Below are positions 1 through 64,000 of a stretch of DNA of 64,000 nucleotides, piece by piece. The position numbers and the translations under genes are program-made. The DNA comes from an uncultured delta proteobacterium (GTDB lineage Bacteria; Desulfobacterota; Binatia; UBA9968): assembly GCA_963816145.1 (NCBI GenBank), contig CAWFJP010000011.1:32001-96000 (forward strand), read 5' to 3'. The notes beneath the pieces are model-generated. The model searched no databases. It was given only the letters and a program-made list of their open reading frames with translations, and was not told the DNA's origin. How positions within the stretch are numbered: position 1 is the stretch's first letter; every line of letters begins with the position of its first letter.

Positions 1-27
1 ACTGGCGCTGAACAAGTGAGGAAGATT

Positions 28-393
28 CTAGCGTCGGCCAAGGGAGCGAGATGCCAATTTGACCAGGCCGCGCGCCTGGGCGCCGGCCGGATCGCAGCCG
101 CAGTTCCAACACTCGGAGAACTGGCCTTCGATCTTTTCACCGCAGTTCTTGCAAACCCAGCCCTTTTTGACAGACGATAGCGGCGCCAAAGTTTTCTTAA
201 GAATCGCCTTGGCCCTTACGACCGTATCGTCTTCCACCACCCAAAGCTCCGGCCAGCACTCGGTGGGCGGCAGTTGGCCAGCGGCGCTTATCAGATCCAT
301 ATTTTTCATCACGCACTTGATGCCGAACGTCGCCAGAACATTCTTCAAGTGGCTGATCATCAGCGGATCTTTGGACGTGTGGATGCGCTTCAT
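28..393 (-). CDS. DUF2007-like putative signal-transducing protein with C-terminal zinc ribbon
   Basis: N-term 'HLKNVLATFGIKC...GQLPPTECWPELWV' and C-term WxCxxC...ECWNC Zn-ribbon motif. Confidence 0.75.
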   Translation of the reverse strand: MKRIHTSKDPLMISHLKNVLATFGIKCVMKNMDLISAAGQLPPTECWPELWVVEDDTVVRAKAILKKTLAPLSSVKKGWVCKNCGEKIEGQFSECWNCGCDPAGAQARGLVKLASRSLGRR

Positions 394-409
394 CGAGCTA
401 GCGAAATTC

Positions 410-754
410 TTAGTGCGGGCGCCGCAGGGCTTCTTCGTTGAGTTTCAAACGTTCGCCCAGCCAAAGCGACCGCTCCATGTGATCACCGTAGCCATCGCCG
501 GTGGACGGATGAACCAACACCGACAAGCCTTCACGGTTGAGCATCAACCATGGCACGACCTTGGCGAACTCATCGTTGGAGAACAGCGCTTGATACATGG
601 CGTCGAGATGCGGCCCCACCGGTTCGTCATGCCAGCTGCCCAACTTGACGTTGAACTGCGTTAGCCCAGCGCGCACCTTTTCAGCAGCGGCACGAGTCCG
701 TTTGGGATCGTAATAGATATGGGCATGATAGCCCTTGATCGTTCGCTCGCTCAT
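410..754 (-). CDS. DOPA 4,5-dioxygenase family protein
   Basis: Motifs YHAHIYY, PVGPH, WLMLNREGLSVLVHP, WLGE; GGAGG RBS upstream. Confidence 0.88.
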   Translation of the reverse strand: MSERTIKGYHAHIYYDPKRTRAAAEKVRAGLTQFNVKLGSWHDEPVGPHLDAMYQALFSNDEFAKVVPWLMLNREGLSVLVHPSTGDGYGDHMERSLWLGERLKLNEEALRRPH

Positions 755-911
755 GGCCTACCTCCACGCTAATGATAATGAGCTTGTATCAAATACGCTG
801 AGCAGATTCCAAAGCGGCTGGAACGAAAAGCGAGAATTTACCAAATAGGCAACTGTGGCCCCCGGCTGGAGCCCGGAGCAAGATGGAAGAATAGTAGGGA
901 CTTTTTAGGAA

Positions 912-1106
912 CTACGCGTTAGAAGGTTCCGGCAGGATTTCGTCCGGGAACAAATACTCTTCGCCGGCCGGACCGAAATTCACCAGAATCAGCTGCCGCC
1001 CCATGTTCTCGACCGCCCGCACAAAGGTTCCTTGCCGCGGCAACATCGTGCCGGTCTTTTGCGAGCGAATGGGTTTGGTAGTTTTGAGCGGATCTCCAGG
1101 GTTCAT
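912..1106 (-). CDS. small hypothetical protein (64 aa)
   Basis: ATG with purine-rich RBS (GGGAGAGAAG); protein-like composition; no family recognised. Confidence 0.55.
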   Translation of the reverse strand: MNPGDPLKTTKPIRSQKTGTMLPRQGTFVRAVENMGRQLILVNFGPAGEEYLFPDEILPEPSNA

Positions 1107-1517
1107 TACTTCTCCCTCCCGGTGCGGATTAGCTCAGTTTGATTCCTAAATTTTTTATCGGCTAACTATCGAGTTCTCCTTAACCAGTTGTTTGACTCAT
1201 CTATTAGACGCTTCACTTTGGGAAAATAATGCAAGGCAAAGACCAGAGGCTAAGCGGTCGGCCGGAATGCCGGCGTGGGTAAGACTCGGAGGGCTCACTA
1301 AGGCCGTATATAACCACAAAACACGTTGAAATTAAAGAAATTTTTCTTAAAAGGGGGGCGCCATTGGGAAAATCAGCGACCGCCGACCATGCATGCCGTG
1401 CTTATCCATTGCCGATGAAATAGGCAGCAATCGCCCAATTCCTCATCCTACGCGGTCGGAAATTGTCGAATCGAGTGTCAAGTTAGGCGTACTGTGGATA
1501 GGTCAATGCGTAACTGA

Positions 1518-2522
1518 CTACTTTCCCCCATACACCCGGTCGAAAAACTTCTCGTCGTCCAAACGCTTCAGCCAGCTGCTGTCGACGATCTCTTCGGCTT
1601 TGATGGCGGCGGCTTTCGGGTTTTGTTCGGCGACGTATTTGATGACGATCTTGAACCCATCCAGTGTCGGATAGGGTTTGCGGTCAAGCTCATCCTGGGC
1701 TTCGATGTAGAAATCTTCGGCGGCTTCGACATTGCGCAGGCGGAGATTCCTGGCGATAATTTCCTTGAACGACTGCTTGTTCTCCTTCTTGAAAATATCC
1801 GCGTAAGCTTCGATGGTCGCGCGTGTGAAACCGTCGACGATTTTCGGATTGGCCAAGGCATAATTCTTCTTTACCGTGAGGCCCGTGTTCTGGTAGGGCA
1901 GCTTCGACGCCTGCATGTTGAGCAGGTTGAAATAGCCCTTGCCGGTCATGATTTTGGTCGCCACCCGTTGCAACATGCCGGCATCGATCGCCTTGTTTTC
2001 CAGCGCCACCATGCGGTCCGGGTCGACGCCGGTTTGAATCAAGGTGATCTTGTCGCGCTTGAGATCCAGGCCCAAGTGCTCCAAGGCGATCAAGGCGGAA
2101 ATGTGCGACGAGCCGCCGAAACGCGCGGTGCCGATCTTTTTGCCCTTCAAATCTTCAGCGCGTCGGATATTCGGTTGGGTGACCACGGAAAACGGCGACG
2201 TGTTGCTCAGTCCCAAAAAGAAACTCAGCCTTTCGCCGGTGGCGGCGAGACTGACCAACGATGCCGGCGCATTGGCGGTGATCTGAATTTCCCCGGCTTG
2301 AAACATTTGCGCCACTAAAGAACCGCTGTTGACCAGTATCAACTGCACATCCAGACCGTACTTCTCGTAGAACCGCTTGTCCTTGGCTATATACAGTGGC
2401 GCCATATGCGGCGTCGGCGTCGACAGCGCCACGCGCACCTGCTGGAGCTTCTGAGCTTGCACCAGCCCGCTGCTGTAAACGAGCGCAATCAGAACTGCAA
2501 AAATCGTCGCTATTTGTTTCAC
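1518..2522 (-). CDS. ABC transporter substrate-binding protein, NMT1/THI5/SsuA-like
   Basis: Signal peptide, 'PLYIAKDKRFYEKYGLDV', 'DLKGKKIG'; GGAGG RBS. Confidence 0.88.
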   Translation of the reverse strand: MKQIATIFAVLIALVYSSGLVQAQKLQQVRVALSTPTPHMAPLYIAKDKRFYEKYGLDVQLILVNSGSLVAQMFQAGEIQITANAPASLVSLAATGERLSFFLGLSNTSPFSVVTQPNIRRAEDLKGKKIGTARFGGSSHISALIALEHLGLDLKRDKITLIQTGVDPDRMVALENKAIDAGMLQRVATKIMTGKGYFNLLNMQASKLPYQNTGLTVKKNYALANPKIVDGFTRATIEAYADIFKKENKQSFKEIIARNLRLRNVEAAEDFYIEAQDELDRKPYPTLDGFKIVIKYVAEQNPKAAAIKAEEIVDSSWLKRLDDEKFFDRVYGGK

Positions 2523-2599
2523 GGGAACTCCTCCGTTAGGGACTGATCAACTACTACTACACAAGTTTACCGGCCGACGCTCGGTCAAGCAATCGACGG

Positions 2600-5500
2600 C
2601 TAAGCGGCGTTGACAGCCGCGCGCCGCCACGGCCAACTGCGCAGCGCCAAGTCGGCGAGAAACAGCACAAGCCCTGCGCCCGCCAAGGGCCACCAGGTTT
2701 CCTGCCCTGTGGAGCTTTTCCCTGGCGTCGGCGTGTAAAGGCGCTTGAGAGCGTCGTGAAATTTTTCCGGATCGACCATCTCGCCGCCGGTGTCCTCAGC
2801 AAGCCGGCTGAGCAGAGTCAAATTGGCTTTCAACTCGCGGTACTCCTTGGGATAGGGCGCGATGTACGGCACGGTCGCCACTGGCAATGGCGCTGCCCCG
2901 GCGTTGCCCTCCGCGTAAAGCGTGACGAAATGGATACCGCGCTGCGCTGGCATAAACTTACCCTCGTAGCGCCCCGGCGCGCTTTGCTGCAGCGGCTGCT
3001 CCAAGCTGGTTTGATTGGGAGTGGCGACCGTCGCCTTGAGTTTGAGATGATTCAGATACTTGCCGTCCTGGGCAACCAAGTCGCTCACGACTTTCACCGC
3101 CCCGCCGTCAGTTTGAAAATCGACATGGATCTTACCGTCGAGCACCTTGCGCATGGTGTCGCGGCTAATCTGGCTCGCCCACTGGGGAAAGGCGTTCCAA
3201 CCCACCCACTCTTTGCCCCAGCGTCCGCTCAAGTCGGATGTGAACGCCATCACTCTGCCAAGACCGTAGCGCCAGGACACCAGCAGGGGATCTTTGTCGA
3301 CGCGCATGAGCAACTCGGCACGCGGCTTCGGATAAGTGAGCACATAGCCGCGCAGCGCGGGCAAATTATTTTGCGGGATGCCTTTTAGCGCGCCGGTGCC
3401 GCTAACAATGCTCGGCGCCACCGGCTTCTCGATCAGTAAATCGCGCGAGATCAACAACGTCTCGGTGGTAAAAATCTGCGGAATCGTCTGCGGATCGAGG
3501 GCGACATAGCCGCGTCCTTTGCCCTCTTTGGCGATCTCCGCCATCAGCTTCACGTCGGCGTCGTTACCGATGGACACGGTCGATACGGTGATGCCATCGC
3601 GCGCCATCTTAGCCACCAGGGACTGAAAGTCGGCCTTGTCAGTAAGACCGTCGGAGAGCGCGATCACATGCTTGATCGAAGCCGTCTTGCCGGCGATGCC
3701 TCGATAGGCTTCAACCATCGCTTTGTACAAATCGGTACCGCCGTCGGATTGCAGGTTAGCCAGCTTTTCGTTGATCCATTCGCCCTTGCCCACCTGGCGA
3801 AACGGCAGGGCCCAATCCCAATTGGCGTCGAAGGCGAGAACGCCCACCTGATCCGTCGGATTCATGATATCGGCAGCGGCGATGGCAGCCGCCTTGGCGA
3901 GATCGAGCTTGGTGCTGCCTTCGGCGCCGGAACCCATGCTGCCCGATTTATCGATGACAAAGAGCAGCGCCACGTGAGGCATTTCTAGTTTCGCGGGCGG
4001 CCGCATATCGACCGGCAAGACGCGCTCGAGCGGCGTACGGTAATAGCCCCCAGCGCCGTAGCTCTGCGAACCGCCGACGACCAGTAATCCGCCGCCAAAG
4101 TCGCGCACGTATTTTTCAATGCTCTCCATCTTGGCGTGGGTCAATTGAAACGCCGGCACATTGTCGAGAACCAACAGATCGAAGGCGGCGAGCTCAGCGA
4201 GGGACAAGGAATCGCCCTCCGGCGCCGCCTGGACCACCGCGTAGCCTTGAACTTGCAGGACGCTAGCTAGAACCCGCTGGCTGTCTTTCTGCGCTGAAAT
4301 TAAAAGGACCCGCGGCGGCCCTTTCACTTCGACCACGCCTTGGAGCAAATTATTCTCCGCCAGCGTATCCTCCGCCGAATCGACCAAGAGTTCGTAGCGG
4401 TGATTACCGCGCTCGCTGAGTGTGTCGCGAAAAGAAACGTTGTTGCTGCCGGCGTTCAAACGCAGCTCGCGCTCGGCGGTGAGCACGCCGTCACGCAGCA
4501 AACGCAGCCGCGCCGGCGCTTCGCGCAAGCTTTCGACCGCGCCGCGAATCTCGAAGCTCTCGGCGCTGTCGACCTGGCGAGGCAACGTCAAATCCGTCAA
4601 GTAAATCTCGTTGCGGCCGCGCGACAGGCCGACCGGCAGCGTCCACACCTGCACGCCTTGGCTGCGCAGGAGCGGCGTGACGCGCGCCGTCTCGCCGCGA
4701 TTTTCGTTGCCGTCGGAGAAAAGCAAGATGCGTCCCTGGCGCCCATCACCAATCTGCGCCGCCGCCCCTTGCAGAGCGGCTTGAATATCGGTCTGCTCAC
4801 GGTCCAGCAGCGCGGAAAACTCCGCTGCCGCGATCTCCTCGCGCGGCGGCAACTCCCACTCCGGGGCGCTGCCAAAGCTCATCAGTCCAGTGCGAGTCGC
4901 GACTTTTTTCAAGCCGGCGGCAACTTCCATGACCTCGCGCGCTTTTTCTCGTCCCTCCTGGCCGACACTGCGCGACGAATCGACGGCGAAAATCACATCG
5001 AGCGCTGCGCTTGGCTGAAACCAGCGCGGATTGAGCAGCGCCACAGCGAGCGCCGCCAGCGCCCCGGCGCGCGTGAGAATTGGCAAGGTCGACAAACGTT
5101 GGCGGTAGGCCAACAAGAGTTCAGAGCCAAGCAAAATGACAACGGCGCCAAGCAAGATCGGCCACAAAGACAAACCGCTCTCGCCGCGCACCGTTGCGTC
5201 GTTTTTGGGCGTCAAAGAGTCAGCAGTCAAGCGCGGCGCGATCTGCGACTCGTCCTCATCGAGCAGATTCACGGCAAATTCGCCTTCACCTGGGCCATTC
5301 TTGTATCGATAAAAGCCAGCCTCGAAGGTGCCGGCGAAGATCAGCGAACCGCCCGTACCGGACAGGGTCTCGGTCTTGCCGCTCGGCATCGTGATTAGCG
5401 CTTCGGAACTGAACTGCGCCGCGGCAATCTTAAACGGCGCGCCCGCCCGCCCGCTCTGGCCGGGAAACTCCAAACGCTGCGGCTGGAACCACGCAAAAAT

Positions 5501-6937
5501 ATTGTGAAACAAAACCGGAAACGCCACACGCAACGGCAGATCGGAATGGAGCAAATCGAAGCCAAAATAAACCAGCCGCAGTTTAGCTTGCTCCAGGGCG
5601 TAGATCAGCGGCCCCTGCGCTATGCGCGCGAGCGCGACCCCAGCGCCGCTATCGCGCAGCGGCACAGCCGCGTGCACTTGCAGTTCCGCCAAGTTGAGAC
5701 CCTCGGTCAGCGGATGTTTTGCCAATGGCAAAAGCAGCCGCGGGTTATCGACCTTGGCCTGGCGCGCGAGCACCGTCCCCGGCGGCAGCGCATCGATCAT
5801 AATTAGATTGCCCTGGAGCGCTGCCGGCGGCGCCACGCGATCGCAGATCACCACATCGAATTTACTCTGCTGAGCGGCCACGCGTTCGTCCCAGCCGGTG
5901 AGGGAGGTCAGCTCCAGATTCGCAAAGGAACGCAATAGATTGTTCAAATACGGATTACCGGGACCGATGTAGAGCACACGCACCGGCGGCGTATCAGCCA
6001 ACGCGAGATAGGCGCGGTTATCGGTGCTGAAATCGTCGGCGAAATCCAATTGCACAACCAATCTCCCCGCCAGCGCACCGTCGAATGGATAGATGAGAAC
6101 GCGCCGGTCGTTGGCGCCGATGTCGATTTCCTCGCGCAGGATTTGCTTGTCATCGAGAGAGAGCACGAGCGGTAGCCGCACCGCCTTGGCAGTGAAGTTA
6201 CGGACATGCACGAGGATCTCCGCCGCTCCCGGGCGGTCCGGCCGGCGGCGCACCGAAAAGCCGACGATGCCGACATTGTCGCTACCGCCGTCGACTTTGA
6301 CAAAACGCCGATGCGGCGCCGATACCGCAAACTCTTCAGCGCCGGCAAAGGCGCCGTCGCTAATCACCGTCACTTGGTCGGCGCTGCCGCGCTTGAGAAA
6401 ACCATGGGCGAAGAGAATCGCCTCTTTCATTTTTCCTGGACCGTCGGTGGCGGACAAATTGCGCGCCAGCTCCCGTAGCCGCCGTTTGTCGGCGCTAAAC
6501 GGCGACATCAGCCGCGGCTCGGCGCCGGCGCCGATGACGAGCATTTTCTGACCGGCCGAAAGGCCGTCGATCAAAGAATTGAACTCTCGGCGCAGCCCGT
6601 CGAAGCGGTTTGCGCCTTTACCCTTCGCCTTCATGCTCGCGCTCAAGTCGAGCACGACGATCATGTCCCCTGAGCGTGACGCAATGTGGAGCAGCGACGG
6701 ATCGGCGAGAGCAACTATCAGCGCGGTGGCTGCGAGCAATTGAAGAATCAGTAAAATGTTCTTGCGAAGCAGCCAACCCAACCGCGTACCCAGGGGCCGC
6801 TCGCGCAGCACCCGCTGCCAAACGAACATCGTCGTAGTCGCGATCTTCAGGCCGCGCGGTTTGAGGCTATGCAGAAACAGAATCAACGGGATCGCCCCGG
6901 CGAGTAACAACAGCGCGGCTGGCAATCCCCAAAGCAT
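2600..6937 (-). CDS. large membrane-anchored BatA-like/VWA protein with three VWA domains and glutamine-amidotransferase-like segments
   Basis: N-terminal BatA-like TM segment; three DxSxS MIDAS motifs (DLSAS, DSSRS, DKSGS); 'GGGLLVVGG..SYGAGGY' and 'WRYGLGRV' segments; internal and C-terminal TM helices. Confidence 0.85.
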   Translation of the reverse strand: MLWGLPAALLLLAGAIPLILFLHSLKPRGLKIATTTMFVWQRVLRERPLGTRLGWLLRKNILLILQLLAATALIVALADPSLLHIASRSGDMIVVLDLSASMKAKGKGANRFDGLRREFNSLIDGLSAGQKMLVIGAGAEPRLMSPFSADKRRLRELARNLSATDGPGKMKEAILFAHGFLKRGSADQVTVISDGAFAGAEEFAVSAPHRRFVKVDGGSDNVGIVGFSVRRRPDRPGAAEILVHVRNFTAKAVRLPLVLSLDDKQILREEIDIGANDRRVLIYPFDGALAGRLVVQLDFADDFSTDNRAYLALADTPPVRVLYIGPGNPYLNNLLRSFANLELTSLTGWDERVAAQQSKFDVVICDRVAPPAALQGNLIMIDALPPGTVLARQAKVDNPRLLLPLAKHPLTEGLNLAELQVHAAVPLRDSGAGVALARIAQGPLIYALEQAKLRLVYFGFDLLHSDLPLRVAFPVLFHNIFAWFQPQRLEFPGQSGRAGAPFKIAAAQFSSEALITMPSGKTETLSGTGGSLIFAGTFEAGFYRYKNGPGEGEFAVNLLDEDESQIAPRLTADSLTPKNDATVRGESGLSLWPILLGAVVILLGSELLLAYRQRLSTLPILTRAGALAALAVALLNPRWFQPSAALDVIFAVDSSRSVGQEGREKAREVMEVAAGLKKVATRTGLMSFGSAPEWELPPREEIAAAEFSALLDREQTDIQAALQGAAAQIGDGRQGRILLFSDGNENRGETARVTPLLRSQGVQVWTLPVGLSRGRNEIYLTDLTLPRQVDSAESFEIRGAVESLREAPARLRLLRDGVLTAERELRLNAGSNNVSFRDTLSERGNHRYELLVDSAEDTLAENNLLQGVVEVKGPPRVLLISAQKDSQRVLASVLQVQGYAVVQAAPEGDSLSLAELAAFDLLVLDNVPAFQLTHAKMESIEKYVRDFGGGLLVVGGSQSYGAGGYYRTPLERVLPVDMRPPAKLEMPHVALLFVIDKSGSMGSGAEGSTKLDLAKAAAIAAADIMNPTDQVGVLAFDANWDWALPFRQVGKGEWINEKLANLQSDGGTDLYKAMVEAYRGIAGKTASIKHVIALSDGLTDKADFQSLVAKMARDGITVSTVSIGNDADVKLMAEIAKEGKGRGYVALDPQTIPQIFTTETLLISRDLLIEKPVAPSIVSGTGALKGIPQNNLPALRGYVLTYPKPRAELLMRVDKDPLLVSWRYGLGRVMAFTSDLSGRWGKEWVGWNAFPQWASQISRDTMRKVLDGKIHVDFQTDGGAVKVVSDLVAQDGKYLNHLKLKATVATPNQTSLEQPLQQSAPGRYEGKFMPAQRGIHFVTLYAEGNAGAAPLPVATVPYIAPYPKEYRELKANLTLLSRLAEDTGGEMVDPEKFHDALKRLYTPTPGKSSTGQETWWPLAGAGLVLFLADLALRSWPWRRAAVNAA

Positions 6938-6940
6938 AGG

Positions 6941-7834
6941 TCAGACCACGCCGCTCACCCGGCGCAGGGTTTGTAAAACGAACTCGTCGAAGGGCACTTG
7001 AGTGGTGGTGCGTAGATAATCGATCTTGCGGCTGGCACAGAGCTCTTCGATCTCTTTAAAATACTTTTCCAGCTCCTGCTCGAAACGGCGCACCAGATCG
7101 GCGTCGAGAAAGAACTTGCATTCGCTGCCGGCTTCGACGTCGACCAGCGCGACATCGCCCCAGGGTTTAGGCTTCAACTCGGTTTCGTCGACGATGTGCA
7201 CCAGCAAGACCTGATAGTTTTTGCCGGAAAGCTCTTCCAGCGCGGCGCGCCAACCAGTGGGGTCGAAGAGATCGCTGACGATGACAACGAAACCAGCGTG
7301 GGGGAAAAGTTTGGTAAAGGAATGAATCGTGCCCCGCAGGTTGGTCTCGCCTGTGCAAGACAGCTTGGCGAGGAAACTAAACATGCTGAGGATCTGTTTG
7401 CGACCGCGCCCCAAGGTCAGCGGCTTGTGTAACACCGAAGAGAACGCCGCCCCGCCGACCCGGTCGAGATTTTTGAGGCCGATGTAGCCCAGCGCCGCAG
7501 CGACTTTCCTAGCGTAGTCGAGCTTGATTGGATCGCCTTCGGCCATGGACCTGCTGGTGTCGACCAGCAGATAGATATTCATCTCCTCCTCGGCAGTGAA
7601 GATCTTTAACAGCAAGCGATCGAGCCGCCGGTAAATATTCCAATCGACGTAACGCAGATCGTCGCCGCGCTGATAACGCCGATAGTCGGAAAACTCCAGA
7701 CTAAATCCCTTACGCGACACCGCATGCTCGCCCTTCGCTCCCGCCCAATTCAAGCGTTTGGCGATCAGATGGAGCCGTTCAAGCCGGCGTAGGAAGTCGG
7801 TGTCGAAGAAAGTTTCAGGTCCGGCATCTAGCAT
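6941..7834 (-). CDS. DUF58 family protein (MoxR-associated)
   Basis: 'EFSDYRRYQRGDDLRYVDWN', 'LLVDTSRSM'; ATG at 7834 preferred over the longer ORF start at 8005. Confidence 0.9.
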   Translation of the reverse strand: MLDAGPETFFDTDFLRRLERLHLIAKRLNWAGAKGEHAVSRKGFSLEFSDYRRYQRGDDLRYVDWNIYRRLDRLLLKIFTAEEEMNIYLLVDTSRSMAEGDPIKLDYARKVAAALGYIGLKNLDRVGGAAFSSVLHKPLTLGRGRKQILSMFSFLAKLSCTGETNLRGTIHSFTKLFPHAGFVVIVSDLFDPTGWRAALEELSGKNYQVLLVHIVDETELKPKPWGDVALVDVEAGSECKFFLDADLVRRFEQELEKYFKEIEELCASRKIDYLRTTTQVPFDEFVLQTLRRVSGVV

Positions 7835-7882
7835 CGAGGGTTGAGACCGACGAATCGCTGGATTGTATCCGGCTACGTGGTT

Positions 7883-7908
7883 GTCATTTCGAGCGAAGCG
7901 AGAAATCT
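7883..7908. repeat. REP-like short palindromic element (GTCATTTCGAGCGAAGCGAGAAATCT)
   Basis: Intergenic; internal stem ATTTC..GAAAT around a GCGAAGC hairpin; resembles widespread 'GTCAT..GAGCGAAGCGA..AATCT' repeats (recall). Confidence 0.5.
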
Positions 7909-8001
7909 TTCCACGGGCGCGGCGCATGATCGTCGCCAGTGTCGCCACAAGCCGCGGCGCTCTTAACGCTAGACCCGAAACGCTCGACGCCAAACTCATC
8001 T

Positions 8002-9006
8002 TCACGCCACTTCCGGAACACGGGTAGTCAAATCGTTGAGGATTTTATCGGAACTGATCCCGTCGGCGTCAGCTTCCAGATTGAGAATCAAACGATGACG
8101 CAAGCTCGGCAGCAACATGACGCGAATATCGTCGAAAGAAACATTGGGCCGGCCGGCAAACAGCGCGCGCGCCTTGGCGGCAAGAATCACGCTCTGCAAA
8201 CCGCGCGGGCTCGAGCCGTACATGACATAGCGCCGGGCCAACGATTCGCCGCTGTTTTTCTCCGCTTGGGCATGGCTGCTCAGGATCAGGCGCACCGCGT
8301 AGTCCTTGACGACATCGGCGAGCGGCACCTCGCGCACCCACTGGCGCAGCTGCAAGATGCCGTCGGCGTCGAGGATTTCCCGCAATGGCGCCGCCGGCAC
8401 CGCGGTAGTCAGATCGGCGATGCGCGTCAACTCCGCATGGCTCGGGTACTGCAAGATCAATTTGAAAAAGAACCGGTCTACTTGCGCCTCGGGCAGCGGA
8501 TAGGTGCCTTCCATTTCGATTGGATTCTGGGTCGCCAGAACCATGAACGGGTTTTCCAAGCGGTGCAGCTTGCCGCCGACGGTGACGCCTTGTTCCTGCA
8601 TCGCTTCGAGGAGCGCTGACTGGGTCTTCGGCGTCGCCCGATTGATCTCGTCGGCAAGCACCACATGGGCAAACACCGGCCCGCGCTGAAACTCAAAAAG
8701 TTTGCGCCCTGACGGATCGTCGGTCAGCATGTTGGTGCCGGTTATATCCGCCGGCATCAGATCGGGCGTGAACTGAATGCGCGAGAAGCTCAGACTGAGA
8801 ATCTCGCCCAAACTGCGCACCATCAACGTCTTACCCAAGCCCGGCACACCTTCGAGCAGGCAATGGCCGCCGCAGACCAACGCGACAAACACCTGCTCGA
8901 TCAATTCTTCATGACCGACGATGACCCGGGCGATTTCCGCTTTTACTTCGGCATAAGTGCGCCGCGCGCTGTCGATGCGTTGCTCGATATCCGCAAGCGA
9001 TTCCAT
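8002..9006 (-). CDS. moxR: MoxR family AAA+ ATPase
   Basis: Walker A 'EGVPGLGKT', 'RIQFTPDLMPADITG', 'DEINRATPKTQSALLEAM', 'ATQNPIEMEGTYPLPEAQ'. Confidence 0.95.
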   Translation of the reverse strand: MESLADIEQRIDSARRTYAEVKAEIARVIVGHEELIEQVFVALVCGGHCLLEGVPGLGKTLMVRSLGEILSLSFSRIQFTPDLMPADITGTNMLTDDPSGRKLFEFQRGPVFAHVVLADEINRATPKTQSALLEAMQEQGVTVGGKLHRLENPFMVLATQNPIEMEGTYPLPEAQVDRFFFKLILQYPSHAELTRIADLTTAVPAAPLREILDADGILQLRQWVREVPLADVVKDYAVRLILSSHAQAEKNSGESLARRYVMYGSSPRGLQSVILAAKARALFAGRPNVSFDDIRVMLLPSLRHRLILNLEADADGISSDKILNDLTTRVPEVA

Positions 9007-9019
9007 GATGCAGCTCCTC

Positions 9020-9099
9020 GATCAGTTGCCAGCGGTCAGTTGCCCGTAGCCGGACTAAATCGCATTTCTCAAGTAATCACTGACCACTAGCGACTGATC
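9020..9099. repeat. imperfect inverted repeat built of 7-nt units
   Basis: GATCAGTTGCCAGCGGTCAGT (9020-9040) vs ACTGACCACTAGCGACTGATC (9079-9099): 18/21 complementary, two mismatches are G:U on the minus strand. Confidence 0.7.
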
Positions 9100-9100
9100 A

Positions 9101-10513
9101 CTATCTCTTACTTTCCTCCAACGACAAAAAATATTTCCGCACGGTTTCCTTGAGCGCCGCCGGCACTTTTTCCGAATTGAGTTCCTGCTCCGCTTGGCGC
9201 CGGTAGTTGGCGACCACTTCTTGCGGCGCCAGTTCGCTCTTACCGGGCGTGGGTTTACCTTTGAACACTAGACTGCTGCTTTCGCCTTCGCCCAACTGGC
9301 CTTCGACGTGGGTGCGGGTGTCGGCGCGAAACGCGGGCAGCGATCTGAGACTATCGTCGTTTCTCCCGGGTTCCTTGCCTGGCAGGTTGCTGTGATTTTT
9401 TTCCCGCACGCCGTCGCCAGGTTCGTCCTGCTCACCACGACCAGCCATCTGCGCAGCATCATTACTTTGTTTGCCTTGCCCCTGATTCATCATCTGTTCG
9501 AGGAATTGCTGAGCGTCGATGAGCGCGCGCCGATCCAGCGCGTCGGCCACCTGTCGATCGAGACGCTCGAGCAGCGACTGCAACTCCTGTTGCCCCAGTC
9601 CCTTGCCACCCTGCGGTTCGCGGTCGAGCTGGTTCCGCAGCTGCGGCATCGACGCTAATCGCTCCAGCCATTGCTGCGGCGATGGCACTTTGGCAGCGTC
9701 GGGGAGATTCAACATGTCGCGCGCCGCTTCCAACTCGGCTTTGAGATCTCTCAGACTTTGCTCACTTTCTGCGCCGGCGATCGACTGGTTTTGCGGCCCA
9801 GACTTGCTCGCGGCGTCGAGCTTTTGCTTCACGCCGGCCAAATCTTTTTTGAGCCGTTCTTCGTTGGCCTTGTCGGCGAGATTCTTCTGGGCAAGTTTTT
9901 CCAGCTCCTGTCCAACTTGTAAACTTTGGCGCAGCCCGTCGGTCTTGGCTTTTTCCTGAAAGTCCCGGGCAAACTCGCGCAGCTGCTGCGCCAAGCTTTG
10001 CACTGGTGAGCTCTGTTGGGAAAACGACTGATCGAAGTCGAACCACAGGAGCGCAAACCAGAAAAGCAACAGCGGCGCGACGGCGTAGCACGGCCAGCCC
10101 CAGCGCCGGGGGAACAAGCGGCGCGGATCCAGCCCACGCAAGTGCGGCTCGGTTTGCTGAAATACCAGCTGCGCCGCGGCGCTCCGGTCACTGCGCCCGG
10201 CCAGCTCCCAAGCCGTCACCGCGCGTTCGGCCAAGGCCAGCTTACGGTCCAGCTCGACGAAGGTGCGCGTCGCATCGACGGCGCGCCAGCGCCGATGATA
10301 GAAAAACCCCGGGGCCAATCCGAGCGTTAGAATGACCGGAACTAGCCAACGCAGACCGCGAAGGGGTAGAAACCCGTGCAGCGGCGACAACAAGACCGCC
10401 GCAGCCAAAGCCATAGCAGTAGCGCACAAGAAAATTTCCTCGAGCCGCTTTTGCTTTTCCCAGCGCAAGAGCTCGGCAAACTGGTTCTGCAGCGGGGTCG
10501 CGTCCGTCATCAT
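9101..10513 (-). CDS. membrane-anchored coiled-coil protein of the MoxR/VWA operon
   Basis: Three N-terminal TM helices, long Q/E-rich helical region, C-term 'VPAALKETVRKYFLSL'; ATGA overlap with upstream gene. Confidence 0.75.
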   Translation of the reverse strand: MMTDATPLQNQFAELLRWEKQKRLEEIFLCATAMALAAAVLLSPLHGFLPLRGLRWLVPVILTLGLAPGFFYHRRWRAVDATRTFVELDRKLALAERAVTAWELAGRSDRSAAAQLVFQQTEPHLRGLDPRRLFPRRWGWPCYAVAPLLLFWFALLWFDFDQSFSQQSSPVQSLAQQLREFARDFQEKAKTDGLRQSLQVGQELEKLAQKNLADKANEERLKKDLAGVKQKLDAASKSGPQNQSIAGAESEQSLRDLKAELEAARDMLNLPDAAKVPSPQQWLERLASMPQLRNQLDREPQGGKGLGQQELQSLLERLDRQVADALDRRALIDAQQFLEQMMNQGQGKQSNDAAQMAGRGEQDEPGDGVREKNHSNLPGKEPGRNDDSLRSLPAFRADTRTHVEGQLGEGESSSLVFKGKPTPGKSELAPQEVVANYRRQAEQELNSEKVPAALKETVRKYFLSLEESKR

Positions 10514-11256
10514 GCGGCGAGTTCCTTTCTCAACGCCCAACGATGCAACCGATAACCGGCGGCGCCCAGGAGCAGATGAAATCCGATGTGAATCCCGCTC
10601 GCCGGCAATAGCCAGCCGAAAATCGACAAAGGCGCCAACTCTTGGCGGCTAAGATAAGCGACGAGAAACATCACCGGATTGATCGTGCCGTAAAACAGCG
10701 CAGTTAATATGACCAAGGCGGCATACAGACAACGAACAAACACCTGACGGTTCTCCAGCCGCCGCTCCCATAGCGCCAGCGCCGCCAGGCCCCAAACACC
10801 ATAGCTGACGGCATAGAACAACAGCAGCACCATCGTGCCGGCGATGCTGGCGAGCGGCGTGCGCGCAATGGCGCCGGCCCACGCCAACAACGGCAGAACC
10901 AGGAGTAAGGCGAGTCCGACATGGGTGATGAAGAAATCCCATTGGCCCCGGCCGATGATTTCAACCGATTGTCCCTCATCGCGAATCCAGTTGCGCAGCG
11001 GTTTGAAGCGCCAGGGGGCGAACTCCTGGTTGGCCACACGGAGGGAAAAATAAATCAGCAGAAGCTCGGCCGCCACCGCACAGACTTTGAACAGACTCGC
11101 CGAGCCGCTCCACATCTGTGCGTCGAGGGAGGGAATATATAGTGAAAAAAACTCCACCGGCGCAAGGATGATCAAGAGATAGAAATAGACTTGGAAACCA
11201 TGTCCCTCGGCAAAGTAAATGGCGATGCTCTCGCGCCAGATCGGGTTGCGGGTCAT
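10510..11256 (-). CDS. integral membrane protein (ABC-2 permease-like)
   Basis: About six hydrophobic segments, 'NPIWRE' N-terminus; overlaps both neighbours by 4 bp. Confidence 0.65.
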   Translation of the reverse strand: MTRNPIWRESIAIYFAEGHGFQVYFYLLIILAPVEFFSLYIPSLDAQMWSGSASLFKVCAVAAELLLIYFSLRVANQEFAPWRFKPLRNWIRDEGQSVEIIGRGQWDFFITHVGLALLLVLPLLAWAGAIARTPLASIAGTMVLLLFYAVSYGVWGLAALALWERRLENRQVFVRCLYAALVILTALFYGTINPVMFLVAYLSRQELAPLSIFGWLLPASGIHIGFHLLLGAAGYRLHRWALRKELAA

Positions 11257-13277
11257 TCGTCCTCCGCGGAGTTGAGCGGGATCGTCGCGCGAAACAGCGC
11301 GTAGTCCTGCACTTGAATGCGCGGGTCGTCGACCCGTACCCGCGGCGCCGGATCTTTCACCCAGGCGAAGAACACGGCGGCGCCACTGCTCCAGCGGCTA
11401 TCACCATCGCGCGGGAAGAACGATGACTGAAACAAGATATCGCGGGTCTTGTTGGCGAAGCTCACATCGCGGAAATTAACCGCCTCCGTGCGGCCGGCCG
11501 GACCATTGTTGCCGGTCGGCAGTACCAGAGAAAACTCTTTGTCCAGACGCGCGCCGCGCGGAATATCGCCGAGCAAGTGACGCTGCCCCGGCAAAAGCAG
11601 GCCGCAATCGAACAAATCCTTGCCGCTCTGATTGTTGATTTTCATGGTCAGCTTGTCGCCTTGCACATTAAACTCCGCGCGCAATGGGAAGCGATCGATA
11701 AAGCGCAGTCGAAACAAGCGGTAGTCCCACTCGCGCAGCGGCAATTGAAAGCGGTTAACACCGCCGCCTTCCTGACTCAACACCGGCGTTTCCTGCGCCT
11801 CGCGCGGCCGGTTCGACAGCGGCGTAAATTCCATCCAACCGCGTTCCATCTGCAGGTTATACTGGCGCGGCTGGGTGGAAAACAACGCCAGATTGGCCTG
11901 CGCGTCGACGACACCGTCGACGCCGTTCTCCAACACCGTCGACGACAACAAGACACCGTCGGGAATATGGCCGCCGCGGCTAAAGTAAACATAGCCGGCG
12001 CCGCCGCCCGCCGTCACCAACAATCCAAGGGCAGCGAGCGTTTGGGTTGTCGTCAGCCGGCGCCGCTGCCAGACCCAGCTGAGCAAGCCGATCGCGAAGA
12101 GATAAACCAGAATCACAATAAACAACGAACCGTAAGGCACATAGGTCGAAATGAACGTCGGGCTGGTGATCAGCTGGGTGAAGATCACGTCATTCCACTC
12201 CGCCCGTGCCCCCGGCTCGTCGACACCGCCGACCGCGAGCAAACCCTGCAAGAACTTAGGCAAACCCGGCCACTGGGACAATGGCGGCCGGCCGATATCG
12301 AGCGAGAGATAAACAATCCTGCCGCGGCCGCGCGCTGCCTCGACCAGCACCGGCAGGCCTTGGGATGTCGTACGCACCTCGCCGGTGAACGGCGTTGAAA
12401 CTTGCGCCCAGACATCGGCGATGGCCGGAGTTATTTCATTCTTATTGGCCGCCGGTGTAAACGCGATGCGCCGCGTGCCGCTGACTCGCACCGGCAAAAA
12501 GCGGCTGATTACCGGCTCCTGGTAGAGCGCGTAATTGAGACTGCCGAGAATCACCATCCGACCGCCGGCGCTCAGCCAGGTGTCAAGAGCGAGCACTTGG
12601 AGCCGCGACAAATCGCGCAGCGATTGATCGTAGACGATAATATGGGAAACGCCGAGCAGCGAGCGCGCGTCGGCAGCGAGTTCGTTCAAGGCAAGTGAAA
12701 CCAGCCGACCCTGTGCCGTCGGCGCGAGCGCGATGGGCGGCATCGAGCCGCTGTCATTGACCAGCAGCATCACCGGTGCCGGTGAAAAGTTGCGCCGCAG
12801 ATCGATCTCGCGCACCGCTTTGGCGGTGGAACTGTTAAAAACAATCGTCAGCGGCCGGCTGATGAAATCCGGGTCGACGGTTAGTTGCAGGGTTTTGCGC
12901 GATTGCGCCGCGAGAAAAACTTCGCGCCGATATTTGACAGGATAAGGCGTGCCGCCCTTGGTCACGCCGCCCTTCCACACTTGCACATCGAGGGTTCCTT
13001 CAGCCGGGCGACCGGAGTTGGTGAGCTCGACTTCCAACGGGAAAGGCCGACCCAGTTGAAACACACCGTGAAAACCGACCCGCACCTCGATAACGATGTC
13101 AGCCTCGGCTGGAACCACCGACAAGGCGGTGATCAGGAACGCTAGAATCACACCTGCGGAGCCGGCCCAAGCGCGCTCAAACGACCGATCAATAGAAAAG
13201 GAAATAAGGAAAGACCATGCGGTGGGGCACCGCGGGAGAAAATCATTCGGTGCAGCCTGCACGGCTGAATAGGGCAT
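11253..13277 (-). CDS. membrane-anchored hypothetical protein with GATase-like domain
   Basis: Long ORF, signal-like segment, 'WLSAGGRMVILG', 'GRGRIVYL', two central TM helices; start uncertain. Confidence 0.7.
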   Translation of the reverse strand: MPYSAVQAAPNDFLPRCPTAWSFLISFSIDRSFERAWAGSAGVILAFLITALSVVPAEADIVIEVRVGFHGVFQLGRPFPLEVELTNSGRPAEGTLDVQVWKGGVTKGGTPYPVKYRREVFLAAQSRKTLQLTVDPDFISRPLTIVFNSSTAKAVREIDLRRNFSPAPVMLLVNDSGSMPPIALAPTAQGRLVSLALNELAADARSLLGVSHIIVYDQSLRDLSRLQVLALDTWLSAGGRMVILGSLNYALYQEPVISRFLPVRVSGTRRIAFTPAANKNEITPAIADVWAQVSTPFTGEVRTTSQGLPVLVEAARGRGRIVYLSLDIGRPPLSQWPGLPKFLQGLLAVGGVDEPGARAEWNDVIFTQLITSPTFISTYVPYGSLFIVILVYLFAIGLLSWVWQRRRLTTTQTLAALGLLVTAGGGAGYVYFSRGGHIPDGVLLSSTVLENGVDGVVDAQANLALFSTQPRQYNLQMERGWMEFTPLSNRPREAQETPVLSQEGGGVNRFQLPLREWDYRLFRLRFIDRFPLRAEFNVQGDKLTMKINNQSGKDLFDCGLLLPGQRHLLGDIPRGARLDKEFSLVLPTGNNGPAGRTEAVNFRDVSFANKTRDILFQSSFFPRDGDSRWSSGAAVFFAWVKDPAPRVRVDDPRIQVQDYALFRATIPLNSAEDE

Positions 13278-13318
13278 CTTTCCCTTCCCGACAGACTTGT
13301 CCCACTGGCACCGGCAAT

Positions 13319-13801
13319 CTAGTCGATAAATTCGACGCCAAGAATTTCAAACGAGCGAACGCCCGTGGGAGTGCGAACCTGAACTTCATCTCCCTCGCTC
13401 TTGCCGATCAACGCGCGCGCGATGGGAGAACTGACAGAAATCCTACCGTTCTTCGGCTCCGCCTCATGATCGCCGACGATTTTGTATACCACCTTGTCTC
13501 CGGTATCGCCATCCGCCAAACTGACCGTCGCCCCGAAGAGAACTTTGTCGCCGGACAGCTTGGAAACGTCGATCACCTGGGCGCGGGCGATCTTATCCTC
13601 CATCTCGCGGATCTGCACATCAAGCAGCGATTGGCGTTCCTTGGCGGCGTGGAACTCGGCGTTTTCCGAGAGATCGCCGTGGTCGCGCGCCTCTTCGATA
13701 TCGCGGATGTTCTTCGGCCGCTCGACGCTCTTCAAGCGCTTTAGCTCCTCCATCAAAAACTGGAACCCCTTGCTGGTCATCGGGACGCTTGCATCTGCCA
13801 T
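13319..13801 (-). CDS. greA: transcription elongation factor GreA
   Basis: 'ARDHGDLSENAEFHAAKE', 'ISVSSPIARALIGK'; AGGAG RBS. Confidence 0.96.
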   Translation of the reverse strand: MADASVPMTSKGFQFLMEELKRLKSVERPKNIRDIEEARDHGDLSENAEFHAAKERQSLLDVQIREMEDKIARAQVIDVSKLSGDKVLFGATVSLADGDTGDKVVYKIVGDHEAEPKNGRISVSSPIARALIGKSEGDEVQVRTPTGVRSFEILGVEFID

Positions 13802-13818
13802 ACCGTCAACTCCTAGAC

Positions 13819-13854
13819 AAAAGAAAAACCCCTCGGAATCTCTCCCGAGAGGCC
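13819..13854 (-). terminator. intrinsic terminator/attenuator immediately upstream of greA
   Basis: Minus strand CCTCTCGGGA-GAGA-TTCCGAGGGG followed by TTTTTCTTTT. Confidence 0.7.
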
Positions 13855-13994
13855 TTGAATAAGATCTTAGATTTTCTTCCAGCTGCTAAATCTACCGGCT
13901 ATTTTACCATCGAGGGTAGCTATTGCAACTACCGCTGAACGTGCCGCATTGGTGGGAATAATTGCTCAATTGGGAAACCATAATCCAAGTGAGC

Positions 13995-14972
13995 TTAAGC
14001 CCGTTTCTCCGGCCCAAACACATGGCAGGACACGCCGTGCCCGTCTGGGCTGAACTCCAGCGGCGGCTCGGTCTGGCTGCAAACCGCTTCGCGGTAGGAG
14101 CAGCGCGGATGGAAGCTGCAGCCGGGCGGCGGATTGACCGGGCTCGGCACATCGCCTTCGAGAACCACGCGCTCCTTTTTCTTGTTCATGTCGGGGATCG
14201 GCACGGCGGAGAGCAGCGCGCGGGTATAGGGATGTTTGGCATCGCGGTAAATCGTGTCGCTCTTGGCGATCTCGACGACTTTGCCGAGGTACATGATCGC
14301 CACTCGGTGACTGATATGTTCGACAACCCGCAGATCATGGGAGATGAACAGATAGGTCAAATGCATCTTTTCCTGCAATTCCTGCAGGAGATTTATGATC
14401 TGCGCCTGGATCGACACATCGAGGGACGACACCGGCTCGTCGCAGACGATGAATTTCGGGTTGACGGCCAAGGCGCGGGCGATGCCGATGCGCTGGCGCT
14501 GGCCGCCGCTGAACTCGTGGGGATAGCGGTCGAAATGATCGTCACGCAGGCCGACCTGGTGGAGCAATTCCATCACCCGCTCGCGCTTGGCTTTGCCCTT
14601 GGCGAGTTTGTGAATCTCCAATCCCTCGCCGACAATGTCGCCGACGCGCATGCGCGGGTTGAGCGAAGCGTAGGGATCTTGAAAGATAATTTGCATCTCG
14701 CGCCGGGTGTCACGCAGCTCGCGCTGGGACAACGACAGCAAATTCTTGCCAAGAAAATCAATCTCGCCGCTGGTCGGCTCGATCAAGCGCAGGATCGCCC
14801 GCCCAAGCGTCGATTTGCCGCAACCAGACTCGCCGACCAAGCCGAGAGTCTCGCCCTCTTCAATCGACAGAGTGACGCCATCGACGGCTTTGACCGCGCC
14901 CTTGCCGCGCGAGAACAACCCTTCACCGACGGGAAAATGTTTCTTTAAGTTGCGGATTTCCAACAAGCTCAT
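13995..14972 (-). CDS. oppF: oligopeptide/dipeptide ABC transporter ATP-binding subunit (OppF/DppF-like)
   Basis: GESGCGKST, 'YPHEFSGGQRQRIGIARAL', C-terminal Cys-rich oligopeptide-ABC tail. Confidence 0.92.
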   Translation of the reverse strand: MSLLEIRNLKKHFPVGEGLFSRGKGAVKAVDGVTLSIEEGETLGLVGESGCGKSTLGRAILRLIEPTSGEIDFLGKNLLSLSQRELRDTRREMQIIFQDPYASLNPRMRVGDIVGEGLEIHKLAKGKAKRERVMELLHQVGLRDDHFDRYPHEFSGGQRQRIGIARALAVNPKFIVCDEPVSSLDVSIQAQIINLLQELQEKMHLTYLFISHDLRVVEHISHRVAIMYLGKVVEIAKSDTIYRDAKHPYTRALLSAVPIPDMNKKKERVVLEGDVPSPVNPPPGCSFHPRCSYREAVCSQTEPPLEFSPDGHGVSCHVFGPEKRA

Positions 14973-14982
14973 GGGTCAGCTC

Positions 14983-15062
14983 AATTGAAAATGGAAAATG
15001 AAGAATGCCAAAGCCAAAATCCAGATTTCGGGACTTCCATTATCAATTATCCATTCTCAATT
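14983..15062. repeat. imperfect inverted repeat of 7-nt AAT(T/G)GAN units
   Basis: AATTGAAAATGGAAAATGAAGAATG (14983-15007) vs CATTATCAATTATCCATTCTCAATT (15038-15062), 20/25 complementary. Confidence 0.7.
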
Positions 15063-15101
15063 TTCCTCATGCACTTGGCATTGACCTATTAATTTCGCGA
15101 C

Positions 15102-16088
15102 TCAGCTCTGTCGCGCTTCTGTATGCGGATAATGACAAGCCACCGTATGCCCCGGCTCTTTTTCCACCAGCTCGGGCTCCTTCTGGGCGCACAGATCGGC
15201 CGCCTTAGGGCAGCGGTCGCGAAAGCGGCAGCCGCTCGGTAGATGCAGCGGATTCGGCACCACGCCGGGGATCGCGTCCAAGCGATGCTTCTTGGCGACG
15301 CCGGTGCTCGGCAAGGAATTGAGCAGGCCCACCGTGTATGGGTGAAACGGTTTAGTGAAAATCTGTCTCGTGTTCGACCGTTCGACCATCTTGCCGGCGT
15401 ACATGATCGCGACGTCGTCGGCCTGCTCGGCGACCACGCCGAGATCGTGGGTGATCAGCAGCAGTGCCATGCCGATCTTTTGCTGCAGCTCCTTCATGAG
15501 GTCGAGGATTTGAGCTTGAATAGTCACGTCGAGCGCCGTGGTCGGCTCGTCGGCGATCAGGAGCGATGGATTGCACGACAGCGCCATGGCGATCATCACC
15601 CGTTGGCGCATGCCGCCGCTCAACTGATGCGGATAGGCGTCGACGCGGGATTCTGGATCGGCGATCTTGACCAGCCGCAGCATTTCAATGGTTTTCGCCC
15701 GGGTCGCCTGCTTGTCTAATCCCTGGTGCAGCTTGATCGCTTCACCGATCTGATTGCCGACGGTGAACACCGGATTGAGAGAGGTCATCGGCTCCTGGAA
15801 GATCATCGAGATCTCGTTGCCGCGGATCTTACGCATCGCTTCATTACCGAGCTTCAGCAGGTCTTTGCCTCGGTAGATGATCTCGCCGCCGACGATTTTC
15901 CCCGGCGGCGACGGGATTAGCCGCATGATCGACAGCGAAGTGACGCTCTTGCCGCAACCGGATTCGCCCACTAGACCGAGAGTCTTGCCCTCGGCGATCT
16001 CGAAGCTGATGCCGTCGATGGCGCGCACTTCACCTTCCGGTGTGAAGAAAGAAGTCTGCAGGTTTTTGACTTGGAGTAGATCCGCCAT
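15102..16088 (-). CDS. oppD: oligopeptide/dipeptide ABC transporter ATP-binding subunit (OppD/DppD-like)
   Basis: [10 protein letters not shown], '[19 protein letters not shown]', '[16 protein letters not shown]'. Confidence 0.93.
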
Positions 16089-16114
16089 GATGACAAAGTT
16101 GCGCCCGCGCTAAC

Positions 16115-16369
16115 TCACGTTGTACGGCCTACGCGCAGACGATTCAACATGCGCAGGCCCAAAATATCGCGAATTGCATCTCCCATAGCATTAAATCCCA
16201 GCACTGCCAACATGGTAAGCAACCCAGAGAACCGTGCCAGATGCGGATGGAGCCGCAAATAGGAACTACCCGGGCGACGCATGTCGCCCCAAGTGGGCCG
16301 GGTCGGAGCGACACTCAAGCCGAGGAAAATCAGTCCCGCCTCGGCGGTGATCGCCCGCACCAAGCGCAT
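16115..16369 (-). pseudogene. degenerate C-terminal remnant of a DppC/OppC-type permease
   Basis: 'AITAEAGLIFLGL..PTWGDM..LAVLGFNAMGDAIRDIL' matches the permease C-terminus; no N-terminal part. Confidence 0.6.
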
Positions 16370-16479
16370 CCTCGATCAAAACCACCCGCGCAAACTAAAA
16401 TCCAGCGCGCGCCGGACGATCACGGATAGCAGCAGCGATCTCGATCTCGCGGCAAACTATCTGGCGCATCGATACGGGG

Positions 16480-16845
16480 GCGGCGGCGCTCGCGGCAAGC
16501 GCCGACAGCCGCGGCGGCAGCGGCTTTTCGTTTAACGACATCGCCGCCGGCCGCGCCGGAATGCGTTTTGGCGAGACCGCGATAGAAAGCGCCACGGCCA
16601 AGAAGCTGCAGGCGAAAGTCGGCGCCGGAATCATTGAAAGTGACATCATGCCGGCCACTGCGGACCTGCCGGAATACCTGGCGAAAGCGGAATTTGAGCG
16701 CCGCTTCAGCGGCGTCGATGGGCTTGAATACAAAAAGATGATGGCGGAGATCGAGCGGCGCATTTCAGTGCCGCCGCTCTATCGGTACGGCAGGAAGTTT
16801 CTGGGATCTATTTTGCCGGATAGAGCTTCGCCAGTCCGTCAATAA
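16480..16845 (+). pseudogene. C-terminal remnant of a conserved hypothetical protein
   Basis: Frame reads 'DSRGGSGFSFNDIAAGRAGMRFG...DLPEYL..EFERRFSGVDG..YKKMMAEIERRI', a C-terminus I recall from longer hypothetical proteins; no intact 5' portion. Confidence 0.45.
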
Positions 16846-17848
16846 ACCCGCTGGCATCGAGCTGTCTGAGAATGCGGTCGTCGATCATCTCTTCGACTTT
16901 GAACTTTTCGATGGCCGGATTGCGCAGCTTCATCAGCCGTTGGATGTTGCGCAAACCGTCGACCCCGGGGAACGGTTTGCGCTCGACGCCGTTGATCACG
17001 TCTTGATAGCCTTCTTCCGCCGATGCCGGATCGTTAAGCTTCAGCCGCTTCATGATCGTCGCCACCACCGCCGGTTTATTCCTCGGTGAAAGGCTGAAGG
17101 CGATTCCCTCGAGCAGCCCTTTGAGGAGACTCTCGATAAGGTCTCGCTGCTCGCGCAAGGTGGCGCCACGAGCCACGAATCCTTGAGATGAAAATGGAAT
17201 GTTCGCTTTGCCCAGTTCGGCAAGGACGTTAAACCCCTTCTGCCTGAGGCGCCGGCTAAACACGCCATCGAGGACCGTCATGTCGATCTGGCCGCTCTCC
17301 AACGCCTGCGTCGCGACGGTCTGATCGCCGATAACCAAAAAAGTGATCTTGTCCCGCTCGGCATCCAACCCGAGCTGCTCCAAAGCCAACATCGCACCCA
17401 TCCACACCGTGCCCGCCAACGTCTGCACGCCGACTTTCTTGCCGCGCAGATCCTTGGCGGTCTTAATGTTCGGGCCGGCGACCACATCGTAACCCAACTT
17501 ATTGGTCAGCGTCGCAATCGTTTTCAGGTCGGCGCCGCTTGTCACCGCGGTGAGCACGGTGGTCCCGCCGGTGTAGGCGGCGTGCACGTCGCCGGCCGTC
17601 AACGCCGCGACCAACACCGGCGCTTGACGGATAAAGATCGCGTTGGCATTGACGCCATACTTGACGAAAAAGCCATGGTCCTCAGCGACCCACAGCGGTG
17701 CCACACGGGCATTGAGCGCCGCATGACCGATCACGGCTCTGCGCACCGGCGTCGCTGCGTACGTGCAATCGCCGCAGCACAAGATTAAAAGACCTACGAT
17801 CAGTGGAAGTGCAGTCTTACGAATCGACAATTGGAACCTCTGGAACAT
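16808..17848 (-). CDS. ABC transporter substrate-binding protein, NMT1/THI5/SsuA-like
   Basis: 'APLWVAEDHGFFVKYG', 'DLRGKKVG'; paralog of 1518-2522. Confidence 0.87.
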   Translation of the reverse strand: MFQRFQLSIRKTALPLIVGLLILCCGDCTYAATPVRRAVIGHAALNARVAPLWVAEDHGFFVKYGVNANAIFIRQAPVLVAALTAGDVHAAYTGGTTVLTAVTSGADLKTIATLTNKLGYDVVAGPNIKTAKDLRGKKVGVQTLAGTVWMGAMLALEQLGLDAERDKITFLVIGDQTVATQALESGQIDMTVLDGVFSRRLRQKGFNVLAELGKANIPFSSQGFVARGATLREQRDLIESLLKGLLEGIAFSLSPRNKPAVVATIMKRLKLNDPASAEEGYQDVINGVERKPFPGVDGLRNIQRLMKLRNPAIEKFKVEEMIDDRILRQLDASGFIDGLAKLYPAK

Positions 17849-17873
17849 TTGGAACGCTGGAACACGCTTCGGC

Positions 17874-18644
17874 CTATTTTTGAAACTGCTCCCGCGGAAA
17901 ATTCGCCGTCGCCATCACCCCGCCATCGACGATCAGCGGATGGCCAATGATAAAACTGGAATCGTCGCTGACCAGAAACAACGCCGCCTTCGCCTGATCG
18001 TCGGCGGTGCCGAGACGGCCGGCGAGGTTCTGAAAAGTTCGGCTGCCCGTCACGTCGTCATCGTAACCCACCGGCGAACCGGAACGGTTCGGCACGATGC
18101 AATTGACGCGAATGCCGTATTCGGCAAGCTGCACCGCCATGGCGCGCGTCATGTTGATCACGCCGGCTTTGGCGGCCGCGTACGCGATGCCGTCGAAACG
18201 GCCAACCAACCCCGAGGTCGAACCGAAATTCAAAACTTTGCCGCCGCGCCCTTGGTTCTTCATCTGCACGGCGACATACTTGGTCACCAAATACGGACCC
18301 TTCAAGCTCACCGCAATGACCTTGTCGAACTCTTCTTCGGTGCTGTCGAAAATATTGGCGTGATCGGTCAGCGCCGCGTTATTGACGAGGATATCGATGC
18401 CGCCGAACTTGGCCACGGCGTCTTTTACCATGCGCTGCACGTCCGCCGACTTGGACACATCGCCCAAAACCAGCGCTGCCTGGCCGCCGGACTTATTGAT
18501 CTCGTCAACCACCGCTTGGCCGCGCCCTTCGTGCATCTCGGCGACAATGATCTTCGCCCCTTCAATTGCAAAAAGTTTGGCCATCGCCTTGCCGATGTTT
18601 CTCCCGGCCCCGGTAATCAGCGCCACTTGATCTTTGAGTTTCAT
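17874..18644 (-). CDS. SDR family NAD(P)-dependent oxidoreductase
   Basis: TGAGRNIG, NNA, YAAAK catalytic motif. Confidence 0.93.
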   Translation of the reverse strand: MKLKDQVALITGAGRNIGKAMAKLFAIEGAKIIVAEMHEGRGQAVVDEINKSGGQAALVLGDVSKSADVQRMVKDAVAKFGGIDILVNNAALTDHANIFDSTEEEFDKVIAVSLKGPYLVTKYVAVQMKNQGRGGKVLNFGSTSGLVGRFDGIAYAAAKAGVINMTRAMAVQLAEYGIRVNCIVPNRSGSPVGYDDDVTGSRTFQNLAGRLGTADDQAKAALFLVSDDSSFIIGHPLIVDGGVMATANFPREQFQK

Positions 18645-18787
18645 GACTTGAATTCCCTTCTACCCAATCAATTTTTAACCGAGACTATCCGTCCATCGCA
18701 CAGTCTGTCAACGGCGACGACCCAATCTGGAATATGTAATCTGAAATTTGCAATACGTGACGCGCGCGCGTGCACCGCCACGTCAGG

Positions 18788-19336
18788 TCAAATCTTCAGA
18801 TCGTCCGGCGGCGTTGCCGTGTAGACATCGAAGGTGTTGAGCGTGCAGGCGAGCATCGCATAGTAGCCCACCGTCGCCGTCAATTCGACCATGCCCTTGT
18901 CGCCGAAGCGGCCATAGATCGCTTGAAACGTCGGTTCACTCACGCGGTGGGCGTGAATCATCTCACGCACGAAGCTGACGATTTGGGCGTCTTCGGAGGA
19001 AAATGTTTCAACGGCTTTTTTCTCGTAGACGCCGCGAATCGTCGCCATGGGAATGCCGGCCTTCTCGCCATGACCGACATGGGCCGCCCATTCATGCTTG
19101 CAGTCAAGCTCGCGCGCCGCCACCAGCGCGGTAAACTCAACGACCTTGTGATCCAAGGTCGATTCAAAACGCACGTAGCTGCCCAGATGCATCGTGCGAT
19201 AGGCCATCTCCGGACTATGCAACAGCGCCTTCCACGGCCCCCCCACCACACCGCGGCTCTGCGCGATGGTGTCGTAGATTTTCTGATCTTCGGGTTTCAG
19301 GTCTTCTTTCTTATCGATCGTTGCAATGCGTGCCAT
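18788..19336 (-). CDS. carboxymuconolactone decarboxylase (CMD/AhpD-like) family protein
   Basis: 'GPWKALLHSPE', 'EWAAH', 'VELTATVGYY'. Confidence 0.85.
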   Translation of the reverse strand: MARIATIDKKEDLKPEDQKIYDTIAQSRGVVGGPWKALLHSPEMAYRTMHLGSYVRFESTLDHKVVEFTALVAARELDCKHEWAAHVGHGEKAGIPMATIRGVYEKKAVETFSSEDAQIVSFVREMIHAHRVSEPTFQAIYGRFGDKGMVELTATVGYYAMLACTLNTFDVYTATPPDDLKI

Positions 19337-19354
19337 AAATCTCTCCTATCGGTC

Positions 19355-20483
19355 TTATGCGAGTTTTTCTTTCAACCACTGCGTCACGATGCCGACCACT
19401 TCGTCGTTCGACTGCCCCTTCTTCCGCCCCATATGGCCAGCGCCGGCGATGATGCGCAAATCCTTCGGGCTACCGTGCTCCGCCAGTAAGTATAAATCGC
19501 TGATCGGATGCTGGTCGTCATCTTTACCGTTGATGCACAAGAGCGGCGCGCAGGGCTGGTCGAGCAAACCTTGCGCCACCAGCGACAAGGTCGGCGCGAT
19601 TTTGAGAACTTCTGCCAAGCTCTTCACGCCAAAAATATACGACCTCGCGTCGAGCAAACTCGCCGGCCCCATCAAATATTGCGATGCGGTTAACGTCAGT
19701 GCCGGACGCAGCCACTCTTCTTGAAAGGTCCTGTGTACGCCGGCGCCCCAGTTGACTGCGCCGCGCAGCCGTTTCGGTTCGGTATGCGCCAGTTTGGCGG
19801 CCCAGTAGCCGCCGAAGCTGCCGCCCATGCAGGCGATCCGTCTTCCATCGATGTCGGCGCGCGTCTCGAGATAATCCATCGCCGCGGAGAAAGTTCGCTC
19901 AGCTTTGGGCTCCTGGCCCAAGCAAGGATTCTCCCCGGTGCCTGGAATGTCGAGTGTGAAACAGGCGATGCCCAGCTCGAGCAGGACATCGTTGTTGGTC
20001 CGGCGGTCTTCCTTCCAGCCGTCGACGCCGCCCCAATGCATGACCACCGGCGGCCGATGGACGCCCTTTGGGCACCTGCAGGTAGCCGACAACTTTTTTA
20101 CCTTCGAAGGGAATCTCGCAACGCTCCAACAGCGGGTCCATATAGCGCGCGGCTTTGAGAAAGGTCCGCAACGCGCCTTTGTAACATGTCATTTTCTCCG
20201 GGCTGCTTGGCACCGGATAACGGCCGATGCGGTAATACTCATAGGCGAGATAGAAAGTTTCACCGGCTGTTTTTTTCTTGCCCTGCTTCTCTTGTTCATC
20301 GCCCAGCTCCTCGTACTTAGCGCCGAACTTACCCCACTCGCGCCCCCACAGGTCCGAATCCAGACTGGTGAGACTCTTCAGAACCTGATCGACATCTTCT
20401 TTCCTCACCCGCTCGAACGGATTGATCCGTCCGGCGCGATGAGCGATGTCCGCGGTGATTTCTTCGAGGGTCTTTTCCGCCAT
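19355..20483 (-). pseudogene. alpha/beta hydrolase (FrsA / 2,6-dihydroxypseudooxynicotine hydrolase-like), split by one +1 frameshift near 20065
   Basis: N-part 19899-20483 ('YYRIGRYP', 'EIPFEG..GYLQVP') continues into 'PPVVMHWGGVD..GGSFGG..GAGH' of 19355-20092 if one G of AAAGGGC is removed; may be a sequencing error. Confidence 0.8.
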
Positions 20484-20549
20484 GTGGTTACTTTTGTGAT
20501 TTCCGCATCCTAGGAATCGCGGATAACCGAATTAACAGAAACTGTCGGA

Positions 20550-21602
20550 CTAACGCAACCCCCGCAGGCGCGGATCGAGCACTTCGCGCAAGCCCTCGCC
20601 GACGAGATAGTAAGCAAGCACGGTGATGAAGATGGCAAAGCCGGGGAAGACTGCCAACCACCAGGCGTAAGTGGTGGTGCTGGCTTCGTGCAGAATCGAT
20701 CCCCAAGTGACTAATTCCGCCGGCACGCCGATGCCGAGAAAGCTCAAACTCGACTCGACCAGGATCGCTCCGGCAATGCCGAGCACGACGGAGACAATCA
20801 CCGGCGCCAGCGCATTGGGCAGGATATGTTTGAACATCACCTTGCGGTCGGTGCTCCCAAGGGCGATCGCCGAGGTGACGTAATCCAAATTGCGAATCTT
20901 GAGAAACTCGTTGCGCGTAAAGCGCGCGATGCCAACCCAGCTGGTCGCGCCGATAATGAACATCGTGAGGAAAATGCTCGGCGGCAAAAGCGCGGCGATG
21001 GTGATCAAGAGAAAAAATGTCGGGATCGACAGCATGATCTCGAACAGGCGGGAAATCACCAGGTCGACCCAAGCGCCGAAATAGCCGGCGATCGCGCCCA
21101 AGACCACGCCGATCACGACGGCGATACCGACGGCAACGAATCCAATGGAAAGAGAAATCCGCGAACCATGTATCATGCCGGCCATGACATCGCGGCCGAG
21201 CTTGTCAGTGCCAAACCAATGGCGCCCGGATGGCGGTTCCAGGGGCTCCAACAGATTGATGTTACTCGGACGATAGGGAATCGGCGGGAAAAAGGATTGC
21301 GCGCCTTCAAGCTTTTTGAATTCAACATTCAACAGTTCCGCGGGCCACTTGCCGAACTTCATCCCGACCCAGTAACTGCGAAACACGGGAAAATAAGATT
21401 TACCTTTGTACTGGGTATAGTAAGGCTTATCGTTGGCGATAAAGTCGGCGAACAATGCCATGAAAACAAACACACAAACCACGTAGAAGCCGGTGAGCGC
21501 GATCGAATTGCGCTTGAAACGGCGCCACACATCGGACCACAATCCGCCGGTTTCACCGGGTTCCGTCGCCGTCTCGAGTGTTGACGAATTTGTCGATGCC
21601 AT
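20550..21602 (-). CDS. oppC: peptide ABC transporter permease (OppC/DppC-like)
   Basis: 'HWFGTDKLGRDV', 'KHILPNALAP', 'ESSLSFLGIG'. Confidence 0.92.
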   Translation of the reverse strand: MASTNSSTLETATEPGETGGLWSDVWRRFKRNSIALTGFYVVCVFVFMALFADFIANDKPYYTQYKGKSYFPVFRSYWVGMKFGKWPAELLNVEFKKLEGAQSFFPPIPYRPSNINLLEPLEPPSGRHWFGTDKLGRDVMAGMIHGSRISLSIGFVAVGIAVVIGVVLGAIAGYFGAWVDLVISRLFEIMLSIPTFFLLITIAALLPPSIFLTMFIIGATSWVGIARFTRNEFLKIRNLDYVTSAIALGSTDRKVMFKHILPNALAPVIVSVVLGIAGAILVESSLSFLGIGVPAELVTWGSILHEASTTTYAWWLAVFPGFAIFITVLAYYLVGEGLREVLDPRLRGLR

Positions 21603-21617
21603 GTCCGGTGCTTTTGC

Positions 21618-22649
21618 TCACTGCGCCCGGCGGCCGAAGGCGATTCGCGGATCGACCGCAGCTAACAGTAAGTCCGAGATCAGGATGCCGATCAAGGTTA
21701 AAACCGACGTTACGGCAAGCAGCGCCAGCACCACCGGATAGTCGCGCGACAAAACCGACTCGAAACCGAGCTGTCCTAGACCAGGAATGGAAAATATCGT
21801 TTCGATAATCACGCTACCGCCAATCAGTCCGGGCAGGATGGAAGCGAGCAAAGTCACCTGCGGTATCAGCGAGTTTCGCAGAACATGCTTGAAGACCACA
21901 ACGCCTTCTTCCAACCCTTTGGCGCGCGCCACCTGGACGTAATCTTGGCGCAAGACTTCGAGCATGCTGGCACGCATGTAGCGCGAAAGCCCGGCGAACC
22001 CATCATAGGAAAGCAGCACCACCGGTAAGAACAGATGCCACGCATGGTCGGTGAACTTACGCCACCAAGACCAACTTTCCACCGCATCGAGCGACTCTAG
22101 GCCGCCGGGCGGAAACAGATAATAGAAATCGCCGCCGCAAAGAAACACCAAGGACATCGTCGCTGCCCACACCAACGGCACGGCGAAAAGAACAAAAGCG
22201 ATGAGCGTGGTCGTCTGATCGGTAAGCGAGTTCTGATGCGTCGCCGAATAAATTCCCAGCGGTATCGCCACCAGGTAGACGACGAGCAGGGACCAAAAGT
22301 TGAGCGTCAGAGTCACCGGCAGGCGTTCGGCGATCTTACCCCACACCGGCTGGCTGTCTTTGAATGAATCGCCGAAGCTGAGGGTGAAAATATTCTTGAG
22401 CCAGATCCCGTATTGAAGGTACAGCGGCTTATCGAGGCCATATTGGGCGCGCCACTGCGCCATGGCTTCATCGACAGCGCCCTTTTTATCGACAGAAATG
22501 CCGGCGCCGGCCGCGGCGCCCAAACCGCCAGCCGCGCGCAGTTCCGCCGGATCGCCCGGCGCCAACCGGACAATCAAGAATACAATCAGGGTGATTCCGA
22601 GAAACGTCGGAATCATCAGCAGCACGCGTTGGAGAAAGTAAGCGGTCAT
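21618..22649 (-). CDS. oppB: peptide ABC transporter permease (OppB/DppB-like)
   Basis: 'LAPGDP', 'MRASMLEVLRQDYVQVARAKGL', 'IETIFSIPGLG'. Confidence 0.92.
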   Translation of the reverse strand: MTAYFLQRVLLMIPTFLGITLIVFLIVRLAPGDPAELRAAGGLGAAAGAGISVDKKGAVDEAMAQWRAQYGLDKPLYLQYGIWLKNIFTLSFGDSFKDSQPVWGKIAERLPVTLTLNFWSLLVVYLVAIPLGIYSATHQNSLTDQTTTLIAFVLFAVPLVWAATMSLVFLCGGDFYYLFPPGGLESLDAVESWSWWRKFTDHAWHLFLPVVLLSYDGFAGLSRYMRASMLEVLRQDYVQVARAKGLEEGVVVFKHVLRNSLIPQVTLLASILPGLIGGSVIIETIFSIPGLGQLGFESVLSRDYPVVLALLAVTSVLTLIGILISDLLLAAVDPRIAFGRRAQ

Positions 22650-22661
22650 GAGAATGAAAGG

Positions 22662-24434
22662 CTATTGAGCTGTCAACGTGCTAGCGTATTTCTGTCGAGC
22701 TCCCGGCACCCACCAGTCGGTCGGTTGCAGACCCTTGGGATACACTTCAACGCCGGCAAAGCGCCGCTGCACCACCGACACCCGCTTGCCGATATAAAGA
22801 AACGTGTAGGGCTGCTCTTCGCTCAAGATTCGTTGGAACTCCTTATACATTTCAATCCGTTTTTGCGGATCGAACTCGCGCCGGTAGGATTCCAATATCT
22901 CGTCGACTCGCGAATTTTTGTAGCTGATCGCGTTGGACCCCTTGTTCGCCGCCTGGGAGGAATGCCAAACCTGATAGGCATCGGGTTCGGTCACGCTCAT
23001 CGCCCAGCCGAGAACCACAGCGTCGAAGTTATGATTTTTAACGTCATTCAAGAAGATCGTCCAGTCCAGTTCACGCACGCTGGCAGCGATACCGTGCTTT
23101 TTAAGTTCGTCGAGCAATACCAAGGCGACACTCTTGCGCACCGCGTTGCCCGAGTTCACCTTGATTTCGAATCGCAGCGGTATCCTCCTCCCGTCGATTT
23201 CCTTATCGAGAATGCCGTCGCCGTCACTGTCGCGCCAGCCGGCTTGGTTGAGCAGTTCCACGGCTTTTTTGGGATCGAATGGATAACTGACAAGAGCCCT
23301 ATCGTACTCGGGCCGGAATAAATAAATAGGACTATCGACCACTTCGCCCAGGCCGAAGAGCACCGATTTGACGATTTGACGACGATCGGTGAAATACGTC
23401 ATCGCCTGGCGCACCCTTTTGTCGCGAAATATCGGATGGTCGTTGTTCCAACCGATATACGTGTAAGTTGGCGCGTAATATTCGTAGGTTTGAAACTCTT
23501 GCTTGAATCTTTGACTGCTGGTGCCGCGCACATACTGCACCGGCTGCAAACCCTCGATGAAGTCCAAGCTGCCGCTTTTAAGTCGAATCAGTGCCGCATC
23601 GGCGTTATTGATAATGCGGAACTTCAGCCGATCGAGGTAAACTTGATCGATGCCGGCTTTGCCGCGCCCCCAATAGTTTTCGTCGCGGATTAACTCAACC
23701 TCGCGGCCGGTTTTCCAGCTGGCAAACTTGAACGGCCCGCTCCCCATCGGGTTACGGCTGTTGTTCTTGTTGAACTGGTCGCCGAACTGCCTTACCTCCG
23801 GGGGAAGCTTCTGTGGATCTTGCGCCAGTTGCTTGACCGAAACCCGCGCCAAAAGATTCTCGGGATCATAATAATGCCGCGGTAATACCGTAATGCCGCC
23901 GAGCACACTTTCATTGAGAAAGTACGGCTCCTTGGTCAGAAAGCGAATCGTGTACGGATCGATCAGTTCGGCGTCGATGAGAGAGTTGAAATAGACCCGC
24001 AGGAACGGCGCGTTGACGAAGGGACATTTGATCGCCTTCACGCTAAACAAAACGTCCTCGCCGGTCACCGGTCGACCGTCTTGAAAATGCGCGTCTTTAC
24101 GAATCTTGAACGTGTAACTCAGATGGTCCTGGGAAACTTCCGGACGCGTCTCGGCGATCACCGGTTTGAACGCCAAAGTACGCGGGTCGCGCGATAGCAG
24201 TCCTTCAAAGATCAGTTCGAGAATATCGCTTGATGCCGAATCGTTGCTGGTTAGGGGGTTGAGCTGCTCGGGATCGCTGAGACTATGCATTACCAGCCAG
24301 TCCCCGGTCACCGGCTTGCCCGGGTCTGGTTTGCTCACCACCGGTTTGACGTCGGTGACTTTAACTTCGGTCTTGTCGCCACAGCCGAGGACAAGCAGCA
24401 GCGCAAGGATTAGGCGCCAGCTCTTCGCACGCAT
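22662..24434 (-). CDS. oppA: peptide ABC transporter substrate-binding lipoprotein (family 5)
   Basis: Lipobox 'VLGC', 'YTFKIRKDAHFQDG', 'GSGPFKF', 'DSDGDGILDK'. Confidence 0.9.
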   Translation of the reverse strand: MRAKSWRLILALLLVLGCGDKTEVKVTDVKPVVSKPDPGKPVTGDWLVMHSLSDPEQLNPLTSNDSASSDILELIFEGLLSRDPRTLAFKPVIAETRPEVSQDHLSYTFKIRKDAHFQDGRPVTGEDVLFSVKAIKCPFVNAPFLRVYFNSLIDAELIDPYTIRFLTKEPYFLNESVLGGITVLPRHYYDPENLLARVSVKQLAQDPQKLPPEVRQFGDQFNKNNSRNPMGSGPFKFASWKTGREVELIRDENYWGRGKAGIDQVYLDRLKFRIINNADAALIRLKSGSLDFIEGLQPVQYVRGTSSQRFKQEFQTYEYYAPTYTYIGWNNDHPIFRDKRVRQAMTYFTDRRQIVKSVLFGLGEVVDSPIYLFRPEYDRALVSYPFDPKKAVELLNQAGWRDSDGDGILDKEIDGRRIPLRFEIKVNSGNAVRKSVALVLLDELKKHGIAASVRELDWTIFLNDVKNHNFDAVVLGWAMSVTEPDAYQVWHSSQAANKGSNAISYKNSRVDEILESYRREFDPQKRIEMYKEFQRILSEEQPYTFLYIGKRVSVVQRRFAGVEVYPKGLQPTDWWVPGARQKYASTLTAQ

Positions 24435-24437
24435 AGA

Positions 24438-25259
24438 TCAACTGCCGATGATTTCGATGGGGAATTCTTGGACGTGGGGTGGTTTCTGCTGGGAAAACGA
24501 TTCGGCGGGGAGCGTCGCGTTAAACTCGGGCTCCTGGAAGCGAATCTCCAACTTCTTGCCTTGCAGCGGTGCCTCGATATTGATCGTGGATGGAAACAAG
24601 CCGGCTGACGTCGTGATGTAGTCGGAGAAGCGCGCAGTCAATTCTAGCGCGCCGCCGCCATTGAAGCGCTGCCATTGGGTCGGCACCGGCAATTGCGATT
24701 CGAACGTCAGGCTGTCTTTCATCCGGCCATTGGCTGAAAAGATTAGCGAGTTGCCTTCTTGGCGCCAAGACGCCGACGGCTCAACCGGCGGCAGGCCCAG
24801 CAGCAGCGCCGTGATCTCGTTGAGCTCCAGGGGGATCTGGGTAAGGCGCAATAAGTTTTCTTTGGAACTGCGGCCGCGCACCAGCACCCCTTCGCGCGGG
24901 TGGTAGCCTATTATCTCCTGGTCGTTGGCTGTGACGATCAGGATCGCTCCCAACAATGTCAGCGTTTCCAAACGCAGACGATCGGGCCGCTGGACCAACA
25001 CCGCTTCTTCGAAACCATGCTTACCCTCCGGGCCGGCGTAATTGACCCGAGCCAACGCGCGCACCGAGCGGAACTGTTGGCGACGTTGACCGATCGATTC
25101 GATCAACTTGCCCGACTCCCACTGGGGCACCGGTAGTTGCGGCAGGATCGGGGGTTTGGCAGTGGTCGAACAACCTATGGCGACAAATGCCAGAATGGCG
25201 AGCACAGCGTTGGCGGCGGACGGATAAGCCGTGCCAGCGCTGCGGGCGAGGACGATCAA
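24438..25259 (-). CDS. LolB-like / DUF4292-like lipoprotein
   Basis: Lipobox 'AIGC', 'RPDRLRLE' beta-rich fold; directly downstream of a TPR lipoprotein. Confidence 0.65.
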   Translation of the reverse strand: MIVLARSAGTAYPSAANAVLAILAFVAIGCSTTAKPPILPQLPVPQWESGKLIESIGQRRQQFRSVRALARVNYAGPEGKHGFEEAVLVQRPDRLRLETLTLLGAILIVTANDQEIIGYHPREGVLVRGRSSKENLLRLTQIPLELNEITALLLGLPPVEPSASWRQEGNSLIFSANGRMKDSLTFESQLPVPTQWQRFNGGGALELTARFSDYITTSAGLFPSTINIEAPLQGKKLEIRFQEPEFNATLPAESFSQQKPPHVQEFPIEIIGS

Positions 25260-27028
25260 ATCCTTTTCTCCAGCCGCTGGATTTTTTCGCGCACGCGCTT
25301 GGTCTGCTCAGAATCTTTGGAAAGTTTGAGCGATTCGCGGTAGCGCGCCACAGCGCGGTCGGTCCGGCCGGCCTTTTCGTAGGCATCGCCCAGATGTTCG
25401 ATGATCGTCGGATCGTCCACCGTGAGCTCCACGGCGCGTTCAAGCTGCTCGACGGCGCGCGGGTAATCGCCCTTCTGATAATAAACCCAACCCAAGCTGT
25501 CGATGTAGAAGCCGTCGTTGGGCGCGATCTTGAGCGCCCGTGCGATCAAATCTTCCGCTTCGTCGAGCTGCACCCCCATCTCAGCCCAGGTGTAGCCCAA
25601 GTAGTTGAGGGCCGGCGCGTTCTTGGGATTGAGCTCGATGGCTTTCTTCATGCTGGCGATGGATTTGTCTTTAACTTTGCTCTCATCGTAGAGCGCGCCT
25701 AGTTGAAAATGCGCCTCGTCGTTCTTGGGATCGAGTGCGACGACCCGTTCCATCGACTGAATCGCCCGAGGAAAGTCCTTGGTCTTACGGTACAGCGCGC
25801 TTAGATAAGCATGGATTTCTTTGCGGTCGTTGAGTTTCTTGATAACCGTCTGCAAAATCTCGATGGCTTTGGCGGTTTGCTCTTTGCGCTCGTAGAGTTG
25901 CGCCGCCTGCACCCTGGCATCGGCGTAGAACTCGCTCTTCTCGGAAATCCGCTCGAACGCTTCCAACGCCTTGTCGTTGGCTTTCAGCTCGATATAAGTG
26001 GCGGCGAGATAATAACGCGCCCGGTCGTTTTCGGGATCGCCGGCGAGGACCAGATTAAACTCGGTGGCAGCCCGGTCGTAATCGCCCTTCTCGAAGGAGA
26101 TCAAACCGATCCTGATGCGGGTATCGCGCGGATCGGTTTCCGACCCCTCCAAACGCTCAAACTGGCGCAACGCTTCGTCGAGCTTATTCTGACCGACATA
26201 GAGCTCGCCCAAGCGGCGGCGCGACCATACATGCTGCGGATTGACTTGCAGTAGCCGCTGGTAGGTCTGTATGGCGTCTTCGGTCTTGCCTTCGAGCTCA
26301 TAGACCAACGCCAAGTCCATCAACACCGCTTCCGACTTAGGATTGAGCTCCAAAGCTTTGCGAAAGCTCTGCTCGGCGCCGAGATAGAGCTTGCTCTTGG
26401 CGCGCACCCGGCCGAGATAATAATGGCCCAGGGCGGAGTTGTCGTCGAGTTTGAGCAACTCATCTAAACGCTGGGTTGCCCGCGCGAGATCGTCGACTTG
26501 CAGGTATAAGGCCCCGGCATAGAGCAGCGCTTCCTGGTTCTTCGGATCGAGCTTCAAGACCTCGTTGTATTCCGCCAGCCCCTTTTGATTGTCGCCGACC
26601 GCGGAATAAAGCCCCGCCAGGAGCAAATGGTAGTCGACGCTCTTGGGTTCCAACCTGGCCGCCGACTCCGCCGCGCCCATCGCCTTTTTTAGATCGCCGC
26701 GGCGCAGATAGAGCTGCGCCAAGCGGAAATGTAAAAAGCCGTCCGTGGGACTGGCCTGCGTCGCGGCCTCGAATTCTTTCAGAGCCGGCTCGAACTCACC
26801 ATCGATAAGCAGTAATTGGCCTTTGAGAAAATGATTGAAAGCACTAGCCTCGTCGGGAATGACAGCTTTGGTATCCTTGCTGAAAGGCCCTTCGGGGGAC
26901 CAGACCAAGCCGTCGGGAGGCAGTTGGTGATCAGGTACCGCCGTCGCGCAACCGGACAGTAAGACCAGCAAAAGAGCTGCCCGAAAGCCACGTGTACCCA
27001 TCACTGGAAGGTTTAACACGCTGACCAT
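25256..27028 (-). CDS. tetratricopeptide repeat lipoprotein
   Basis: Lipobox 'LSGC', many TPRs, 'ALNYLGYTWA', 'IDSLGWVYY', 'EHLGDAY'. Confidence 0.9.
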   Translation of the reverse strand: MVSVLNLPVMGTRGFRAALLLVLLSGCATAVPDHQLPPDGLVWSPEGPFSKDTKAVIPDEASAFNHFLKGQLLLIDGEFEPALKEFEAATQASPTDGFLHFRLAQLYLRRGDLKKAMGAAESAARLEPKSVDYHLLLAGLYSAVGDNQKGLAEYNEVLKLDPKNQEALLYAGALYLQVDDLARATQRLDELLKLDDNSALGHYYLGRVRAKSKLYLGAEQSFRKALELNPKSEAVLMDLALVYELEGKTEDAIQTYQRLLQVNPQHVWSRRRLGELYVGQNKLDEALRQFERLEGSETDPRDTRIRIGLISFEKGDYDRAATEFNLVLAGDPENDRARYYLAATYIELKANDKALEAFERISEKSEFYADARVQAAQLYERKEQTAKAIEILQTVIKKLNDRKEIHAYLSALYRKTKDFPRAIQSMERVVALDPKNDEAHFQLGALYDESKVKDKSIASMKKAIELNPKNAPALNYLGYTWAEMGVQLDEAEDLIARALKIAPNDGFYIDSLGWVYYQKGDYPRAVEQLERAVELTVDDPTIIEHLGDAYEKAGRTDRAVARYRESLKLSKDSEQTKRVREKIQRLEKRI

Positions 27029-27081
27029 AGGGGGTCAATGTAGCGCGGCCATGCCTTCATTCGCCGCGTCAACTATGCTAA

Positions 27082-29468
<2,387 letters not shown>

Positions 29469-29759
29469 CTTGCCCCTCCTTGTTGGATCAACGCATGCTC
29501 ATCTCAGGATCGACTTAGCCAAAAAGCCAGGCCTCAAACGGGTCTCATGGACGGGAACCTCGCGGCACGCTCTTCGGTAACCCCGGCCCTCCAAAAAAAA
29601 CCGCCGCCAGGCTACAAAAGTCGCAGGTCGCTTGTCAAATCTTTTAGAACCAACCCACCTTAACCGAAAAAACGGCAATCGCCCGCTCGCGATCTCCGTA
29701 AATACCGCCGTCGTCTTGCCGCGGACGTCTGTCTAGGTTAGAAACTTTGCGAGAAACTT

Positions 29760-30050
29760 ATGACCAATCCGATAGAAACAAGGCGCGTCCACCTCCGCAT
29801 ATCCGGCCGGGTCCAGGGCGTGTATTATCGTGCCTCCATGTTACAGGAGGCGCAGCAGTTAGGTCTCACCGGCTGGGTCATGAATCGTCCCGACGGCTCG
29901 GTGGAAGCGGTGGCGGAAGGCAGCAAGGCGAAACTGGATGAACTTATCGCCTGGTGTCACCGTGGACCTGAAGGCGCGCGGATCGTTGGTGTCGACGCGC
30001 AGTGGCAGAATCCCGATAGCAGTTTTATCGGCTTCGCGATACGGCGGTAG
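29760..30050 (+). CDS. acyP: acylphosphatase
   Basis: 'ISGRVQGVYYR', 'GWVMNRPDGSVE', 'HRGP'. Confidence 0.93.
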   Translation: MTNPIETRRVHLRISGRVQGVYYRASMLQEAQQLGLTGWVMNRPDGSVEAVAEGSKAKLDELIAWCHRGPEGARIVGVDAQWQNPDSSFIGFAIRR

Positions 30051-30056
30051 TCAGCG

Positions 30057-30899
30057 TCACTGGGCGCGCTTGGGTCCCTTGAGATCGAGCGCCAGTCTAT
30101 AAACTTCCTTCTTCGCTAGTCCGTAACGCTCGCCTAGCAATTCGGCGATCTCTTTCACACCCATGCCGTCGTCGGCGAGTTGGCGGATCGTCGCGTGTAG
30201 TTCCTCGTTTGACACTGGCGCATCGCCGCTGGAGCCTTGAACCATGATGACAATCTCGCCTTTGATCTCACGGTCGCCGAGCGAGCCGATGACTTGGGAT
30301 AATTTGCCGCGCACAAACTCCTCGTGGATCTTGGTCAGCTCGCGGGCGATCGCAATCTGCCGGTCGCCCAAGATCTTCAGTATGTCACTGAGCGCGTCCA
30401 GAAGCCGGTGCGGCGCCTCGTAAAAAACCAGCGTCGCGGTGTCGGCGCGGAGGCCCTGCAGCTTCGCCTTGCGCTCTTGCGACTTGGCCGGCAAAAAACC
30501 TTCGAATAAGAAACGCTCCGTCGGTAAACCGCTGGCGCTCAGTGCCGTCGTCAACGCCGAAGCGCCGGGTAGCGGAATGACTTGAATCCCAGCACGAATC
30601 GCTTCGATGACGATACGATAACCTGGGTCGGAGATCGCCGGCGTACCGGCGTCGGACACGAGAGCGATACTAGCTCCGCTTTTAAGACGCTCGACTAGCG
30701 CTCGTGCTTTGTCGCGCTCGTTGTGTTCGTGATAACTAGTCAATGCCGTCTTGATGCCGAAGTGGGCGAGCAAATGCTGCGTATGGCGCGTGTCCTCGGC
30801 GGCGATCAATTCGACTTCTTTAAGAACACGAAGCGCGCGCAGAGTGATGTCTTCGAGATTGCCGATCGGCGTCGGCACGATGTAGAGGATGCCGGGCAT
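30057..30899 (-). CDS. rsmI: 16S rRNA (cytidine(1402)-2'-O)-methyltransferase
   Basis: 'LYIVPTPIGNLEDITLRA', 'VSDAGTPAISDPG', 'ARELTKIHEE'. Confidence 0.95.
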   Translation of the reverse strand: MPGILYIVPTPIGNLEDITLRALRVLKEVELIAAEDTRHTQHLLAHFGIKTALTSYHEHNERDKARALVERLKSGASIALVSDAGTPAISDPGYRIVIEAIRAGIQVIPLPGASALTTALSASGLPTERFLFEGFLPAKSQERKAKLQGLRADTATLVFYEAPHRLLDALSDILKILGDRQIAIARELTKIHEEFVRGKLSQVIGSLGDREIKGEIVIMVQGSSGDAPVSNEELHATIRQLADDGMGVKEIAELLGERYGLAKKEVYRLALDLKGPKRAQ

Positions 30900-30908
30900 G
30901 GGACAAGT

Positions 30909-31391
30909 TAGAGATTTGAGATAGAGATTTGAGACCCCGCCCAATTCGCTGGACGCACAGCTAGCGTTTCATCAGACCGCTTAACATGCTCGCTATTTCA
31001 TCGCAGTGTAAATATAAGTTTTGAAAATGACCATCCTCTACATAATGTTGCTTCTTGCAAACGTGAAGCAAGCTGACGACCTCATACACCGAGCCTTTGG
31101 CGACATTATAAAAGTACCGCGATTCTTTCGGACTGTCCCGGCCAGTCCCTTCTGCGATGTTGGTAGAAATTGACAATGCTGCACGGCGAATCTGCTCGCC
31201 AAGCGAGTACTGATCCCGCTGTTGAATCGATGACGAAACAAGCGCGACCTGTTCGTAGAGAGAAATTGACTTCTGCCAGACATCAAGCCGCTCAAACTTA
31301 AACACTACTTACTCCCAACGCGCTAACGTCAACTGGCTCCTCCTCCGTTCCGACGTCTCCATCTCAATTCTCTATCACCATTCTCTATCTC
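30909..31391. mobile_element. candidate cassette: four-helix-bundle gene enclosed by imperfect inverted repeats
   Basis: Left arm TAGAGATTTGAGATAGAGATTTGAGA (30909-30934); right arm TCTCAATTCTCTATCACCATTCTCTA (31362-31387), 22/26 complementary; enclosed ORF is AT-richer; mobility is inferred. Confidence 0.45.
30961..31305 (-). CDS. four helix bundle protein (23S rRNA IVS-protein / Avd-like family)
   Basis: 'FERLDVWQKS', 'YSLGEQIRRAALSISTNIAEG', 'AKGSVYE'; GTG start with GGGAG RBS. Confidence 0.9.
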   Translation of the reverse strand: MFKFERLDVWQKSISLYEQVALVSSSIQQRDQYSLGEQIRRAALSISTNIAEGTGRDSPKESRYFYNVAKGSVYEVVSLLHVCKKQHYVEDGHFQNLYLHCDEIASMLSGLMKR

Positions 31392-32211
31392 ACTTTCCCC
31401 AATCCCGCGAGTAGCGGAAGTCGCGGTCGATGGTGCGTTGCGAGACTTTGGCGATCACCGGCAGGCGCCGTTTGAATTGGGAATTCATGATGCGCGTGGC
31501 GATGTCGTCGATGAAGCGTTCGGGGAAACCGGCGGCGGCCAACTCGGCTTTGGTGTAGCGCCGGTCGACCATCAGGTAGAGCAGCTTGTCGACTTCGCGG
31601 TAGGAAAAGCCCAACTCGCCTTCGTCGGTCTGGCCGCTCCACAAATCCGCCGACGGCTCCTTGATAACGATCACCGGAGGCACGCCGATCGCCTCGGAAA
31701 GCGCCCACACCTGGGTCTTGTAGAGATCGCCTAGCGGATTGAGCGCCGATGCCATGTCGCCATGGATGGTGCCATAGCCAAGCAAAAGCTCGGTCTTGTT
31801 GCTGGTGCCAAGGACCAGCGCATTCCAGCGCATCGATTGATCGTAAAGGATCGTCATGCGCTCGCGCGCCATCTTGTTGCCGCGCCGGCGCGCATCGGCG
31901 TCGGGAAAGCGCTCGAAGTAGCCGTCGATCTGCGGCGTGATATCGACCAGCAGCGACTCGATGTCGCTCTTTCCCGCGACCATCTCTGCATGAGCCTGAC
32001 TATCGGGATTGGAGTTCTTATAGGGCATCATCACGCCCATAACATTTTTCGGCCCCAACGCTTCAGCCGCCAACATCGCGCTCAACGCCGAATCGACACC
32101 GCCGGAAAGCCCGACCACCACGCGCACAAGCCCGGTCTTACGTACTTCATTACGAATGAATGCGACGAGTATCTGGCGCAGTAAAACGGTGTTAATCGGG
32201 ATCTGAATCAT
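31390..32211 (-). CDS. nadE: NAD+ synthetase (synthetase domain only)
   Basis: 'GLSGGVDS', 'GNKMARERM', 'GTSNKTE', 'PSADLW.GQTDE'. Confidence 0.95.
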
Positions 32212-32266
32212 CGCAAGGTAGTCGGTGGATAGTTCGTCGGGCCAGCAAGAGAGCTTGACCTGCAGG

Positions 32267-33181
32267 TTATTTCTTCTTGGCGGTTCTCCGGTCTTGAACC
32301 TTTGAACCTTTGAACTTTCGAACGATCTCCGCCCCCGGCCGCTCGCGGATACGCATCAGCTCATTGATCGTCAGATCCAAATCCTCGTCGCGCAACAGCG
32401 GCGACATGGTGCGTTTGCGCCGCACCGCCTCGAAGCCGGCATCGATGGCGATGAAGTCCTCTTCGTAATAGCGCGCCTTGGCGAGCCGCTCGCCGAAGGG
32501 ATCGACGATCTCGGAGCCGCCCCAGAAGCCGACACCGTCTTCGAATCCACAGCGGTTACCGTAGACCATGAACAGACTGTAGGTTTCGGCATAAACATGA
32601 TTGAGCATCTCCCAGTAGCGCGCGTTGTCGTCCTGGCTCTGCTGATCGACGATGCCGCGCAGCGGACTGGCCGACGGACAGAGCACCGCCAGGGCGCCAT
32701 CCAAAGCGGCCAAATATATCGTCGATGGGTGCCAGAGATCTTCACAGATCAACAGCGCCATGCGACCGAACTTGGAGTCGAACGCGCGCACCCGGTCGCC
32801 GCGGGCGAAATAGCGCTGTTCGTCGAACATGCCGTAGGTCGGTAGATAGACTTTGCGGTGCACATGCCGCACTGCGCCATCCTCGAAATAGACCGCCGAG
32901 TTGAAGAACCTATGGTCGGGGCTCTCTTCGACAAGCCCCGCGACGAAGGCGAGCTTGCGGCTGAGCGCCGTGAGCTGCTTGATCTCTGGCGAATCCAGTT
33001 TCAACGCTACCGCCGGCACGGTGTCGCGCAGCATGTAGCCGGTGAGACTCAATTCAGGGAATAATAACAGTTGGGCTTTGTCATCGGCGGCGTGACCGAT
33101 GCGCTCTTTATACAACGCCAGGTTAGCCTGGAGGTCGCCAAGTCTTGGGTTGACCTGGCCGATAGCGATGCGGATGGACAC
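32267..33181 (-). CDS. carbon-nitrogen hydrolase (nitrilase fold), probable stand-alone glutaminase subunit for NadE
   Basis: E-K-C triad 'FPELSLTGY', '[18 protein letters not shown]', 'ICEDLW'; adjacent and co-oriented with nadE. Confidence 0.85.
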
Positions 33182-33249
33182 GAGAAGTTCTCCGTCTGCG
33201 AGCAAGCTAGAAATAAATTCTCACGAAACTAACATAGGCCTCACCATAC

Positions 33250-33278
33250 TTGCAATTTGCACCAGCCGCGCTTAACTT
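33250..33278 (+). promoter_or_regulatory. possible sigma70-type promoter for the glutaredoxin-like ORF
   Basis: TTGCAA-17 nt-TAACTT in the divergent intergenic region. Confidence 0.3.
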
Positions 33279-33327
33279 GATGAAGGCGACCGAGCGAAGC
33301 GTTTCCCGGCGTTCTGAGCGCAAACCC

Positions 33328-33552
33328 ATGGCAGAAAAGGTCACGATATACGGTCAAGACCTATGAGCTTTTACTTCGGGAGCCCGTGCGGACTTCTCCC
33401 GGCGTAAAGTGCCCTTCGACTACGTCAACGTCTTGGAAGACGACGCCGGACTCCAGCGGATGATGCAATTGACCAACGGCAGGCGGAAGATTCCCGTGAT
33501 CGTCCAAGACGGTAAGGTTACCGTCGGCTTCGGCGGCACCTGAGAGGTCTGA
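33328..33552 (+). CDS. glutaredoxin-like small selenoprotein with two probable Sec (UGA) residues, ending U-x-x-stop
   Basis: Manual translation MAEKVTIYGQDL*AFTSGARADFSRRKVPFDYVNVLEDDAGLQRMMQLTNGRRKIPVIVQDGKVTVGFGGT*EV-stop; TGA at 33364 sits at the Grx redox position, TGA at 33541 is near the C-terminus; cis-Pro 'IPVI' and 'GF' motifs. Confidence 0.82.
33378..33400 (+). promoter_or_regulatory. candidate bacterial SECIS hairpin after first UGA
   Basis: GGGAG-CCCGTGCGGACTT-CTCCC starting 11 nt after the TGA at 33364-33366. Confidence 0.45.
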
Positions 33553-34704
33553 ATGACCGACGGCGTCGGCCACCCATGCAAGATCACCGGCTCAGAAGTA
33601 ACCGTTAGCGAAACTCTAAATTCACCCTTGGCTGAAACCATCGCTCAACTGATTGCCGAGAAAGTCGTCGTGCTTTTCGGCCCCAACGCCGCAATCACCG
33701 GTATCACCGCCTTGCCCGGCGACGCTTCGACTCGGCGCTACTACCGCGTGCACCTAGCCAACGCCGGCGCACCGGCATCGCTGATGGCGATGCAACTGCC
33801 CGCCGGCAGCGGCCTGCCGATCTCCAGCGAGGAGTTGGCAGTTTTCAAGGACGATCTCAAGGAATTGCCGTTCTTAAACGTGCACCGGTTTCTCGATGGC
33901 GTCGGCGTCAGAGTGCCTAAGATCTACGGACAATGGGAAGCCGACGGCATTCTGCTCCTCGAAGACTTGGGCGATACTACGCTATGGGATCAGGTGCGGG
34001 GATTGCCCGAAAGCGAAGTGATCGGCTGGTACAAAAAAGCCATCGACGAACTTTTGCGCATACAAATCGCCGGGACCGAAAACCGTGACGACTCCTGCCG
34101 CGCTTTTCAGCAACGCTTCGACGAAAAACTTTACCTGTGGGAATTCGAGCACTTTATCGAATGGGGTCTGGAAAAGCGGCCTGGCGCCAAGGTCACCACG
34201 AAGGCCGTTGCGACCCTGCGCGAAACTTTCGCCGCCATCGCCCAAACCCTCGACCGCGAACCACCCTGCCTCAACCACCGCGATTACCATAGCTGGAATC
34301 TGATGATCCATGACGGGGCGGTATGCGTCATCGATTTTCAAGACGCCTTGCTCGCGCCGGCGCAATACGATCTCGCCTCGCTGTTGAACGATCGCATCAC
34401 CGACGCCGTCGTCCGGCCGCACATCGAACCGCAACTGGTCGATTACTATCTCGAAAAATCTATTGATTTATCGGGCCGCGGCCGGTCGCGCCAGGAGTTC
34501 TTCGAAATTTATCGCCTGTCGGCGATCCAACGCGATTTGAAAGTGGTCGGCCGCTTCTATTTTCTCGATCTGGTCAAGGGCAAACCAGGCTACATGAAAT
34601 TTGTCCCGCCCACTGTGCGCCGGCTTCAGCGTAATCTGGCGCAAGTGGCGCAGACTCAACCGATCCTGGCGCTCTTGAGCGAACATTTTGAGGCGATGCT
34701 TTGA
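33553..34704 (+). CDS. amgK: APH-family phosphotransferase, AmgK-like MurNAc/GlcNAc kinase
   Basis: 'GDASTRRYYR', 'LEDLGD', 'HRDYHSWNLM', 'IDFQDA', 'QRDLKVVGRF'; next to a MurU-like gene; true start may be TTG 33628. Confidence 0.8.
   Translation: MTDGVGHPCKITGSEVTVSETLNSPLAETIAQLIAEKVVVLFGPNAAITGITALPGDASTRRYYRVHLANAGAPASLMAMQLPAGSGLPISSEELAVFKDDLKELPFLNVHRFLDGVGVRVPKIYGQWEADGILLLEDLGDTTLWDQVRGLPESEVIGWYKKAIDELLRIQIAGTENRDDSCRAFQQRFDEKLYLWEFEHFIEWGLEKRPGAKVTTKAVATLRETFAAIAQTLDREPPCLNHRDYHSWNLMIHDGAVCVIDFQDALLAPAQYDLASLLNDRITDAVVRPHIEPQLVDYYLEKSIDLSGRGRSRQEFFEIYRLSAIQRDLKVVGRFYFLDLVKGKPGYMKFVPPTVRRLQRNLAQVAQTQPILALLSEHFEAML
33557..33569 (+). promoter_or_regulatory. candidate SECIS hairpin after second UGA
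   Basis: CCGAC-GGC-GTCGG starting 13 nt after the TGA at 33541-33543. Confidence 0.4.
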
Positions 34705-34725
34705 AGGCGCCCGCCAAAAAATGCC

Positions 34726-34804
34726 AATGCAGAGAGCAAATTGCAAAAGGCAAAAGTAGAAATCACGATCGGAATTTTGCACTTTGCAGTCTCCATTCTG
34801 CATT
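34726..34804. repeat. imperfect inverted repeat of TGCAAAA-like 7-nt units
   Basis: AATGCAGAGAGCAAATTGCAAAAGGCAAAA vs TTTTGCACTTTGCAGTCTCCATTCTGCATT, about 23/30 complementary. Confidence 0.65.
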
Positions 34805-34831
34805 TTGCTTTTCCCAAGACCGAGGCCTGTC

Positions 34832-35575
34832 ATGAAAGCGATGGTGTTGGCCGCCGGCCAAGGGACGCGCCTGCGGCCGATCACCGATCGCATGCCCAAA
34901 GCGCTGGTGCCGGTGGCCGGCCGGCCGATGATCGAGTTTGCCTTGCTGCTGCTGCGCCGTTACGGCGTTCGCGATATCGTCATCAACTTGCATCATTTCG
35001 GCACCCAGATCGAAGATCATCTGGGCGATGGCCAACGTTTCAATGTCAACATCAGCTATTCCCGTGAGACCGAGCTGCTGGAAACCGGCGGCGGGCTGCT
35101 CAAAGCCAAAGCCTTTTTGCAACACGGCACGTTCATAGTCATCAACACCGACGCCTTGATCGACGTCGACCTGGCGGCGGTGCTAAACGACCATCGGCGG
35201 AACAATGCGGCGGCAACACTGGTGCTCCGCCCTGATGCCGAAGCCGACCGTTACGGCTCCATCGATATCGACGCCGACGGCCGTATCTGTCGTTTTCTCG
35301 AACACCGCTTCCCAGGCCAGCCGGTTGGCGCCATCAAAAAACTAATGTTCACCGGTGTGCAGGTTCTCGAGCCGCGGGTGTTCGATTACATGGACGGCGG
35401 CAGCCTGAAAAAATTCAGCACCACCAGAGAAACCTATCCGCGCATGTTACGCGCCGGCGAGCGGCTTTACGGCTATTGTTTCAAAGGCTTCTGGCAGGAT
35501 CTTGGCACCAGGGAACGAATCAACGAGGTGGAACAAAAGCTCAGCAATGGCCAGGCAAAATTGGATTTTTTATGA
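34832..35575 (+). CDS. murU: nucleotidyltransferase, MurU-like
   Basis: 'MKAMVLAAGQGTRLRPIT..PKALVPV', 'LETGGG', 'WQDLGT'. Confidence 0.8.
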   Translation: MKAMVLAAGQGTRLRPITDRMPKALVPVAGRPMIEFALLLLRRYGVRDIVINLHHFGTQIEDHLGDGQRFNVNISYSRETELLETGGGLLKAKAFLQHGTFIVINTDALIDVDLAAVLNDHRRNNAAATLVLRPDAEADRYGSIDIDADGRICRFLEHRFPGQPVGAIKKLMFTGVQVLEPRVFDYMDGGSLKKFSTTRETYPRMLRAGERLYGYCFKGFWQDLGTRERINEVEQKLSNGQAKLDFL

Positions 35576-35757
35576 GCAGCGGAATCGGACCTGCGAAACC
35601 TGTACACCTCGCGGACGCGTGTTAACGAATTTGGCAGATTTTGCGCGCTGCAGTTCGACAGGTTCGCTGCTTTCGCCGGTAAATCTTGCCAATCTTTTTG
35701 GCTGAAAACTTGCTACAATCTGCCAACAGCCAACGATTGCACCGTAACGGCTAAACC

Positions 35758-36660
35758 ATGCTCGACCGAATCATCACTGATCTGCAGCAAAACCAAAACC
35801 CGGATGGCGGCTGGGGCTCCCTGCGCGATAAGCGCAGTAATACCGAGTCAACTGCATTAGCCGTCATGGCGCTGAAAGCGCTAGCCGAAACCACCGCAGC
35901 GGATAACCGCAAACGCGGCATCGATTGGTTGGTCCGCCATCAAAACCAAGATCATAGCTGGCCGCTCAACGAAGCCGCAAAAGAAGGCTCATGGACAACG
36001 GCATTGGCAATCACCGCTCTCGCCGATAATGCGGAGAACAGCGAACGCGTACTCGCCGCTGCCCGTTGGCTGCTCGAGCAAGAGGGCAGCAAGCCCGGCA
36101 TTCTCGCCGAGATCATTTTATGGGCTACCGGCAAGTCGAAGGTCAACAAAGTCAACAACGATCTCATTGGCTGGTCTTGGGTGCCGAATTCATTTAGCTG
36201 GGTGGAACCGACCAGCTATGCGATGATCGCCGTCAAGAAATTGCGCGCTCGCCTCGCCGGTACCCATGTCGACGAGCGCATCCGCCAAGCTAGTGCCATG
36301 ATCTACGATCGCATGTGCAACGGCGGCGGCTGGAACTACGGCAACTCGAAAGTCTTGGATTACGCGCTCTGGCCTTATCCGGACATTACCGCAATAGCCT
36401 TGATCGCCCTGCAAGATCATGCGCGCGAGAAAGCCAATCAGGAAAGTTTGCCAGTCTTAATCAAACTTGCCCGCGAAACCGATTCCGGTTTGGCGCTCTG
36501 TTGGGCAGCCATTTGTCTCAATCTTTACGGGCAGGATAATTCCGACTTTCAGAGACAGATCGAGAAGCGCTTCGCGTCCAGTGCTTTTCTCGGCGAAACC
36601 AAGAGCCTGGCACTGGCGATAATCGCGTTGAGCAGCAAAGCCAATCCATTTCGCATTTAG
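35758..36660 (+). CDS. prenyltransferase/squalene-oxidase repeat (alpha/alpha-barrel) protein
   Basis: QW-like repeats 'QNPDGGW', 'QNQDHSW', 'GGGWNYGN'. Confidence 0.75.
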   Translation: MLDRIITDLQQNQNPDGGWGSLRDKRSNTESTALAVMALKALAETTAADNRKRGIDWLVRHQNQDHSWPLNEAAKEGSWTTALAITALADNAENSERVLAAARWLLEQEGSKPGILAEIILWATGKSKVNKVNNDLIGWSWVPNSFSWVEPTSYAMIAVKKLRARLAGTHVDERIRQASAMIYDRMCNGGGWNYGNSKVLDYALWPYPDITAIALIALQDHAREKANQESLPVLIKLARETDSGLALCWAAICLNLYGQDNSDFQRQIEKRFASSAFLGETKSLALAIIALSSKANPFRI

Positions 36661-36674
36661 GATCCCAGGATATT

Positions 36675-37670
36675 ATGATGCGCCGTAGAGCTTTTCTTAA
36701 ATATACCGCCTTGGGTTCGCTCGGCACGACGCTTGCCGGCTGCCAATCGTCGGGGCACTGGCAGCGCGAAGCATTTCGCAAGAAAGCCATCTCGCGGGTC
36801 GCCGTCTTGGGGGCCAAGACTTACGACCAGCCGCTCAAGGACGTGATACTGCGAGGCATCAAGCTTTGCGGATTGCAGGTCGCAGGAAAACGAATCGTCT
36901 TGAAGCCGAATTTGGTCGAATTCGATCCCAAAGGCGTGATCAATACCAACCCGGCAGTCATCGAGGCAGCCATCGACGCCTTCCAAACGCTCGGAGCTGC
37001 CACAGTGAGCGTCGCCGAAGGACCGGGCCACCGGCGCGACAACGAGTATCTACTGTCAGCGTCGGGACTCTATGATGTCATACGCGATCACCAAGTCCGC
37101 TACCTCGATCTTAATACCGACGACGTTCGAGCTACCCCGGTGCGTAGCGACTATACCCGCTTCAAGCAACTGTACCTGCCGGAGACATTATTCAACAGCG
37201 ACCTGCTGGTTTCGATGCCGAAACTGAAAACCCATCATTGGGCCGGGGTGACGTTATCGATGAAAAACATGTTCGGCATCGTTCCCGGGGCGGTCTACGG
37301 TTGGCCGAAGAATATTCTTCACTGGCAAGGCATCGACAACAGCATATTGGATATCAACAGCTCCCTGCCGCTGCCGCAGTTCGCCATCGTCGACGGCATC
37401 GTCGGCATGCAGGGCAACGGCCCGCTACAAGGCCAGGCCAAAGCCAGCGGCGTGCTAGTCTTCGGCGATGATTTTGTGTCGGTGGACGCCAGCGCGGCAA
37501 GGCTTATGAAACTCGAACCGCGCAAGATCAATTATTTGGCCAAGGCCGATGAGTTCCTCGGCAACCTGGCCTACGAAAGAATCGAACAGATCGGCGAGAA
37601 ACTTGAAAAATTCGAGCAAGACTTCGACGTAATCGAAAGCCTGGAATATTTGAAAAAAATCACCGGCTGA
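36675..37670 (+). CDS. DUF362 family protein, predicted Tat lipoprotein
   Basis: 'RRRAFLK' Tat motif + 'LAGC'; 'LKPNLV', 'PKLKTH', 'TLSMKNMFG', 'DGIVGMQGNGP'. Confidence 0.85.
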   Translation: MMRRRAFLKYTALGSLGTTLAGCQSSGHWQREAFRKKAISRVAVLGAKTYDQPLKDVILRGIKLCGLQVAGKRIVLKPNLVEFDPKGVINTNPAVIEAAIDAFQTLGAATVSVAEGPGHRRDNEYLLSASGLYDVIRDHQVRYLDLNTDDVRATPVRSDYTRFKQLYLPETLFNSDLLVSMPKLKTHHWAGVTLSMKNMFGIVPGAVYGWPKNILHWQGIDNSILDINSSLPLPQFAIVDGIVGMQGNGPLQGQAKASGVLVFGDDFVSVDASAARLMKLEPRKINYLAKADEFLGNLAYERIEQIGEKLEKFEQDFDVIESLEYLKKITG

Positions 37671-37715
37671 AGCGATAGGGATAAATTAACCAACGCCGCG
37701 CGCGACTGCGCAGCA

Positions 37716-38294
37716 TTAGTTGCGTGCCATGATGACACCGCAGGCGGCGCGATCGCCGGCGTTTCCAGTCGGATCGGTGGTATGATCGTCAACGCCGGCA
37801 TGCACAACCAAGGCACTGCCATCGGCATCAAAGACTGAGTTTGCACCGGACCGAAGCGTGACGGCGTCGGTTAGAGCTTCAAAACGGCCCGAGCCATCCT
37901 TTGCCACAAGCATGTTCGGCAGATCACCGGCGTGGGCGCCATCTGGGCTCTTGTAGCCATGTTTCTTCTGCGCTGGATTGAAGTGTCCACCGGCGCTGGT
38001 AAACGCCGGAGCCTCACACTTACCGACTGCGTGGATGTGCACCGCATGGAGGCCGGCGCTGAGCCCTTTGACTTCCACCCTCACCCGCACGCCGTTGCCG
38101 GCTTCGGTAAACGACGCCGTCCCGACGCTTTTGCCGTCCTTGTCCTTGAGTTCGGCCGTCGCTCGCTCGTCGGAGCCGATGGTTGAACAACCCGCGCCGG
38201 CAACCAGTGACCAGACGCAAATGGTGAAGATCGACGTCCATGATTGCAGCGCTTTGTAGTTCTTTGAAGTATGCATACGAAATATCGATACCAT
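37716..38294 (-). CDS. sodC: Cu/Zn superoxide dismutase family lipoprotein
   Basis: 'HAVHIH', 'SAGGHFNP', 'HAGDLPN', 'VVHA', 'GDRAACG'. Confidence 0.92.
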   Translation of the reverse strand: MVSIFRMHTSKNYKALQSWTSIFTICVWSLVAGAGCSTIGSDERATAELKDKDGKSVGTASFTEAGNGVRVRVEVKGLSAGLHAVHIHAVGKCEAPAFTSAGGHFNPAQKKHGYKSPDGAHAGDLPNMLVAKDGSGRFEALTDAVTLRSGANSVFDADGSALVVHAGVDDHTTDPTGNAGDRAACGVIMARN

Positions 38295-38415
38295 CCATCG
38301 ATGTCACACGCAATCCACTCAGCACAAACGCCAACTCATGAGCGCACCGTCGGCATCGGCGTAGCCGTTGATTGCGGCGCATTCGGGCCTATGGTAGCTT
38401 TCGACGTTATTTATT

Positions 38416-39135
38416 ATGTCCGCACTAGCCATCTATCTGCCCACGGTTGTTTTCATCTCGCTGCTGGGCGGATTCCTGCCCTTGATGCGGGCGTTGTCAC
38501 AGCGGGCGCTCGCGCTACTGCTCAGTTTTAGCGCTGGCGTCCTGCTCGGCGCGGTGTTTTTTCACATGTTGCCGGAAGTCGGTAATCTGCTTGGTGCCAA
38601 CCTCGGCCTGCCGGTTTTAGCCGGTTTCCTGCTGATCTTTGTCATGGAACGTTTCGTATTCGTGCATGCCTGCGAAGAGCATGATTGCGATATCCATCAG
38701 ATGGGGATTCCAGCATTTCTTGGGATTTCGCTGCACAGCCTGCTCGACGGTATTGCGCTTGGCGCCGGGCTCATTCTGCCACAACTTGGCCCGGTGGTGT
38801 TGCTCGCCGTAATTATTCACAAAATGCCCGACAGCATGTCGATCTCATCGATCCTGCTTTCCGCAGGCTGGGATCGCCACAAGGTCGGCAAGTTGAATCT
38901 GTTGTTTTCGCTCACCACGCCGATCGGCGCGCTACTGGCATTTTTATGCTTCCGCGCGCTCTCGCCGGAGAATGTCGCCATCGCCATCGGCTTGTCCGCC
39001 GGTACCTTCCTCGCCATCGCCACAGCCGACATTTTGCCGCAAGTGCACCGCATCGAGCAGCGCAATCCCATGACTCTGGTTTTTCTTGCAATTGGCTTAG
39101 CGGTCAGCTGGATGGGCGCGTTATTGGCCCATTAG
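38416..39135 (+). CDS. ZIP family divalent metal transporter
   Basis: 'FSAGVLLG..FFHMLPE', 'HSLLDG', 'HKMPD', His/Cys loop HACEEHDCDIH. Confidence 0.9.
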   Translation: MSALAIYLPTVVFISLLGGFLPLMRALSQRALALLLSFSAGVLLGAVFFHMLPEVGNLLGANLGLPVLAGFLLIFVMERFVFVHACEEHDCDIHQMGIPAFLGISLHSLLDGIALGAGLILPQLGPVVLLAVIIHKMPDSMSISSILLSAGWDRHKVGKLNLLFSLTTPIGALLAFLCFRALSPENVAIAIGLSAGTFLAIATADILPQVHRIEQRNPMTLVFLAIGLAVSWMGALLAH

Positions 39136-39161
39136 GCGGGTTGCCACCAGCTATTCGACGC

Positions 39162-39905
39162 TTACAATTTATATTTGCCGGTTTGGAGATTGCGCCGCAC
39201 GGTGAAGGTATCGCCGAGGACGTGGAGATAGTCCAACATTCTAACATGGCTGCGGTCGTCGTTGAGCCAAAGCGCCGGAACAATGCCGATCTTATATTTG
39301 AGCCGTTGCGCCAACGCCAATACTTCAATATCGAACCCCCAACGGTCGACAGTGGTCTGCGAAAAAATCCGCTCCGCCGCCTCGGCACGAAAGGCCTTGA
39401 AGCCGCACTGGGTATCCCAGATGCCCGGCACCGCGGCAATCTGGACAATCCGATTACCCAGCCGACCGATGGCGCGCTTGTACCAAGCTTGAGACACCAC
39501 CTGCACCGCCCCAGGCGCGTCCGCCTCATTGCGTGACGCGATAACGATATCGCAGCCTTGGTCAAACAGCGGCTTCATCTTGTCGAAGTGGGCAATGTCG
39601 GTTGAGTTGTCCGCATCGGTAAATAGCCGGATCTGACCGCGAGCTGCGAGCATCCCCTCCTTGACCGTGTAGCCTTTGCCGCGATTCGATCGCCGATCAA
39701 TGATCTTAAGGCATTCGATTTCGCTGGAAAGGCGCTGCACGACATCAAATGTAGCATCGGTTGGGCCATCGAGATCAACGAGGATCTCGTAGGTTAAGGA
39801 ACTGGCTGCGAGATACTCATGAAGGCGGCTCAAAGTCTTCGGCAGCCTGTTAGCCTCGTTATAGGCGGGAACGACGACGGAAAGAGCGATGGCGGATTGC
39901 GTCAT
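39162..39905 (-). CDS. GT2 glycosyltransferase, dolichyl-phosphate glucosyltransferase (ALG5/DPG synthase)-like
   Basis: 'VVPAYNE', 'NRGKG', 'DAD', 'DTQCGFK', 'FDIEVL'. Confidence 0.88.
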   Translation of the reverse strand: MTQSAIALSVVVPAYNEANRLPKTLSRLHEYLAASSLTYEILVDLDGPTDATFDVVQRLSSEIECLKIIDRRSNRGKGYTVKEGMLAARGQIRLFTDADNSTDIAHFDKMKPLFDQGCDIVIASRNEADAPGAVQVVSQAWYKRAIGRLGNRIVQIAAVPGIWDTQCGFKAFRAEAAERIFSQTTVDRWGFDIEVLALAQRLKYKIGIVPALWLNDDRSHVRMLDYLHVLGDTFTVRRNLQTGKYKL

Positions 39906-40158
39906 GGAAACTTTAGAGGATGGAATGATACCAAGATCTAACATCGGTCCGGCAAGAGTTCCACAATTTTCTTGCATTGTTTGTCTCATCGCTGACTTTC
40001 CTGTAAATGAAGCCTGAATGGCCCATCCGCGCAAAAGAGATAGCTAGAGAGGGAGGCTTAACGTAGCGATAACCTCGTAAACTACGAAGTATACCTCCTA
40101 GATTGAAGCTCGCTGAATCGCACTTTCTGCCTAAGATATACAATTCCTAGCTAATAAC

Positions 40159-42123
40159 ATGGCGGTCAAGCGTTCCACACGAGCGGCAAAACTCCAGAAA
40201 GCCGAAGTTGGCCAGGAAAGGCCATCACCGACAAATCTTCTTTTTTTGGATCGCAAGGCTTCCCTCAAGCTGATGCGATGGCTTTATCTTTTTCATTTCG
40301 TCGGGTTAATTTTTCTTTGCACAAACGTGACCGGCCTCACTAACAATCAACCGTTCATTGATCAAGACTGGGGACTTCATTTCCATCATCTAAAATCGCT
40401 GGAAGCTTTCTGGCAGGAGCAAGGCAGAATTTGGGGCTACAACCCGAGCTTTATGGCGGGCTACCCGTCCAATACGATTCAGGATCTGAGCATTAAGTTT
40501 TTCGAGTTTATCGCACTCGGTTTGTCCAGCGTAGCGCTTTCAACTGTCCAGTGGTTCAAGCTCATCGCTTTTCTCGCCATGGCGATTGTGCCGTGGCTCA
40601 TGTATATGGCGGCAAGACATTTTTTCTTTGATGACGATTCAAGAGACCGTGCGGCCCTCGCCGCGGCCCTGTTGGGGACCATCTATTGGTGGAATTCCTT
40701 GCCGCGGGAAATGTTTTTCTACGGCATGATCGGCTTTCCCGTGGCAGCCTATCTTAGTATCTGGGGAGTTTCGCTGTTCTACCGATTAGTCGCAGAATCA
40801 CCGCCACTAGGCTGGATCCATCTCGGCTGGCTGTTGTTCGCAGTCGTGATATTGCCGCTGCACGTCCAGTCGCTAGTCATCTTTTTGCCGTCGATGGTGG
40901 CGCTGTTAATTATTCATGCGCGGCAAATAAACGGAAAACTGTTTTTGTGGATGATGGCGGCAGTGTCGAGTTGTGTCCTAGTAAACCTCACTTGGTTTGT
41001 GCCGGTGTTCAACCACCGCCAAGACGACGTTTCATCAACCATCGTCAATCAGCTCCCGCTATTTGCCAGCAGCGATCCGTTAACTTTTCTGATCGACTAT
41101 CTGGGCACCAAGGGATACTGGACGTTTCGTCCCTCATTTGTTGAAAAAGGCTTCCGCCTCGCGCTGCTGATTTTAGGTGTGCTTGGGGTCACAGAGCTAA
41201 TCAAGAAGGACAACCGCCCTGTCGGCATCATGATCATATTCGGCATTGCTGGATTATTCCTCCTCACTTATTTCGGCGCCTTTATCCCGATCATTGCGGC
41301 CTGGCAGCCATTGCGTTTCAAAGTTCCGCTCGATCTTTTCCTCGTGATTGGCGCAGCCTATGGCATCGACCAATGGCTGAGCGGGCGAAAAACCTATCGT
41401 TTTTACCTCGTCCCGGTAATGATCTCGCTGGGCGCACTGGCGTTTGCGATCAATATTTTCCAGACAGAATCGACCGGCAAACTCCGATCGCGCACCGAAA
41501 TGCGCTCGGAAATAGTCGCGATCGTCGACTGGATCGCAGGTCAAACTCCGCGCGATGCCCGAGTGCTTTTCGAAGAATCCGGCGATGAAACCGGGTTCAT
41601 ATATGACGGCATGTATCTGTCGGCCTTCCTGCCGCATCTGACCGGCCGGCAGTTGATCGGCGGCCCGATCAATCTTTACAATGACCGCCACCACTTCGCC
41701 GAGTTTCATTCAGGCAAACTTTTTAAGCGCGACATCGGCAGCATCACCGACGACGAACTGCGCAATTACTTGCGTCTGTACAACATCGGCGCGGTAGTCG
41801 CCTTTCATCCGGCTTCGATCAAAAAGCTGCTGTCGATCCCTGGGCTCGTCACCGTCGATCAACGTATCGGGCCGATTTATCTCATGAAAGTGAATCAACC
41901 CTTGAGCTGGTTTGTCGAAGGCGACGGTCAAGTGCAGACTAGCGCCAATCGATTGGAACTTCGCGACCTAAATGGGCGAGAGATCGTTCTCAAGTATCAT
42001 TGGCTGGAAAACTTAAGCGCTACGCCCGCGGTAAAAATAGTGCCGATCCAGCAGGCCGACGACCCAATCCCATTCATCAAGCTGATCGATCCGCCGTCGT
42101 CAGTGGTCCTGCGAACGCAGTGA
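40159..42123 (+). CDS. polytopic membrane protein, probable GT-C-fold glycosyltransferase
   Basis: About 11 TM helices, early loop 'DQDWGLH..WGYNPSFMAGYP', soluble C-terminal domain. Confidence 0.6.
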   Translation: MAVKRSTRAAKLQKAEVGQERPSPTNLLFLDRKASLKLMRWLYLFHFVGLIFLCTNVTGLTNNQPFIDQDWGLHFHHLKSLEAFWQEQGRIWGYNPSFMAGYPSNTIQDLSIKFFEFIALGLSSVALSTVQWFKLIAFLAMAIVPWLMYMAARHFFFDDDSRDRAALAAALLGTIYWWNSLPREMFFYGMIGFPVAAYLSIWGVSLFYRLVAESPPLGWIHLGWLLFAVVILPLHVQSLVIFLPSMVALLIIHARQINGKLFLWMMAAVSSCVLVNLTWFVPVFNHRQDDVSSTIVNQLPLFASSDPLTFLIDYLGTKGYWTFRPSFVEKGFRLALLILGVLGVTELIKKDNRPVGIMIIFGIAGLFLLTYFGAFIPIIAAWQPLRFKVPLDLFLVIGAAYGIDQWLSGRKTYRFYLVPVMISLGALAFAINIFQTESTGKLRSRTEMRSEIVAIVDWIAGQTPRDARVLFEESGDETGFIYDGMYLSAFLPHLTGRQLIGGPINLYNDRHHFAEFHSGKLFKRDIGSITDDELRNYLRLYNIGAVVAFHPASIKKLLSIPGLVTVDQRIGPIYLMKVNQPLSWFVEGDGQVQTSANRLELRDLNGREIVLKYHWLENLSATPAVKIVPIQQADDPIPFIKLIDPPSSVVLRTQ

Positions 42124-42174
42124 CCCGTGGCGAAAGCACCAGCAGGTCAGCCAATCAAACCGCGCCCCGGCGAT

Positions 42175-44229
42175 TTATCTTGTGGAAGGATTCGTGCCGC
42201 GCTGTGTCGTCAAGCGAACCGCTTCCTGATAGTGCTGCCGTGCCTCTTCTTTTCGTCCTTGCAGCTCTAGAAGCTGCGCCAGGCTGTGATGCGCCGGCGC
42301 GAAATCGGGCCGAAGCCGTACGGCTTGGTTGAATGCTGCTTCCGCATCAGCGTAACGATTCTGCGCCGCGTAGACGCTGCCCAAAAAATAAACCGGTTCG
42401 GCGGCCTCCGGAGTGAGCGCCGCCGCCCGTTGCAGCGGCGCCACCGCTTCATCTATACGGCCGCTTTTTGCCAAGGCGACGCCAAGGTTGAGATGCGCCC
42501 GGCTCAATGCGGGATTGAGCGCAATCGCCTTCTGGAAGTGTGCCACGCCCGCCGCCAGATCGCCGCGTTCGGCGAGCAGCTGACCATAGTTGCTATGGGC
42601 CTCGGCGTAATTGGGCAATATCCGTAACGCCTCTTCAAAATGGCGCTGTGCCAGATCTAAGCGGCCCCGTTGCACGTAAAGATTGCCGAGATTGTAATGC
42701 GCAATGGCAAAATCCGGTTGCACCTTCAGCGCTTGCTCAGCCGCCTTGATCGCTTCGTCGATTTGGCCTTGCTTCGCCAAAGCATTGGCCAGATTGTTAT
42801 ACCCCGCTGCGCCGGCGCCGGATACTTTTTGCAACGGCCAATTGATCAGCACGGCGCCGGCGATCGCCAACGCCGCCGTGGGCGCCAGGGTTCGCCACGC
42901 CGCTTGCCGGCACAAACGCCAAGATTCAACGATTCCGACACCCGCAAAAAGTGCCAGCAAGGGTACTAACGGATAACGATAACGGCCAAAAACGTAGAAG
43001 ACCGCGACACCGGCGGCCAGCGCAACGATCATCGCGTAGAGCAGCCAGAGTTGGCGCCAGTGGCGCAGCGTCAATAGGATACCGACGCCGGCTAGCGGCG
43101 CTAAAATTCCAAAATGGCCAAACCATCCGAGAAGCGAGAGTAGCCACGACCAATTCTGATAAATGTAAAAATCATCCGAGTCCTCGACCTCACGCGCATT
43201 CCATACCCGAAGCCATTTGAATCCGAGCAGCTTGAGCCACTGCGCCGGTTGTGCCGAGATGTATTGCAGCGACTGTTCGAACCAATAGCTCGATACCTGA
43301 CCAGGACTCAGCGACCGACCCAGCGCGCGCTCGGCCAATCGTTTGGCATCCGATCCCTCCAGCTGGTTCTCGTGAATTACGTTCCTAATCGAGCCGTAGG
43401 TGCCGTCGGCAAGAGGATTATTACCGATGTAGAAATTGGGCCCGAACTGCGAAGTCGTCAGTTTAAACTCGCCGCCTATCAGCAGATTGCGCAATCCGAC
43501 GGGAAATAAAACCAACAAGACACCGGCGGAAAATAGACCAAGCCAACGTGCCCGTAGTCCGAGCGAGCGCTCGCGATAGTGCAAAATGATCCATGCAGCG
43601 ATAACCGGCGCCAAGATCAAGGCATTTTCGCGAGATAAGCCGAGCAGTCCAATGAGTCCACCGCAACCAAGCCATTTGAGCCAGCGTTCGTCGGCCACAA
43701 GCAGTAATACATACAAGCCAAGGCTGAGCAGCGTTAGGTCGAGAACGCTTTTTTCAATCAAGCCGTCAAAAAAAATCGCCGGCGCGTAAAAGGCTAGAAT
43801 CAATCCCGCGGCAATCCCGGCCGAGCGAGAAAACAGCCGTTCACCGATGCGAAAAATCAGCCCGCATGATATCGCCCCGAGAATGATTTGTAAAAAACGG
43901 ATAAGCCAAAGATTGTGGCCGACGACAAACTGCAAGACACCGAGAAAGTACGGGTATAACGGTGTCTGGTAAAAAACCCCCTGCCCCAACCAATCGCCCG
44001 CAGCGATCCGCTGACCCCATTCGTCGTAAGTCCGGCCGTCGCCGGCAAGGTTGTAAAAAAGTGGGATCGCTTCGATCTGCAGAAGATAAATCAGGCGTAT
44101 AAAAAATGCCGCGGCAACAACCAACCAGAATCCCGACAATCGTCCCGAACCGCGCGGATCCCTGTGCGGCCCTTGATCTGGCTGGACCTCCCGCCGTTTT
44201 CTCGCCGCGCGAGATTCTTCTCTACTCAT
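42175..44229 (-). CDS. GT-C (PMT/ArnT-like) membrane glycosyltransferase with C-terminal TPRs
   Basis: 'DGRTYD..PLYPYFL', 'RYRYP', multiple TMs, about six TPRs. Confidence 0.8.
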   Translation of the reverse strand: MSREESRAARKRREVQPDQGPHRDPRGSGRLSGFWLVVAAAFFIRLIYLLQIEAIPLFYNLAGDGRTYDEWGQRIAAGDWLGQGVFYQTPLYPYFLGVLQFVVGHNLWLIRFLQIILGAISCGLIFRIGERLFSRSAGIAAGLILAFYAPAIFFDGLIEKSVLDLTLLSLGLYVLLLVADERWLKWLGCGGLIGLLGLSRENALILAPVIAAWIILHYRERSLGLRARWLGLFSAGVLLVLFPVGLRNLLIGGEFKLTTSQFGPNFYIGNNPLADGTYGSIRNVIHENQLEGSDAKRLAERALGRSLSPGQVSSYWFEQSLQYISAQPAQWLKLLGFKWLRVWNAREVEDSDDFYIYQNWSWLLSLLGWFGHFGILAPLAGVGILLTLRHWRQLWLLYAMIVALAAGVAVFYVFGRYRYPLVPLLALFAGVGIVESWRLCRQAAWRTLAPTAALAIAGAVLINWPLQKVSGAGAAGYNNLANALAKQGQIDEAIKAAEQALKVQPDFAIAHYNLGNLYVQRGRLDLAQRHFEEALRILPNYAEAHSNYGQLLAERGDLAAGVAHFQKAIALNPALSRAHLNLGVALAKSGRIDEAVAPLQRAAALTPEAAEPVYFLGSVYAAQNRYADAEAAFNQAVRLRPDFAPAHHSLAQLLELQGRKEEARQHYQEAVRLTTQRGTNPSTR

Positions 44230-44267
44230 TGATTCAAATCTCTAGTCTTGGGGGGACCCGTTGGACG

Positions 44268-46766
44268 TTATTTGATTAATCGCACAGCCTCTTCAAGATG
44301 CATTACGCCCTCGTCTGTTCGGCCCATCCGCGCCAGCAACTTCCCTAAACTTTCATGCGCTTCAGCCATGCCGGGTTCGATCTGAAGCGCTTTGCGGTAG
44401 CTCCGTATCGATTCTTCATAGGCGCCGCTTTGGGCGAGCATCACGCCCAATTGGTAGTGCGCCTTAGCGAACAGCGGGTCGGCCTTGATCGCATCACGCA
44501 GCGATGCCATGGCTTCGCGGCTTTGTCCTTGGCGAGCTAACAAAACCGCAAGATTGTAATGTGCCCTGGTGTAGAGCGGCTCGAGACGAATGGTCTCGCG
44601 TAGTTCGGCGATCGCACGCTCATCATCACCCCGGACCGCTAGCGTCAAGGCCAAGTCATAGCGAATGTCTTCGTCGTCCGGGCTCGCCGCCCGGGCTCGC
44701 TGCAAAAACTCGATCGCTTCGTCGAAATTGTTTTGCTTTGCCAAGATCATGCCGAGATTGTACAGGGCCTTGGTCGGCGGGTTTTTCTGTTGGACCGCTT
44801 GGCGGTAATGTTTCTCGGCTTCAATCATGTTTCCTTGATTTTCAAGCAAACTACCGAGATCGGCATGAGCCTGCGCTGACTCAGGATTCCTCTCAAGGGC
44901 ATCGCGCAACGCGCCAATCGCTTGGCTGATCCGGTAAACGTAAATCGAATGACCGATGATCACCACGGGGCTCAAAGACAAGAACGGTTTGAGAAAATCA
45001 ACCCGTCGTTCGCCGCGAATGTAGTGTCGGCCAAACAGATGATTGGCGCTGATCGCGAGGTAATCGGAGGGGTCGGCGTACTTGTTCGCCATGGCAGCCG
45101 TGCTCACCCAACTACCGGGTAGAAATTGCGCATCGATACCGAAATACCTAGGCTCCGCCTCATTGTGAAAACCAAAGTAGACGAATTGAATTTTCTTAAC
45201 TTGGTTTTCCGTCATCCAAGCTTTCAGCCCTTTGAGATCTTGTCCCCAATCCAAGTTCGAATCCAGCAAGATCTTGTGGCCATTGCGCGCCCCACCTGCC
45301 AACTCGTTAAAATAGGCAAGAAAATGCGGATAGATATTTATTGTCGACCAAGCAGACCATAACCCCAGAAACAAGATCGAGCCGCGGATCACGGCTGTTC
45401 GGGCCCGCCAGAGTTGGCCTACCGTTCCGCCGACCAGGACGAAGAGAAATGGATAGATTGGCAAAATATGCCGCACACCGATACTCAAACGGGACAAGAT
45501 CGCTAGCAGAAAATAGCTCGCCAGGGCGACCAGAGGGAAATTGACTTTGGCGCGGTCAAGTTTCTTCGTCCCCCAGAGAATCAGCGTAACCAGAAAGAGT
45601 ATCAACGTTGGCAATGGCGTCTTGACCGCAAACGCGACCGGGAAGTACAGCCAAAATCCATGATCGGAGTAAGCTCCGAGAAGATAGGCTTCGCGTTGCA
45701 AATTATTCAAGACGAAGAGCTGACCATAGATCCAAGCCTCGGGAAAAAGATGAAACTGCGTCAGCAATGAAACCAGACCGCTCAATCGCGGCAGGGTCGA
45801 CAATTCATCGGCCATCGGCAATGATGTGCCATCAGCCGGGAGCGCGCTAAAGCGAAATCCGTAAGCTGCCCATATCATGCAATAAGCGGCGATGAGTGAG
45901 CAAAAAAAGATGCCGCACAAGAGCACGGCTTTCTGCCGCCGGCCAACCACGAAGCGAGGCTTGCCCAAGGCGCATTCCAGTGGCCGAGCAGAGAGCGTAC
46001 GGACAAGGGCCAGTGCGCCCCAGACTGCCAGCATGGCAAGATAGGCGTATTTCGTGGCTGCCGCCAAACCGAAGAAGCACGCCGTAAGCGCGAGACTCGA
46101 CCATGTGAGTTTCTCCAACGCGCGCCAAAAAAAATAGCTGCCGATAAAAAATAACCCAGTGAAGGCGATATCCGTATGAACGATCTGGCTATGGGCCAAG
46201 ATGTTCGGGTCCAAGCCATAAAGAAACAGCGATGCCAATGCGGCTTCGAAGCCGAACAGTTCTTTACTCCAACGGTAGATAAAACCACCGAGTAACAGCG
46301 CAAGCAGGAGAAACTGCAGCTTGGCCCAGAAGAAAAGGGTTTCGCCATCGTTGTCGACAAAAAATAGTTTTGCCGCCACCGAGCCCGTGTGCGTGGTATG
46401 CGGCGGAGTGTGCGGAATAATCTCCCATGCGATCGCAGCTGGGCGTGGATCTTTGATATCCATCGCCAACAGCGGCAGCGCCGCCCAGAGTTTAGCCAAC
46501 GGTGGATGCTCGGGATTGGCCCGGTAGTCGCTCCACTTCAAGGAAGCGTACCCCGACAGCAAATGAACCGGCTCGTCAACTGTGGGCGATTGATGCAGGA
46601 TGGCGCCGATCGAAACTAAACTGAATAGGCCAATGAACAGAACCATGCTCGCGATCGACAGCAGCTTCGATGGCGGCGAATGCGATGATTTTGTTTCCGC
46701 CTTGATCTCCCTTACAGCGGGGATTGGGGACCTCGTCGGAGCTTTAGTTCGGCCTTTTCGCGCCAT
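44268..46766 (-). CDS. GT-C (PMT-like) membrane glycosyltransferase with C-terminal TPRs
   Basis: 'PTVDEPVH', 'NPEHPPLAK', 'DSNLDWGQDL', TPR tail. Confidence 0.82.
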   Translation of the reverse strand: MARKGRTKAPTRSPIPAVREIKAETKSSHSPPSKLLSIASMVLFIGLFSLVSIGAILHQSPTVDEPVHLLSGYASLKWSDYRANPEHPPLAKLWAALPLLAMDIKDPRPAAIAWEIIPHTPPHTTHTGSVAAKLFFVDNDGETLFFWAKLQFLLLALLLGGFIYRWSKELFGFEAALASLFLYGLDPNILAHSQIVHTDIAFTGLFFIGSYFFWRALEKLTWSSLALTACFFGLAAATKYAYLAMLAVWGALALVRTLSARPLECALGKPRFVVGRRQKAVLLCGIFFCSLIAAYCMIWAAYGFRFSALPADGTSLPMADELSTLPRLSGLVSLLTQFHLFPEAWIYGQLFVLNNLQREAYLLGAYSDHGFWLYFPVAFAVKTPLPTLILFLVTLILWGTKKLDRAKVNFPLVALASYFLLAILSRLSIGVRHILPIYPFLFVLVGGTVGQLWRARTAVIRGSILFLGLWSAWSTINIYPHFLAYFNELAGGARNGHKILLDSNLDWGQDLKGLKAWMTENQVKKIQFVYFGFHNEAEPRYFGIDAQFLPGSWVSTAAMANKYADPSDYLAISANHLFGRHYIRGERRVDFLKPFLSLSPVVIIGHSIYVYRISQAIGALRDALERNPESAQAHADLGSLLENQGNMIEAEKHYRQAVQQKNPPTKALYNLGMILAKQNNFDEAIEFLQRARAASPDDEDIRYDLALTLAVRGDDERAIAELRETIRLEPLYTRAHYNLAVLLARQGQSREAMASLRDAIKADPLFAKAHYQLGVMLAQSGAYEESIRSYRKALQIEPGMAEAHESLGKLLARMGRTDEGVMHLEEAVRLIK

Positions 46767-46902
46767 GGACGATAATAAATCTCTTGTCTAGCACTCAACC
46801 GTCAAATCTCTTTAAGCGTAACACTCTCACCAACGTCATCATTGACGTGCCAACGGCACAATCGATAACTGGCCTTCATCGGCTTCCAACTGAACAAATG
46901 CT

Positions 46903-48912
46903 TTATTTCGTCGGCGTATCGGGGCTAACCGCTCTTGGGAGTTGGGCTTTTGCCGGATAACGCTTCGCAGTCTCGGTTTTGCTCCCCCGTGCCTCAAGCA
47001 GCCGCGCCAGCGCCATCTGAACACCCGCCAGTTGCGGCTTGAGTTTCACCGCCGCCTCCAGATGAACAATCGCCTGATCGAGGTTTCCCGAACGAGCATA
47101 GGCGTCACCCAAGCCAGCATGGACCTCGGCGGTGTCCGGTGAAAGCTTGAGCGCCTGTTGAAAACTCGAGATCGCTTTGGCGAATTCTCCGCTGCGCACA
47201 AAGAGCCTGCCTAGATTGAAATAAGCCTTGGCGAACTTCGGATCAAGCGCCAGCGCTTTTTGGTAAGCAGCCAATGCAGCGGTGAAATTTCCTTGCAGCG
47301 CCAACAGCTGGCCAAAATTATTGAGAGTCTCGACGTCGTTGGGCTTGTATTTCAAAGCTTCTTGGTAGTGTGCTATCGCGTCATCCACTTTACCTTGCTG
47401 GCCCAGGAGCCGGGCCAGATTGTAGTGCGCTTCGGTATGAGTTGGATTGATGGCAACCGCGCGGCGGTAAAGTTCCTCGCTGCTTTGGAAGTTGCCATTA
47501 GTCTCGTAATATTTGCCAAGGTTGTAATTGGCGATGGCGGTATTGGGCGTGACTTGCAAGGTATGCTTCCACAACGACTCGGTATCGTGCCAAACAGCCA
47601 CTTGCCCTTGGGTTAGCAGTCCTAGGCTAGCGCCGGTCATGAAAATCACTACCGCGACGGTCGCGATCCGCGCCGACTTGGCGCTTTGCAGCCAGTAGAA
47701 ACCCATTCCGCCCAATAGCGCGGCCCAACTTAAACAAGACAGATAACTGTACCGATCAGCGACCAGTTGCGCGCCGCTTTGCGCCACCCCCAACACCGGT
47801 GCGAGGACGATTACATAGTACGCCCAGCATGCGGCAAGCCATGGCCAGCGCCGGTGCAGGAAGAAAGCCAGCAAACTTGCCAGGACAGTGATAATGGCAC
47901 ACAGGATGAAAACACCGGTCCAGGCCTCGAAGTCATAGGGAAGTTCATATAAGGGCGACAGACCGATCGGCAACAGTGTTTTCCAAAGATAGAAACAGAT
48001 TCCATAAAACGCTTGGCCGACGCGATAGGAGAAAAAATACTGCTGCACCGGGCGCAGCGCGCCGGTCGCATGTTGTGCCCATAACGCCGCCAAGCCGAAG
48101 ATCACGGAGAGCAGCAAAAACGGCAACTTTTCACCCAACATGCGCCGTGAATCTGTATCGAACCAGCTGCGCACCGTCCCGCGCAACCGCTGCAACGGGT
48201 AGATGTCCAGTATGATCAAAACTAACGGCAGTGTGATCGCTGTCGCCTTGGCCATCAAAGACAACAGTTGAGCGCCAAAGGCGAGGGCAAGCCAGCGGTA
48301 GCGCGATTTTAAGCTTGGCGCTGCCGATTCATGAGCACGCAGATAGGAAAAAATCGCCAAGAGAAAAAAGCCGCCGGAAAGAACATCGCGGCGCTCGGTC
48401 GCCCAAACCACCGACTCAACGCGCAACGGATGAAGCGCAAAAAAAAGCGCCGCGAGGGCAGCGCTAGAATCGAGTGCCCAGCGCGCCGCCTCACGGGCAG
48501 TGACAAAAATCCTGGTGAAGAGCCGCCGACACACAAGATAAAAAATCACCGTGTTGGCGGCATGCAAGATCAAGTTGGTTAGATGATAGCCAAAGGGATC
48601 GAGACCCCAGAGCAAATAATCCAAGCCCAAGGTGATCCAACTGAGGGGCTGATAATGGCCGGCGTGAAATGTCGAAAACATCCATCGTAACTGGACCCAT
48701 CCCAAACCTCGGTAGTAGGGATTATCGACCAACATGAGATCGTCATCCCAGTTGACGAATTGATTGGACAGTGCCGAGAAAAACACCGCAAATGTTGCCA
48801 ACACAAGCACCAAACCCACAACCCATTGGTCCCAACGACAGTTGGCTGCGACCTTGGCTGTCGGTGTGGAATGACCAGAACGCAGGTTTGGTGTGCGGCT
48901 GAGACGTTTCAT
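46903..48912 (-). CDS. TMTC-like membrane glycosyltransferase with TPRs
   Basis: 'FVNWDDD', 'HYQPL', 'FALHPLRVESVVW..ERRDVL', 'ADRYSYL', TPR tail. Confidence 0.83.
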   Translation of the reverse strand: MKRLSRTPNLRSGHSTPTAKVAANCRWDQWVVGLVLVLATFAVFFSALSNQFVNWDDDLMLVDNPYYRGLGWVQLRWMFSTFHAGHYQPLSWITLGLDYLLWGLDPFGYHLTNLILHAANTVIFYLVCRRLFTRIFVTAREAARWALDSSAALAALFFALHPLRVESVVWATERRDVLSGGFFLLAIFSYLRAHESAAPSLKSRYRWLALAFGAQLLSLMAKATAITLPLVLIILDIYPLQRLRGTVRSWFDTDSRRMLGEKLPFLLLSVIFGLAALWAQHATGALRPVQQYFFSYRVGQAFYGICFYLWKTLLPIGLSPLYELPYDFEAWTGVFILCAIITVLASLLAFFLHRRWPWLAACWAYYVIVLAPVLGVAQSGAQLVADRYSYLSCLSWAALLGGMGFYWLQSAKSARIATVAVVIFMTGASLGLLTQGQVAVWHDTESLWKHTLQVTPNTAIANYNLGKYYETNGNFQSSEELYRRAVAINPTHTEAHYNLARLLGQQGKVDDAIAHYQEALKYKPNDVETLNNFGQLLALQGNFTAALAAYQKALALDPKFAKAYFNLGRLFVRSGEFAKAISSFQQALKLSPDTAEVHAGLGDAYARSGNLDQAIVHLEAAVKLKPQLAGVQMALARLLEARGSKTETAKRYPAKAQLPRAVSPDTPTK

Positions 48913-48923
48913 TGAATAGTGGG

Positions 48924-50942
48924 CTACTTCGGACTGATCGAAGAACTATCCGCAGGTTTGCCATTGGCTTTCATTAGGCGCAGCGCATCTTGGTTATGCC
49001 GTTCGGCTTCATCGTGCTTTCCTTGCGCCGCCAACGACCTCGCGAGCAGAACCCGGGCATCGGCATCCGCGGGTTTCAATTCTACCGCGCGGCGGAAATG
49101 ACGGGTCGCCAACTCCAACTGACCTTGCCGCGCCAGGACAATTCCCAGACGAATCTGGATCGCCGGTTCGTTTGGATTGATGCGCGCAGCCTGCTCATAG
49201 TGCGTCGTGGCCCCCGGCAGATCGCCTTGTTTAGCCAGCAGCTCCGCCAGGTTGAACAACGCCTTATAATGATCGGGTTCGAGCTCGATTGCTTTGCGAA
49301 ACTCGGCGAGTGCCGCAGCATCCTCACCTTTCAAGTCAAGCAACAAACCCAAATCATTATGAGCGTCGGCGTGATCCGGGCGAATTTCGATTACCCGGCG
49401 ATAGTGCGCCATCGCTTCCGCTTCAAGACCTTTGAGCGCCAACAGCCGTGCCAAATTGAAATGTGCTTTGGAGTAGCCGGAATTCACGGCGACCGCGCGG
49501 CGATAACTGTCAATGGCTTCCGTCAGGTTATTTTCCCTCTCGAAGGCGCGGCCGAGGTTATAGTGCGCAATACTCGACAACGGCTCGGCCTTGGTCCCAT
49601 GTTGCCAAAGAGAAATCGGCGAGCGCCAAACCTCCGTCTGTTGCCAAGTAAAGAATCCCAGACTGACTACGACCAGGGAAGCTGCGGCCGCGACGAATTG
49701 CCGTTGCCCGATCGAGCCGGCCTCTCGCCCCGGCCCCCAGCGGAAAAATCCCCCCGCCAGTAGTAGCGGCCAACCCAAGCAGGCAAGGTAGCTGTAGCGG
49801 TCCGCCACCAGTTGCGGGCCGCTCTGCGCCACGCCGGTCACCGGCGCCAAGACGACGATATAATAGACCCAACAAGCGAAGACCATAGGCCAACGTCGCA
49901 TCAAAGTATAGAACGCGAGCGTTAACCCAAACGTCGCGCCCGTCGAAAGGACAAAAACCCAAAACCACAATCCGGTCTCGATCGGCAATTCATAAATCGG
50001 CGCGAGACCGAAGGGCCAAATCGTCTTCCAGAGATAAAATACATAGGCGAAACCCGCCTGGAGGAGACGAGAGAGTACGTCAAACTGCTCCAGCGGCTTG
50101 AGTGCCCCGGTAACCTGTTGCGCGATTAAAGCGACAATTGCGAAGCCGACGGCTAAAATAACAAACGGCAATTTCTCGTAGAGCACGGCGCGCGACTCGC
50201 GCTTGAACCAGAGGGCTGGGTTTCCAGCCAAACGTTTCAGCGGATAAATATCGAGCAGGAGCAACACCGCCGGCAACGTGATCGCCATGGCTTTGGACAT
50301 AAGCGATAGCAGATAAGCGGCGATGGCAGCGCCAAGCCATCGCCGTTGGCTGCTTGGCTGTGAATTTTCTGCGGCACGCAAATAAAAATCTAGGGTTAGG
50401 AAGTAGAATAATCCGGAGAGCACATCGCGGCGCTCGGTCGCCCACGCTACCGACTCGACGCGCAACGGATGAATCGCGAACAGCAGCGCCGCTAACCCCG
50501 CACTCAATTCGAGGCGCCAATTTTCTTCCTTGCTCAATGGCCCGATCGCCGCGCGCAGCAGGCGCCGGCTGACCCAGTAAAAGAGTAAGGCGTTGGCCGT
50601 GTGCAGCAGCAAACTCGTCAAATGATAGCCGAAAGGGGTCATGCCCCAGAGCTGGTAATCGAGCGCGAAACTCACCCAAGTCAACGGCTGGTAGTGCCCC
50701 ATGAGAAAGGTTGAAAACATCCATTTCAGCTGATCCCACCCCAAGCCGCGATAATAGGGGTTATCGTAGAGAATTTTGTCGTCGTCCCAATTGACAAAAT
50801 CGTTCACCAAAGCAGGGAAAAACACGCCGAAAGTTGCAATCGCAACGCAGAGCGGCACAAGCCATTCCGGGAATCGGCGCACTCCTGCCGATTCCTTCGG
50901 CCGTCTTGACGGGGCGCCGGTTGCAGGCTTGGGACTTTTCAT
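48924..50942 (-). CDS. TMTC-like membrane glycosyltransferase with TPRs (paralog of 46903-48912)
   Basis: Same motifs: 'FVNWDDD', 'HYQPL', 'FAIHPLRVESVAW..ERRDVL', 'ADRYSYL'. Confidence 0.83.
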   Translation of the reverse strand: MKSPKPATGAPSRRPKESAGVRRFPEWLVPLCVAIATFGVFFPALVNDFVNWDDDKILYDNPYYRGLGWDQLKWMFSTFLMGHYQPLTWVSFALDYQLWGMTPFGYHLTSLLLHTANALLFYWVSRRLLRAAIGPLSKEENWRLELSAGLAALLFAIHPLRVESVAWATERRDVLSGLFYFLTLDFYLRAAENSQPSSQRRWLGAAIAAYLLSLMSKAMAITLPAVLLLLDIYPLKRLAGNPALWFKRESRAVLYEKLPFVILAVGFAIVALIAQQVTGALKPLEQFDVLSRLLQAGFAYVFYLWKTIWPFGLAPIYELPIETGLWFWVFVLSTGATFGLTLAFYTLMRRWPMVFACWVYYIVVLAPVTGVAQSGPQLVADRYSYLACLGWPLLLAGGFFRWGPGREAGSIGQRQFVAAAASLVVVSLGFFTWQQTEVWRSPISLWQHGTKAEPLSSIAHYNLGRAFERENNLTEAIDSYRRAVAVNSGYSKAHFNLARLLALKGLEAEAMAHYRRVIEIRPDHADAHNDLGLLLDLKGEDAAALAEFRKAIELEPDHYKALFNLAELLAKQGDLPGATTHYEQAARINPNEPAIQIRLGIVLARQGQLELATRHFRRAVELKPADADARVLLARSLAAQGKHDEAERHNQDALRLMKANGKPADSSSISPK

Positions 50943-50964
50943 TTACGTTCGAGAACTAAATCTT

Positions 50965-52407
50965 ATGGCCTACGATAACCTAGCAGAGTTCGTGCAGATT
51001 TTGGAGCGCGCCGGCGAGTTGAAGCGGATCTCTCACCCGGTCAATGCCGAGCTCGAAATCACCGAGATCGCCGACCGCGTCATGAAAGCCGCCGGGCCGG
51101 CGTTGCTCTTTGAAAACGTCGTCGGCAAAACCATTCCGCTGCTGATCAACGCCTTCGGTTCGACCAAGCGGATGGCGTTGGCCTTAGGTGTAAATGACAT
51201 CGAGGAGATCGCCGCGGCGATCTCTAAGCTAATCCAGACGCGCCCGCCTAAAAATTTCAAAGACAAGCTGGGGCTGCTCGGCGAGCTGGTGAAGCTGGCC
51301 GGCATTCCGCCCAGGATCGTCAAAGAAGCGGCGTGCCAGGATGTCGTGATTCGGGATCCCGACCTGAACTTGCTGCCGGTGCTAACCTGCTGGCCGGGCG
51401 ATGCTGGGCCGTTTATTACGTTGCCAATGGTCTTTTCCAAAGATCCCGGCAAGGGCACGAGAAACGTCGGCCTCTATCGCATGCAGGTCTTCGATCGGCG
51501 AACTACCGGCATGCATTGGCATCTGCACAAAGTCGGCGCCCGCCACTTTCAGCAACAGAAAGAGAACAAGGGCAAATTAGAATTGGCCGTTTGCCTCGGC
51601 GGCGATCCGGCGATGATCTACGCCGCCACAGCACCGCTGCCACCGCAGATCGATGAAATCCTCTTCACCGGCTTCTTGCGTAAAAAAGGGCTCGATCTCG
51701 TCAAAGGCGTAACCGTCGATGTTGAAGTCCCCGCCAACTCGGACATCGTCATCGAGGGCTACGTCGACCCTGCAGAGCCGCTTCGGCGCGAAGGTCCCTT
51801 TGGCGACCACACCGGCTTTTATTCGCTGGCGGACGACTATCCGGTGTTTCACGTCACCTGCATCACCCATAGGAAAAACCCGATCTATCCGACCACCATT
51901 GTCGGCCGGCCGCCGATGGAGGACGCCTACCTCGGCAAAGCCACCGAACGACTATTTTTACCGCTCTTGCGCGTCACCCTGCCCGAGATCGTCGACATGA
52001 ATCTACCCGTGCATGGGGTGTTTCATAACTTGGCGATTATCTCGATCAAGAAAGAATATCCGGCCCACGCGCGCAAAGTCATGCACGCCCTATGGGGCTT
52101 GGGCCAGATGATGTTCACCAAGACGCTCATCGTCGTCGACCACGATGTCAATGTGCATGATCTAGCCGAAGTCACCTGGGTGGTCGGCAATCACATCGAG
52201 CCCAAACGCGACGTTATCTTCTCCGACGGACCGGTCGATGTTCTCGACCATGCCGCGCCGATGCTCGGCTACGGCTCCAAGCTCGGCATCGATGCGACGC
52301 GCAAATGGCGCAGCGAGGGGTTCGAGCGGGAGTGGCCCGGCGCCATCATCATGGACGAGAAAACGAAAAACTACATCGATTCGATATGGGACAAATTAGG
52401 CATATGA
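50965..52407 (+). CDS. ubiD: UbiD family decarboxylase (menaquinone-biosynthesis type)
   Basis: 'EITEIADR', 'RNVGLYRMQ', 'EGPFGDHTGFY', 'GRPPMED', 'DVLDHA', 'GIDAT'; ATG 50965. Confidence 0.93.
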   Translation: MAYDNLAEFVQILERAGELKRISHPVNAELEITEIADRVMKAAGPALLFENVVGKTIPLLINAFGSTKRMALALGVNDIEEIAAAISKLIQTRPPKNFKDKLGLLGELVKLAGIPPRIVKEAACQDVVIRDPDLNLLPVLTCWPGDAGPFITLPMVFSKDPGKGTRNVGLYRMQVFDRRTTGMHWHLHKVGARHFQQQKENKGKLELAVCLGGDPAMIYAATAPLPPQIDEILFTGFLRKKGLDLVKGVTVDVEVPANSDIVIEGYVDPAEPLRREGPFGDHTGFYSLADDYPVFHVTCITHRKNPIYPTTIVGRPPMEDAYLGKATERLFLPLLRVTLPEIVDMNLPVHGVFHNLAIISIKKEYPAHARKVMHALWGLGQMMFTKTLIVVDHDVNVHDLAEVTWVVGNHIEPKRDVIFSDGPVDVLDHAAPMLGYGSKLGIDATRKWRSEGFEREWPGAIIMDEKTKNYIDSIWDKLGI

Positions 52408-53318
52408 CCGACGCGGCGTTCCGACCATCCAAAATCCAAAATCTAAAATCCAAAATTAGCTCATACGGCAGTTTGGTGCGCTTCTCCCATACCGTGTTCG
52501 CGCTTCCCTTCGCCCTGGCATCGATCGCTCTGGCGTGGCCGCGACATCCGGTGACGCCACGCGGCCTGCTGTGGGTACTGGTTGCCATGGTTGGCGCGCG
52601 CACAGCGGCGATGGGCTTCAACCGGCTCGCTGATCGAAAATTCGACTCGTTGAATCCACGCACGAAGAACTGGGAATTGCCCCAAAGAAAAGTGAAGGTC
52701 GGCGAAGCCATCGTGCTGACAGCCTTGGCTTCGGCGGTCTTCATTCTGGCCGCCTATGAGCTCAACTGGCTTTGTTTTGTCTTATCGCCGGTTGCCCTGG
52801 CAATTGTGTTTTTCTACTCGCTCACCAAAAGATTTACCTGGGCCTCCCATCTGTTTCTTGGCCTCGCCTTAGCCGTCGCGCCGGTTGGCGCATGGCTGGC
52901 GGTCGCCCAACCGCCCTTTGAGGTCGCCGAACTCCAGGTGCCCGTCTATCTAGGACTGGCAGTGGTATTTTGGCTTGCCGGCTTCGATATTATCTATTCG
53001 CTGCAAGACCGCGAGTTTGACGACAAGATAGGCCTCCAGTCGATACCGGTTCGCTTCGGTGTCAGCGGCGCGCTGCGCTTGTCGAGTGTGTTTCATTTTT
53101 GCACTGTAGTGTTTTTCGGATTGGTCGGGCTAACGGCAGAGCTAGGCGTCATCTACTGGGCTGGTTGCGCCTGCGTTTCAATCATTTTGTTCTGGGAACA
53201 CCGCATCGTGCGACCGCACGACTTAGGCAAAATCAATCGCGCCTTCTTTGATTTCAACGCCTACGTGAGCTTGGGTTATTTGATCACGATCATTGCCGAT
53301 TTGAACCTGCGCCTATAG
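52404..53318 (+). CDS. ubiA: UbiA-like polyprenyltransferase (MqnP-like)
   Basis: 'HTVFALPFA', 'ARTAAMGFNRLADR.FD..NPRT', 'FDIIYSLQD'; ATGA overlap with ubiD. Confidence 0.9.
   Translation: MTDAAFRPSKIQNLKSKISSYGSLVRFSHTVFALPFALASIALAWPRHPVTPRGLLWVLVAMVGARTAAMGFNRLADRKFDSLNPRTKNWELPQRKVKVGEAIVLTALASAVFILAAYELNWLCFVLSPVALAIVFFYSLTKRFTWASHLFLGLALAVAPVGAWLAVAQPPFEVAELQVPVYLGLAVVFWLAGFDIIYSLQDREFDDKIGLQSIPVRFGVSGALRLSSVFHFCTVVFFGLVGLTAELGVIYWAGCACVSIILFWEHRIVRPHDLGKINRAFFDFNAYVSLGYLITIIADLNLRL
52427..52457. repeat. tandem heptamer repeat (ATCYAAA)x4
   Basis: ATCCAAA ATCCAAA ATCTAAA ATCCAAA ATT, translated as SKIQNLKSKI in the UbiA N-terminus. Confidence 0.75.
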
Positions 53319-53395
53319 CGTAACCGTCACCGCCCGAACCACCGACTCCGTCGCGTTCAGAAAATCGCGTTCGCCGTCAGACCAGTGAGTTCCCT

Positions 53396-54217
53396 ATGAT
53401 TGAATACTTCGCCATATTTGCCATCGGCTTTGCGGTTAGCGCTTTCGGCACCCTGGTTGGTTTTGGCGGTGGAGTTTTCATGGTGCCGATTCTGACGTTG
53501 GTTTTTCAATTGCCGATTCAGTTGGCGATCGGCTGCGTCATCATGGCGCTGTTTCCCTCAGCTTTGTTGTCGACAGTCCATAATACGCGGCGCGGCTTGA
53601 TCGATTTCACCGTCGGCATCATGCTGGAAATTCCTACCGTCATCGGCACCGTCATCGGCGCCCGGCTCACCAACCTGCTGCCGACGGAACAACTTGAAGT
53701 ACTCTTTAGCGTCATGATTATTATTGTCGGCGCGACCATGCTTCGGGAACAGCCGGACGCCGCCCCAGCGCCGCTCGGTTTTTTCAGGAAAATGAATGAG
53801 CTGCCGCCGCGGTTCCAGCGCAAGACCGCGGCCGGAACCTACCGGATGAGCGGCTTGACGGTGACGCTCTTTGGCCTTATCTCGGGGTTGATCGCCGGTT
53901 TGTTCGGCATTGGCGGCGGGTTCATCAAAGGGCCGCTAATGGTGCTCGGCTTCGGTATTCCAGCGCGCATTGCCGCACCGACAGCGTTGTTCATGATTGT
54001 GATCACCAGCGCGGTAGGATCGACTTCGCACTACCTGCTTGGCCATATTCAGTGGCAAATCGGCCTCCTGCTGGTCGTGTCGTTTACACTCGGCGCCCTG
54101 TTTGGCAATTATCGGGCGCGGGTGATTTCGGAAAAGAGACTTATCAAGTATATCGGTTTTGGACTGATCGCGGCCGGGATTTCCATGGCCGTTTCGGTCG
54201 TCGCGCACCTGGTCTGA
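53396..54217 (+). CDS. TauE/SafE family sulfite exporter-like membrane protein
   Basis: 'GTLVGFGGG', 'GLFGIGGG', about eight TMs. Confidence 0.88.
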   Translation: MIEYFAIFAIGFAVSAFGTLVGFGGGVFMVPILTLVFQLPIQLAIGCVIMALFPSALLSTVHNTRRGLIDFTVGIMLEIPTVIGTVIGARLTNLLPTEQLEVLFSVMIIIVGATMLREQPDAAPAPLGFFRKMNELPPRFQRKTAAGTYRMSGLTVTLFGLISGLIAGLFGIGGGFIKGPLMVLGFGIPARIAAPTALFMIVITSAVGSTSHYLLGHIQWQIGLLLVVSFTLGALFGNYRARVISEKRLIKYIGFGLIAAGISMAVSVVAHLV

Positions 54218-54219
54218 AT

Positions 54220-54524
54220 GCTGCTCGGGTGGGCAATTTCATATGTCTCCCCTTACCGATCTCCATTCTGAAGTTCCGACACACATCGCAAGCGGCAGCA
54301 GTCCGATCATCGCCATGATCAACTCTTCCGCCGCCTTTCTTGGCAAGCTGTTGATCGATCAGATACCCTTCCTGCTAACCTTCGTCGTCGTGGTGGGTGC
54401 GGCGCTGGGTGCGATCGGCGGCGAACGAGTTCATCGACAGCTCTCCCGCGCGACACTTCGGCGAATCTACGCCACTTTGGTGACCACAATTGCTTTGAGA
54501 GTCTGGCTGACACTACTTGCGTAG
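54220..54524 (+). pseudogene. remnant of a second TauE/SafE gene (C-terminal part, frameshifted)
   Basis: 'GNFICLPLPISILK' joins by frameshift near 54270 to 'VPTHIASGSS...GAALGAIGG..LSRATLRRIY'. Confidence 0.55.
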
Positions 54525-54691
54525 TTATCTTCTTCGAGCATCCGAATTTCAAACCGACACAGCAGAGAAACTTTGACGGCTTGGGAACTGTCAAGATCGC
54601 AAACGGGGATCGCAAACGGGGGTTGCTGTCGGTGGGGTTGTATTGCTATTGTATGACCTAGCCTATCCTTATTCGTCTCAAGGAGGATGCC

Positions 54692-55333
54692 ATGAAAGTT
54701 CACGCCGCATTATTAGGATTGTTTTTAACAATCTCGGTTAGTGGCTGCGCGAGCCTGCAGGTTGGCAGCGATTTCCAAGCTGGCCGCAACGCGCTCCTGA
54801 CCGGCAAAACCGAAGTCGCACTATCCTATTTTCAAGGCGTCGCCGAAAAAGACCCTAGCTATATTTACGGCACGGCATATCACGAGGGGGTGTTGGGTTT
54901 TCTCGGCCGCACTCAATATACCCTCGGCCAACTGCCGCAAGCACAGAAAACCCTGGAGCGTGCGATTGCTCTGAACCAGAATGACACGTCGGCACGGCTC
55001 TACCTTGGCTTAACGCTCGCCCGCTCGGATGACCGGCAAGGCGGTTTGACTGAGATCGAAAGCAGCATGAAAGCCATTCATGACTTCTTGGAGTATGTGA
55101 CCCAGGCGTTTCGCTTCTCCTTCGGCCAATATTGGGACCCGACGCGGCAAATTCGCTCGGCGATTGAAAGTAACCTGGCGATGATCCGCAGCAAGGAGAT
55201 TGTTTGGCCAAGACTCATTGCCGATGGTGAATGGCTCGGCAAGGAGATCGACGAGGAGATCGACCGGGCCCGCTACGACGAGATACGCGATCGCAGCCGC
55301 GAAAACGACGGCGGTGGCGATAGCCACCCGTGA
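54692..55333 (+). CDS. TPR-containing lipoprotein
   Basis: Lipobox 'VSGC', TPR-like 'LGRTQY', 'ARLYLGLTL'; AGGAGG RBS. Confidence 0.78.
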   Translation: MKVHAALLGLFLTISVSGCASLQVGSDFQAGRNALLTGKTEVALSYFQGVAEKDPSYIYGTAYHEGVLGFLGRTQYTLGQLPQAQKTLERAIALNQNDTSARLYLGLTLARSDDRQGGLTEIESSMKAIHDFLEYVTQAFRFSFGQYWDPTRQIRSAIESNLAMIRSKEIVWPRLIADGEWLGKEIDEEIDRARYDEIRDRSRENDGGGDSHP

Positions 55334-55571
55334 TCTGTTTTCGGCGGCCAAGAAGTATCACGCCTGAAGAGAGCTGCAATCATTGAATTGAGAAAGCGGG
55401 TAGGCGCCGAACTGTAAGTACGCCTGGTTAGGACAGCGGCAGGTTGCCTTCGCAGAGACCAGGCAACGCACCGCTGGTTTGTTGTTGCTCAGAGATAATA
55501 TCTCGAGATCGCAATACGCGAGTGATCGGTCTCTGCCCGAAACCAAGGCTAACTTTGGAATTTAGGTTCAG

Positions 55572-56198
55572 TTACCCGCCGTACAGCGGTCGGGTATTTT
55601 GGATTCTGGTGTTTCGCTGATGATTTACTTCGTCGTCGACTAGCAACATCAAGCGATCGGTTGCCGAGATGATATTATCTTTTTCTTCAATTCCCTTAGT
55701 TATCAAAAAGGCCGAGCGCCTGATTTGCGCATGGATGAGCCCACGGGTGTCGAAATAAATAAAATTCTGATAACCGTCAACCATCACTTTGCTGGCCAGG
55801 GTGAGCCCGCCTTTTAGGCTTTCAATGCCAGCGTCAAGCTGGCCTAAACGCAACTGCGTAAGGCCGAAGGCGATCCAGGCCATCTCATCTTCTTTATTGA
55901 CAACCAGGGCGCGCTGAAGAATGGCATGGGCCGGTTGGAACTTATTGGTGCGGTAATAGGCGCGGCCCAGATACGTGAGACTATCTTTATACGTGGGATC
56001 CTGAGAGACCACCGTTTCTAAAGCGGTGATCGCTAACTCCATATCTCCGCTCCGGCCGCGGAGAAACTGCTCCTTGCCCTCTTCGTAGCGCCCGCCGACA
56101 CCCAAGCGCGGAACCGCATGGTTACAGGCGAAACTCATAAACACCAACGACAGAACACAAACCACAGATTGACGGTTCAACCGTTGCATTGATTTCAT
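55572..56198 (-). CDS. TPR-containing lipoprotein
   Basis: Lipobox 'SFAC', 'DPTY..LGRAYY', 'FGLTQL'; similar layout to 54692-55333; start could be 56189 or 56213. Confidence 0.75.
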   Translation of the reverse strand: MKSMQRLNRQSVVCVLSLVFMSFACNHAVPRLGVGGRYEEGKEQFLRGRSGDMELAITALETVVSQDPTYKDSLTYLGRAYYRTNKFQPAHAILQRALVVNKEDEMAWIAFGLTQLRLGQLDAGIESLKGGLTLASKVMVDGYQNFIYFDTRGLIHAQIRRSAFLITKGIEEKDNIISATDRLMLLVDDEVNHQRNTRIQNTRPLYGG

Positions 56199-56424
56199 CG
56201 TCCTCTTAATCAAGGTATCCGGATCGCAAGCATTTCATCGTCATCACTCAGCTGCAGAATCGTTCGTTCGTCAATTATTACCAATAAGAAAAGACTACTG
56301 CAACGCCGCCGATTCTCGTGCTCGGAATAATTGTACCGGATAACTTCGGCACCGCAACAAAATGTGTACTTACTATCGCTCGCTTCACTGGTCTTGTTGC
56401 AGAAAATCAATGTCAGGGACAAAT

Positions 56425-56460
56425 AAAAAGGGGGAAGCCCGTTAGGATTTCCCCCTTTTT
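56425..56460. terminator. intrinsic terminator (bidirectional-looking) downstream of the porin
   Basis: AAAAAGGGGGAAGCCC-GTTA-GGATTTCCCCCTTTTT. Confidence 0.8.
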
Positions 56461-56481
56461 GGTTAAGATTCTAAGTTTAGC

Positions 56482-58009
56482 TTAGAATGTGTAACGCCAG
56501 TTCAGAGCCACCGTTACCCAATCGCCGCCTACGCCACGCCGGCAATCGGTCGCGCCAAGATTTCCTACTTTGTCACAAACCCCAAGTTGATATCCAGCTT
56601 GGTTGGTGCGGTTACCCAAGTTCGAGGCGTCATACCACAAGAAGTTCGCGCCTATGCTCATGCGCGGGGCGATGAAATACCATATATCCCACTCACGGAG
56701 CAATATGCGGTTACGGTGGAATTGGCCCAGCAGCGTAGTAGGGCCACCGCAAGCAAGAGCACCGAAATCATTACAACTACTTGATATGTCGGTCCGCTCA
56801 AAGTGCGTGCCGACTAGGACTGAGCCGGTTTGGGTTGCCGACCCAGTCAGCCAGCCCTTCGGGCTCCACAGAAACAGGTCGTGACCGATCAACCAGTCAT
56901 GGGCGCGCTTCTTACCAACCGTGCCGCCATCGTCACTGGCCTGCAAAAACTGAGTCATGGCGCGCAGGGTATAGGGCCCCACGTTCCACACCAAGCCTGG
57001 TCCAATCGCGATAGCGGTTCCTTTACCCACGCTGCCCGCCCCGGTGTCAAACAAGGTCGTCCGGCCGCCGTCGCCATGATCCTGAATCCGGAAGCGGTCG
57101 AGGCAGACGGCGGAGTCAGATCGGTTGTCGTTGTTACAGAACCAGGCGCCAGTCTCAAAGGTCAAGCCGCTGATCCATTTGTTCTTGACTTGCGAGAACG
57201 GCTGGATATTGCCGTACACGTTGAACGACTGACGGTCCGACGTGGTCTGCGTGCCGTCGTCGCCTTCGGCGATTGTCGACATGCTGAATTGCAGCCTGCC
57301 GATGCGGCCGGGGATGAAAATGCCGCTTAGATCTTTGTCATCCCAGTTGAGCACGAAACCGCTGCCCGCGCGACCGGTGTTGAAACCGTTGTTGCGGCTG
57401 AGCAAGTCATACTCCATCTGTGCGCCGGTGGCTACCCGAGCCCTGACGCGACAAGCTGCTGCCTGAGGCAGTTGAGATATCCATACCGAACTGCACGGTC
57501 GGCAACCATGGGCTGATGTTCTCGCCATGGAAATTGACCGCGCCACGCTGCAACATGGAACCTACGCCGGTGGCTTGGTTGTTCTTGCCGTTACCCGTGC
57601 CCCAACCGTCGAGGTCGAGAGTCGCCTCGATTTCCCACAAGCAGTTATTGATGCAGTAAAAAATCCCAGGGCGGAAACGCCGGCCCATGAGCTGGCCGTT
57701 GGTCCGACCGGTTTGGTCGCGCCCGTTCTCAAAATTGTAGCGGAAGTGGGTTTCAGCAGTGAACCGCAGCCCCCACGCCTTGTCCGCTGCTTCGATATTC
57801 ACACCGTTGCCGGGACGATACGAAAACGAGGGCATCGCTGCTGCCGCCGCCGTCGCCTCCTTCTTCAGCTCGATCTGCTGTTCTTTTAGCTGCTGGAGTT
57901 CTTGCTCGAGCACACTGATCTTCTCACTGACGCTCTGGGCTTGAACCGTCCCCGCAGTTAAAAGGAAAGCAGCTAGCATGCTGGCTAACCACATTTTCTT
58001 TCTCATCAT
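56482..58009 (-). pseudogene. outer-membrane porin (phosphate-selective porin-like), split by one +1 frameshift near 57436
   Basis: Signal peptide + coiled coil + beta strands (57407-58009) continue into 'ATGAQMEYDLL...NWRYTF' (terminal Phe) if one base of TCGGGTA is removed; may be a sequencing error. Confidence 0.78.
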
Positions 58010-58367
58010 TGCCTCCTTTTGCCTCCCTGAAAATAAATATTTTTTTCATTAAACAGTGGAAATTGCCTGCAAATTAATGGGCAAATTCGACTGTTCCGAA
58101 TGGTTGTACTCGAATTTTCCCTATTCCGACAATAGGACGTTCGGATGATTTTAGGCTAGAAATCCTATGAGACCATCAAATCGGTAGTACCTTAGTATGA
58201 CGTCTGCGGCGTTCGGGGGGATTTTGCAGCTATTTAGGCGAGAAAAAGCGCCACCGGCTTGGCCTTTAGCCTCAATTTGGACGAGTTGGGGGGCACCGAG
58301 CCGGCCTTGGTTTATTGCGTAATTTATGCGACTTAGGAGCTGAAGCCTGATTCATTTTTTGCGATTT

Positions 58368-58838
58368 ATGAAGGCAAAGAAGCGAAGTATCTACGTAGTA
58401 ACCAAATGGCTCGCCATCGCCGGGTACTTGGCGCTGGCTTCCTGCGCACCACGGGTCGTCGAGATGAACCCGCTGCGGGGGATGCCTGGCGACACAGTCG
58501 GTCTGTCGATGGAGTACCTCGTCGGTTGGCCGCGCGTGGAGATTGGCAGCGTCATGATGGATTGGCCGCAGCTCAGGCTTCAGGCCACCGATGCCAATCG
58601 TAAAGATGTTCCCGGCGAAGAGCTCATTTGGATCGAAGATAAGATTTTATATTTCAAGATTCCCGAGCTTACGCCCGGCGATTATAAAGTCACCATCCAC
58701 GACGATAAGGGACCTCCCGGCGATTTGATTTATTCGTTCCTCGAGACCACCGCCTACCTCGTCTTCCCACCGGTTTGGCCTTTCGTCTTGCGCTCCAATC
58801 AAGCAGAGGTTGACTTGCGTGTGCTACCAAAAAATTAG
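58368..58838 (+). CDS. hypothetical lipoprotein (Ig/IPT-like)
   Basis: Lipobox 'LASC', 'P..G.PGDTV', 'IPELTPGDYKVTI'. Confidence 0.6.
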   Translation: MKAKKRSIYVVTKWLAIAGYLALASCAPRVVEMNPLRGMPGDTVGLSMEYLVGWPRVEIGSVMMDWPQLRLQATDANRKDVPGEELIWIEDKILYFKIPELTPGDYKVTIHDDKGPPGDLIYSFLETTAYLVFPPVWPFVLRSNQAEVDLRVLPKN

Positions 58839-58957
58839 CGACACCGACTGCATCGGTACAATGTCGAATCGTGAACTCATAGAGATGATTGCCGTACGTC
58901 GAGAAAACTCGAGGCGTTAGGGAGACCGCTTAAGGTTTGCGACACTGCGCCAAATCC

Positions 58958-58990
58958 TTGACTCACGCGCTCGTCAATGTATGGTAAACT
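58958..58990 (+). promoter_or_regulatory. possible sigma70 promoter for bamD
   Basis: TTGACT followed by TATGGT (16-nt spacer) or TG-n-TAAACT. Confidence 0.3.
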
Positions 58991-59020
58991 GAAACCGGTC
59001 AGAAAAGGGGGCTTGATTCT

Positions 59021-60880
59021 ATGTGGAAGAAAACCGCTATAATTCTCATGTCGACCTACTTACTGGCATCCGGTTGCTCGTCGGTTTCTTTGCCGTCGAT
59101 GCCATGGTCCGGTTCGGCTGCGAATGCCGATCCAACGGCCGAGGCGCTTTTCGAAGAAGGCGTGCGCAATTTCAATGACAAGAAGTATGTCCGCGCCATC
59201 GATAGCTTCACGAAAATCAAGACCGATTATCCCTTCAGCCCGCTGGTGCCCGAGGCTGAATTGAAAGCTGCAGATGCGTTCTATTTGAATGAGCAGTATC
59301 CCGAGGCGGTCAACCTGTTTAAAGAGTTCCAGTCCCTCCATCCGACCAGCGAGCATAACGCCTTCGTGACTTTGCGCCTCGGGCAAGCCTATTTCGACCA
59401 GTTTACCGGCGTCGACCGTGATCAGAAAAACACCGAACTCGCCAAGGGTTATTTTGAGGCGGTGATCACCAACTATCCGAAGTCGCCGCAAGCCGCCATC
59501 GCCAAAGAAAAACTCGCGCAAGCCGTCGAATACCTCGCGGAACATGAGTTCATCGCCGCGCAATTTTATTTCCAACAGCAAAAATATGCCGCCGCGCGCG
59601 ACCGTTTCGAGGAAATCGTACGCAAGTACAGAGACACACCGACAGCGGTAAAAAGTCTGTTCTTTTTGGGCGAAAGCTACCGCCTGGAGAAAAATAGCCT
59701 GCGCGCGACGCTCGCATACGAAGCACTGATTCAGCGCTATCCGCAGAGTAAGTACGCCGCCGACGCGCGAATACAAATGGCCCTGGTGGAGAAAGAAAAA
59801 CGCGATCCGCTGGATCTCCTGTTAATGCGCGATCGCCGCCCTGGAGGCGCCCCCGCGCCGGAAGTAAAGGAAGATCCGGCGCTGGCCAAACTCAAGGATT
59901 TAAATCTGGTAGCCAAGAAGGAGGTAGTCTACGAGGAACCAGGTGCGGAAAAAGGATTTTTCAAGCGCTTTACCGAGAAGATAAACCCGTTCTCGTCCTC
60001 GACTCCTAGCGCGCCAAAGCCGGAGGAGAGTGCCCTGGACATGGTCGCCAAGAAAAACGAAGCAGCCAAACAGGATTCCGGCGGTATCTTATCGTCGCTC
60101 TGGCCCTTCGGTAGCAAAGAAACTACTAAACCGGCTAAGGGCGGTGAAACCGAAACCAGCGGTCTTGTTGCCGGAATCGACCAGTCATTGAATCAAAAGG
60201 GCATCGACTCCCAGTCGCGCCAGGCGACGCTAAAAGCGCCGGCGGCGGATTTGCCAAAGCCGGAACCGGCAGCACCACCGCCGACAGATACCCGTGTGCT
60301 TTTAGGCTCCATTGACGCCAACCTCCAAAAAAGCGGCACAAACCCGAGCCAAATGCCCCAGGCGCCGGCTGCCGCAGCCGCATTCAACGACATCTCAGCG
60401 GTCAAGGCCGCCGTTGCAGCGAGCGAGAAAACACCAAGCCCGCCAACGAGCGAAGTTCTAAGCAGCATCGATCAGAAGTTGCGCGCTAAAGGGGTCGAGC
60501 CGGCAAAATTTGAAGCCCCGCCTCCAGTGCCGGCCAAAGGAGACACGGCGCCAAAACCGCAACCGCGGACGGTTGAGTTAGAACCTAAGCTGACGGTCGA
60601 AAAGGGGCCGCTGTTTTTGAGTCCCGGCGATGCGCCGGTTCCGCCAACGGCAACACAAGAACCCAACAACGCTCCGTCGCCGGCAAGCGAACCCAAGCAG
60701 GAAATCGCTTCACGACCTTTGGTGAAAGGGCCCATTCAAGCTCAGGCCGCCGCGCCAAGCCCGAAGCCAGCGGCGCCGAGAAACCCAGGATCCACAGAAG
60801 AGGGCAGCACCAACGTCTTTGGCCAGATCCAGCAGGATCTTGAGAAGGCGAGCAAGATTCTCAATCCGTTCAGCTGGTAA
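59021..60880 (+). CDS. bamD: outer membrane protein assembly factor BamD with long Pro/Ala-rich C-terminal extension
   Basis: Lipobox 'ASGC', 'YPFSP', 'F..LHPT', 'DRDQ', 'LAEHE..AQFYF', 'AARDRF'; about 350 extra residues. Confidence 0.85.
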   Translation: MWKKTAIILMSTYLLASGCSSVSLPSMPWSGSAANADPTAEALFEEGVRNFNDKKYVRAIDSFTKIKTDYPFSPLVPEAELKAADAFYLNEQYPEAVNLFKEFQSLHPTSEHNAFVTLRLGQAYFDQFTGVDRDQKNTELAKGYFEAVITNYPKSPQAAIAKEKLAQAVEYLAEHEFIAAQFYFQQQKYAAARDRFEEIVRKYRDTPTAVKSLFFLGESYRLEKNSLRATLAYEALIQRYPQSKYAADARIQMALVEKEKRDPLDLLLMRDRRPGGAPAPEVKEDPALAKLKDLNLVAKKEVVYEEPGAEKGFFKRFTEKINPFSSSTPSAPKPEESALDMVAKKNEAAKQDSGGILSSLWPFGSKETTKPAKGGETETSGLVAGIDQSLNQKGIDSQSRQATLKAPAADLPKPEPAAPPPTDTRVLLGSIDANLQKSGTNPSQMPQAPAAAAAFNDISAVKAAVAASEKTPSPPTSEVLSSIDQKLRAKGVEPAKFEAPPPVPAKGDTAPKPQPRTVELEPKLTVEKGPLFLSPGDAPVPPTATQEPNNAPSPASEPKQEIASRPLVKGPIQAQAAAPSPKPAAPRNPGSTEEGSTNVFGQIQQDLEKASKILNPFSW

Positions 60881-61025
60881 TAACCTGGGCACAGAGAATC
60901 CGGATTAAAATCAGCTCTCTCTTTAGTTGGGTGAGGAGTGTCCCGCCTGCGACGGTAGGTCTGGAGGCTCCGCTTTTTCAACAACCGCGCGACCTTACTA
61001 GCTCAGTCCAACTCGCCGGATAATT

Positions 61026-62168
61026 TCACGGTGATTGTGCGTGCATCGCGGGATGGACGCGCATCCCTTCTTTGATCTTGCCCATGCGATCGATAACGAC
61101 CTGATCGCCGGCTTTCAAACCAGCACGGATCACGATGGGATCGCTATTCGCGTCATCGAGTTCTACAAGCCGCCGCACAGCGCGGCCATCGACAACTCGA
61201 TAGACATAGTGCTGGTCGGCCGCAGATTGCAGCGCCGAGCGGGGAATCGTAATAACTTGCTCTTGCCTTTCCAAGCTTAGAGTCGCATCGACAGTCGCAC
61301 CGATTTGCAGCGTGCGATCGCGGTTATCGACGCGAATTTCAATTGGCATCGCCGCGCCGTCGCTCTTGATGTTACCGTCTAGGCGGACGACTTTTCCAGC
61401 ACGCACTTCAACCGACCCTTGCCGGGCGGAAACCTGCGCGGCCATGCCATCACGAACTAGCGTTGTATATCTCGCCGGCACTTCACCAAGCAACTTGAGG
61501 TTATCGATCTGCGCGATCGTGAGTATGGCACGCGCCTCATTGACCGGCGTGCCTGCTGATAAGGCGCCGGTTACCAAGCCAGAAATCGGCGCGACTACAC
61601 GGCCAAACTGTTGCAGCTTGCGCACCTGGGTTAACATCGCTTCCTGTTGGGCGATCTGGGCGCGCAGCAAGTCAAGCTGCGCTCGATTGGTGGCGGCTTG
61701 GATCTCCGCCTGTTCGACATCGCGCCGGGCGATCAAATCCTGACGATAGAGATCCTGGTAACGCGAAAACTGTTTGTCCGTTTCCGCCGCCTGCTGCTCA
61801 CTATCCTGGAGTTGCTTTCTTGTTACCTTGAGTTCGGCTTCAACCAGTCGCACGCGCTCGGTCAATTCGCCGGAATATACCGATGCGACGACCGCGCCGG
61901 CGTTTACGGTATCGCCGGTTTTGAATCTCACCTCGGTCAACCGACCGGCAACTCGCGGTACCACATTGACTTCAACGGCCGGCCGCAGCTCGCCGCTGAC
62001 GCGTAAAACAATCGGCCGCGACTCGCGGGTCACCTCAGCAATCGCGACGATGACTGCGTCATTATCGAGGAACCACTGCCAGGGCCTAGTGCCAAACGCG
62101 AATAAGCCCAGAGCCAGTAGCACCGCGGCACCTGAGATAACGGAAACCAGCGAACTTGCGGGTTTCAT
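61026..62168 (-). CDS. RND efflux periplasmic adaptor (membrane fusion protein)
   Basis: 'PRVAGRL..V.FKTGD.V', hairpin coiled coil, 'APISG', 'GLKAGDQVV'. Confidence 0.88.
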   Translation of the reverse strand: MKPASSLVSVISGAAVLLALGLFAFGTRPWQWFLDNDAVIVAIAEVTRESRPIVLRVSGELRPAVEVNVVPRVAGRLTEVRFKTGDTVNAGAVVASVYSGELTERVRLVEAELKVTRKQLQDSEQQAAETDKQFSRYQDLYRQDLIARRDVEQAEIQAATNRAQLDLLRAQIAQQEAMLTQVRKLQQFGRVVAPISGLVTGALSAGTPVNEARAILTIAQIDNLKLLGEVPARYTTLVRDGMAAQVSARQGSVEVRAGKVVRLDGNIKSDGAAMPIEIRVDNRDRTLQIGATVDATLSLERQEQVITIPRSALQSAADQHYVYRVVDGRAVRRLVELDDANSDPIVIRAGLKAGDQVVIDRMGKIKEGMRVHPAMHAQSP

Positions 62169-62329
62169 GGGTCAGCGCCCGGAAGCTCGATAGTGAATGA
62201 TGCAGGATCGGTCCGTAATCGGATTTGAACGATAACGATGTTGCTCCGCTCCCGGCCGCGAAAAAAAAGGCCACCGCCTGTTACCAGACGATGGCCTGTA
62301 AAGATTTGTTATGATTTCTCCCAACGCGC

Positions 62330-64000
62330 TCAAGAAGCTTTATGCGGATTATCAACCTCGAGATGCGGCGTCAGAGCAGCATGCTCAACGGCCGGCACGG
62401 CGGCTTTGCCGCCCATGCGCGACCGGAACCCGGTCACAAAGGCCAAGAGTTTTTCCATATACAGGTAAACCACCGGGGTAATGTAGAGTGTCAAAACCTG
62501 AGAAATGACCAACCCGCCGACGACCGCGATACCGAGCGGTTGGCGCGCTTCGGCGCCGGCGCCCCAACCGATCGCGATGGGAACCGCGCCGACGATCGCC
62601 GCCATGGTGGTCATCATGATCGGCCGAAAGCGCACCAAAGCGCCCTCATAAATTGCCTGGGCCGGCGGTTTCCCCTCGTTGCGCTGGGCATCGAGAGCGA
62701 AGTCGATCATCATGATGGCGTTTTTCTTGACGATACCGACGAGCATGATCAAACCGACGAAAGCATAGATGCTCAAGTCCATGCCGAACCAGTAAAGCGC
62801 GATCAACGCACCCAATCCCGCTGACGGCAAGCCGGAGAGAATCGTCACCGGATGAATGAAACTTTCGTACAGAATGCCGAGCACCAGATAGACGACAAAC
62901 ACCGCCAGGACCAGCAGCGCCAATAAGCTGGCAATCGATTTCTGAAATTCCTGCGCGGTACCTTGGAAACTGGTACTGACCGATCCCGGCAAGGTCTCAC
63001 GCGCGAGCTTATTGATCGTCTCGACCGCATCACCCAGCGCCACGCCTTCACGCAAGTTGAAGGAAATAGTCACCGACGGCAATTGACCCGAATGATTCAC
63101 CGAGAGCGGCCCAACTGAATACTTGAGACTCGCCAGCGCGCCCAAGGGGACCATCGGTTGGGCTGTCGAGTTTTGCCCTGTAGTCGAGCGAATGTAGAGT
63201 TGCGACAAGGCCGAAGGGTCGTTTTGAAACTTCGGATCGAGCTCGACGATGACTTGGTATTGATTGTTCGGCGTATTGACCGTCGACACCTGCCGGGTGG
63301 CATAAGAGTTTTGAAACGCCTCTTCGACCGCGCGTTGGGAAATCCCCTGTGCGGTTACGCCCATGGTCGAGGCTTTGTCACGGTCGAGGACGACTTGCAG
63401 TTGCGGGTTTTTTAGCTGCAAATCGCTGCCGACATCGCGAAAATCGGCAAGCGCCCTTAACCTACCTTCGAGAATCGCCGCCGTACGATACAATTCCGGC
63501 GCGTCGGGGCTCTGCAAGGTGAATTGGTACAAGCTCCGGCTCAGCCGTCCGCCAACGCGGATGACCGGCGGGTTTTGCAACGAAACCCGGATTCCCGGCA
63601 CCCGGGACAGCTTCGGCCGCAAATCGCGAATCAATTCATCGGCGCTGAGCTTGCGCTGTTCGCGCGGCTTGAGTTTCATGAAAATACGACCGGTATTGCC
63701 GGTCAGTCCTACACCGCCGACGCCGACACTTGAAAAAAACGACTCGACATTGGGGTCCTTGGCAACGATGGCGGCGAGCTGCTGTTGATTGTTTACCATT
63801 TGTTCGAAGGAAACCCCTTGCGCCCCTTCGGTGTTAATTAATATCTGACCGATATCCTCACTCGGAATAAACCCCTTAGGCACCAATCCATAAAAATGAA
63901 CCGTGGCCCAGAGCACGACCAATGACGCGATCATCGTCGTGACATGGTGGCGCATGACCCATGCAAGGGTGAATTCGTAACCTTTGTTCATTCCATCCAG
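62330..64000 (-). CDS. RND efflux permease (MdtB/MdtC-like), 5'-truncated by the window edge
   Basis: 'LGILYESFIHP.TILS.LPSA', 'GIVKKNAIMMIDFA', 'RFRPIMMTT'. Confidence 0.92.
   Translation of the reverse strand: MDGMNKGYEFTLAWVMRHHVTTMIASLVVLWATVHFYGLVPKGFIPSEDIGQILINTEGAQGVSFEQMVNNQQQLAAIVAKDPNVESFFSSVGVGGVGLTGNTGRIFMKLKPREQRKLSADELIRDLRPKLSRVPGIRVSLQNPPVIRVGGRLSRSLYQFTLQSPDAPELYRTAAILEGRLRALADFRDVGSDLQLKNPQLQVVLDRDKASTMGVTAQGISQRAVEEAFQNSYATRQVSTVNTPNNQYQVIVELDPKFQNDPSALSQLYIRSTTGQNSTAQPMVPLGALASLKYSVGPLSVNHSGQLPSVTISFNLREGVALGDAVETINKLARETLPGSVSTSFQGTAQEFQKSIASLLALLVLAVFVVYLVLGILYESFIHPVTILSGLPSAGLGALIALYWFGMDLSIYAFVGLIMLVGIVKKNAIMMIDFALDAQRNEGKPPAQAIYEGALVRFRPIMMTTMAAIVGAVPIAIGWGAGAEARQPLGIAVVGGLVISQVLTLYITPVVYLYMEKLLAFVTGFRSRMGGKAAVPAVEHAALTPHLEVDNPHKAS

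Follow-up and report, generated by a model that had tools for sequence, protein, structure and literature searches.

A glutaredoxin-like gene of UXX-star selenoprotein family 1 with two predicted selenocysteines in a Binatia genome

In the DNA analyzed here, a 64,000-nt stretch of contig CAWFJP010000011.1 from an uncultured delta proteobacterium of the Binatia (hereafter, the window), a short frame starting at position 33,328 is interrupted by TGA triplets. Does this frame encode a protein in which UGA is read as selenocysteine (Sec), and if so, what might such a protein do? We assessed these questions by a combination of profile searches, comparative alignment of relatives, RNA folding and covariation analysis, and inspection of the gene neighborhood.

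The reading frame and its family

The frame opens with an ATG and runs in one register through three TGA triplets, at codons 13, 72 and 75 (Table 1). Translation table 11 yields in this frame only a 44-residue GTG fragment (33409-33543), which is why the gene is missing from the six-frame track. The preliminary description of this DNA had proposed a hidden 74-residue frame with TGA at 33364 and 33541 followed by a stop at 33550; we recovered exactly this frame, with a read-through translation identical to the one proposed and likewise free of Cys.

Table 1. Coordinates of the UXX-star locus in the window
Feature	Position	Strand	Basis or remark
UXX-star family 1 glutaredoxin-like CDS, 74 residues	33328..33552	+	ATG start, TGA stop 33550-33552; sequence and translation
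UGA codon 13, predicted Sec, U-A-F-T redox motif	33364..33366	+	alignment of 75 sequences
SECIS-like hairpin 1, within the CDS	33367..33412	+	MFE -18.1 kcal/mol; conserved apical pairs
UGA codon 72, predicted Sec, G-G-T-U-E-V-stop	33541..33543	+	TGA in 75/75 and in 23 further loci
Stop codon UGA, codon 75	33550..33552	+	9 nt past the Sec-72 UGA, 4 nt before hairpin 2
SECIS-like hairpin 2, entirely beyond the stop, within the first codons of the next ORF	33557..33569	+	covariation

With TGA read as Sec/Cys, the translation scores 103.7 bits against the NCBIfam model NF041114, 'UXX-star selenoprotein family 1' (cut-off 72; E = 4.4e-30), and all 70 profile positions align to residues 5-74, the last of them falling on residue 74. 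The name UXX-star, given in the preliminary description, is the right one. A second model, NF041212, is matched with 86 bits (cut-off 66), and the Pfam Glutaredoxin model PF00462 with 38.4 bits (cut-off 22.9). Our comparison set consisted of the window gene and 74 relatives (75 sequences), to which 23 further distinct loci were added for codon 72 (98 in total). Each of the 74 relatives has the same layout, and together with the E-value for NF041114 this indicates that it did not arise by chance. The window protein has in common with the NF041114 family a full-length match, the UxxT motif, two Sec positions and the C-terminal U-x-x-stop; nothing essential differs, and the window copy is a further member. 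Matches above the family cut-off were found in 78 of 101 related genomes, a tally that takes in three unpublished genomes.

Glutaredoxin structures in the PDB were matched with E-values of 7e-6 to 4.5e-4, the best solved relatives being 5w1j, the glutaredoxin domain of a thioredoxin glutathione reductase, and 7c12; profile positions 1-69 align to residues 1-67 of the solved 84-residue glutaredoxin 7c12_A. The window protein ends five residues past the last strand, whereas 7c12 goes on, and the predicted fold is a truncated glutaredoxin/thioredoxin-like one in which the usual C-terminal helix is absent. Classical glutaredoxins and the NrdH/YruB-type redoxins (PF00462) belong to the same fold family, and the window protein shares with them an active-site residue where helix 1 begins, the cis-Pro loop (cis-Pro56 here) and the G-F/G-G region. 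The window protein differs from them in its U/CxxT motif (CxxC/CxxS in classical glutaredoxins), in its C-terminal Sec, and in scoring below every glutaredoxin equivalog cut-off. Assignment to the dithiol or monothiol glutaredoxin class was rejected, as TIGR02181, TIGR02196, TIGR02194 and related models gave 13-37 bits against cut-offs of 85-131 and the motif is UxxT. The other UXX-star groups, namely family 2 (NF041211), family 3 (NF047338) and the HUGP/GUXX-star fusion (NF045501), are also small glutaredoxin-like domains ending in U-x-x-stop, but the window protein reaches only 52.7, 49.4 and 57.0 bits with their models, for which the cut-offs are 100, 97 and 325, respectively. Family 2 is listed with one Sec and a GxGU motif in the table of PMC13188914.

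The preliminary description had called for a check of the genome for selABCD. The same genome encodes SelA (616.5 bits), SelB (417.4 bits), SelD (380.1 bits) and a tRNA-Sec (74.2 bits), all above their cut-offs and clustered on one contig (C30), and ARAGORN identified the tRNA-SeC with anticodon tca. Selenocysteine is used in several other genes of this genome, and selD itself contains one in-frame TGA. We conclude, with a probability of about 0.92, that 33328-33552 is a real gene with two predicted Sec residues and a member of UXX-star selenoprotein family 1. Ordinary gene calling would leave this locus of a Sec-using genome unannotated.

Residues 13 and 72 and their possible function

Across the alignment, the invariant residues are G9, C/U13, T16, A19, R20, R26, Y32, V35, M45, P56, G67, G70 and C/U72. 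Codon 13 is TGA in 56 of the 75 sequences and Cys in the remaining 19 (TGC 14, TGT 5), so that Cys/Sec pairs are observed at this position, and Thr16, three residues further on, is present in all 75. All 98 sequences have TGA at codon 72, and no Cys homolog was found among them; the assignment of Sec at this codon rests on the conservation of the TGA, on the conserved two-codon tail and on the hairpin that follows. Homologs with residues other than Cys or Sec at the two positions, which the preliminary description had named as evidence against its proposal, were not seen, and conservation, rather than ceasing at the first TGA, continues to the last codon. The gene tree requires at least nine exchanges between Sec and Cys at position 13 and none at position 72. 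This contrast suggests that the C-terminal selenium is the one the protein cannot do without, a clue that may be of use to biochemical work.

The mechanism that we propose is that residue 13, at the U/CxxT active-site position, and the obligatory Sec-72, the latter carried on a flexible G-G-(S/T)-U-x-V tail, would form a reversible intramolecular bond, which would be Se-Se in the Sec-13 forms and Se-S in the Cys-13 forms. That the protein works as a self-resolving thiol/selenol oxidoreductase through a bond between residue 13 and Sec-72 has about an even chance of being correct. The narrower proposal, that the window protein cycles through a genuine Sec13-Sec72 diselenide, with selenium indispensable at 72 and residue 13 a swappable partner, is a tentative prediction, somewhat less likely than not, and the diselenide as such cannot be essential to the family, since 19 of the 75 members have Cys at position 13. 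If it were true, the protein would join a very small number of natural redox proteins that work through a diselenide, and the family would offer a natural Se-Se/Se-S series of one protein. The UxxU family SelL provides a precedent for a diselenide. Animal thioredoxin reductase and thioredoxin glutathione reductase carry a C-terminal Gly-Cys-Sec-Gly tail, and there a Sec in the penultimate region, on a flexible glycine-rich tail, shuttles electrons to or from a buried redox center. The likeness may be one of working and is not one of membership: the animal protein is a flavoenzyme with eukaryotic decoding, whereas the window encodes a 74-residue redoxin, and the partner residue, adjacent in thioredoxin reductase, lies 59 residues away in the window protein.

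A different use of the same two Sec residues, as a ligand pair for soft metals or metalloids (e.g., in the handling of Hg, As or Cu) rather than as a redox couple, is unlikely but is the alternative that we take most seriously. The authors of the review PMC13188914 suggest, in its passages on UXX-star proteins, that the Sec may bind metals, and the affinity of selenium for soft metals would fit a C-terminal Sec for which 98 sequences show no Cys replacement. However, metal-resistance or transport genes are absent next door, and the protein retains the hallmarks of a glutaredoxin, namely the active-site position, cis-Pro56 and the G-F-G-G region.

Hairpins, the tail and the stop codon

Both hairpins that the preliminary description had placed downstream of the TGAs were found, the second at the very positions proposed (33557-33569) and the first with an upper stem spanning 33376-33402 in place of 33378-33400. 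Under the proposed decoding, SelB and tRNA-Sec would read both in-frame UGAs as Sec. Each UGA would depend on a separate E. coli-type hairpin some 10-13 nt further 3', hairpin 1 within the CDS and hairpin 2 beyond the stop.

The putative hairpin 1 consists of a lower stem (33367-33374 with 33404-33412), an upper stem (33376-33382 with 33396-33402) and two apical pairs (C33384-G33391 and C33385-G33390) closing a loop that begins with G33386 and U33387. Numbered from the U of the UGA, these two nucleotides occupy loop positions 23 and 24, as do the loop G and U of the E. coli element described in passages of PMC8659212. Taken alone, hairpin 1 is no more stable than expected from shuffling (z = -0.79; equal or greater stability in 47 of 200 shuffles). 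Its two apical pairs do not vary among the 56 Sec13 sequences, for which RNAalifold detected no covariation in this hairpin, and they are intact in only 12 of the 19 Cys13 sequences, the difference arising through synonymous third positions (a Fisher test of these counts ignores relatedness). The outer-stem register of the window (6/6 pairs) was found in only 16 of the 56 Sec13 sequences, and the unconstrained folding energies of the two groups are alike (-11.31 kcal/mol for Sec13 vs. -11.09 for Cys13).

Hairpin 2 has a five-pair stem (33557-33561 with 33565-33569) and the loop GGC (33562-33564). Among 74 sequences, 91.1% of cells are paired compared to 73.1% in shuffles, and the covariation score is 0.466 compared to 0.196, a value reached by none of 500 shuffles; compensatory changes affect six of the seven pairs, and slid controls scored at most 0.087. 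The stem starts 13-18 nt, and the loop 19-24 nt, from the U of the UGA. The loops are GGUC in 36 sequences, GGC in 18, GGU in 13 and other in 7, so that a GGU(C) or GGU loop is present in 49 of the 74, in likeness to the E. coli fdhF-type SECIS with its apical-loop G and U; in the window gene, position 24 of the hairpin 2 loop is C and not U. No equivalent of the bulged U17 of the fdhF-type element was identified in the putative hairpins, and no Rfam family matched either of them. The one Rfam hit, toga_FSE, was rejected as chance (17.1 bits, gathering score 40, E = 1.4, opposite strand). For a SECIS at the right distance, hairpin 2 is backed by covariation, and hairpin 1 is conserved without it. 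The covariation support for a bacterial SECIS element lying wholly past the stop codon of its own gene is a modest addition of the present analysis, as is the repeated Sec/Cys switching at position 13 against a fixed Sec at position 72.

These data bear on whether codon 13 alone encodes Sec, with the TGA of codon 72 serving as the real stop and the hairpin acting in mRNA stability or in regulation of the next gene. TGA does serve as an ordinary stop codon in this genome, and the tail is predicted from sequence, but we consider this arrangement very improbable. The window tail reads TGA-GAG-GTC-TGA (33541-33552), and in all 75 sequences exactly two sense codons separate codon 72 from a stop. 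These two codons vary as codons do: their third positions change, the GT of the Val codon is fixed, Val74 is retained in at least 90% of sequences, and the T of the stop codon (T10) is invariant. A stop at codon 72 would have to be TGA 98 times out of 98, whereas the stop at codon 75 is a mixture of TAG (46), TGA (15) and TAA (14). In addition, hairpin 2 lies at SECIS spacing, has a GGU-type loop in the family and is not followed by a T-run, and the NF041114 profile covers the tail. A scan of 33100-33750 for sigma-70 promoters and terminators found none.

The third UGA, at codon 75, is probably the true stop, presumably because its short distance from hairpin 2 precludes recoding. Its partial recoding would fuse the protein to a 383-residue AmgK-like kinase, the ATG of which directly follows this TGA in the same frame (33553); hairpin 2 lies across the first codons of that ORF. 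The seven nearest relatives of the window gene on the tree (L047, L085, L095, L096, L098, L101 and L104) also have TGA as the codon-75 stop. Against such a fusion, the frame of the kinase relative to this gene is 0, 1 or 2 depending on the relative (frame 2 in L095, L096 and L104), in-frame TAA or TAG codons intervene in the close relatives L047, L085 and L101, and the codon-75 stop is TAG or TAA in 60 of the 75 sequences. Moreover, this UGA is 4 nt from the stem, and passages of PMC8659212 put the spacing required by the E. coli element at about 11 nt. Because the frame of the next gene varies among relatives, there is no conserved read-through fusion, and we rejected a fusion with the kinase as highly implausible. 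Least probable of all, to the point of being negligible, is a decayed glutaredoxin pseudogene or chance frame with the TGAs as nonsense codons: standard gene calling does give no gene here, but both TGAs stand at the same places in relatives that belong to several families of the order, with ungapped alignments and many invariant residues on either side of the TGAs in addition to the highly significant family match.

Prior records, gene neighborhood and RNA

NCBIfam and a published table already record the family, with its name and its pair of Sec residues, so that the gene is not a discovery and adds little new biology of its own. Table 1 of the 2026 review PMC13188914 lists UXX-star family 1 as 'Distant Grx-like protein 1' with the motif UxxT and 2 Sec, under 'predicted' and not under 'experimentally verified', and the review cites Haft & Tolstoy 2025 (mSystems) for UXX-star family 2 and the fusion form. 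A full-text literature search for 'UXX-star' returned this review only. Passages of PMC2398784 give a 'Grx-like' UxxC family and do not name 'Distant Grx-like protein 1', and PMC13326102 (BSepDB) does not mention the family terms.

In the clade of the window, the gene is flanked by a divergent CN-hydrolase gene on one side and by the AmgK-like kinase and MurU-like transferase genes on the other; the neighbors in this clade comprise a split NAD synthase and an AmgK/MurU-like pair of sugar kinase and nucleotidyltransferase. In another clade, from a different family of the order, the gene is followed by one for a Dabb-isochorismatase protein, with no kinase gene within 2 kb. The layout of the window's clade is not kept there, and the gene neighborhood was rejected as a guide to function.

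In metatranscriptome libraries, which can hold DNA and in which a contig spanning two genes is not evidence of one transcript, two contigs match the locus, at 33452-33602 (X17, 1 difference) and at 33526-33847 (X15, 3 differences). Positions 33328-33451 are without cover, and the contigs connect the last part of the gene, through hairpin 2, with the beginning of the kinase gene.

Gene, family and selenocysteine machinery

The reading frame of the selenoprotein gene opens with the ATG at 33328 and holds TGA codons at 33364 (codon 13), 33541 (codon 72) and 33550 (codon 75). Read through over codons 1-74, it encodes MAEKVTIYGQDL-U-AFTSGARADFSRRKVPFDYVNVLEDDAGLQRMMQLTNGRRKIPVIVQDGKVTVGFGGT-U-EV, a protein with no cysteine. 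The preliminary description had claimed this frame, with TGAs at 33364 and 33541 followed by a third; both sequence and translation are as claimed, and the finding proved correct and well read. Under the standard table the only ORF in this frame is a 44-residue GTG fragment (33409-33543), and the gene would therefore escape ordinary gene callers.

For the HMMER searches, TGA was taken as Sec and entered as Cys in the query protein. The protein matched the NCBIfam model NF041114, 'UXX-star selenoprotein family 1', with 103.7 bits (cut-off 72, E = 4.4e-30) over all 70 profile positions, and its parent model NF041212 with 86 bits (cut-off 66). These matches establish the gene and its family, and the gene is thus of an already known kind. 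An excerpt of the review PMC13188914 (2026), which lists the family with two Sec as 'Distant Grx-like protein 1' under predicted families, cites Zhang and Gladyshev (2008) and names Haft and Tolstoy (2025) as the source of UXX-star family 2 and the HUGP/GUXX-star fusion. A Pfam search gave the glutaredoxin domain (38.4 bits), and the equivalog models for classical glutaredoxin, NrdH and mycoredoxin all scored far under their cut-offs. When solved structures were searched with the family profile, only weak relatives were found: the glutaredoxin domain of a thioredoxin glutathione reductase (PDB 5w1j, E = 7e-6) and an 84-residue glutaredoxin (PDB 7c12, E = 6e-5). The latter alignment pairs chain residues 1-67 with profile positions 1-69, and therefore the UXX-star protein ends where normal glutaredoxins enter their C-terminal last helix, which it does not include.

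The window's genome (31 contigs, 7.8 Mb, completeness 99.5%) carries all four Sec components grouped in one region of contig C30: selA (616.5 bits), selB (417.4 bits), selD (380.1 bits) and tRNA-Sec (74.2 bits; anticodon tca by ARAGORN), which establishes the presence of the machinery. The selD frame is interrupted by one TGA (…AAG-U-AAK…), making selD a selenoprotein gene too. Together with three thioredoxin-fold frames that carry TGA at the redox position (see table), the genome appears to be rich in selenoproteins; a descriptive check, made without controls, found a hairpin soon after the UGA in selD and in all three candidates.

Coordinates of the features discussed (window positions, unless a locus, L, or a contig of the window's genome, G000, is named)
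Feature	Location	Strand	Remark
UXX-star family 1 gene	33328-33552	+	74 codons
Hairpin 1, lower stem	33367-33374 with 33404-33412		whole fold -18.1 kcal/mol
Hairpin 1, upper stem	33376-33382 with 33396-33402		
Hairpin 2	33557-33569		wholly past the stop codon, within first codons of next ORF
Split NAD+ synthase, CN-hydrolase (glutaminase-type) gene	31390-32211	-	upstream, divergent
Split NAD+ synthase, NadE gene	32267-33205	-	upstream, divergent
APH-family kinase	33553-34704	+	AmgK models best, 104.5 bits, far under cut-off
Nucleotidyltransferase	34784-35575	+	nearest MurU, 187.8 bits (cut-off 250)
300-residue protein	35758-36660	+	squalene-hopene-cyclase/prenyltransferase-type repeats
DUF362 protein	36675-37670	+	follows the 300-residue protein
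selA, selB, selD	G000:C30:562492-566803		head to tail; loci L009, L001, L010, L013 including tRNA-Sec
tRNA-Sec	G000:C30:576761-576851		about 10 kb beyond selA/selB/selD
Thioredoxin-fold frame, small, glutaredoxin-like	L023:1453-1719		PG-U-GPC
Thioredoxin-fold frame, longer, glutaredoxin-like N-terminus	L024:1411-2451		PG-U-SSC
Thioredoxin-fold frame, GST-like	L025:1471-2055		YT-U-PYA
Dabb-isochorismatase fusion	L061:2315-3277; L092:2311-3279		next after UXX-star gene in another family of the order

Positions 13 and 72 among relatives

Matches to NF041114 over the cut-off were present in 78 of 101 related genomes (a tally that includes three unpublished genomes), and at E <= 1e-8 in 48 of the 57 genomes with completeness >=90% and contamination <=5% (again including unpublished genomes). 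Genomes other than the window's gave 77 matches, of which we read 75, all but two loci from unpublished genomes; removal of one further such locus gave a set of the window gene and 74 relatives. Every relative aligned with the window protein without gaps. Codon 72 was TGA in all 75 sequences, codon 13 was TGA in 56 and a Cys codon in the other 19 (TGC 14, TGT 5), Thr16 was invariant (75/75), and codon 75 was always a stop (TAG 46, TGA 15, TAA 14). A second scan, of species-representative genomes, returned 79 loci, 56 of them duplicates of the earlier set. Although the pattern applied to the new loci permitted U or C at both position 13 and the C-terminal position, all 22 that fitted it had the C-terminal TGA, with position 13 divided as U15/C7; the single off-pattern locus is one residue longer and still reads U13 ... 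U-R-V-TGA. Invariant along the full length were G9, C/U13, T16, A19, R20, R26, Y32, V35, M45, P56, G67, G70 and C/U72. These counts establish the Cys/Sec pairing at position 13 and the conserved TGA and tail at position 72. The preliminary description had staked its claim on TGA/Cys alignment, full-length conservation and the presence of sel genes, all of which were found.

When the 75 genes were placed on a maximum-likelihood tree (207 nucleotide columns, codon 13 excluded), the Sec/Cys state of position 13 required 14 changes, at least nine of them forced by well-supported branches, whereas position 72 required none. Label shuffles of the position-13 state gave a mean of 17.1 changes, and 21-26 of 500 were equally low. 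Switches occur even between very close relatives (loci L031-L105); L047, a Cys13 gene, falls within the window's Sec13 clade. The change count is soft, the alignment being short, but the contrast with position 72 is clear. With Sec predicted at these codons, the 13/72 pair would work as either Se-Se or S-Se in this family, selenium being the constant at the C-terminal position.

Glutaredoxin structures have a G-G loop along the groove of the active site. In the UXX-star protein, the tail G-G-(S/T)-U-x-V would come after the last strand, at this loop, which could bring Sec72 within range of residue 13; through a reversible intramolecular bond between the two, Sec72 would serve as a built-in resolving residue. 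We put the probability of such a self-resolving bond at about one half. Thioredoxin reductase operates through a C-terminal Sec tail, whose working, by analogy, resembles the role proposed for Sec72. A role of the Sec pair as a metal ligand, raised in the excerpt of the review (PMC13188914), seems rather unlikely.

Hairpins after the two TGA codons

An alignment of 50 nt from codon 72 (74 sequences, one locus being lost to a contig end) revealed a 6-7 bp stem directly 3' of the stop codon. In the hairpin 2 structure that we specified, 91.1% of cells were paired vs. 73.1% in column shuffles, and the covariation score was 0.466 vs. 0.196, with none of 500 shuffles reaching 0.466; slid-register controls gave <=0.087. 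Compensatory changes affect six of the seven pairs (one pair, for example, alternates between G-C, A-U and G-U, and two more between C-G and G-C), and RNAalifold independently recovered the inner five pairs, each with compensatory changes. Hairpin 2 is thereby established. Its loop is GGUC in 36 sequences, GGC in 18 (including the window), GGU in 13 and other in seven, and the distance from the U of UGA to the start of the stem is 13-18 nt. Spacing and loop agree with the E. coli element as given in an excerpt of PMC8659212, where the upper stem-loop lies 11 nt from UGA and the loop carries G23 and U24. Hairpin 2 has no T-run, and a terminator scan of 33100-33750 found no terminator-like site.

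Support for hairpin 1 is weaker. In the window, 47 of 200 shuffles folded equally well or better. Across the 56 Sec13 genes RNAalifold retained just C21-G28 and C22-G27, two apical pairs that are both invariant and hence show no covariation; the register of the outer stem differs between clades, and all pairs of the window's register form in just 16 of 56. Sec13 and Cys13 genes had equal unconstrained folding energies. In favour of hairpin 1, the apical pairs, which rest on synonymous third positions, are intact in 56/56 Sec13 vs. 12/19 Cys13 genes (Fisher p = 2.5e-5, uncorrected for relatedness), and constraining these pairs gives mean energies of -9.4 vs. -6.4 kcal/mol. At loop position 24, every Sec13 gene has U or G, and four Cys13 genes have C. 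In L047, whose protein is 92% identical to that of the window, a change leaves the upper stem with a C-C mismatch. The loop begins with G23-U24 counted from UGA, the E. coli positions in the same excerpt (PMC8659212).

Third UGA and gene neighbourhood

The stop at 33550 is also UGA, and the ATG of a 383-residue ORF, the kinase, adjoins it in the same frame. A read-through fusion with this kinase was dismissed, as the relative frame of the homologous gene is 0, 1 or 2 among relatives. Its distance from the selenoprotein gene ranges there from 0 to about 1500 nt, and several close relatives have an in-frame TAA/TAG between the two; the two genes thus share a frame in the window by coincidence, and translation stops at the third UGA. 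Its position just 4 nt from hairpin 2 is the probable reason why this UGA is not recoded. The assigned kinase start at 33553 is tentative: in most relatives the alignment of the kinase homologue begins only at about residue 16-30.

The layout around the selenoprotein gene is maintained in the clade to which the window belongs. A different family of the order has a Dabb-isochorismatase fusion next after the UXX-star gene, and the kinase is absent within 2 kb of it. Since the arrangement differs between families, we drew no function from gene context. Nicotinamidases belong among the isochorismatase-family enzymes; a link of these neighbourhoods to NAD metabolism is conceivable and may be coincidence.

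Two contigs from metatranscriptome libraries (runs X15 and X20) match the window at 33520-33559 only (40 nt, four differences), with unlike sequence on both sides. Their upstream sequence reads …VPVIVEDGRV in the frame of the selenoprotein gene, and they appear to derive from a UXX-star gene related to this one, belonging to a different organism in these samples.
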